From assembly GCA_029246845.1 (NCBI GenBank), contig JAQWMJ010000049.1, forward strand, positions 1 through 26,916: a stretch of DNA of 26,916 nucleotides, read 5' to 3'. Positions 1 to 26,916 of this stretch are shown here, one piece after another (position 1 is the first letter of the stretch; the number at the start of each line of letters is the position of its first letter). The notes beneath the pieces are model-generated. The model was not told where the DNA came from, ran no database searches, and worked only from the letters and a program-made list of their open reading frames with translations. A program made the translations under genes and the position numbers. The stretch comes from Thermodesulfobacteriota bacterium. Its GTDB lineage: Bacteria; Desulfobacterota_D; UBA1144.

Positions 1-34
1 AAATGTTTGAACAATTTAGTTTCAATAAAATTTC

Positions 35-976
35 TTAAATTAGATTTTCCTTTAAAACCCTTAATATATTTTGTGACGCAAACTTGTCTATTATTTTGGC
101 CTTAACTTTTTTTCTTTCTAGCATTTCTATGATCTTATATAGGTCAGATGATTTTCTTATACCTCCAGGGAAATCATTAAGTGGCGCGCCATCTATATCT
201 GAACCCAATGCTACATGATCCTCCCCACATTTTGATAATAAATAATTAAACTGCTTAAATACGTCATCTAATGAGACATTAGGTTTGTTAGATATGAAGT
301 CATTATATAAAACTATTCCAGTAGTACCACCTTTATTCGAAATAGCTCTCAACTGAGAGGTTGTAAGGTTTCTTTTGTGTCTTCTTAGATAGTAACTATT
401 TGAATGAGTAGCAATCGGTATTAGTTTAGTGGTATTTATTGCATCCCAGAAAGATTTACAGCTAAGATGAGACAAGTCTAGAGTGACTCCTTTCTCATTC
501 ATCGCTTCAATTAACTGGTAACCTTTTTTCTTTAGTGACCCTGATTTGCTTGCGCCAAAAGCATAGTTATTTTCTTTATTCCAAGTTAACCCTAAAATTC
601 TTAATCCTTTATTGTAAAACATTTCTAGATCTTTGAGTTTTCTAATTGGGTCAGCACCTTCCATTAGGAATAATAGACCAATTTTATTTTTAGTTTTTAA
701 TTTAATATCTTTATTGTTTTCTACTTTATAAAAGAAACCGTAATTTTTAAATATCTTTTCGTATTCTTTAAATTGGAGAAGCGCTTCCAAATGTCTCTTG
801 TCTCTTTTAACATGAGAAACAAAAATAGTGGAGAATATTAATCCCAGTTTAGACTTTAAAGTTTCTTTTAAGGTAATCATATATTTTGAATCGTTAGTAT
901 CTAAGGGTCTCTTGTTGGCAAGTATTGAATAAGCAATGTCTTGATGCCCATCAATAAAAAATCTACTTTTTTTCAT
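35..976 (-). CDS. Membrane dipeptidase family (peptidase M19) Zn-dependent dipeptidase
   Basis: 313 aa; motifs IDGHQD, EGAD, GLTWN, DLSH, ATHSN, GSDIDG typical of renal-dipeptidase-like amidohydrolases. Confidence 0.9.
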   Translation of the reverse strand: MKKSRFFIDGHQDIAYSILANKRPLDTNDSKYMITLKETLKSKLGLIFSTIFVSHVKRDKRHLEALLQFKEYEKIFKNYGFFYKVENNKDIKLKTKNKIGLLFLMEGADPIRKLKDLEMFYNKGLRILGLTWNKENNYAFGASKSGSLKKKGYQLIEAMNEKGVTLDLSHLSCKSFWDAINTTKLIPIATHSNSYYLRRHKRNLTTSQLRAISNKGGTTGIVLYNDFISNKPNVSLDDVFKQFNYLLSKCGEDHVALGSDIDGAPLNDFPGGIRKSSDLYKIIEMLERKKVKAKIIDKFASQNILRVLKENLI

Positions 977-1035
977 AGTGATGTAGCCTTTAATAAGGGA
1001 ATAAATAAAAATTTCACTTTAATATTATAAATGAA

Positions 1036-1902
1036 TTACAGAAGAGATTTAAGTGTTTCGCCCATTTCTGCTGGGCTAGGTGCGACTTTAATGCCAACTG
1101 ACTCAAGAACTTGTCTTTTTTCTTCAGCTGATCCTGAACTTCCTGAAACTATAGCTCCAGCATGTCCCATTCTTTTACCTTTTGGTGCAGTAGCACCAGC
1201 TATAAAGGCTGCAACTGGCTTTGTAAAATTATCTTTAATCCATAGACCAGCTTCTTGCTCAGCTGTTCCACCAATTTCACCAATCATTATTACTCCGTCA
1301 GTATCTTTATCTTTTTCAAAGAGTTCAAGAATATCTATGAAAGATGATCCAATTATAGGGTCACCACCAATACCTACACAACTTGATTGGCCAATTCCCA
1401 ATTGAGTTAATTGCCAAACTGCTTCATAAGTCAAAGTACCACTCTTAGAAATAATACCAATACGTCCTTCTTTGTGAATGTATCCTGGCATAATTCCAAC
1501 CTTAGCTTGGCCAGGAGTTATAATTCCTGGACAGTTAGGACCAATTAGCCTAGATGAGGACATATCGACCACTTTCTTTACTTTAAGCATATCATTTGTA
1601 GGGATGCCTTCAGTTATGCATATTACTAGCTCTATTCCAGCGTCAACTGCTTCTAGGATTGCATCAGGTGCAAAAGATGCGGGAACAAAAATAAGGCTAA
1701 CGTTAGCCCCTGTTTTGGCTCTTGCTTCGACAACAGAATCGTAAACATTAAATCCTTCAACCTCAGTTCCGCCTTTTCCTGGAGTTACACCAGCAACTAC
1801 ATTAGTGCCATATTCCCGACACTGGGTTGCATGAAATAATCCTTGGCTTCCAGTGATGCCTTGAACGATTAATTTTGTTTCATTATTAACTAGAATACTC
1901 AT
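1036..1902 (-). CDS. sucD: Succinyl-CoA synthetase alpha subunit
   Basis: Starts MSILVN (ATG at 1902, not the ORF-track 1935); [34 protein letters not shown], phospho-His motif RMGHAGA. Confidence 0.97.
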
Positions 1903-2031
1903 ATCATTGAATAATAGAGAAAAAATATAGCACACAATTTTTATTTATCAATTTTTTTAATTCACATTCTGCTATTAGATAAAAAAAACATTCGTTGTAT
2001 AATTAAAATCAATTATTGCTCGGAGGTCATA

Positions 2032-2892
2032 TTGAAAAAAGTTGCAATTATTGGTGGAAGCGGACTCTACGATATCGAAGATCCTTCTAATGCTGAAGAG
2101 CTGAATATAGTTACTCCATGGGGACCTACATCTGATTCTATTCTTAAGACAGAGCAAGACGGTCTTGAAGTATATTTCTTATCTAGACATGGAAGAGGCC
2201 ATTTGATTGGTCCCTCTCAAATTAACTTTAGGGCAAATATATATGCATTAAAATTTCTAGGCATTGATTGGATTATTTCGGTTAGCGCTGTAGGGAGTTT
2301 GAAGGAAGAGATTCCTCCTGGAACTATAGTAATCCCAGACCAATTTATAGATTTTACAAAAAATAGATTTAATACCTTTTTTGATGAAGGAATAGTTGCT
2401 CATGTTTCTATGGCTAAACCAGTAAGTGAAAATTTATCATCTATTATGGTTGATGCATGTAAGAAATTAGGTTTTTTATATAAAGAAGGGGGTACTTATG
2501 TTTGCATAGAAGGCCCGCAGTTTTCTTCTTTAGCTGAAAGTAATTTCTATAGAAGCCTGGGTGCTGATATTATAGGAATGACAAATATGCCAGAAGCAAA
2601 ATTAGCTAGAGAGGCTGAAATATGTTATTCAACTTTAGCTTTAAGTACAGACTATGACTGTTGGCATGAAGGACATGATTCAGTAACAGTTGATGAGGTT
2701 GTTAGCACTATGAATAAGAATGTTCAAAATGCTAGGTTGGTCATTTCGGAAGTGCTTGCAAATATACCAGAAGAGAAAGACGAATATATAAAGAACGCAC
2801 TACAGTCTTCTATTATAAGTTCAATGGACTCAATAACAGACGAATCTAAAGAGAAATTGTCTGCGATTATAAGAAGGTATCTTTTAGCATGA
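2032..2892 (+). CDS. mtnP: S-methyl-5'-thioadenosine phosphorylase
   Basis: IIGGSG, RHGRGH, SAVGSL, EGPQFS, IGMTNMPEAKLAREAE, TDYDCWH; TTG start with GGAGG at 2022-2026. Confidence 0.93.
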   Translation: MKKVAIIGGSGLYDIEDPSNAEELNIVTPWGPTSDSILKTEQDGLEVYFLSRHGRGHLIGPSQINFRANIYALKFLGIDWIISVSAVGSLKEEIPPGTIVIPDQFIDFTKNRFNTFFDEGIVAHVSMAKPVSENLSSIMVDACKKLGFLYKEGGTYVCIEGPQFSSLAESNFYRSLGADIIGMTNMPEAKLAREAEICYSTLALSTDYDCWHEGHDSVTVDEVVSTMNKNVQNARLVISEVLANIPEEKDEYIKNALQSSIISSMDSITDESKEKLSAIIRRYLLA

Positions 2893-3794
2893 GTATTATC
2901 GTAGTAGGTTCATCGGCTTTTGACGATATTGAAACACCAAGAGGCTCAAGAAAAAGAATAGTGGGTGGCTCGTGTATATATTTTTCTCTTGCTGCCAGTT
3001 TTAAAACCAAGGTTAATATCGTTTCAGTTGTTGGAAAAGATTTTCCAAAAAAAACAATTCAAACTCTAAACAAAAAAGGAATTTCTACTGAAGGATTAGT
3101 AGTGAAAAAAGGTAAAACTTTTAGCTGGGGTGGAAAATATAACAGTTTTTCTGAGGATCCTGAAACAAACTTTACAAACTTAAATGTTTTTGAATCTTTT
3201 TCTCCAGAAATTCCAGATTCATACAAAGAAAAAAAGTCTATACTTTTCCTAGCTAACATAGATCCCGATTTACAAAATAAGGTTGTTGACCTATATGAGA
3301 GACCCAAAATAATTGGTTTAGATACAATGAATTTTTGGATTGGATTTAAAAGAAAACAGTTACTTAAGATGTTAAAAAAAGTTGATATCCTTACTATAAA
3401 TGAGCTAGAACTTCGATTGATTGGTAAGAAGAAGTCTTTACATGACTGTTTAAAAGTTTTAACCAATGATATAGGCATAAAATTTCTTATTGTTAAAAGG
3501 GGAAGTGGTGGCTCTCTATTGGTTACAAAGAAAAGCTTTGATTGGGTTCCAAGCTATCCATTTTGTGATGTTGTAGATCCAACTGGTGCGGGGGATAGCT
3601 ATGCTGGAGCACTTTTTAGCTCACTAGACATTCTAACCTCTTTAACCTCTAAGTCGATTATTGATTCGATGGTATATGCATCGGCTCTATCATCTTTTAC
3701 TATTGAGAGTTTTGGCGTTGACAGTCTGCTTAAACTAAAAAAGAAGGATATTTTAAAAAGAGAAAGGGAACTAAGAAAGATTGCAAGAATTTAA
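2889..3794 (+). CDS. PfkB-family carbohydrate/nucleoside kinase
   Basis: N-terminal VGSSAFD..GGS; C-terminal anion-hole signature DPTGAGDSYAG; ATGA overlap with mtnP stop. Confidence 0.9.
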   Translation: MSIIVVGSSAFDDIETPRGSRKRIVGGSCIYFSLAASFKTKVNIVSVVGKDFPKKTIQTLNKKGISTEGLVVKKGKTFSWGGKYNSFSEDPETNFTNLNVFESFSPEIPDSYKEKKSILFLANIDPDLQNKVVDLYERPKIIGLDTMNFWIGFKRKQLLKMLKKVDILTINELELRLIGKKKSLHDCLKVLTNDIGIKFLIVKRGSGGSLLVTKKSFDWVPSYPFCDVVDPTGAGDSYAGALFSSLDILTSLTSKSIIDSMVYASALSSFTIESFGVDSLLKLKKKDILKRERELRKIARI

Positions 3795-4749
3795 CACTCT
3801 TCTCAGACAAATAAGCTTAATACTAATTTTATTTCTAATTCCCAACATATCATTATCTAAAGAGTTTAGAGGAAGCTTTATCGCATGGGGAACTAACTTA
3901 GATTTTATTGTTCACTCTGAGCTCGAACGCGATGAGGTAAATTCCATAATTTATAAAGTTCAAAAAATTCCTAATTCTATGGAACTAGTACTAAACTCTA
4001 AAAATCCCAATTCAGAGTTATCAAGATTAAATGATTTAATATCCAATAAAAATATGGAACTAAGCGAGGATCTTTTCTTTCTTATCGAGGAAGGATTTTA
4101 TTACAATGAAATTTCTGATGGGTATTTTGATATCACAGTTGGGAGTCTAAATAATCACAAATCTATTTATAACGAATCAAAAAATCAGCAAGAATGCATG
4201 GGGGTAAAAAATCTGGTTTTAGATTATGAATTAAGAACTATAATTAAAAAAAAGAAATGTATAAAAATAGATTTAGATGGATTAGCTGAAGGCTATGTCA
4301 TAAGACTTATGTTGAAGGCGCTTAAAGAATCTGGCATAGATGATGTATTATTAAATTTTGGAGGTAATGTTAGTACTCTATCAAATAAGTCAAACTGGAA
4401 AGTTTCAATTAAAAATCCTGATTTTAATAATGAGATTAATTCTACGGTTAATTTGAACAATTTATCTATATCAACTTCTAGTCAATATTCAAAAATAATA
4501 AAAATTAAAAGTGATAGTTTCTCACATATTCTTAATCCAAAACAAAAAGTATTTAAAAGTAAGAAAAATATCTCTATCTCAGTAATAAGTAATGACCCTA
4601 TTTATTCAGATGCCATGTCAACATCGCTACAAGCAATGCCAATAGAGAAGGCTTTGGAATTTTTAAAAGAAGCTAAAGACATTAAAGCTATAGTTTTAAA
4701 AAGGACTAAAAATAGGGAAACTAAAACTTTATTTAATAATTTTCAATAA
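3781..4749 (+). CDS. apbE: FAD:protein FMN transferase (ApbE family), divergent
   Basis: Hydrophobic N-terminal leader; AWGT, SELSRLN, GYFDITVG, DLDGLAEGY, NFGGN, STSSQY, SHILNP, SDAMSTSL in ApbE order; exact start uncertain. Confidence 0.85.
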   Translation: MQEFNTLLRQISLILILFLIPNISLSKEFRGSFIAWGTNLDFIVHSELERDEVNSIIYKVQKIPNSMELVLNSKNPNSELSRLNDLISNKNMELSEDLFFLIEEGFYYNEISDGYFDITVGSLNNHKSIYNESKNQQECMGVKNLVLDYELRTIIKKKKCIKIDLDGLAEGYVIRLMLKALKESGIDDVLLNFGGNVSTLSNKSNWKVSIKNPDFNNEINSTVNLNNLSISTSSQYSKIIKIKSDSFSHILNPKQKVFKSKKNISISVISNDPIYSDAMSTSLQAMPIEKALEFLKEAKDIKAIVLKRTKNRETKTLFNNFQ

Positions 4750-4752
4750 ATC

Positions 4753-4780
4753 TTTACAAAAAATATGTTTTATGTATTAT
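4753..4780 (+). promoter_or_regulatory. Putative sigma70 promoter of the porin gene
   Basis: TTTACA (4753-4758), N16, TATTAT (4775-4780); AT-rich background lowers specificity. Confidence 0.4.
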
Positions 4781-4787
4781 TAAAGTC

Positions 4788-4812
4788 ATTATGGATGTCT
4801 TGTATCCATAAT
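4788..4812. promoter_or_regulatory. Palindromic operator-like box
   Basis: Perfect inverted repeat ATTATGGAT-N7-ATCCATAAT between the putative -10 and the RBS; related box upstream of FTR1. Confidence 0.6.
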
Positions 4813-4833
4813 ATCTATTATAGGAGGAAAATT

Positions 4834-6132
4834 ATGGTAGATTTTAAAAAAGTTAGAGTTCTACTTTTAGTTGTTTCTGCACTATTAGTAGCTCCTTTTT
4901 CAAGTTCTTTTTCTAAAGAATCAGCAGATTTGAACAGTTCCTCTTTTTCATCAGCTTCAACTGACGAAAAGATTAGTATTCTTGCAGAAGAAATTGAAAT
5001 TTTGAGAAATCAAGAACTTTACGGCGGCGAAATTGGCTCAGTTAAAGGTTTTGGTCCTGCGGCCTCAAAAGTTTATAACACGTCAAAGGGTCTTGCTATT
5101 GGTGGTTATGGAGAAATTTATAACAAATCATATTTAGCAGGTGACAATTACGATCAATCTGATGCTTATAGAGGTGTCGTCTATATAGGGTATAAGTTCG
5201 ATGACGAATGGTCTCTTAACACAGAATTAGAATTTGAGCATGTTAAAGAATCATATCTAGAATTTGCTTATATTGATTATGATCCAAAAAAGTTTGACGG
5301 GAAGTTAGGCTTTAGAGCAGGTCTTTTACTTTTACCAATGGGTATAGTGAACGAAATGCACGAACCTACAACATTTCATGGAGTATTTAGACCATGGGTT
5401 GAGAATAAATTAATTCCAACTACATCTAGAGAAAATGGTTTTGGTATTTATGGTTCATTGATGGATGATAAAGTTGAATACAAATGGTACTACGTTAACG
5501 GTTGGCAAAATCCTGGGGCTACCAAAAAAGGCGCCGGTATGAGAGACTTCAGAGGTAAGGGAGGCGAAACAGTAAGTAATGAATTCGCTAACGTTGCACA
5601 TATTTTAGTCCATCTTAACGAGTATGCGGATATTGGATTTTCAATTTATGACGGTGAAATTAACCCAAAAAGTGGTACATCAGTAACAGTTAATGATTCT
5701 AACTCATCTGTTAGAATGTTAACAGGTTGGGTCAAGGGTGAAATTTCAACTTATGAATATACATTCCTATATCATGAAAACAGATTTAGTTCCGTTTCAA
5801 GATTAAACTCAACTTTAACAAGTAATCTTCACGAAAAATTCGGTACTAAACAAAAAGGTTATTACTATAGTGTAGCTAAGGATATTGGCTCAATGATTGG
5901 AACAGATTGGTACGTTGCACCTTTCTACAGATATGAAAATCTGAATTTCCATGATGAAGTTGATAGCTCAGCTTTTACAAACAGTGATTACGATACACAA
6001 TATTATACTTTTGGTTTAACTGTTAAGCCGATCTATAACGTTGTGTTAAAAATGGATGTTACAAGATATACGGATAAAGCGGAGAATGGAGATTCCAGAA
6101 TCCTTAGTCTAGGTCTTGGATACATATTCTAG
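4834..6132 (+). CDS. Outer-membrane beta-barrel/porin with N-terminal coiled segment
   Basis: ATG 4834 with AGGAGG at 4822-4827; signal peptide ending SSFS; amphipathic aromatic beta-strands (IGGYGE, YIGYKF, ELEFEH, EFAYIDY); C-terminal LGLGYIF beta-signal. Confidence 0.8.
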   Translation: MVDFKKVRVLLLVVSALLVAPFSSSFSKESADLNSSSFSSASTDEKISILAEEIEILRNQELYGGEIGSVKGFGPAASKVYNTSKGLAIGGYGEIYNKSYLAGDNYDQSDAYRGVVYIGYKFDDEWSLNTELEFEHVKESYLEFAYIDYDPKKFDGKLGFRAGLLLLPMGIVNEMHEPTTFHGVFRPWVENKLIPTTSRENGFGIYGSLMDDKVEYKWYYVNGWQNPGATKKGAGMRDFRGKGGETVSNEFANVAHILVHLNEYADIGFSIYDGEINPKSGTSVTVNDSNSSVRMLTGWVKGEISTYEYTFLYHENRFSSVSRLNSTLTSNLHEKFGTKQKGYYYSVAKDIGSMIGTDWYVAPFYRYENLNFHDEVDSSAFTNSDYDTQYYTFGLTVKPIYNVVLKMDVTRYTDKAENGDSRILSLGLGYIF

Positions 6133-6161
6133 AATGAAACCATCCTGTGTTTAATTTTAGA

Positions 6162-6243
6162 GGTATTTACCAGGCTGCAACTCTTATATTAATCTCTGCC
6201 GGGGACAAGCAGCTTCTACAAAGGTTACAGCCTGGTGAGTATT
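6162..6243. ncRNA. Candidate structured RNA/long imperfect hairpin, family unassigned
   Basis: ACCAGGCTG(C)AAC at 6169-6181 pairs with GTT(A)CAGCCTGGT at 6224-6236, extendable with G-U pairs; inner CTGC/GCAG hairpin; GC-richer than other spacers. Confidence 0.45.
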
Positions 6244-6275
6244 GACAAAAGGCAAATGAAAAGTAGATATAAATT

Positions 6276-6794
6276 ATGAATGTTTTAACACTTTTTATCT
6301 TTTCAATACTCTCTTTATCATCAATTGCGGGCGTTTTAACCGATGTTCCTTCAGTCTTAAAGTTTTATTTTGGAGACTATGAGGTTAAAAGAGAGCAAGT
6401 ATTTTTGACGTCTACAACAATAAAAGAGCTAGAAAGAATATCAAAAGCCAAGTTTGAATCAAGGATATATTCCGTTTATGAAGCTAAGTCCAATGGAAGA
6501 AGGGTTATGAGCGGGATCCTAGAGACCCACTTGCTTAGGAGTAGAACGCAAACGTTGTTTGTAGTCTTTGATAAAAGTGGAAAAATTGTATCAACTCAAG
6601 TCCTAGCATTTTATGAGCCTGAGGAATATATCATGTCCCCTGAATGGTTCTCCAAGTTTAAAACGAAATCAATTAATGATAGAATGCAACCAGGAGATGA
6701 TGTAGTTAAAGTTAGCGGCTCTACAATTTCTTATAATGAAACAGCTTCAGCTATAAGAAGAATGACCACTCTTTATAATTATATCTATAAATAG
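6276..6794 (+). CDS. Exported FMN-binding domain protein (probable ApbE flavinylation substrate)
   Basis: Signal peptide; LAFYEPEEY, WFSKF; C-terminal VSGSTIS resembling the [S/T]GA[S/T] flavinylation motif followed by a helix. Confidence 0.8.
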   Translation: MNVLTLFIFSILSLSSIAGVLTDVPSVLKFYFGDYEVKREQVFLTSTTIKELERISKAKFESRIYSVYEAKSNGRRVMSGILETHLLRSRTQTLFVVFDKSGKIVSTQVLAFYEPEEYIMSPEWFSKFKTKSINDRMQPGDDVVKVSGSTISYNETASAIRRMTTLYNYIYK

Positions 6795-6818
6795 TTTATT
6801 ATCGGATAAGATATCATA

Positions 6819-7313
6819 ATGAGATTTTTTGTTACAAAAGACCTAAATAAAAATAGCGCCTTGAAGCTAATAATCTTCTTTTCCTTAATTTTCTTTATTG
6901 GGCTGATAGTTACAAATTTTTTATTTATGTATAAGATTGGCTTTACACCATCTTCGGTGACTAATTATTACTTGGGAAACCCAGAGATATTTAGACAACC
7001 TAAGAGTTATGGCTCACTTGTTGAAGAGACACATTTTCACCTATTTGCAATGGGAATTATCTTAATGACGCTTAATCATTTAATGCTTTTTAGTAAGCTT
7101 AAGGATAGTTATAAAATTTGGATAATAGTAATATCCTTTACATCTTGCTTGCTAGATATAGGATCAAGCTGGCTCGTTAGATATGTTTCCAGCAGCTTTT
7201 CAATAGTTAAGGTGTCATCAATGATTGTTGAGCAAGTATTCTTACTATTGTTAATCATTATAATTACCAAATCCATATTTACAAAAGAAAATAATGAGGT
7301 CATATACAAATGA
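6819..7313 (+). CDS. Hypothetical inner-membrane protein, about 4 TM, with H-x-H...H motif
   Basis: Four hydrophobic segments; EETHFHLFAMG..LNHL. Confidence 0.7.
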   Translation: MRFFVTKDLNKNSALKLIIFFSLIFFIGLIVTNFLFMYKIGFTPSSVTNYYLGNPEIFRQPKSYGSLVEETHFHLFAMGIILMTLNHLMLFSKLKDSYKIWIIVISFTSCLLDIGSSWLVRYVSSSFSIVKVSSMIVEQVFLLLLIIIITKSIFTKENNEVIYK

Positions 7314-7660
7314 AAAAAATATTAATTTTAACGCTAATTCTTCTTACAATAAGCTTCGAAGCTTCAGCAGACTTTAAACCTCTGGTGAAAGAAGTTAGGC
7401 AACTAAGAGAAACTCTTTCTAAAACTAAGACAATCAGTAAGGCAGAATTAGAGAAATCTCTTTTGTCTATTAAATCAAAGACGCCATTAATCAAGAATGA
7501 AATTGCAAGAGCAGATTTAACGGGAGATGTAGATATTTTGATTAAAAAATATATAAAAAATAATGAGAAATCTTCTGCAGACACAAAAGATGTTGATTAT
7601 TGGCTAGTTCATATAGTTGATGATTTGGCCATGTTTGTTAAATTGGGAATCACTGAATAA
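7310..7660 (+). CDS. Small exported alpha-helical hypothetical protein
   Basis: MKK + hydrophobic core + ASA cleavage site; ATGA-type overlap with the upstream stop. Confidence 0.65.
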   Translation: MKKILILTLILLTISFEASADFKPLVKEVRQLRETLSKTKTISKAELEKSLLSIKSKTPLIKNEIARADLTGDVDILIKKYIKNNEKSSADTKDVDYWLVHIVDDLAMFVKLGITE

Positions 7661-7697
7661 TTTTATTGAACTAGTAAAAAATTAAGTTAATATATCA

Positions 7698-7718
7698 TAG
7701 ATATCCTACATCTAGGAT
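7698..7718. promoter_or_regulatory. Palindromic operator-like box upstream of FTR1
   Basis: TAGAT-N7-ATCTA (7698-7714) overlapped by ATCCTA-N4-TAGGAT (7703-7718); just downstream of TTGAAC-N16-TAATAT (7666-7693). Confidence 0.5.
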
Positions 7719-7727
7719 TGCAACATT

Positions 7728-8504
7728 ATGAGTACAGCATTTATTTCTTCATTTACCATAATTTTTAGAGAGTCACTTGAGGCTGTGCTTATTGTCGCGG
7801 CAATTTATGGTTACCTTAATCAAATAGGTGAGACTTCGGCAAAAAAAATCATTAACTATGCCTGGATTGGAGCGCTAGCCGTTGGTGGGATAACTTTCGT
7901 TGGTGCAAATTATCTATTTAATCTTACCGTAGAACATGCAGAAATTGTTGAAGGTGTTACAAGCATAATAGCATCCTTGGTATTGTTTCAAGTAGGTGCT
8001 TGGTTTGTTAGTAAAGCTGAGGCAAATAAGTGGAAGCAGTATGTAGAATCAAAGATTAAATGTGCAATATCAAACAGAGACCTATTAACCCTTTTCTCGG
8101 TTGTCTTCTTTGCAGTATATCGAGAGGTCTTCGAGACAATATTGTTTTACGAAGCACTTTTATTGCAATTTGATTCTGAAAGTATATCAATGGGATTCAT
8201 AGCAGGAGTTTTTGTAGTCTCTATAATCTCTTATTTGATTCTTAAGATGTCTGTTACATTAAATCTAAGATATTATTTTCTGGGAACTAGTGCAATGTTA
8301 TTCATTCTCTCTATATCTTTTATGGGATATGGAATTACTGAACTACAAGAAGTGGGAATATTTGATACCACTTTAATATCCATACCTAAGATTGCTATTC
8401 TGGGAATATATCCAACAATGGAAACTTTAATTCCGCAATCAATACTGCTTGGACTATTAAGTTTGTCTATTTATAAAGCTTTCTTTAAAAGGGATAATGC
8501 TTAA
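7728..8504 (+). CDS. FTR1/EfeU-family high-affinity iron permease
   Basis: About 7 TM; two RExxE motifs (FRESLEA, YREVFET); G..ELQE; LGIYPT.ET. Confidence 0.92.
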   Translation: MSTAFISSFTIIFRESLEAVLIVAAIYGYLNQIGETSAKKIINYAWIGALAVGGITFVGANYLFNLTVEHAEIVEGVTSIIASLVLFQVGAWFVSKAEANKWKQYVESKIKCAISNRDLLTLFSVVFFAVYREVFETILFYEALLLQFDSESISMGFIAGVFVVSIISYLILKMSVTLNLRYYFLGTSAMLFILSISFMGYGITELQEVGIFDTTLISIPKIAILGIYPTMETLIPQSILLGLLSLSIYKAFFKRDNA

Positions 8505-8506
8505 AA

Positions 8507-8797
8507 TTACTTATCAACTTCTTCTTTCTTGTCTACCTTAGTATTTAATGCATTAAGATAAAGATTCTTAAGATTAGAAAGTGTTTCAGACATAATCTTT
8601 TCTTCATCGTCCGATAAGTTGTTTTTGGTTTTTTCTTTTAAAACGTCTAATATATCTATTAAGTCCTTAGCTCTATTTAAGTCTATTGATACTTGACCTG
8701 TTGCAGGATCAGGTGAAAGACCCAAATGTATTGTCGCATTAACTGCATAAGACAGAATTATATTAGAAAAATTCATTAAAATTTTATCATCACTCAT
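8507..8797 (-). CDS. DUF1844-like protein
   Basis: HLGLSPDPATG..DLNRAKDLIDIL..LKEKTKNNLS..E pattern; GGAG RBS. Confidence 0.75.
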   Translation of the reverse strand: MSDDKILMNFSNIILSYAVNATIHLGLSPDPATGQVSIDLNRAKDLIDILDVLKEKTKNNLSDDEEKIMSETLSNLKNLYLNALNTKVDKKEEVDK

Positions 8798-8852
8798 TAT
8801 AAAAGCTCCATTTTTGACTATTATTTACTATATTAGGTATTTTATAGGCTAA

Positions 8853-9899
8853 TTAGAATATATCTAGCAATTTTTCTGCTATATCTACGAAAGCTTTACT
8901 TGATGGTGAATCAGGATTACTGTAGACGATAGGCTCCCCGTTGTCTCCACCTTTTCGTATTTCTGGATCTATTGGTATCTCACCCAAAAAAGGAACTTCA
9001 AACTTTTCTGCCATAGCTTTTCCGCCACCACGACCAAATATATCAATAATTTCATCACCATTCTGAAGATAGCTCATATTCTCTATTACTCCAAGAACAG
9101 GAACATTAAGCTTTTTAAACATTTGTATTCCTCTTTTGACATCTAACAGTGCTACATCCTGAGGTGTGGTGACAATAATTCCACCATTTAATGGAACTGT
9201 TTGAATTAAGGATAAATGAGCATCACCTGTTCCAGGTGGCAAATCTACAACTAGATTATCGACGCCTTCCCATTCAACGTCTTCAACAAATTGCTTGATG
9301 GCTCCATGTACCATGGGGCCTCTCCATATTACTGTATCATCGTCACTTAAAAGAAATCCAATTGACATCATTTTTATATTAAATTTTTCTATAGGTAGAA
9401 TTTTATCATCCTTCGTTGCCATAGGCTTTGTATCGATTCCACACATCATAGGTATGCTCGGTCCCCATATGTCAGCATCCATAAGTCCAAAATTTTTAAT
9501 TTTCTTAGAAAAAGCTAGAGCTAAGTTTATAGCAACTGTAGATTTACCAACACCTCCCTTACCACTCGCTATTGCAATATACTTTGAAATATTGGGTAAT
9601 TTAGGATTTGGTTCACTATCAGGAGAATTAGCAGGCTGTTGAACAGCGGCACCTTTATTCTGATATGCAGTAAATTGAAGTTCGGGATAATCCAATCCTT
9701 CTCTTGAAAAGGCATTGTTTATTCCAACTGTAAGCTTTTGAGCAAGTTCTTGATCTTCTTTAGGCAACTCTAGTACTATTGTAACTTTTTTATCTTCTAT
9801 AGATAAATCTTTAACAATTCCAAAAGAAATTATATCTCTAGTAAATCCAGGATAGGTTACATCTTTTAATAAATCGAATAAAAACTCTTTAGACTTCAT
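8853..9899 (-). CDS. mrp: Mrp/ApbC/NBP35 P-loop ATPase (Fe-S carrier family)
   Basis: SGKGGVGKST, DADIWGPS, IWRGPM, DLPPGTGD, VTTPQ, ENMS; N-terminal DUF59-like segment. Confidence 0.93.
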   Translation of the reverse strand: MKSKEFLFDLLKDVTYPGFTRDIISFGIVKDLSIEDKKVTIVLELPKEDQELAQKLTVGINNAFSREGLDYPELQFTAYQNKGAAVQQPANSPDSEPNPKLPNISKYIAIASGKGGVGKSTVAINLALAFSKKIKNFGLMDADIWGPSIPMMCGIDTKPMATKDDKILPIEKFNIKMMSIGFLLSDDDTVIWRGPMVHGAIKQFVEDVEWEGVDNLVVDLPPGTGDAHLSLIQTVPLNGGIIVTTPQDVALLDVKRGIQMFKKLNVPVLGVIENMSYLQNGDEIIDIFGRGGGKAMAEKFEVPFLGEIPIDPEIRKGGDNGEPIVYSNPDSPSSKAFVDIAEKLLDIF

Positions 9900-9902
9900 A
9901 AA

Positions 9903-10307
9903 TTACATACCAAGCTTATTCTTAGCTTCGTCAGACATCATGTTTGGATTCCATGGCGGATCCCAAATAATTTCAACTATCACTGTTTTAGCGCCCAATG
10001 CATATAATACATTTTCAACCTGCCTAGTAATTGCAGAACCCATAGAACAGCCAGGAGTTGTTAGGGACATTTTTATATCTATATTGTTATCAGCAGTTTC
10101 AACATTATAAATTAACCCCAAGTCAACAATACTTACTGGTAATTCGGGATCCATAACATTTTTAAGAGCATCCAGAACTGTCTCTGAGGTAAAAGTGTAG
10201 TCTGATTCTTGTTTCTCTTTCTTTTTAAAAGATGTAAGCTCTACATTTGAGGTGCTTGGACTATTTGTTGTTGAATTGATATCTTTTTTAAAAACAATTT
10301 TTTTCAT
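9903..10307 (-). CDS. DUF59/SufT/PaaD-like metal-sulfur cluster assembly factor
   Basis: DPEL..SIVDLGLIY, SLTTPGC, WDPPW..MMS.EAK. Confidence 0.9.
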   Translation of the reverse strand: MKKIVFKKDINSTTNSPSTSNVELTSFKKKEKQESDYTFTSETVLDALKNVMDPELPVSIVDLGLIYNVETADNNIDIKMSLTTPGCSMGSAITRQVENVLYALGAKTVIVEIIWDPPWNPNMMSDEAKNKLGM

Positions 10308-10356
10308 TTGAACTTATTATACACAAAAAAAAGATTCTTTCACTTAATTGAAAAAT

Positions 10357-10385
10357 TTGACACTTAATAGAAGATTCAATAAGCT
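10357..10385 (+). promoter_or_regulatory. Putative sigma70 promoter for ispG-proS-pyrF-maoC
   Basis: TTGACA (10357-10362), N17, TAAGCT (10380-10385), 8 nt before ATG. Confidence 0.6.
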
Positions 10386-10393
10386 AAAAATCA

Positions 10394-11449
10394 ATGCGTA
10401 GAGTAACAAGAACTATACAAGTGGGTAATGTTAAGATTGGGTCTGGAAATCCAATCCCAGTCCAAACAATGACTAAGACTGACACCAGAGATGTAGGAGC
10501 AACTGTTAACCAGATAAATGCTGTAGAAAGCGAAGGATGCCAGATTGTAAGATGTGCGGTCCCCGACATGGACGCGGCTAAGGCTTTAAAAGAAATAGTT
10601 AAAAAGACAAATATTCCAATTGTTGCCGATATACATTTTGATTACAGATTAGCCTTAGAGGCTATTAAATCAGGAATACATTGCCTGAGAATTAATCCTG
10701 GAAATATTGGAAATAGGAGAAGAATCGAGGAAGTAGTCAAAAGCTTGAAGATTGCTAGTATTCCAGTAAGGATAGGTGTTAATTCTGGTTCTTTGGAAAA
10801 AGATATATTAAAGAAACATGGTTCACCCACTGCAGATGCTCTGGTTGAAAGTGCCATAAGACATATAAATATTTTAGACGAATTGAATTTCTATGATATT
10901 AAGATTTCCGTTAAATCGTCAAATGTTAAGATCATGCAAGAAGCTTACAGGAAACTTGGAGAGCAAACAGACTATCCACTTCATTTAGGGGTGACCGAAG
11001 CAGGAACTTACGCTGTTGGATCTGTTAAGTCTGCAATTGGAATTGGAAGCTTAATTTCTGAAGGACTAGGTGATACTATTAGAGTCTCACTCACAGATGA
11101 TCCGATAAAAGAAGTACAGTTAGGAAATAATATACTGAAAGCTTTGGGCCACTTTAAGAATGGTATTGAGCTTATTTCTTGCCCTGGTTGTGGAAGATTA
11201 GAAATAGATTTGCAGTCATTAGTTGAAGAGGTAGAAAGAAGAGTTGCTAAAATTAAGCTTAAAAGAACGTTAAAGGTCTCAGTTCTTGGGTGTGTCGTTA
11301 ACGGTCCAGGGGAAGCTCTAGGTTCCGATATAGGTATAGCTGGCGGAGATGGTAAAGGCCTAGTTTATAAGGGCGGAAAATTATATAAATCATGTAAAGA
11401 AAGCGAATTGGTGGATATACTTATTGAGGAGATTAAAAATCTTAATTGA
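10394..11449 (+). CDS. ispG: 4-hydroxy-3-methylbut-2-en-1-yl diphosphate synthase
   Basis: VQTMT, ADIHF, RINPGNIG, RIGVNSGSLE, HLGVTEAG, SCPGCGR, GCVVNGPGEA. Confidence 0.98.
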   Translation: MRRVTRTIQVGNVKIGSGNPIPVQTMTKTDTRDVGATVNQINAVESEGCQIVRCAVPDMDAAKALKEIVKKTNIPIVADIHFDYRLALEAIKSGIHCLRINPGNIGNRRRIEEVVKSLKIASIPVRIGVNSGSLEKDILKKHGSPTADALVESAIRHINILDELNFYDIKISVKSSNVKIMQEAYRKLGEQTDYPLHLGVTEAGTYAVGSVKSAIGIGSLISEGLGDTIRVSLTDDPIKEVQLGNNILKALGHFKNGIELISCPGCGRLEIDLQSLVEEVERRVAKIKLKRTLKVSVLGCVVNGPGEALGSDIGIAGGDGKGLVYKGGKLYKSCKESELVDILIEEIKNLN

Positions 11450-11463
11450 TTTAAATATTAAAA

Positions 11464-13176
11464 TTGAAATTATCTAATTATCTTATAGCAACTTTAAAAG
11501 AAGCTCCTTCGGACGCTGAGACTACAAGCCATCAATTAATGGTTAGAGCTGGCATGATTAGAAAAATAGCAGCAGGAGTTTATAACTTTCTCCCTACTGG
11601 TTTAAGGGTTTTTCGTAAAGTAGAGAATATTATAAGAGAAGAAATGAACAAGGCCGGTGCTATAGAGGTAATGATGCCCTTTGTTACGCCTGCCGATTTA
11701 TGGGACAAAAGTGGAAGGTGGGATATATATGGTAAGGAATTGCTCAGATTTAAAGATAGGGCTGATAGAGACTTCTGTCTAGGTCCCACTCATGAGGAAG
11801 TGGTAACTGATATGGTAGATAGGGAGGTTAAATCTTACAAAAATTTACCTATAACTATTTATCAAATTCAACCTAAATTTAGAGATGAAATTAGACCTAG
11901 GTTTGGTGTTATGAGAGCAAGAGAGTTTACAATGAAAGATGCATACAGCTTCGACGTAAATGAAATGGGTGCAGAAAAATCCTATATAAGTATGTTTAAT
12001 GCTTATAAAAGTATTTTTGATAGATGTGGATTAACATACAAGGCTGTTGAAGCTGACTCTGGCAATATAGGTGGGAGTTTTTCTCATGAATTTATGGTTT
12101 TAGCGGAAACTGGAGAAGACCTAGTTTTAAGCTGTAACTGCTGTGACTTCGCTGCCAATGTTGAGACTACAAGCATTAAAGAGCTAGAGGCTTTAATTAA
12201 AAATGTAGATTTGATATCACCTGAAGAGATTAGCACACCAAAAATGACTTCGGTTGATGACGTAGCAAGTTTCTTAAAGGTTAGCTCTAGTGATATTGTT
12301 AAAACACTAATTCTTGAATCTGACGAAGAGTTAATAGCGGTCTTAATTCGGGGTGATCACGATCTAAGCTTAACTAAGTTAAAGAAATTCTTAGACGTTG
12401 ATTTTTTAGATTTTGCAACTGAAGAAGTCCTAAGAAAGAGAAAATTCATTAAGGGGTTTTGTGGACCTATGAATTTAAATATTAAGATTTATTCGGATAA
12501 TGCAATTAAAGTGATGTCTAATTTCACTACAGGTTCCAATAAAAAAGACTTTCATTATCAAGGTGTGAATCATAATAGGGATTTTCCCGTTGAAAGCTTT
12601 GGAGACTTTAGAGAAGCCATTGATGGAGATTTATGTCCTTCCAATAACTGCGAAGGAACATTAAGTTCTACCCGTGGAATAGAAGTTGGTCATGTCTTCA
12701 AGTTAGGTACAAAGTATAGTGAGAGTATGAATGCAACATTTGCTGATCAGGATGGCAAAGAGAAGAATTACTACATGGGTTGCTATGGAATAGGGGTCGG
12801 TAGAGTGGTGGCAGCGGCTGTTGAACAAAATAATGATGAAAATGGAATTAGGTTCCCAATTGCACTTGCACCTTTTCAGATTGTTATAATATCTACAGAT
12901 AAAAAAGAGGGAGAATCTCTCATAAAGGCTAGAAAAATATACGATTTCCTTCTAAATCTAGGTTACGATATTGCAATAGACGATAGAACTGAGAATCCTG
13001 GCGTTAAATTTAAAGATGCAGAACTCTTAGGAATACCATTGCAATTAAGAATAGGGCCAAAATCCTTAGCAAAAGGATTAGTGGAATTAAAAAACAGGCT
13101 GACTGGTGATGTTTTAGAGATAGATAAAGATAGTTTGGAATTAATCAAAGAGAAAATAGATGAACTACTCAGATAA
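11464..13176 (+). CDS. proS: Proline--tRNA ligase (bacterial type with editing domain)
   Basis: LGPTHEE, KFRDEIRPRFG.MRAREF.MKDAYSF, GIEVGHVFKLG.KYS, MGCYGIG; TTG start. Confidence 0.98.
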   Translation: MKLSNYLIATLKEAPSDAETTSHQLMVRAGMIRKIAAGVYNFLPTGLRVFRKVENIIREEMNKAGAIEVMMPFVTPADLWDKSGRWDIYGKELLRFKDRADRDFCLGPTHEEVVTDMVDREVKSYKNLPITIYQIQPKFRDEIRPRFGVMRAREFTMKDAYSFDVNEMGAEKSYISMFNAYKSIFDRCGLTYKAVEADSGNIGGSFSHEFMVLAETGEDLVLSCNCCDFAANVETTSIKELEALIKNVDLISPEEISTPKMTSVDDVASFLKVSSSDIVKTLILESDEELIAVLIRGDHDLSLTKLKKFLDVDFLDFATEEVLRKRKFIKGFCGPMNLNIKIYSDNAIKVMSNFTTGSNKKDFHYQGVNHNRDFPVESFGDFREAIDGDLCPSNNCEGTLSSTRGIEVGHVFKLGTKYSESMNATFADQDGKEKNYYMGCYGIGVGRVVAAAVEQNNDENGIRFPIALAPFQIVIISTDKKEGESLIKARKIYDFLLNLGYDIAIDDRTENPGVKFKDAELLGIPLQLRIGPKSLAKGLVELKNRLTGDVLEIDKDSLELIKEKIDELLR

Positions 13177-13906
13177 AATTATATTAGCATTAGATAGTAA
13201 TGAAATTGAAAATAATCTTTCATTAATTAAAGAACTAGTCCCACCAATTAAAATACTTAAGATAGGACCCGTAGCTTTCCTTCCAAATTCAAAAGAATTA
13301 ACTGAAGCAATAAGAAAGTCTAACGCTTCAGTTATGTTTGACTTCAAGTTCTTTGATATACCAAATACAATTATTGAGTCATTAAGATTTCTTTTCGAGA
13401 TAAATACAAAAATTTTTACTATGCACTGTCTTGCAGGCCCAAAAGCTATTTCATCTGTAGTGACTAAAATTAATGATTTAAACAATAAAATAGTCCATGA
13501 ACTTAAGCTCGACAAAAATAGTCATACAAATTATGGGGGTAGACCCGAGATTTTTGGAGTTACTATCCTAACAAGCTTTGATAATGCGGAGCTAGTATCT
13601 ATTGGCTTAAAAGGAACAGTCGAGGATAATGTTCTAAGGCTGGCCGAAAGTTCTATTGAGGCGGGAATTGATGGTGTTGTTTGCTCGGGGCATGAGATTG
13701 AATCTATTAGAAAAAATTTTGGCACCAAAGTTAAAATATTAGTACCCGGAGTAAGGCTAGATTCCTCTGATGATGATCAGAAAAGGATAATTACACCCAA
13801 GGAAGCATTTACCCTAGGTGCAGACTATATAGTATTAGGTAGAACTTTAACTTCTTACGAAGATAAGAAGGTTAGATATGATAGTATATTAAAATCTTTA
13901 GATTAA
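13160..13906 (+). CDS. pyrF: Orotidine-5'-phosphate decarboxylase
   Basis: IILALD, DFKFFDIPNT, VTILTS, DGVVCS, VPGVR, DQKR, GADYIVLGR. Confidence 0.95.
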   Translation: MNYSDKIILALDSNEIENNLSLIKELVPPIKILKIGPVAFLPNSKELTEAIRKSNASVMFDFKFFDIPNTIIESLRFLFEINTKIFTMHCLAGPKAISSVVTKINDLNNKIVHELKLDKNSHTNYGGRPEIFGVTILTSFDNAELVSIGLKGTVEDNVLRLAESSIEAGIDGVVCSGHEIESIRKNFGTKVKILVPGVRLDSSDDDQKRIITPKEAFTLGADYIVLGRTLTSYEDKKVRYDSILKSLD

Positions 13907-13917
13907 GGTGGTGAATA

Positions 13918-14805
13918 ATGGGACTAAATACCAAATATATCGGACATAAGACTGAGACTTCTTCTGAGGAAATAAATTGGGACAATGTCCTTTCATATTT
14001 GTCTTCTATTGGATCATCAAATTCTTTTTATAAAAATAATAATGTCGCTCCTCATATGTTTAATGTTGTGCATGAAATAAGTCTGGTTGAAAGTATATGG
14101 AAGATGGAAGATTTGTATGAATCTCGAGAAGAAATGGATAGGAGTGTTCTAATGCTTGTTCATGGTGAGCAGACAATGAATTTCTCTAGACTACTTAAGA
14201 TTGGTGAAAAAATAGATTCTTATGCTTTAGTTGAGAATATACAACAAAAAGGTTTGAATAATATTCTGAAACTTAAGGTTGTTCATGTTGACTCAGATAA
14301 TAAAGAAGTAGGGGACTCATCTTGGACTTTATTCATTCGAGCATCAGATTCTGAAATTGCGAAAGCGAAAGAGCTAAGAAAGAATGATCCACCTAAGCCA
14401 AAAAAATCTCCACCCGTTCAAGTAGAACAACCTAATTATATTGTAGAAAGTAATTTTGATATTGAAGACGGTATTACTCATAAGTATGCTCAGGCATCCA
14501 GAGATCAGAACCCTATACATATAGATAAAGAAACTGCGGGTAGGGCAGGACTCCAAGGGATAATAGTTCATGGCTTATGTACAATGGCTATGACAATGGA
14601 TAATTTAATTGATAAATACCTAAACTCCGACCCATCAAGGATTTCTTCTATATCTTTACGATTTTCCAGTCCGGTTTGGCCTGGGGACAAGTTAAAAGTT
14701 AATGGTTGGAATGTGGATAATAGCACTGATTTGTTAAGATTTGAAGTTGAAAATGCTTCTAAAACAAAAGTAATAAAAAGTGGAAAGCTAACTATTAAAG
14801 ATTAA
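13918..14805 (+). CDS. MaoC-family double hot-dog (R)-enoyl-CoA hydratase/dehydratase
   Basis: N-domain LVHGEQ; C-domain YAQASRDQNPIH.D..A..AGL..IVHGLCT and RFSSPVWPGD; Pro/Lys-rich linker. Confidence 0.88.
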   Translation: MGLNTKYIGHKTETSSEEINWDNVLSYLSSIGSSNSFYKNNNVAPHMFNVVHEISLVESIWKMEDLYESREEMDRSVLMLVHGEQTMNFSRLLKIGEKIDSYALVENIQQKGLNNILKLKVVHVDSDNKEVGDSSWTLFIRASDSEIAKAKELRKNDPPKPKKSPPVQVEQPNYIVESNFDIEDGITHKYAQASRDQNPIHIDKETAGRAGLQGIIVHGLCTMAMTMDNLIDKYLNSDPSRISSISLRFSSPVWPGDKLKVNGWNVDNSTDLLRFEVENASKTKVIKSGKLTIKD

Positions 14806-16432
14806 CTACTTTTTGATTTTTCAAGCTAGACTTAACAATCTTTTCTATTTCGCTTCGTGCGTCTTGTATTCCCATATTTTTTAAAGATGAAACACATGGC
14901 TGTTGGAACTTTTCTCTTAAATAGCGCAGATTGTCATCATTAATGAGGTCAATTTTATTGAAGATAATAATTCTCTTATGATCAATAAGCTTAGTTCTAA
15001 TTAGTGTATCCTCAACTGACATAATTTTTTCTTCGAAGTTCTCTTCCGCAGAATCTACAATGTGTATCAATAGATCTGATTGATTTATTTCTTCTAGTGT
15101 TGCCCTGAAAGAAGATATTAGATCTTCGGGTAAGTCTGTTATAAAACCCACTGTATCACTAAGTAAGATTTCTGTTTCATCAGAAATATAGGTCTTTCTA
15201 GTTGTTGGATTAAGTGTGGAAAATGGCTTCGTGCTTTCAATTACGCTCGATTTTGTTAGCTTATTAAATAATGTTGATTTTCCTGCACATGTGTATCCTA
15301 TCAATGTAGCAGAAAAAAGCTCATTCTTTTCTCTTTTGGATCTATTCTGTTTTCGTCTATAACTTAAAGCATTGATTTGTTTTTCAAGTAAGTTGATTCT
15401 TTTTCTCAAATATCTCCTTCTTTGCTCAATTTTCTTTTCACCTGGACCTTTTGAGCTTATACCTCCACCAATTTGAGAGAAGTTTTTACCGCTCCCAGCT
15501 ATTCGGGGTAGTTCATACTTAAGTCTAGCTAGCTCAATCTGAACATGGGCCTCCTTCGATTGAGCATTTTTCTTGAAAATCTCTAGAATTAATTCCGTCC
15601 TGTCTGATACTTCCATGTACGTAAGTTTTGAAACCTCTTTTGATTGAAAAGGTAGAAGCTCTTTATTGAAAATAATTTTATGAGCTCCTAAATATTCAGC
15701 TTCAAGTAAAATATCAAGAAGAAAACCTTTACCAACTAGAGTCTTTGTATCATGGCTTTTTCTTAGTTGAGAACTAGAACCTACCACTTCTTTATTAAGA
15801 GATTTTGATAGCTCTCTTAATTCGTCCATAGAGTTTGTTAATTCTTTCTTGTTAGAAGTCCCTACACCAACTAGATAGATTTTTTCTTTCATCTTTCTTA
15901 ATTTAGAAACTTTTTTCTTTAAAGTACTTTTCTCACTAAAAGCCCATAGTGATTCTTCGTTTAGCATGTTGATATCATTGAAATCTTGAATATTCCAAAA
16001 ATCATTTGATTTAGCATCATTATTCTTATAACAAAGTGAAAATATATTCTTATCTATAGAGGCTCTTCTAATTAATAAATAGTTTAAAAATTTTGAGTTG
16101 ATAAGGGATACTTTTTCATTCTTTTGAAACCCATTGTTTCTGTTAGAGATAGTTATTAATCTTTTTGAATTCCCAATATCTTTCTCACCAAATTTAAGGA
16201 CAGTGTAGTCTTCAACTTCCCAAATTTCTCCAATATAGATTAGGTCTATTTTACCTCTATGATTTATAACTAAATTAATATTTCTACCTATGATATCGTG
16301 GGCATTCGATAGATAGATTAAAAATTCTTTAGATATAATCGACTGGTTTACAATCCTCTTTCTGAACAAACTTAATAGCTCTTTTTTTTCTATGCTTTTT
16401 AAATTAGCTGTGTTGCCATATAACGATGCTAT
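14795..16432 (-). CDS. hflX: Ribosome-associated GTPase HflX, long form with N-terminal extension
   Basis: DRTELILEIF, ELARLKYELPR, KGPGEK, G1 GYTCAGKST, DTVGFI, F.ATLEE, NKID; start placed at ATA 16432 (see findings), ORF track gives TTG 16369. Confidence 0.93.
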   Translation of the reverse strand: MASLYGNTANLKSIEKKELLSLFRKRIVNQSIISKEFLIYLSNAHDIIGRNINLVINHRGKIDLIYIGEIWEVEDYTVLKFGEKDIGNSKRLITISNRNNGFQKNEKVSLINSKFLNYLLIRRASIDKNIFSLCYKNNDAKSNDFWNIQDFNDINMLNEESLWAFSEKSTLKKKVSKLRKMKEKIYLVGVGTSNKKELTNSMDELRELSKSLNKEVVGSSSQLRKSHDTKTLVGKGFLLDILLEAEYLGAHKIIFNKELLPFQSKEVSKLTYMEVSDRTELILEIFKKNAQSKEAHVQIELARLKYELPRIAGSGKNFSQIGGGISSKGPGEKKIEQRRRYLRKRINLLEKQINALSYRRKQNRSKREKNELFSATLIGYTCAGKSTLFNKLTKSSVIESTKPFSTLNPTTRKTYISDETEILLSDTVGFITDLPEDLISSFRATLEEINQSDLLIHIVDSAEENFEEKIMSVEDTLIRTKLIDHKRIIIFNKIDLINDDNLRYLREKFQQPCVSSLKNMGIQDARSEIEKIVKSSLKNQKVVNL

Positions 16433-16436
16433 GAGC

Positions 16437-16766
16437 TTATCCCTCCTTTATGGTCAGCTTAAAACCAAACCTATTGTCATACTTTCTTTTATCATCATAT
16501 TTAATTGCTGATACTTCTTTCTTTTCTTCTTCATCGAGCATCTCTTCGGCTGTAGCTTTAAGCTGCTTCCCATTAATCTCAATCTCTGCATAATTATCAG
16601 ATAAAAGATTGTTATACCATTTAGAGTCCCTATTTCTTCTAGTTATATAAAAAAAACCATCTTTGAGAACAACTTTAAGTTTTGTTGACACTATATTTTT
16701 TGATTGGATGCTTACAGTTGAAACTTTAGTGATGAATGTCGATGGAGACTTTATATTTAAAATCAT
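16437..16766 (-). CDS. Split-barrel protein resembling deazaflavin-dependent nitroreductase (DDN) family
   Basis: SKWYNNLL...AEIEING....ATAE resembles the DDN WxxNL.xP.V motif; divergent. Confidence 0.55.
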   Translation of the reverse strand: MILNIKSPSTFITKVSTVSIQSKNIVSTKLKVVLKDGFFYITRRNRDSKWYNNLLSDNYAEIEINGKQLKATAEEMLDEEEKKEVSAIKYDDKRKYDNRFGFKLTIKEG

Positions 16767-16806
16767 GTAATAATTATAAGACTAACATAAAGATGTTTTT
16801 TTAAAA

Positions 16807-17157
16807 ATGAATAAATTTGCAAGTTTTTTTTCTTATATTAATAACGAATTTAAAGATTTAGATTATCTTATAGTAGAGGTTGAACCTAGAACTTTAAATC
16901 ATTTAGCTAATTTGAAGACAACTTCAAATTCTTTAATTGTTCAACTAAAAGAAAAGGCCATTATATTTTATGTTAGAGGGGATGAGTGCGTAGTCCTTGG
17001 AAGTATAATAGGAGAATCTACTAGGAAATTTAAACAGCTCCTCATTCTTACTTACAATGAAGAAAATGGATCAATTCAAGATAATACTAAGAATAAAATA
17101 GATAAAATAGCTGTTAAAGATAGCCTTAATGGTTGGTTAATAAAGGACATAGCTTAA
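16807..17157 (+). CDS. Hypothetical protein
   Basis: 116 aa ORF filling the gap; no recognised motif. Confidence 0.6.
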   Translation: MNKFASFFSYINNEFKDLDYLIVEVEPRTLNHLANLKTTSNSLIVQLKEKAIIFYVRGDECVVLGSIIGESTRKFKQLLILTYNEENGSIQDNTKNKIDKIAVKDSLNGWLIKDIA

Positions 17158-17310
17158 GCTAATAAGCCCAATTAAGAAAACTATAAATCCAAAAATACCT
17201 ATGACGTAAGGTAAAGCTTCTAATTCATTCGGCTCAAGTTTATATTTCTCAAGAAACTCTTGTGCTTTTGGGGGTAGTTTTTGAATAATTAGTTCTTTAA
17301 TTATGCTCAT
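17137..17310 (-). CDS. Small protein (57 aa) with C-terminal transmembrane helix
   Basis: ATG 17310 (MSIIKEL...) avoids overlap with the radical SAM gene; TATACT 10 nt upstream; hydrophobic C-terminus. Confidence 0.55.
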   Translation of the reverse strand: MSIIKELIIQKLPPKAQEFLEKYKLEPNELEALPYVIGIFGFIVFLIGLISLSYVLY

Positions 17311-17362
17311 ATGAAATGTTAGTATATATAAATAAAGAAGCGAATAAAAGAGTGAATATAAA

Positions 17363-18253
17363 ATGATTAAATTTGAACAACCTATGTTTAGACCACCGAG
17401 TGAAGCCAATAGCTTGCTAATTCAAGCTACTATTGGCTGCTCGCATAATTCATGTACATATTGTGCTATGTATAGAGAGTCAAATCAGAAGTTTAGAATG
17501 AGATCTGAAAAAGAGATTTTCCAAATCATTAATGAAAATTCAAGCCCAACATATAAAAAGGCTTTTATAGCTGACGGGAACGCTTTAGTTTTGCCAACAA
17601 AGTTGTTACTTAAGACTATTAAAAGAATTTATGAGAATAATAAAAATATTAAACAGATATCTATATATGGAAATGTTGGTGACATTCTTAGGAAAAAGCC
17701 TGAGGATCTAAAAGAATTAGCTGCTGCAGGACTAGACATGGTTTATATAGGATTTGAAAGTGGAGACGATGTTACTCTTAAGAGAATTAAGAAAGGTGCT
17801 AATAAGATAAAAACAATTGATGCCATGAGAAAGCTTAAAGATGCAGGCATTAAGGTCTCAGGTATGGTCTTGTTAGGAGTTGGCGGTAAAGAAAGAAGCT
17901 TTGTTCATGCCTATGAAACTGCAGATATGCTATCAAAAGGAGATCCTGATTATGTTGGATTGCTCTCTCTTCAAGTAAGACCTGGAGCCCCTATATACAA
18001 GTCCTGGGAGAGTGGAGACTTTGAACTCCCTGATAAATTTCAAATATTAAAAGAGTTGGAAATAATTGCGGAAAACACTGTTCTTACAAATGGACATTTT
18101 TTTTCAAATCACATTTCTAATTATCTTCCAATAAAAGCAATCTATCCTAGGGATAAAGAAAAAACTGTTAAGAAGATCAAGGGAATTATATCTAAGAAGT
18201 CAGAGAAAGATTTAAGGTCCGAATATTATAGAGATGTGGTAAATCAATATTAA
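17363..18253 (+). CDS. Radical SAM protein, function unknown
   Basis: RPPSEA.SLLIQATIGCSHNSCTYCAMY (CxxxCxxC), FIADGNAL, GFESG, SNHISNY. Confidence 0.92.
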   Translation: MIKFEQPMFRPPSEANSLLIQATIGCSHNSCTYCAMYRESNQKFRMRSEKEIFQIINENSSPTYKKAFIADGNALVLPTKLLLKTIKRIYENNKNIKQISIYGNVGDILRKKPEDLKELAAAGLDMVYIGFESGDDVTLKRIKKGANKIKTIDAMRKLKDAGIKVSGMVLLGVGGKERSFVHAYETADMLSKGDPDYVGLLSLQVRPGAPIYKSWESGDFELPDKFQILKELEIIAENTVLTNGHFFSNHISNYLPIKAIYPRDKEKTVKKIKGIISKKSEKDLRSEYYRDVVNQY

Positions 18254-18266
18254 GGGGAATTAAATA

Positions 18267-19193
18267 ATGAAAATAGGAATAACAACGCCAATAAGAGGAT
18301 GTAGCGTTAAAGATTTAAGACAGTTAGCTAAGACAGCTGAGTCTGCAGGTTTTTATGGAATTTTTTCACCTGAAGTTCCGATTTACAGTGCAATTGGAAA
18401 TGCTCAGGTAATGGCTGAAGCTACTAAATCAATAAAAATAGGTACATGGGTTACTAATATATACATGAGAGAGCCTATAATGTGTGCCTCTGAAGCGATG
18501 ACTGTTCAAGAAATTTCGGAAGGTAGAATGATTTTAGGATTAGGTAATTCTCATAAGCCAGTTAATGATGTGTTTGATATAGATATGGGTGATCAGTATG
18601 AGTCTATGAAGCAGTATGTAATAAAGATTAAGTCTTATGCTGATGGTAGCTCTGATCATTACGAGAAAATACCAATCAAAAGAGATCTCCCAGTCTTTGA
18701 TATTCATATAACAGGTTTAACAAAAAGAACAGCAGCACTGGCAGGAGAACTTGCTGATGGCATAATGCCTTATTTAGCAAATTTAGACCATCTAAAAACT
18801 CTTTATTCTTCAGCAAAATCAAAAGCAGGGGATAAGAAATTTGAATTTACCTCTGGAATGCCGGTTTTCTTATCTGATGATGTAGACCAAGCTGTTGCAG
18901 CTGCAAGAATTGGGGTAGGGAGACAGGCCCTAAGACCATCTTATAAAAGAGTGCTAACTAACAGTGGTTTTGGAGATATTATTAAAAAGCTTGAGTCTGG
19001 TATCTCACCTGAAGAAGCAATCTCAGACAAACTGTTGAACGAGCTATGTCTTTTTGGTAAAACCTCGAACTGCAGGAAACAGCTCGAAGCACAATTCGAC
19101 AATGGCTCGACTATGCCAATATTGACCCCATTTCCAGTAGGAAATCAGTCCCCATTGCAAATGATGGATGAATTAATTAAATTATTAGATTAA
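18267..19193 (+). CDS. Luciferase-like (LLM class) flavin/F420-dependent oxidoreductase, copy 1
   Basis: AESAGF, IKIGTWVTNIY.R.P, GRMILGLG.SH, LAGELADG. Confidence 0.88.
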   Translation: MKIGITTPIRGCSVKDLRQLAKTAESAGFYGIFSPEVPIYSAIGNAQVMAEATKSIKIGTWVTNIYMREPIMCASEAMTVQEISEGRMILGLGNSHKPVNDVFDIDMGDQYESMKQYVIKIKSYADGSSDHYEKIPIKRDLPVFDIHITGLTKRTAALAGELADGIMPYLANLDHLKTLYSSAKSKAGDKKFEFTSGMPVFLSDDVDQAVAAARIGVGRQALRPSYKRVLTNSGFGDIIKKLESGISPEEAISDKLLNELCLFGKTSNCRKQLEAQFDNGSTMPILTPFPVGNQSPLQMMDELIKLLD

Positions 19194-19229
19194 AATTAGA
19201 ATCTAGGGAATTAAAAGGAGAATATTAAA

Positions 19230-20159
19230 ATGAAAGTATCAGTAACAACACCAGTCTGGGGATGTTCGGTTGAAAATCTCATTGGAATTGCAAAGTTAGC
19301 AGAGGACTCACCAGTAGAAGCACTTCTTTCACCGGAAGTTCCGCCTTATAGTGCCTTGGCAAATGCGCAGATATTCGCTGAATACACTAAAGAAACTAAA
19401 GTTGGAACCTGGATTTCTAATATATATTTAAGGCACCCTGTTATGTGCGCCGCAGAAGCTATGACTATCCAAGAGCTAACTGGCGGTAGATTATTGCTTG
19501 GTTTAGGTGTTTCACACAAACCTGTAAATTCTAGATTGGGAATTGAAATGGGAGACCCTATAGAGTCAATGAGAGATTATGTTAACTCAGTTAGGTCTTA
19601 TCTAGACGGTTCTTCTGATCAGATTAGCCTGAAAAGAAAAATAGCACCAGTGCCAATTTATATAGCTGGATTAACAGAAAAGACAGCAGAGTTGGCTGGA
19701 GAAATAGCTGATGGTCTTATGCCCTACTTGGCGAGCGCTGACCATTTAAAAAAAATGAGAAGTTGCGTAGATAAAGGAAGGTCCTCTGGAGATTTAGATT
19801 CAGATTTTACCATGACTACTGGACTACCATCCTTTATATCTGATGATTTAGATTTAGCAGTTGAAAGTGCGATTAAAGGTTTGTCGGGATATGCTAGATT
19901 ACCTTTTTACCAAAGAGTTCTTAAATTAAGCGGGTACGAGGACATAGTTAAGTCTATAGAAGATGGAATGAATCCAGCCGAGGCCTTAACGCCAGAACTT
20001 GTTAGCGACCTTGCATTGGTAGGCCCAATTGGTAAATGTAAGGAAACATTAGCTAAGTTTGCTGAGGCGGGAGCCGATATGCCGATAATAACTCCTAATC
20101 CAGTTGGAAAACAAAGCCCATTAGAGGTAATGGAAAAAATTATAGAAGTAATTGAGTAA
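19230..20159 (+). CDS. Luciferase-like (LLM class) flavin/F420-dependent oxidoreductase, copy 2
   Basis: Colinear paralog of the upstream gene; GGRLLLGLGVSH, PIYIAG, LAGEIADG; AAGGAG RBS. Confidence 0.9.
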   Translation: MKVSVTTPVWGCSVENLIGIAKLAEDSPVEALLSPEVPPYSALANAQIFAEYTKETKVGTWISNIYLRHPVMCAAEAMTIQELTGGRLLLGLGVSHKPVNSRLGIEMGDPIESMRDYVNSVRSYLDGSSDQISLKRKIAPVPIYIAGLTEKTAELAGEIADGLMPYLASADHLKKMRSCVDKGRSSGDLDSDFTMTTGLPSFISDDLDLAVESAIKGLSGYARLPFYQRVLKLSGYEDIVKSIEDGMNPAEALTPELVSDLALVGPIGKCKETLAKFAEAGADMPIITPNPVGKQSPLEVMEKIIEVIE

Positions 20160-20221
20160 GTTTAAAAATAGAACTAATAGACACTAAATTTTTTATAATT
20201 AGATGTTATCCTTAGACACTT

Positions 20222-20653
20222 ATGGCTGAATATACAACTTTAACGAAAAAAATTGAGTTTTCTTCTTCCCATCGATATTGGAGGAAGGAGTGGACTGAGT
20301 CAAAAAATTTAGAGGTTTTTGGAAAGTGTACTAGCAAGTATGGACACGGTCACAATTATGTACTTGAGACTACCGTAGAAGGTCCAGTAGATTCTGATAC
20401 AGGAATGATTATTAATATTTATAGACTCAAACCTATTTTAAAAGATACATTGAAAGAATTTGATCATAAGTTTTTAAATGAAGATACTGACTTTTTTGAC
20501 GATCAAATTCCTACAACTGAAAACTTTGCTAAGGTTTTATATGAATGCATTGCTGAAAAACTTTCTAAAGAAGAATGTAAATTACAAAAAGTAAGATTAT
20601 ATGAAACTAAAGATTTGTTTGTGGATTATTGGAAGGAAGAGAATGTTGAATAA
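20222..20653 (+). CDS. 6-pyruvoyl-tetrahydropterin synthase/QueD family, copy 1
   Basis: FSSSHR, FGKCTSKYGHGHNY, TGMII, DHKFLN, PTTEN, LYET. Confidence 0.9.
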   Translation: MAEYTTLTKKIEFSSSHRYWRKEWTESKNLEVFGKCTSKYGHGHNYVLETTVEGPVDSDTGMIINIYRLKPILKDTLKEFDHKFLNEDTDFFDDQIPTTENFAKVLYECIAEKLSKEECKLQKVRLYETKDLFVDYWKEENVE

Positions 20654-21062
20654 TTGCACTTTAACAAAGATATATTCATTTAGTGCTGCTCATAGGCTAC
20701 ATAATGATAAGTTCACAGAGAAAGAAAATAAAGAAATATTCGGAAAGTGTAATAATCCTAACGGACATGGGCACGATTATTCTTTAGAGCTCACATTGAG
20801 CGGTGAAGTTGACGAATTAACGGGAATGATAATTGATATTGTAAAATTAGACGAGATTGTTGGCGAAGTCATAGAAGAACTTGATCACAAAAGGTTGGAT
20901 ATTGAAATAGAATACTTTACTAGCATCAGGGCCTCTGGTGAAAATATTGCTAAATATTTGTGGGATAAAATTGTTGTATTAATTCCAAGACCAGCGTATC
21001 TATACCATGTAAGACTCTGGGAAACATCAGAGAATTTTTTTGATTACAAGGATGTGTCATGA
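20643..21062 (+). CDS. 6-pyruvoyl-tetrahydropterin synthase/QueD family, copy 2
   Basis: ATG 20643 after purine-rich GGAAGGAAGAGA; FSAAHRL, FGKCNNPNGHGHDY, LDHK, SGENIA, LWET. Confidence 0.9.
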   Translation: MLNNCTLTKIYSFSAAHRLHNDKFTEKENKEIFGKCNNPNGHGHDYSLELTLSGEVDELTGMIIDIVKLDEIVGEVIEELDHKRLDIEIEYFTSIRASGENIAKYLWDKIVVLIPRPAYLYHVRLWETSENFFDYKDVS

Positions 21063-21913
21063 AGAAAAATGTATTTTTAACATGGGAAGATATTTTTTCA
21101 AGAATAGAATATATCAAGAAGAAATATAAGATTGATAAAAAAACTAAGATATATGGTGTACCAAAGAATGGAATGATATTGGCTGGATTTTTTAATGCTG
21201 TTAATGTCCCAGCTCCTGGAGACGCTGATTTTATTTTAGATGACATAATTGATTCAGGAACAACAAAGAAAAAATTCAAGAAGTTATTTCCAAAGAAGAA
21301 ATTTATTACGCTTTTTGAAAAAGATGCAAAAGTTGATTGGGTTAACTTTCCATTTGAAAAACAAATTGACGAAGATCAGAATGATACCGTGGTAAGACTT
21401 CTTCAAATAATTGGCGAAGACCCTAGAAGAGAAGGATTACTCGATACACCTAGAAGATATTTGAGTGCTTTTCATGAATTTTTAAACCCACCAACTTTTA
21501 ATATGACCACATTTGATGCTGAAAAAACTGATGAAATGATTGTTCAGTTAGATATACCTTTTTATTCTTTCTGTGAGCACCACTTGCTACCCTTCTTTGG
21601 CAAGGGGTATATCGCATACATACCCGATAAAAAGATTGTTGGGCTAAGTAAATTAGCACGAACATTAGAAACCTTTTCTAGAAGACTTCAAAATCAGGAA
21701 AGAATTACAAACCAGGTAGCTGACTACCTTCAGGAGAATTTGGAAGCTAAAGGTGTAGCAGTAGTTTTAAAAGCAAGACATCTATGTATGGAAATGAGGG
21801 GTGTTAAAACCTCAGATGCAAATACTATTACAAGCAAACTCTTGGGCTATTTTAGAACAGATGAGAGAACTAGAGCAGAATTTTTAAACCTTATAGGTAA
21901 CCACCGGAACTAA
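21059..21913 (+). CDS. folE: GTP cyclohydrolase I with N-terminal phosphoribosyltransferase-like domain
   Basis: C-terminal GEDPRREGLLDTP.R, CEHHLLPF, GLSKLAR, QER, HLCMEMRG; first ~100 aa carry ILDDIIDSGTT. Confidence 0.93.
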   Translation: MKKNVFLTWEDIFSRIEYIKKKYKIDKKTKIYGVPKNGMILAGFFNAVNVPAPGDADFILDDIIDSGTTKKKFKKLFPKKKFITLFEKDAKVDWVNFPFEKQIDEDQNDTVVRLLQIIGEDPRREGLLDTPRRYLSAFHEFLNPPTFNMTTFDAEKTDEMIVQLDIPFYSFCEHHLLPFFGKGYIAYIPDKKIVGLSKLARTLETFSRRLQNQERITNQVADYLQENLEAKGVAVVLKARHLCMEMRGVKTSDANTITSKLLGYFRTDERTRAEFLNLIGNHRN

Positions 21914-21915
21914 TT

Positions 21916-22620
21916 ATGAAGAAGAAAGTTGCAGTAATTAGTGGTGGAACGAGTGGAATAGGAAAAAGAATGGTTTCAATGTTCTTAAAGAGTGGCGTAA
22001 AGGTAGTAACTTTTTCAAGAAAGAAATCGAATATTAATAAATTAAAAAGAGAATTAATAGAGTTTAAACAAGATCTGATTTGTTATCAGGGCGATGTAAG
22101 CTCTATCGAGGATATCAACAAGATATCTGGAAGTATTAAGAAGCAATTCAAAAGTGTTAATTATTTGATAAATAACTCAGGGACAAATGTATTGAACCCT
22201 ATCGGTAAAATAAAAATTAAAGATTGGCAAAGGATTATAGATGTTAATCTCACTGGAGTTTTTTATTTAACGCAAAGTCTTCTACCTTTATTAAAAAAGA
22301 AATCAGTAGTACTAAATATGGGTTCTCTAGCATCTAGAAGTGGTTTTCCTAATTGGTCCGCTTATTGTGCTTCTAAGTTTGGGCTAAAGGGTTTTACAGA
22401 AGCCCTAAGAGAAGAGGTGCGAACTAGACAAGTTAGAGTTGTCCACGCTGAAATAGGCGCTACTGATACTGGTATTTGGGATAATCTTGAAGGTACGTGG
22501 GACAGAGGTAGTATGATGAACGATTTTGAGGTTGCCCATATATTATTTGATTCTATAACTAAAGTTAAATCAGTTAATGTAGATGAAATATTTCTTATGC
22601 CACCCAATGGTGTACTTTAA
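21916..22620 (+). CDS. Classical SDR oxidoreductase, candidate sepiapterin reductase
   Basis: SGGTSGIG, INNSG, Ser + YCASK; basic SRK residues suggest NADP(H); specific function inferred from context only. Confidence 0.85.
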   Translation: MKKKVAVISGGTSGIGKRMVSMFLKSGVKVVTFSRKKSNINKLKRELIEFKQDLICYQGDVSSIEDINKISGSIKKQFKSVNYLINNSGTNVLNPIGKIKIKDWQRIIDVNLTGVFYLTQSLLPLLKKKSVVLNMGSLASRSGFPNWSAYCASKFGLKGFTEALREEVRTRQVRVVHAEIGATDTGIWDNLEGTWDRGSMMNDFEVAHILFDSITKVKSVNVDEIFLMPPNGVL

Positions 22621-22634
22621 TTTCAGGTATCCTA

Positions 22635-23705
22635 ATGGAAATGAATCAGCAAACAGATAAACTCGATAATGAATTATTAAACTTATTGCAGTCTGAATTC
22701 CCTGTATCTGAATCTCCTTTTCTAGAATTAGGTGTAAGATTATCTATTTCAGAGTCTGAGGTCATTGAGAGAATTAATAAACTTAAAGAAATTAATTATA
22801 TCAGACAGATTAGTGCAATTTTTGATACTAGAAGTATGAAATACAAGTCAACATTAGTGGCAATGTCATATGAAGATTCTAATGTTGATGGTGCGGCAGA
22901 AATAATTAATCAACATCCTGGTGTTACGCATAATTATAAAAGAAACCATTTTTATAATTTATGGTTTACCCTTGCAGTTCCACCCGATAGTAAGATTGGA
23001 CTTGAGGCTACGGTTGATATACTTAGCAGGTTATCAAATGCAAAATCAACAAGAATATTACCAACTTTAAAATTGTTCAAGATTGGAGTTAAACTAGATA
23101 TGACAGGCAAGGATTCTCTTGCATCTACAGACGAAAAATTTTATGGAGAGGAGAATATCTCAAAGGATTATGATTTAACGGCTGATGATGTAAAAATTAT
23201 AAAAGAGGTTCAAGAAGATTTCCCACTAATACCAAATCCATATTCATATTTAGCGGAAAGAGCTGGAGTTAAAACTCAAGATCTCTTAGATTGTCTTGAT
23301 AATTTGAACAAGCATGGCGTAATGAGGCGTGTAGCAGCAATCCTTCATCACAGAAAGGCTGGTTTTAAAGCCAATGCAATGGGAGTATGGAAGGTACCCA
23401 TAGATAAAATAGAAGAGATTGCCCCTGTAATGTCGAGTTTAAAGTCAGTAAGCCATTGCTATAGACGACCAACTTATCCTGATTGGCCATATTCTTTATT
23501 TACAATGATACATGGTAAGACAGCTAAGGACTGTGAGTCTATTATTAAATCTTTATCTGACATGTCAGGCATTAAGGAATATGATTCGCTTTACAGTTCT
23601 AAAGAGTATAAAAAAACTAGGTTGAAATATTTCTCAACTGAACAAGATGTATGGGAAGATATTCATATTAAGGAAGTAGACGATGTTATCAGTTCTAACA
23701 ATTAA
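22635..23705 (+). CDS. ahbAB: Siroheme decarboxylase, fused AhbA-AhbB (NirDL-like, two Lrp/AsnC-like repeats)
   Basis: LQ.EFP..P, PGVTHNYKR..YNLWFT; second repeat ANAMGVW, VSHCYRRPTYPDWPY.LFTMIHG, LYS.KEYKK. Confidence 0.88.
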   Translation: MEMNQQTDKLDNELLNLLQSEFPVSESPFLELGVRLSISESEVIERINKLKEINYIRQISAIFDTRSMKYKSTLVAMSYEDSNVDGAAEIINQHPGVTHNYKRNHFYNLWFTLAVPPDSKIGLEATVDILSRLSNAKSTRILPTLKLFKIGVKLDMTGKDSLASTDEKFYGEENISKDYDLTADDVKIIKEVQEDFPLIPNPYSYLAERAGVKTQDLLDCLDNLNKHGVMRRVAAILHHRKAGFKANAMGVWKVPIDKIEEIAPVMSSLKSVSHCYRRPTYPDWPYSLFTMIHGKTAKDCESIIKSLSDMSGIKEYDSLYSSKEYKKTRLKYFSTEQDVWEDIHIKEVDDVISSNN

Positions 23706-24978
23706 TCATAACAATTCAGATATATCATTTTTAGAAAGTTTTACTTTCAATAAAGACTCACTTCCTAATGCTCTTAGTCAATTAAAATCTATAAATGGAA
23801 TAGATGAGTGTTTTATACTGTCTACCTGTAATAGGGTTGAGATATACGTTTCAAGTAAAATTAAAAATATAGACTCACAAATAATACAGTTTATTTCGAA
23901 TTTCCATAAGGTTCCAATCTCTAAGAAGGCTCCTACAACTTATCAGTTTATGCATGGAAAAGATGCTGCTTATCATTTAATTAAGGTTGCTTCAGGGTCT
24001 GATTCAATGTTGCTTGGAGAGCCACAAATAATTAATCAAATTAGAGAGGGATATAAAATCGCAAGTTCTGTGCAAGCAATAGGAAAGTCATTACATAAGC
24101 TTATTCAAGTATCACTTTTTGCTGCCAAGAAAGTTAGGTCTGAAACATCTTTAGGGAGTAGAGTCGATTCTATAGGATCACTAGTCTCAAAACTAAGTAA
24201 GAAACTATTTGAAGATTTAAATAAAAGAAGTTTACTGGTAATTGGAACGGGAGAGATAAGTCAGATTCTAATCTCTAATCTTAAGAATGAAGGTGTTTCT
24301 GAAATTTTTATAGCAAGCAGGAATATAAAAAATGCTATAACTTTTGCTGATAAAAATAACTGTAAACCAATACCAATAGAAGAGGTTAAGGACTACCTTG
24401 CCACTACAGATATTATTTTCTCTTCAACTGGCTCAACTGACTTTATTATTAAAAAAGATGATATTCAGATAGTTCAAGAAGATAGAAAAGATTCCATTAT
24501 GTTTTTTGTTGATATTGCAGTTCCAAGAGATATGGACCCAAGGATAGGAGATATAGACTCGTGTTATCTCTATAATTTAGACGACTTAAAAGCAATAATA
24601 GATAACGATCATTCTGAGAATAATAAGAATTTAGAAGAAGCTTCGGTAATAATTCAAAACTCATTAGATACTTATGTTCATTGGGAGAATTCAGATAATG
24701 TTAAGGATATTATAACAAGAATGAGAAGGGCCGTGGAAGATATAGTAGAAAAAGAAGTTAAGAGTACTTCCTTTGATACTATGGATAAGGCTTTAATTGC
24801 TAAAAGAATTAGCAACAAGATTCTACATATGCCAACTCAAAATATAAAAGATGAGGCAAGTTTAGAGAATAGCTTGTATCTGTCAGTTCTTTCCGAGATT
24901 TTCGACTTAGATAAAGATGTAAGTGAGTCAAATATTTATAAAATAGAAAATGAAAAAACTTTTAACAATAGGAACTAG
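23683..24978 (+). CDS. hemA: Glutamyl-tRNA reductase
   Basis: LSTCNRVEIY, DSMLLGEPQI, IGTGE, DIAVPRD, LYNLDDL. Confidence 0.96.
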   Translation: MLSVLTINHNNSDISFLESFTFNKDSLPNALSQLKSINGIDECFILSTCNRVEIYVSSKIKNIDSQIIQFISNFHKVPISKKAPTTYQFMHGKDAAYHLIKVASGSDSMLLGEPQIINQIREGYKIASSVQAIGKSLHKLIQVSLFAAKKVRSETSLGSRVDSIGSLVSKLSKKLFEDLNKRSLLVIGTGEISQILISNLKNEGVSEIFIASRNIKNAITFADKNNCKPIPIEEVKDYLATTDIIFSSTGSTDFIIKKDDIQIVQEDRKDSIMFFVDIAVPRDMDPRIGDIDSCYLYNLDDLKAIIDNDHSENNKNLEEASVIIQNSLDTYVHWENSDNVKDIITRMRRAVEDIVEKEVKSTSFDTMDKALIAKRISNKILHMPTQNIKDEASLENSLYLSVLSEIFDLDKDVSESNIYKIENEKTFNNRN

Positions 24979-25837
24979 AGCAAGTAAGTTAGCTTTATGG
25001 CAGGCTAATCATGTAAAAGAATTCCTATTAAAAAATTTTCCCGCTATAGACGTAGAGTTAAGAGAAATAATCACAACTGGTGATGCAAATTCAGAAGATA
25101 CTATCGAATCGTTCGGCGGTAAAAATATTTTTGTTAAAGAAATTGAACAAGCCCTAATATCAAAGGAGATTGATATTGCTGTTCATAGCTATAAAGATTT
25201 ACCTGCTGAGTTACCAGAAGGATTAGAGGTTATATCGACTTCAAATAGAGAAGACCCTAGAGATGTCTTAGTTACTAAATCAAATAAAACGCTTATGGAT
25301 CTAAACGATAATCCTAAGATTGGAACAGGTAGTTCAAGAAGGAGCGAGCAGCTAGCGCATATTAGGAAAGATGTAAATATTATTCCGATTAGAGGTAATG
25401 TTGATACCAGAATTCGTAAAGCTTTGGAAACTGATATTGATGGAGTTGTCCTGGCAAATGCGGGAATTAAAAGACTAGGCTTAAGTAATCATGTATGTGA
25501 ACTATTCGATATCGACGTCATAGTTCCATCCCCTCTCCAGGGCTTTTTAGCTATAGAGGCTCGAGAGGATGCAGATTTAACAAAGTATTTTGAACACTTC
25601 TCCTCTGAAGAAAGTGTTTTGGTATCTAATTATGAAAGACAATTTTTAAAAGATTTAAATCTAGGCTGTCAGTATCCTGCAGGTTTCTGCATGCAAGTCC
25701 ATAATGATAATAAGTTTTCTTTTAATTATTTTTTAAAAGGCTCAAAGAAAGAAGTTAAGAACAAAGAAGTATTTAGTTATTCAGATTTATTGGCTCAGTA
25801 TTCAAAGATGGTGGATACACTCGCTCCAATCATTTGA
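24950..25837 (+). CDS. hemC: Hydroxymethylbilane synthase
   Basis: IGTRASKLALWQA, FVKEIE, AVHSYKDLP, GTGSSRR, IRGNVDTR, LGCQYP. Confidence 0.96.
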   Translation: MKKLLTIGTRASKLALWQANHVKEFLLKNFPAIDVELREIITTGDANSEDTIESFGGKNIFVKEIEQALISKEIDIAVHSYKDLPAELPEGLEVISTSNREDPRDVLVTKSNKTLMDLNDNPKIGTGSSRRSEQLAHIRKDVNIIPIRGNVDTRIRKALETDIDGVVLANAGIKRLGLSNHVCELFDIDVIVPSPLQGFLAIEAREDADLTKYFEHFSSEESVLVSNYERQFLKDLNLGCQYPAGFCMQVHNDNKFSFNYFLKGSKKEVKNKEVFSYSDLLAQYSKMVDTLAPII

Positions 25838-25866
25838 CTTAAATAAAAATTTACATATTATAAATG

Positions 25867-25943
<77 letters not shown>

Positions 25944-25947
25944 ACGA

Positions 25948-26916
25948 TTAAGGGGACTTACGCTCCTGCATATTTCCCTTTTTCCCAGTAGCTAACAAAA
26001 TAGCTAACACTTTTTCATCAACCAATGATTCGAGTGCATCTTCTAGGCTTTTATCCGGATGGCAATACCTCATAGTAGTAGAGATATTTGCATGTCCTAG
26101 TATCTTTGACACTGCGACAATATTGCCACATCTTTCTACCATCCTTGTTGCAGCCGTATGTCTTAAGTCGTGGAACCTAAGTCCAGATATATCTGCATTT
26201 CTAAGTGCTGCTCTCCAGACATTGTTAAGTGAATCCTGTCTTTTATATGGCTCATTGTTTGAATTTAAAAAGACATACTCACTCAACCTCTCTTTGAACT
26301 TAAGACTATATAGAACATTTTTCACAACAGAATTAATAGGTATCTTCCTTTTTCTCTTGCTCTTTGTATTTTCAAGATCAAGAGTCATAACTCTGCTTTT
26401 AAGATCGACATTTGTCCACTTAAGGGTAAGGATTTCGAATTTCCTCATCCCTGTATTAAGTGCAAAGACAACTATGTTAGCTAAGTGAGCAGGGCAGACA
26501 TCAAGTAATCTTTTCTCTTCATCTTGAGAAAGGATTCTTTCTACTTGATTATTTACAGGGATAAGACCTGAAATTCTTACAGGATTTTTTCCCTGATATC
26601 TCTCCCACCTCTCAGCTAAATAAAACATAGCTCTTAAGACTTCAAGCTCTTTGTTTACAGTGCTAGAAGACACCGAACCTTGTCTTTTGACTTTATATTG
26701 ATCTATGTGATATGGCTTTATCTCATTAAGTCTCATATCACCGAAAAAAGGGATTAGATGTTTAAGTGCCGATATATCGCGGGCAAGTGATTTTTTCTTC
26801 TCTACATCTCTTTTATAAGAGATATATTCATCACTGAACTGCCGATATCTCGGTATCTTATTTTTAGGCAAGATGAACGAACCAGAATATATCTGCTCTT
26901 CTCTTTCAAGAAGTAT
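25948..26916 (-). CDS. Tyrosine recombinase/phage integrase (5' end outside window)
   Basis: Catalytic set R (TGMR..EI), K (TKS), HDLRH, LGH, Y (TTMRY); frame stays open from 26871 to the window edge (ILLEREEQIYSGSFI). Confidence 0.95.
   Translation of the reverse strand: MLLEREEQIYSGSFILPKNKIPRYRQFSDEYISYKRDVEKKKSLARDISALKHLIPFFGDMRLNEIKPYHIDQYKVKRQGSVSSSTVNKELEVLRAMFYLAERWERYQGKNPVRISGLIPVNNQVERILSQDEEKRLLDVCPAHLANIVVFALNTGMRKFEILTLKWTNVDLKSRVMTLDLENTKSKRKRKIPINSVVKNVLYSLKFKERLSEYVFLNSNNEPYKRQDSLNNVWRAALRNADISGLRFHDLRHTAATRMVERCGNIVAVSKILGHANISTTMRYCHPDKSLEDALESLVDEKVLAILLATGKKGNMQERKSP
25989..26009 (+). repeat. Tandem 9-bp direct repeat TAGCTAACA, possible integrase arm-type sites
   Basis: Copies at 25989-25997 and 26001-26009, about 45 nt from the tRNA 3' end. 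Confidence 0.45.

Follow-up and report, generated by a model that had tools for sequence, protein, structure and literature searches.

The stretch of DNA analysed here (26,916 nucleotides, hereafter the window) derives from a marine Candidatus Dadabacteria MAG of roughly 1 Mb that is 91% complete. Six co-oriented open reading frames, all on the forward strand and with coordinates as originally predicted (3781..8504), were found, and the identities proposed for their products (ApbE, porin, FMN-binding protein, 4-TM protein, exported protein and FTR1) were borne out. The following features are distinguished:

3781..4749, forward strand: apbE, FAD:protein FMN transferase (PF02424, E 1.7e-47)
4765..6132, forward strand: dedicated outer-membrane porin (AlphaFold2 16-strand barrel, Foldseek matches)
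6162..6243, forward strand: long hairpin in the gap that separates the porin gene from the flavoprotein gene (16-bp stem, -30.3 kcal/mol, z -3.07)
6276..6794, forward strand: exported RnfG/NqrC-like FMN-binding protein (FMN_bind, SGST motif)
6819..7313, forward strand: 4-TM inner-membrane protein of the Aq_1264_TM family, PF27139 (atlas score, homologues, AlphaFold2)
7310..7660, forward strand: small exported helical protein of 116 aa (tblastn, no convincing family match)
7728..8504, forward strand: FTR1/EfeU-type iron permease (PF03239, E 9.7e-29)

An envelope location, which had been ascribed to all products, agrees with a hydropathy scan, in which 5/5 non-permease products displayed either TM helices or a hydrophobic stretch near the N-terminus. 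The apbE gene starts with a TTG codon and overlaps the end of a gene of the pfkB family. Its product scored 162.6 bits against PF02424 (cut-off 25.6) in a profile search and just 74 bits against the NCBIfam ApbE equivalog, whose cut-off is 498, so that it has to be regarded as a divergent member. Residues 6-29 are hydrophobic in the hydropathy scan and form an N-terminal export or anchor segment, in agreement with an extracytosolic position.

The flavoprotein of the window reached 21.9 bits against FMN_bind (PF04205), which is at the cut-off of 22 and not clearly above it. A six-frame search of the genome raised it above the cut-off, to 23.3 bits, and there it was the single recognisable FMN_bind match, in support of the predicted pairing of ApbE with an FMN-binding target. 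Orthologues scored 28-37 bits, and the family profile matched RnfG (9eri_G, E 1.1e-5; 7zc6_G, E 8e-4) with the flavinylated Thr motif aligned; on these sequence comparisons, the scores and the RnfG match together favour membership in the FMN_bind family. Meheust et al. (2021, eLife, PMC8238504) give the ApbE flavinylation motif as [S/T]GA[S/T], with Ser or Thr as last residue. The window protein has SGST at residues 147-150, Ser replacing the Ala, and the predicted flavinylation site is Thr150 (codon 6723-6725), which is invariant in 29/29 flavoprotein sequences, within TGAT in most relatives and SNST in one genus. While the family thus aligns with RnfG including this motif, the window flavoprotein, unlike RnfG/NqrC subunits, is free-standing and exported, and its partner is the 4-TM protein and not RnfD/NqrB. 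As the NqrB/RnfD family (NQR2_RnfD_RnfE) had no match in the 91%-complete genome, no further Rnf/Nqr subunit was detected; nor was Fer4_5 (NapH-like) matched in this genome, and the predicted absence of an RNF-, NQR- or NapH-type donor holds to this extent.

The porin is composed of a signal peptide, a periplasmic coiled coil and the barrel, and its true start is likely Met24, at base 4834. The AlphaFold2 model (16 strands, pLDDT 71.9, pTM 0.71) found its top Foldseek matches in OmpC, OmpF, OprP and OprO (E ~1e-11, TM 0.5-0.7), and the C-terminal end reads ...GLGYIF. The window porin is without Pfam match, Porin_O_P included, and weak Pfam matches among orthologues were to IAT_beta (14/26), BBP2 (12/26) and Porin_O_P (2/26). 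Mean column identity in their alignment is 47%, with E154, E156, E158, H159, H199 and E200, among others, invariant. The hairpin downstream has no Rfam family match; a similar one, with differing stem letters, lies between the porin and flavoprotein genes in all nine marine-family loci that were folded (9/9).

For the 4-TM protein, an atlas score of 0.96 to PF27139 clusters was obtained, and PF27139.1 is the precomputed annotation of all 120 homologues listed, some of which are 92-93% identical to the window protein. Its AlphaFold2 model shows four helices (pLDDT 92.7). It possesses exactly three histidines, namely His72 and His74 where TM2 reaches the periplasm, and His87 deeper in the membrane; in 66 family sequences the first two are invariant and the third is at least 90% conserved, and an acidic E-E-x-H-x-H motif marks the periplasmic mouth of TM2. 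Neither sequence nor fold matched a known cytochrome or transporter, and the NapH-like, MsrQ-like, PepSY-like, DsbD, NQR/RNF-like and DUF4405 Pfams had no match at E <=1 among the 66 members. Several variants of the family exist: 5/15 longer members tested are fused to ApbE via an extra TM helix, P0104 carries a C-terminal fusion to Fe_dep_repr_C (DtxR-type metal-binding) and FeoA, P0057 one to PilZ, and two divergent members have CXXCH in the periplasmic loop beside HxH, in one case followed by a dihaem cytochrome c gene. In tandem-duplicated 8-TM forms the histidines are split between the repeats, which makes them a poor fit to two bis-His haems.

The gene of the 116-aa protein overlaps with its start the 4-TM stop by 4 bases. 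Its product has an N-terminal hydrophobic segment, one His and zero Cys, found no convincing match among the profile families searched and is, according to tblastn, restricted to the marine family (9/31 loci). There FTR1 is adjacent to the module in two gene orders, and the 116-aa gene is always located beside FTR1 and/or apbE, directly upstream of FTR1 in both orders. The permease scored 101 bits against PF03239 (cut-off 25.3) and displays two REXXE motifs, RESLE (residue 14) and REVFE (residue 132). It is without the cytochrome c domain borne by other Dadabacteria FTR1, shares 44% identity with the C-terminal portion of a 644-aa cytochrome c-FTR1 fusion (L048), and this cytochrome c-less marine form adjoins the flavin module in 8/9 marine-family genomes with an FTR1 match.

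The arrangement of the six genes is far beyond chance and recurs in relatives. The constant unit, however, is not the full set of six genes but a trio (porin, FMN-binding protein, 4-TM protein) that ApbE often accompanies. Flavoprotein and 4-TM genes are adjacent in 31/31 chosen Dadabacteria loci, with apbE between them in one, in 79/80 genome loci, whose species set overlaps with that of the 31, in 78/80 metagenome loci, which were found by a different, more distant alignment and of which the remaining two have the match at a contig end, and in 11/15 loci of a second phylum. The porin is situated upstream of the pair in 30/31, 76/80 and 56/80 of the Dadabacteria, genome and metagenome loci, respectively. 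In 22/31 chosen Dadabacteria loci the apbE gene is no more than 8 kb from that of the flavoprotein, while 9/31 of these and ~69/80 metagenome loci keep the pair but have no ApbE. Among 120 Dadabacteria genomes, 76 have flavoprotein and FTR1, 15 the flavoprotein only, 19 FTR1 only and 10 neither; these counts are close to independence and show no co-dependence of FTR1 and module. The original prediction of six genes as a single fixed system is thus not upheld, the constant core being the trio and FTR1 lacking in 15/91 flavoprotein-bearing genomes. Synteny of FTR1 in relatives, on which that prediction had staked itself, was recovered in part: according to coordinates, no more than 10 kb separates FTR1 from the flavoprotein in 39/76 genomes with both, FTR1 being elsewhere in the other 37, apart from the 15 without it, and it is nearby in just 2/80 metagenome loci. 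With FTR1 so often elsewhere or absent, the non-synteny that had been named as a refutation is borne out by half.

FTR1 and other iron genes were repeatedly and independently recruited to the module. In family f8, 31 genomes have a cytochrome c-FTR1 fusion divergent from the porin; the metagenome locus L176 has the order DtxR, cytochrome c-FTR1, ferritin, porin, flavoprotein, 4-TM, ApbE; and in a locus of the other phylum (L249) porin, FMN_bind, ApbE, 4-TM and FTR1 are all co-oriented. The cytochrome c-FTR1 gene of families f2, f4, f5, f7 and f9 stands alone amid housekeeping genes. Fur-box-like sites (at most six mismatches to a consensus) occur upstream of the porin in 12/39 loci, in lineages other than the marine family, compared to 76/1119 control windows; no conserved site of this kind was found upstream in the marine family. 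The supposed link to iron is thus corroborated by FTR1 in several independent gene orders, by DtxR and ferritin in L176, by the P0104 fusion and by the Fur-box enrichment. The genome itself has no match to DtxR or to a TonB-dependent receptor. P19 (PF10634) is matched neither in the window ORFs nor in the 91%-complete genome, and Peptidase_M75 (EfeO) and multicopper oxidase are not matched in the latter, so the known FTR1 partners P19, EfeO and multicopper oxidase are absent as had been claimed.

In yeast and algae, reductive iron uptake proceeds via a Fre reductase and then Fet3/Ftr1, and among bacteria the FTR1 systems EfeUOB, FetMP and FtrABCD are known. The cassette has in common with them an FTR1 permease with two REXXE motifs and, putatively, extracytoplasmic redox partners, and the overall logic proposed for it, to reduce and then import, is that of reductive uptake. 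It differs from these systems in a genome without matches to multicopper oxidase, EfeO-type M75 and P19, and in that the proposed reductase would be a periplasmic covalent flavoprotein with its own porin. In the searched literature no description of the 4-TM family or of this gene set was found, which is in accordance with the claim that the combination matches no characterised system.

The nearest counterparts are P19/FTR1 iron-assimilation clusters with an FMN-binding gene, as presented by Meheust et al. (2021; PMC8238504). With the cassette they share FTR1, an FMN_bind protein that is exported, and flavinylation of the ApbE type (predicted in our case), their proposed role is likewise a redox aid to iron uptake, and they are also mechanistically uncharacterised; they are mostly Gram-positive and without porin, 4-TM Aq_1264 or 116-aa protein, whereas the cassette is without P19, locally and genome-wide. 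Flavinylation-linked membrane classes are NapH-like, MsrQ-like, PepSY-like (FoxB), DsbD and NQR/RNF-like (PMC8238504), to which the DUF4405/FezC cytochromes are added (Huang et al., 2024, mSystems, PMC11334425). In common with the 4-TM protein, these comprise a small His-bearing inner-membrane protein beside an ApbE substrate, often near iron transporters (PMC8238504; PMC11334425). FezC provides a precedent for haem sites formed from homodimers of a small membrane protein (PMC11334425), but the 4-TM protein, with four helices and three conserved histidines on one helix versus four central ones, is set apart by sequence. In the main text of PMC11334425, 'porin' and 'FTR1' do not appear as words.

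The six-gene cassette is probably an unstudied iron-uptake route in marine Dadabacteria. Its best reading, to which we would give slightly less than an even chance, is a periplasmic flavin-dependent iron reduction feeding uptake. Flavins have low potentials, and assimilatory ferric reductases usually employ them as cofactor; the lack of a TonB-dependent receptor match in the genome also counts in favour. Once exported, the RnfG-like protein would receive FMN at Thr150 from periplasmic ApbE, and the 4-TM Aq_1264-type protein would act as the inner-membrane partner of the flavoprotein, linking it to the membrane electron pool. Weakly complexed Fe(III) would come in via the dedicated porin with its lining of acidic residues and histidine, would be reduced by the flavoprotein and, after release, be moved across the inner membrane by FTR1, relatives without FTR1 needing another route. 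The analysis shows the identities of the genes, the strict coupling of flavoprotein and 4-TM protein, their ties to porin and ApbE and the repeated recruitment of iron genes, whereas we infer flavinylation, protein-protein contact, any cofactor of the 4-TM protein, what the porin admits and which way electrons run; passage of iron through the barrel and supply of electrons by the 4-TM protein, both part of the original prediction, we likewise infer. On a wider scale, a widespread uncharacterised envelope module seems to have been joined in the marine lineage to FTR1 and a small periplasmic protein, into a single cassette of six genes, probably for iron uptake. Against this reading stand the loose tie to FTR1 (near-independent counts in Dadabacteria, the solitary cytochrome c-FTR1 genes of five families, 2/80 metagenome loci), the missing Fur-box-like site in the marine family and DtxR match in the genome, and the FMN_bind score at the threshold. 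The conserved histidines of the 4-TM protein are three only, all on one helix and split between the repeats in duplicated forms, the protein matches no known cytochrome or transporter, and no electron donor was identified.

An unlikely alternative sees in the 4-TM protein a gated Fe2+/Mn2+ channel or permease and not an electron conduit, with the trio as a complete path from the porin via a periplasmic flavin reductase to a 4-TM importer and FTR1 as an optional second importer. This would suit the occurrence of the trio without FTR1 in most lineages, the E-E-x-H-x-H mouth of TM2 with a third His deeper, the C-terminal cytoplasmic domains of P0104 and P0057, regulatory and typical of gated transporters, and the duplicated forms, comparable to small dimeric transporters. 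However, it leaves the flavoprotein without an identified electron source, redox chemistry is suggested by the CXXCH-loop relatives, one of which precedes a cytochrome c gene, the family is linked with flavin chemistry through its fusions to ApbE, and, though this does not decide the matter, no likeness to known transporters emerged by fold or sequence.

Improbable, too, is that the trio serves as a periplasmic flavin redox module of a general type acting on a substrate other than iron, be it a different metal, an oxidant or some small organic compound that comes in by the porin, the link to FTR1 being secondary and lineage-specific here. No phylogenetic-profile coupling to FTR1 exists, surroundings are housekeeping at most loci, and a dihaem cytochrome c peroxidase, AhpC, an HMA-domain protein and a CDF exporter are neighbours once each; yet independent recruitment of FTR1 spans at least four gene orders as well as two phyla, and the iron-related genes of L176, the DtxR/FeoA fusion and the Fur-box-like sites 5' of the porin all speak for iron.

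Slightly less probable still is the reverse flow, in which Fe(II) would be oxidised on handover to FTR1 as in the Fet3/Ftr1 and FtrABCD models, with flavoprotein and 4-TM protein as electron sink comparable to FtrB/FtrD. FTR1-type permeases are generally described with an oxidising partner, and the marine FTR1 has lost the cytochrome c that other Dadabacteria FTR1 bear and adjoins the flavin module, but protein-bound FMN, being of low potential, is a poor acceptor from Fe(II) at neutral pH, the module does without FTR1 in 15/91 genomes, and oxic seawater contains little Fe(II). That the 4-TM protein merely exports FAD/FMN to the periplasm for ApbE, taking no part itself in transferring electrons or transporting metals, is very improbable: the fusions with ApbE and the fact that the route of FAD to the periplasm is unknown in most bacteria would favour it, but the family is bound to one FMN-binding subfamily plus porin and not to ApbE substrates generally, many loci keep the pair without ApbE, and CXXCH-bearing relatives exist.

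Regarding the cassette as a whole, the pfkB-family gene directly abuts the DUF1844 gene in two sister genera (G111 and G117), so that the six genes are cleanly absent there together, as a block.

Six open reading frames occupy positions 3781-8504 of the window, all in the same orientation and with tiny gaps between them or none, and the co-oriented group of six genes described in the original prediction is hereby confirmed. The features of this cassette and its surroundings are as follows.

3781-4749, + strand: ApbE (Pfam, E 1.7e-47)
4765-6132, + strand: porin (AlphaFold2 barrel model, Foldseek matches)
6276-6794, + strand: FMN-binding protein, referred to as the flavoprotein (at the FMN_bind threshold; RnfG profile match)
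6819-7313, + strand: 4-TM protein (four TM helices, pLDDT 92.7)
7310-7660, + strand: 116-aa protein (signal-like N-terminus, no Cys, one His)
7728-8504, + strand: FTR1 (Pfam E 9.7e-29; both REXXE motifs)
5' of the cassette, same strand: MTAP gene and pfkB-family kinase gene
8507-10307, - strand, directly 3' of FTR1: DUF1844, Mrp/ApbC-type Fe-S carrier and SufT-like genes
25867-25940: single tRNA gene, the only Rfam match in the window

The assembly comprises 1.04 Mb in 54 contigs and is 91% complete. Since near-identical and related public contigs are Candidatus Dadabacteria or Thermodesulfobacteriota MAGs of seawater origin, and the cassette proteins are present in Tara sources, the host is a member of a marine, genome-streamlined lineage of Dadabacteria. 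The flank of DUF1844, Mrp/ApbC-type and SufT-like genes is also kept in relatives without the cassette, and this Fe-S gene neighbourhood is therefore not specific to it. A promoter and terminator scan gave no signal above that of shuffled sequences.

The link to flavinylation is carried by the flavoprotein and by ApbE. The former scored 21.9 bits against FMN_bind (cut-off 22) among the open reading frames of the window and 23.3 bits in the search of the genome, and a profile of 29 orthologues matched RnfG (9eri_G, E 1.1e-5; 7zc6_G, E 8e-4) across the ITG[AS]T motif, which aligns to SGST at residues 147-150 of the window protein; all 29 sequences have Thr at position 150. It is the sole FMN_bind match in this 91% complete genome, in which neither the NqrB/RnfD family nor NapH-like Fer4_5 found a match. 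ApbE is a frequent neighbour of the trio of porin, flavoprotein and 4-TM protein, and is fused to the 4-TM protein in five of the 15 longer members of that family tested, where an extra helix in each fusion would place ApbE outside the cytoplasm. A complex prediction for the 4-TM protein with the flavoprotein (score 0.06) did not favour either binding or its absence. Another open reading frame of the same genome, 345 aa long and on a different contig (G000:C41:16022-16465, locus L224), is weakly ApbE-like (39 bits).

How far these genes belong together was retraced in four sets of loci. Of 120 species genomes from the phylum Dadabacteria, 91 carry the flavoprotein. In 30 of 31 loci (8 kb to either side, at least one per family) porin, flavoprotein and 4-TM genes were adjacent and co-oriented; the remaining locus has ApbE between the flavoprotein and 4-TM genes, and tblastn found no porin there. 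Within 8 kb of these 31 loci ApbE occurred in 22, FTR1 in eight and the 116-aa gene in nine, the last all of the marine family. Among 80 loci from genome contigs, which come largely from the species above with the addition of a MAG titled Myxococcales, the pair of flavoprotein and 4-TM genes was found in 79 and the porin in 76. A further 80 metagenome loci were collected with a different alignment of distant members and range in GC from 0.38 to 0.76 in the 13 inspected. In 78 of them the flavoprotein gene immediately precedes the 4-TM gene, and in the other two the match lies at a contig end; porin was present in 56 and ApbE in 11. In the phylum of the Myxococcales-titled MAG the 4-TM protein matched in 26 of 301 sampled genomes, and the flavoprotein stood beside it in 11 of the 15 loci fetched, tandem-duplicated 8-TM forms included, with the porin in the short locus of ten of these pairs and in a longer version (L249) of the eleventh (L234). 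The conserved unit is the widespread trio plus ApbE, to which particular lineages have added FTR1 and the 116-aa gene.

The original prediction had tied FTR1 to the other genes, and this synteny was recovered in some relatives only. In the marine family the distance between flavoprotein and FTR1, taken from match coordinates, is at most about 2 kb in eight genomes, in either of two arrangements: ApbE-porin-flavoprotein-4-TM-116-aa-FTR1 as in the window, or ApbE, FTR1 and the 116-aa gene divergent from porin-flavoprotein-4-TM (L067). In family f8 a cytochrome c-FTR1 fusion of 640-720 aa, divergent from the porin and with ApbE at the far end, lies within 10 kb of the flavoprotein in 31 of 31 genomes having both. 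L176, a metagenome locus, has the gene order DtxR-family repressor, cytochrome c-FTR1, ferritin-like protein, porin, flavoprotein, 4-TM and ApbE, and L249, from the phylum of the Myxococcales-titled MAG, carries in this order porin, FMN_bind, ApbE, 4-TM and FTR1 genes, all co-oriented. On the other side, of the 76 genomes with both genes, 37 have flavoprotein and FTR1 on separate contigs or, where the genome is complete, at a distance above 300 kb, and only two of the 80 metagenome loci include FTR1. Across the 120 Dadabacteria genomes, 76 had both genes, 15 the flavoprotein only, 19 FTR1 only and ten neither (one of the ten, G115, has a contig end inside FTR1), a co-occurrence near the expectation for independence. 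In families with a distant FTR1 the cytochrome c-FTR1 gene stands alone amid housekeeping genes. Four of five species of one marine genus kept the trio, the 116-aa gene and ApbE with no FTR1 match at 80-94% completeness. In the marine family the six genes behave as a cassette: in two genomes (G111, G117) with the same flanks the pfkB-family gene abuts the DUF1844 gene, and all six are missing jointly.

The cytochrome c-FTR1 fusion is the usual form of FTR1 in non-marine Dadabacteria, often alone among housekeeping genes, and fusions of 640-810 aa were noted at L048:4338-6272, L232:6480-8726, L233:7160-9358 and L176:2326-4362; the short FTR1 without a cytochrome domain is that of the marine family and family f6. 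An "FTR1" HMM match in locus L247 was discarded as a cytochrome c gene, the FTR1 alignment having included the fused cytochrome domain. By BLASTP the 116-aa protein showed no likeness to the N-terminal extension of the fusion, and its weak NCBIfam match to NheA (16 bits, cut-off 500) was dismissed as noise.

Iron is limiting for life across much of the ocean. As this genome (91% complete) yielded no match to a TonB-dependent receptor, P19, EfeO or multicopper oxidase, the cassette may be its main iron route. A search with FeoB_N was unspecific, matching GTPases and giving matches in 14 of 14 control genomes. Regulation was approached with a 19-base Fur consensus: upstream of the porin in loci outside the Dadabacteria, 12 of 39 regions had a site with at most six mismatches versus 76 of 1119 control windows, and five of 39 versus 22 of 1119 with at most five, counts whose independence is overstated by near-duplicates among the 39 loci. 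The window has no site within three mismatches; its best one (7250, inside the 4-TM gene, four mismatches) was taken as chance, because it does not occur in a 97-99% identical relative and its position is not conserved in the family.

Contigs from four RNA-library runs of three studies match the cassette at 90-100% identity and cover the following parts.

4788-6138: porin gene, whole
6109-6448: one contig bridging the porin-flavoprotein spacer
6317-6490 and 6748-6963: pieces of the flavoprotein gene
7020-7173: piece of the 4-TM gene
7312-7491: piece of the 116-aa gene

They hint that cassette genes are transcribed in the sea, although such contigs give neither levels nor single transcripts, may include DNA carry-over, and are uninformative on the uncovered ApbE and FTR1.

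The porin of the window has no Pfam match, and its identity comes from the AlphaFold2 model built from 26 orthologues (pLDDT 71.9, pTM 0.71), in which helices at the N-terminus lead into a barrel of 16 strands; OmpC, OmpF, OprP and OprO were the model's top Foldseek matches (E ~1e-11). Weak barrel-family matches among the 26 orthologues were IAT_beta (14), BBP2 (12), OMP_b-brl (5) and Porin_O_P (2); a PDB sequence-profile search returned coiled-coil noise only. For a porin family the mean column identity of 47% is unusually high, and the invariant features include an alternating strand, E154-x-E156-x-E158-H159, and the loop H199-E200-P-T. The true start is probably base 4834 (Met24), where the Atlas record begins. 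In the spacer between porin and flavoprotein a hairpin (6162-6243) is formed by a 16-bp stem and a loop of ~50 nt containing a small inner hairpin. A long hairpin with differing stem letters recurs at this position in nine of nine marine-family loci folded (z -1.9 to -4.7); these structures are single folds, as RNAalifold yielded no consensus on intergenic regions that align poorly. The hairpin has no credible Rfam match. It may act on mRNA stability or processing and so set the ratio of porin to downstream products, or be a cis-regulator of a new type.

The 4-TM protein falls in ESM Atlas clusters carrying PF27139 (Aq_1264_TM; score 0.96), and PF27139.1 was precomputed on all of the 120 homologues listed, whose source names are all "hypothetical protein". 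The core trio is found widely. Searched with a profile of the 4-TM family, 1.84 billion representatives of 50% identity clusters gave 892 matches at E <= 1e-3, of which 363 reached E <= 1e-10; by source names or Atlas, the family has members among Latescibacteria, Methylomirabilota, Binatia, Pseudomonadota, Calditrichota and Campylobacterota. Sixty-six diverse members gave no match, at E up to 1, to NapH-like, MsrQ-like, PepSY, DsbD, NqrB/RnfD or DUF4405 families; a PDB sequence-profile search with the family found nothing, Foldseek with the confident model found nothing at E <= 0.001, and VIA-align returned generic four-helix bundles only (Z <= 8.9). All of those 66 members share H72 and H74, and at least 90% of them also have H87. 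Conserved Y51, G53, Y64, E70, H72, H74 and W118 lie at or near the periplasmic face, H87 and K99 towards the cytoplasm.

The 4-TM protein may be a redox or electron conduit. Two divergent members in the phylum of the Myxococcales-titled MAG have a long periplasmic loop with CXXCH, the haem c motif, ~40 residues before HxH, which they keep while the H87 equivalent is missing, and in L250 a dihaem cytochrome c gene follows directly; no FMN-binding gene lies beside these genes (L246:943-1842 = L252:5599-6498; L247:1093-1872 = L250:6800-7579). A precedent exists in the haem b sites formed by homodimerisation of the small iron-related membrane proteins FezC and DUF4405 (Huang et al. 2024, PMC11334425). 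A classic dihaem design, however, is opposed by the count of only three His (72, 74, 87), all in helix 2, and by their distribution in the tandem-duplicated 8-TM forms, where repeat 1 keeps only the H72 equivalent and repeat 2 those of H74 and H87. These 8-TM genes (P0030, P0044 and other matches of ~300-330 aa) still adjoin porin and flavoprotein genes (L243, L244), and the split His residues point to a dimer with an asymmetric His site as the putative working unit. The protein may instead be a gated transporter or permease, which cytoplasmic DtxR/FeoA fusions (P0104 joins it to Fe_dep_repr_C and FeoA) and PilZ fusions fit equally well. In view of this mixed evidence from CXXCH, His count and regulatory fusions, the two readings are kept apart.

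Meheust et al. 2021 (PMC8238504) defined five uncharacterised flavinylation-linked membrane classes and described 260 P19/FTR1 clusters with an FMN-binding gene; the word "porin" is absent from its main text. Huang et al. 2024 (PMC11334425) added DUF4405 and FezC, in a main text without the words "porin" and "FTR1". Full-text literature searches returned no paper on aq_1264 and nothing relevant on FMN-binding domain, porin, ApbE and iron together, on Dadabacteria with iron and flavin, or on FTR1-cytochrome c fusions. The original prediction was right in kind: the system is iron-linked, is predicted to depend on flavinylation and, among the papers searched, is without description in print, save that the supplementary cluster tables of Meheust et al. 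2021 might list it unlabelled. What did not stand is the six-gene unit, in place of which the trio plus ApbE was found. The module belongs to an established theme, in which ApbE-flavinylated extracytosolic systems are associated with iron assimilation; what it adds is a membrane partner family as yet uncharacterised and a porin of its own. If worked out, it would bring one more class of membrane partner to extracytosolic electron transfer that depends on ApbE, and supply a new kind of redox partner for FTR1-type permeases; since it is small (three to six genes) and all of it expressible in E. coli, the role of periplasmic flavinylated proteins in iron uptake is directly testable.

A broader proposal, which we put forward as a long shot, is that the trio forms one trans-envelope redox conduit, a flavin-based counterpart of porin-cytochrome complexes of the MtrAB type. 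The Aq_1264 family would then represent a novel kind of transmembrane electron carrier, or of redox-gated metal channel, allowing small-genome bacteria in many phyla (892 representative clusters) to reduce and acquire iron with no need of siderophore receptors, TonB or multihaem cytochromes.

Finally, in several Dadabacteria families a gene for a ~428-aa protein without Pfam match or signal peptide is convergent to the 4-TM gene (L041:6157-7443, L045:6174-7448, L053:6204-7487, L061:8999-10294; the L041 and L061 proteins are 42% identical). It is conserved across the phylum, but as a candidate part of the module it was set aside, since it is cytoplasmic and has no relationship to the neighbour at locus L192; it is probably a case of conserved synteny only.

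Follow-up and report, generated by a model that had tools for sequence, protein, structure and literature searches.

The stretch of DNA analysed here (26,916 nucleotides, hereafter the window) carries on its forward strand, at 21059..21913, an open reading frame whose translation, of 284 amino acids, joins a small phosphoribosyltransferase-like domain (mini-PRT) to GTP cyclohydrolase I (FolE). Folate, queuosine, biopterin-type cofactors and 7-deazaguanine bases are all made by routes that begin with FolE, and 7-deazaguanine bases help phages to escape restriction. The FolE catalytic domain (residues 110-279, 21386..21895, forward strand) matches PF01227 with an E-value of 1.5e-64 (217 bits against a cut-off of 27) and TIGR00063 with 203 bits against 181.6. 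The elements CEHH (residues 172-175), QNQER (residues 211-215) and H241/C243, which we take to be the catalytic motifs of FolE, are invariant in 18 relatives; by these model matches and motifs, the domain is an intact GTP cyclohydrolase I of type IA. It is also the sole FolE match in the 1.04-Mb genome.

The fusion gene lies in a chromosomal operon with the order PTPS-PTPS-(PRT~FolE)-SDR, all on the forward strand. Two genes of the PTPS/QueD family precede it, gene a at 20222..20653 (PF01242, E 4.5e-34) and gene b at 20601..21062 (PF01242, E 1.6e-30). Gene b is immediately 5' of folE and translationally coupled to it, the ATG of the fusion gene sharing the sequence ATGA with the TGA of gene b. 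A short-chain dehydrogenase gene (SDR, 21916..22620; PF00106, E 6.6e-49), which may encode a pterin reductase of the sepiapterin type, follows 3 bases 3' of folE. PTPS gene a accompanies the fusion in 5/5 related loci, and the SDR gene does so in all four of those that extend to its position. Taken together, the neighbours of folE in the window comprise a radical SAM (rSAM) gene, two LLM genes, the two PTPS genes, the SDR gene, AhbAB, HemA and HemC. A prophage origin was considered and ruled out by the housekeeping genes of the window (SucD, MtnP, IspG, ProS, PyrF, HflX, HemA and HemC), and further by the synteny of the operon in the five related loci.

The mini-PRT domain (residues 1-102, 21059..21364, forward strand) was delimited with an AlphaFold model, fold matches and a profile alignment to xanthine-guanine phosphoribosyltransferase (XGPRT). 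A preliminary description made from the sequence alone had recognized in it hallmarks of type I purine PRTs, and the motifs that it named, LTWEDI (residues 7-12), IYGVPKNG (31-38), FILDDIIDSGTT (58-69) and WVNFPFE (94-100), do lie in frame with the intact FolE. PF00156 gives no match to the domain at E <= 0.1, a scan of the whole genome with this model found four other PRT frames and not the fusion, and only 3/96 family representatives scanned pass the gathering score of 26.3 bits. The NCBIfam XGPRT model NF006613 matches partially (E 4e-6, residues 53-96 only) with 26.4 bits, below its curated cut-off of 138 bits. A profile built from 85 members of the mini-PRT family matches XGPRT in the PDB with an E-value of 3.9e-13, both halves being covered, and the resemblance to PRTs clearly exceeds chance. 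With the full-length model (pLDDT 69.5) as query only FolE structures came up; residues 1-125 were therefore modelled alone, and the PRT fold anticipated in the preliminary description was obtained with a pLDDT of 92.8. The best structural matches of this model are all 6-oxopurine PRTs: 6kp5 (Z 10.6, 108 residues aligned, rmsd 5.7), 4z1o (Z 10.0, 113 aligned, rmsd 3.0) and 5vog (Z 9.5), followed by 7kl6 (Z 9.4) and 1vdm (Z 9.3). PRT-fold proteins fill the top 28 rows of the comparison, and the best Foldseek match is E. coli XGPRT (4jls, E 2.4e-5). Residues 1-102 are thus almost certainly an XGPRT-like type I PRT domain carried on an intact FolE, as had been proposed. In a separate cluster look-up the nearest proteins were small viral 'phosphoribosyl transferase' proteins (score 0.90, a lead only).

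XGPRT/Gpt (E. coli 1a95/4jls, Yersinia pestis 5xtk/6kp5) is the best match of the mini-PRT in both sequence and fold, and the two share the same order of elements: an N-terminal strand with a Trp, S/P-R-G-G, DD..D(T/S)G.T, F..K and W...PW(D/E). The topology, beta-alpha-beta-alpha-beta-alpha-beta-beta, is that of the XGPRT-like type I core without the flexible hairpin. Unlike XGPRT, the mini-PRT is fused to FolE, and it has about 102 residues against 152. The preliminary description called the domain short and suspected the loss of its flexible loop, and the profile alignment bears this out, giving no counterpart for the hairpin at XGPRT ~59-84 nor for the 11 hood residues after position 117. 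In the model, helix 37-42 leads through a short segment directly into strand 58-64.

The elements of the putative ligand site are retained. GVPKNG (residues 33-38, 21155..21172, forward strand) aligns with S36-R37-G38-G39 of XGPRT and is the equivalent of the PPi loop; FILDDIIDSGTT (21230..21265, forward strand) aligns with XGPRT 85-96 and would be the PRPP-binding loop, with a hydrophobic run, two acidic residues and then the pattern D/T-S/T-G-x-T; and WVNFPFE (21338..21358, forward strand) aligns with W134...P138-W139-D140. Residues K36, D61, D62, D65, K88 (21320-21322, forward strand) and W94 align with R37, D88, D89, D92, K115 and W134 of XGPRT, of which we take R37 to be the PPi-binding Arg and the others to be site residues as well, while T93-T96 of XGPRT align with conserved residues of the PRPP loop. 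Over 211 rows of the family alignment the fractions conserved in this loop are 0.99 for D61, D62 and G67, 0.96 for D65, 0.91 for S66 and 1.00 for T69; outside it they are 0.94 for R/K36, 1.00 for G38, 0.83 for K88, 0.96 for W94, 0.99 for P98 and 0.95 for E100. The PPi loop reads PRGG in 173 of 231 rows, PKGG in 24 and PKNG in 12. The window gene has PKNG, and the Dadabacteria-like version of the domain departs twice from the mini-PRT family consensus within the site, with PKNG in place of PRGG and FPFE in place of FPWE. After the mini-PRT, the model places the first FolE helix (D..VVRLLQ) at residues 103-117 (21365..21409, forward strand), where R113 is invariant among relatives of the window protein. 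Stand-alone phage mini-PRTs also keep a counterpart of this helix, with its Arg nearly invariant in 29 proteins. The predicted complex of residues 1-102 with residues 103-284 scored 0.00, a result neutral on contact between the domains.

The fusion occurs in a cellular lineage, a single streamlined marine family of Dadabacteria-like bacteria, and this cellular case is new. The fusion is real: uninterrupted frames of 285-290 codons occur in 16/18 other genomes of the family, and contigs from two other marine runs cover positions 20600-22000 unbroken and without indels. A contig of 600 nt from an RNA library also bridges the PRT/FolE junction, though DNA carry-over is possible in this library. 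In each family genome that carries it, the fusion is the only FolE found, and nothing in that genome resembles XGPRT more than the mini-PRT does; the HGPRT and XGPRT cut-offs were reached in 0/19 family genomes, and no canonical Hpt/Gpt was found. Genes for Tgt and QueC are present in the genome of the window, on other contigs. DpdA was not found there, the only PF01702 match being one frame of 389 codons (449 bits). The only gene of the PNP family in this genome is the MTA phosphorylase, and a search of the genome, which is 91% complete, found no permease of the xanthine/uracil type. Two of 15 pairs had unsaturated dS in both domains, the other 13 being saturated or failed and left out, and in these two pairs omega was 0.066 and 0.123 for the mini-PRT versus 0.037 and 0.056 for FolE. 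As far as these substitution rates go, the mini-PRT domain is under purifying selection in the family.

The preliminary description knew of no characterized FolE with such a fusion and suggested a search for the architecture. The literature agrees on the first point: in the literature searched, no paper turned up that connects FolE with a PRT domain, bearing in mind that supplements of phage papers could list longer FolE forms, and a term search of the main texts of papers on the 7-deazaguanine pathway found no mention of the mini-PRT domain. This well-studied anti-restriction pathway therefore has an unexamined component. The fusion itself proved common. PRT and FolE are fused in 80/80 of the best viral loci, which have within 6 kb QueE in 75 cases, QueD in 71, DpdA in 68 and QueC in 50. 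An additional set of 15 viral loci comprises 11 with the fusion and four in which PRT and FolE are neighbouring genes, so that 91 of all 95 are fused and 4/4 split ones are directly adjacent, in either order. DpdA is present in all 25 viral loci whose flanks reach 5 kb or more on each side. Sampled neighbour calls were borne out: Pfam confirmed QueC, PTPS and radical SAM, and phrog_887 confirmed DpdA in 4/4 cases. The mini-PRT~FolE is the usual FolE of the phage queC/D/E plus dpdA clusters for 7-deazaguanine DNA modification.

Among cultured phages the fusion is found in Pseudomonas phage PaMx25 (Queuovirinae), NP1, Vibrio phage VpKK5 and Sphingomonas phage MMDA13. The 'GTP cyclohydrolase I' of these 7-deazaguanine clusters has the same two-domain architecture as the window gene; in PaMx25 an open frame of 297 amino acids (6938-7831) shows PRGG, DDLIDSG and FPWE and then FolE. 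In cultured phages such as this one the fusion carries no annotation. A tblastn search of cultured phages with the N-terminal domain of the window protein gave no match at E <= 0.01, and they were reached only with the family members P0064 and P0101 as queries. The phage fusion genes lie between queD and dpdA, whereas the window gene is chromosomal, beside two PTPS genes and the SDR gene, and a neighbourhood of queC/queD/queE and dpdA was not seen around it. In phage immuto the same mini-PRT family adjoins FolE in a QueD-QueE-PRT-FolE-DpdA-DpdN-QueF cluster, but PRT and FolE are two genes there, and its FolE has diverged strongly (an end branch of 4.27 in the ML tree). Fused and stand-alone forms are matched alike by phrog_8995.

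In a maximum-likelihood tree, one clade (SH-aLRT 97) unites the FolE domains of 11 rows of the Dadabacteria-like family with 32 viral fused rows, and 29 rows from other families of the same bacterial phylum lie outside it. The tree suggests that the fusion passed from phage to bacterium, but an AU test did not reject vertical descent, that is, a grouping of all 40 bacterial FolE rows (p 0.344). The tested group was named after the tree was seen, the viral rows were picked by likeness to the window protein, and the tree sample holds no other cellular FolEs.

The preliminary description offered three functions, a sensor that regulates FolE, a guanine-salvage feed and ribosylation of a pterin or 7-deazapurine product, and the first two of these lead. 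Our tentative preference, at somewhat short of an even chance, is that the mini-PRT is a catalytic guanine-type phosphoribosyltransferase. It would still bind a 6-oxopurine plus PRPP and would convert guanine and PRPP into GMP and PPi. In phages, guanine thrown out of DNA by DpdA would be taken away and reused; this removal would pull the DpdA base exchange forward, and the recycled purine would go back towards GTP, which FolE takes as its substrate. For the window bacterium, this would be the sole route of 6-oxopurine salvage, with guanine released by Tgt as one example of its substrate. The 6-oxopurine-PRT fold, the conserved site residues, the association with DpdA, the canonical Hpt/Gpt not found, the presence of Tgt and QueC and the purifying selection argue for catalysis; to the association with DpdA belongs one family representative (P0105) that has the mini-PRT joined to a DpdA/TGT-like piece. 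Against it stand the absence of the flexible loop, which in the type I PRTs studied shuts over the active site and is important in catalysis, the two consensus departures of the Dadabacteria-like version, and the choice of partner, invariably FolE (fused or adjacent, on either side) and not DpdA. Because GMP is two kinase steps short of GTP, the fusion joins no consecutive steps, a pattern no less suited to regulation than to salvage. Moreover, the window bacterium may have only a small supply of free guanine, since DpdA and a permease were not found and the MTA phosphorylase is its only PNP, and still the mini-PRT is kept.

A sensor is possible too, if a less probable reading than catalysis: a non-catalytic, loop-less PRT would bind one of several candidate purine ligands (GMP/GDP/GTP, (p)ppGpp, PRPP, guanine or, as the end product, preQ0) and gate the attached FolE decamer, so that the drain on the GTP pool would follow purine supply or pathway output. 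The deleted hairpin, the obligate coupling to FolE in the 95 viral loci, the position of the immuto PRT immediately upstream of FolE, the helix with its conserved Arg in stand-alone forms and the purifying selection in a bacterium where DpdA was not found are consistent with this, as are regulator or ligand-binder PRT folds among the structural matches (5vog with ppGpp, Z 9.5; PyrR 1w30, 7.8; PurR 1o57, 4.7). The PRT-FolE contact is putative, and the near-invariant residues at the positions equivalent to Asp92 and the PPi-binding Arg of XGPRT exceed the needs of a plain nucleotide pocket, although binding of PRPP or ppGpp would use them likewise. That the domain represents a new class of allosteric module, in which a gutted Gpt serves as a sensor of purine, PRPP, (p)ppGpp or preQ0 that gates FolE, is a shade more doubtful still. 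Added elements that tune FolE by ligand exist in GFRP and in the N-terminal regulatory peptide of mammalian GCH1; their fold is unrelated, and the analogy is functional and concerns the sensor only. A structural relic, acting as a scaffold or as a module for solubility or oligomerization with no ligand-dependent role, would account for the lost catalytic loop and for the failure of PF00156 to match, but is very improbable given ligand-site residues 91-100% conserved in 211 diverse rows, an omega of 0.07-0.12 and a DD..DSG.T loop that would not persist in a mere scaffold.

Also very improbable is a transferase that puts ribose-5-phosphate on preQ0, CDG or a pterin, in the manner of ToyH and TubE. 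One preprint (10.64898/2026.04.15.718813) describes PF00156 PRTs as a signature of toyocamycin and tubercidin clusters starting with FolE/QueD/QueE. ToyH and TubE, which act in these pathways, are full-length PF00156 enzymes that form nucleosides from 7-deazapurine bases and are not fused to FolE; the comparison is at superfamily level. The 2-amino-4-oxo edge common to 7-deazaguanines, pterins and guanine, which is established chemistry, would favour such an activity. Conversion of preQ0 to a nucleotide, however, would compete with the phage DpdA, which uses the free base and is present in 25/25 fully flanked loci, and the Tgt of the window bacterium needs the free base likewise. Some Campylobacter and Cellulophaga phages have been described as having no identified DpdA, and 0/39 cultured-phage records matching one mini-PRT query come from these groups.

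If the preferred guanine PRT recycles what DpdA expels, a purine cycle would be closed, which may set the share of the genome that can be modified. A sensor would give the first ligand-controlled FolE of a bacterium or phage, a prokaryotic analogue of GFRP control, placed at the first committed step towards pterins and 7-deazaguanines. The role of the mini-PRT cannot depend on DNA modification alone, because it is kept in a free-living marine lineage in which no DpdA was found. With a sole FolE found and neither DpdA nor canonical Hpt/Gpt found, the bacterial case amounts to a natural experiment, and it offers a non-phage protein for biochemistry.

The preliminary description had proposed that a phosphoribosyltransferase (PRT)-like domain is fused to GTP cyclohydrolase I (FolE) in the window, and this fusion is real. 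The gene (21059-21913, forward strand) is an open reading frame of 284 aa in which all of the claimed motifs are present, at residues 7-12, 31-38, 58-69 and 94-100, followed by the cyclohydrolase at residues 110-279 (PF01227, E 1.5e-64; TIGR00063, 203 bits, above its cut-off of 181.6). The stop codon of the upstream gene overlaps its ATG (ATGA), and 3 bases separate its own stop from the start of the next gene. Contigs from two other marine runs cover the entire gene with zero indels and a 600-nt contig from an RNA library bridges the domain junction; these contigs show the continuity of the gene, and the latter gives only a hint of its expression. The fusion is present beyond the source contig, both in these other runs and in the genomes of relatives, and it is the sole FolE match in the source genome.

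The N-terminal part, a domain of about 102 residues (mini-PRT), showed no match to the Pfam PRT model PF00156 and a weak, partial match to the NCBIfam XGPRT model (E 4e-6; 26 bits, the cut-off being 138). When a domain profile from 11 related genomes was run against 1.84 billion representative proteins, 600 of them matched at E <= 1e-3, of which 125 reached E <= 1e-10. An AlphaFold model of residues 1-125, built with an alignment of 85 family members, is confident (pLDDT 92.8), with a core of strand-helix-strand-helix-strand-helix-strand-strand and then a helix. In a structural search against representatives, 6-oxopurine PRTs rank at the top and other PRT-fold proteins next, the matches including Yersinia XGPRT (6kp5, Z 10.6), Sulfolobus HGXPRT (4z1o, Z 10.0), a ppGpp-bound Neisseria protein (5vog, Z 9.5), H. 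pylori XGHPRT (Z 9.4) and a P. horikoshii purine PRT (Z 9.3); the first-ranked Foldseek match is E. coli XGPRT. The type I PRT fold suspected from the motifs is borne out by this model and its top matches.

The profile of the 85 proteins aligns with XGPRT (E 3.9e-13) in two blocks, family positions 1-57 with XGPRT 1-58 and positions 62-107 with XGPRT 85-141, the second leaving 11 residues after XGPRT 117 unmatched. Therefore mini-PRT has lost the hairpin (about XGPRT 59-84) together with part of the hood, and the flexible loop is indeed missing, as had been supposed. In XGPRT and HGPRT this hairpin closes the active site. The XGPRT residues S36-R37-G38-G39, D88, D89, D92, T93-T96, K115, W134 and P138-W139-D140 bind pyrophosphate, ribose-5-phosphate and purine; they correspond in the window protein to P35-K36-N37-G38, D61, D62, D65, S66-T69, K88, W94 and P98-F99-E100, and the equivalent positions are conserved at 83-100% in 211 near-complete family rows. 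The PKNG and FPFE of the window are minority variants (12/231 and 6/231 family rows, respectively). Mini-PRT is a Gpt-derived fold that has kept its ligand-site residues and lost its lid, and its pairing with FolE is invariable.

A domain-architecture search, as suggested in the preliminary description, revealed that the fusion is common in phages. In IMG/VR a relative is encoded by 183 of the first 600 pattern matches, and the two domains are fused in 80/80 of the best loci, which were ranked with a query that contained the first FolE helix and was biased towards fused forms. Within 6 kb of the fusion these 80 loci encode QueE (75), QueD (71), DpdA (68) and QueC (50), and DpdA is present in all 25 viral loci that are flanked on each side by 5 kb or more. 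The neighbours were called with locally built HMMs; for a sample of the calls, Pfam (QueC, PTPS, radical SAM) and PHROGs (4/4 DpdA calls and one QueE call) gave confirmation. A second viral scan, seeded with stand-alone proteins, gave 15 new contigs, 11 fused and 4 split, the PRT gene of the latter lying directly beside FolE, upstream in one and downstream in three. In the reversed split form (viral contigs L182, 5304-6390; L183, 2775-3861; L188, 5304-6399) a 232-aa FolE is followed by a 136-139-aa mini-PRT with overlapping ends, and the pairing therefore survives gene rearrangement. In stand-alone mini-PRTs the helix after FPWE keeps the D...R..Q pattern seen in the first helix of FolE.

Among cultured phages, one mini-PRT query gave 39 records (Pseudomonas 18, Vibrio 7, Flavobacterium 4, Stenotrophomonas 3, and others), and the fused query was covered by at least 80% in 34 records. 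Pseudomonas phage PaMx25 (Queuovirinae) has an open 297-aa frame with both domains (6938-7831 of locus L019) between queD and a dpdA-type tgt gene; in its GenBank record folE begins only at an internal start, 7256, and an out-of-frame 'hypothetical protein' is listed at 6901-7275. Flavobacterium phage immuto_2-6A carries a separate 131-aa 'phosphoribosyl transferase' directly upstream of FolE, in the order QueD-QueE-PRT-FolE-DpdA-DpdN-QueF. The family phrog_8995 'phosphoribosyl transferase' was matched by 25 of 26 proteins tested, and PF01227 was found in 38 of 96 Pfam-scanned representatives, with a complete FolE domain in 26 of the 38. An intein interrupts the FolE domain in two fusion proteins, P0125 (582 aa), which additionally carries an HNH endonuclease, and P0163 (422 aa). 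Two proteins, each a single cluster representative, appear to join mini-PRT to other partners, a DpdA/TGT-like piece (P0105, 264 aa; phrog_887, E 7e-11) and a pyrophosphatase (P0150, 217 aa; phrog_5658, E 3e-28).

The source genome (1.04 Mb, 32.6% G+C, 91% complete) belongs to a marine Dadabacteria-like family in which mini-PRT is carried by 16 of the 18 other genomes; it occurs in 0/101 genomes of the phylum's other eight families, which have an ordinary FolE (open frames of about 184-280 codons). Two genomes of the family, G112 (92% complete) and G103 (90%), yielded neither mini-PRT nor FolE with these queries, an absence that may be a real loss or a gap in the assemblies. Maximum-likelihood analysis of 116 FolE domains put the family's 11 rows in one clade (SH-aLRT 100), nested in a larger group that also holds 32 viral fused FolEs (SH-aLRT 97), and placed 29 FolEs of the phylum's other families in a clade of their own (SH-aLRT 99). 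Forcing all 40 bacterial rows together costs only 10.6 log-likelihood units, and the resulting tree is not rejected (p-AU 0.344). Because the domain is widely and deeply spread among viral FolEs and limited to one family within the phylum, capture of a phage gene is the simpler, though unproven, story.

Full-text literature searches returned no passage that mentions a PRT domain in FolE, in agreement with the earlier statement that no characterised FolE with this fusion was known, and the word 'phosphoribosyl' has no occurrence in the main text of the two 2023 phage pathway papers and the 2019 paper. A 2026 preprint (10.64898/2026.04.15.718813) names PF00156 PRTs solely as tailoring enzymes of the toyocamycin and tubercidin clusters. 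As far as searched, the fusion is widespread in sequence databases as 'GTP cyclohydrolase I', yet undescribed and uncharacterised.

Base exchange by TGT-family enzymes releases one guanine per deazaguanine inserted. A phage pathway paper describes DpdA as such an enzyme, with one guanine out per deazaguanine in. The reading that we favour, to which we give close to an even chance, is that mini-PRT is still a guanine-type PRT: guanine released by DpdA or Tgt would be converted to GMP, which would take away a competing base and send the purine back toward GTP. The main rival, with an appreciable chance of being right, is a catalytically inert domain that senses a purine ligand, PRPP or ppGpp and gates FolE. 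Loss of the lid speaks for such a sensor, as do the constant partnership with FolE and not DpdA, the two steps that separate GMP from GTP, and the FolE-like helix kept in stand-alone forms. The most informative new fact is the cellular instance, a fusion in a genome where no DpdA was found; retention of the domain there, with little evident guanine supply, also favours the sensor. This genome has four PF00156 frames (181, 340, 180 and 463 codons), read from sequence as putative Apt, Prs, PyrE and PurF; an MTA phosphorylase is its sole member of the PNP family, and no xanthine/uracil permease was found in it; neither the HGPRT nor the XGPRT cut-off was reached in any of the 19 genomes of the family.

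A 7-deazapurine PRT of the ToyH/TubE kind is very improbable. That mini-PRT is a structural relic is also very improbable. In the 2 of 15 pairs with unsaturated dS in both domains, omega was 0.066 and 0.123 for the PRT domain, about twice as high as for FolE (0.037 and 0.056), and the PRT domain is under purifying selection.

The chromosomal locus is syntenic in 5/5 related loci, in the order HflX, rSAM, LLM, LLM, PTPS, PTPS, fusion, SDR, AhbAB, HemA, HemC, one of them having a single LLM match and one ending at the fusion. In the window, the conserved string (17363-22620) comprises a radical SAM protein of 296 aa, two LLM-class oxidoreductases with F420/methylene-H4MPT-reductase-like matches, two PTPS paralogues, the fusion and an SDR, and it may make an unusual pterin cofactor. 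As listed, the PTPS frames overlap by 53 bases (20601-20653); since Pfam matches the second only from residue 21 onward, this gene may in fact start further downstream. QueC, Tgt, FolP and a third PTPS are encoded elsewhere in the source genome, and therefore the FolE of the window presumably supplies folate and queuosine, as well as any product of the PTPS-SDR genes. A FolB was not found in this 91%-complete genome, whose three PTPS/QueD paralogues, FolP, QueC and Tgt are on contigs C29, C26, C47 and C36; one PTPS may take its place (PTPS-III type). Within 22635-25837, a single 356-aa gene matches both siroheme decarboxylase subunits, AhbA (274 bits) and AhbB (243 bits), and HemA and HemC come after it, which points to the alternative, siroheme-dependent haem pathway.
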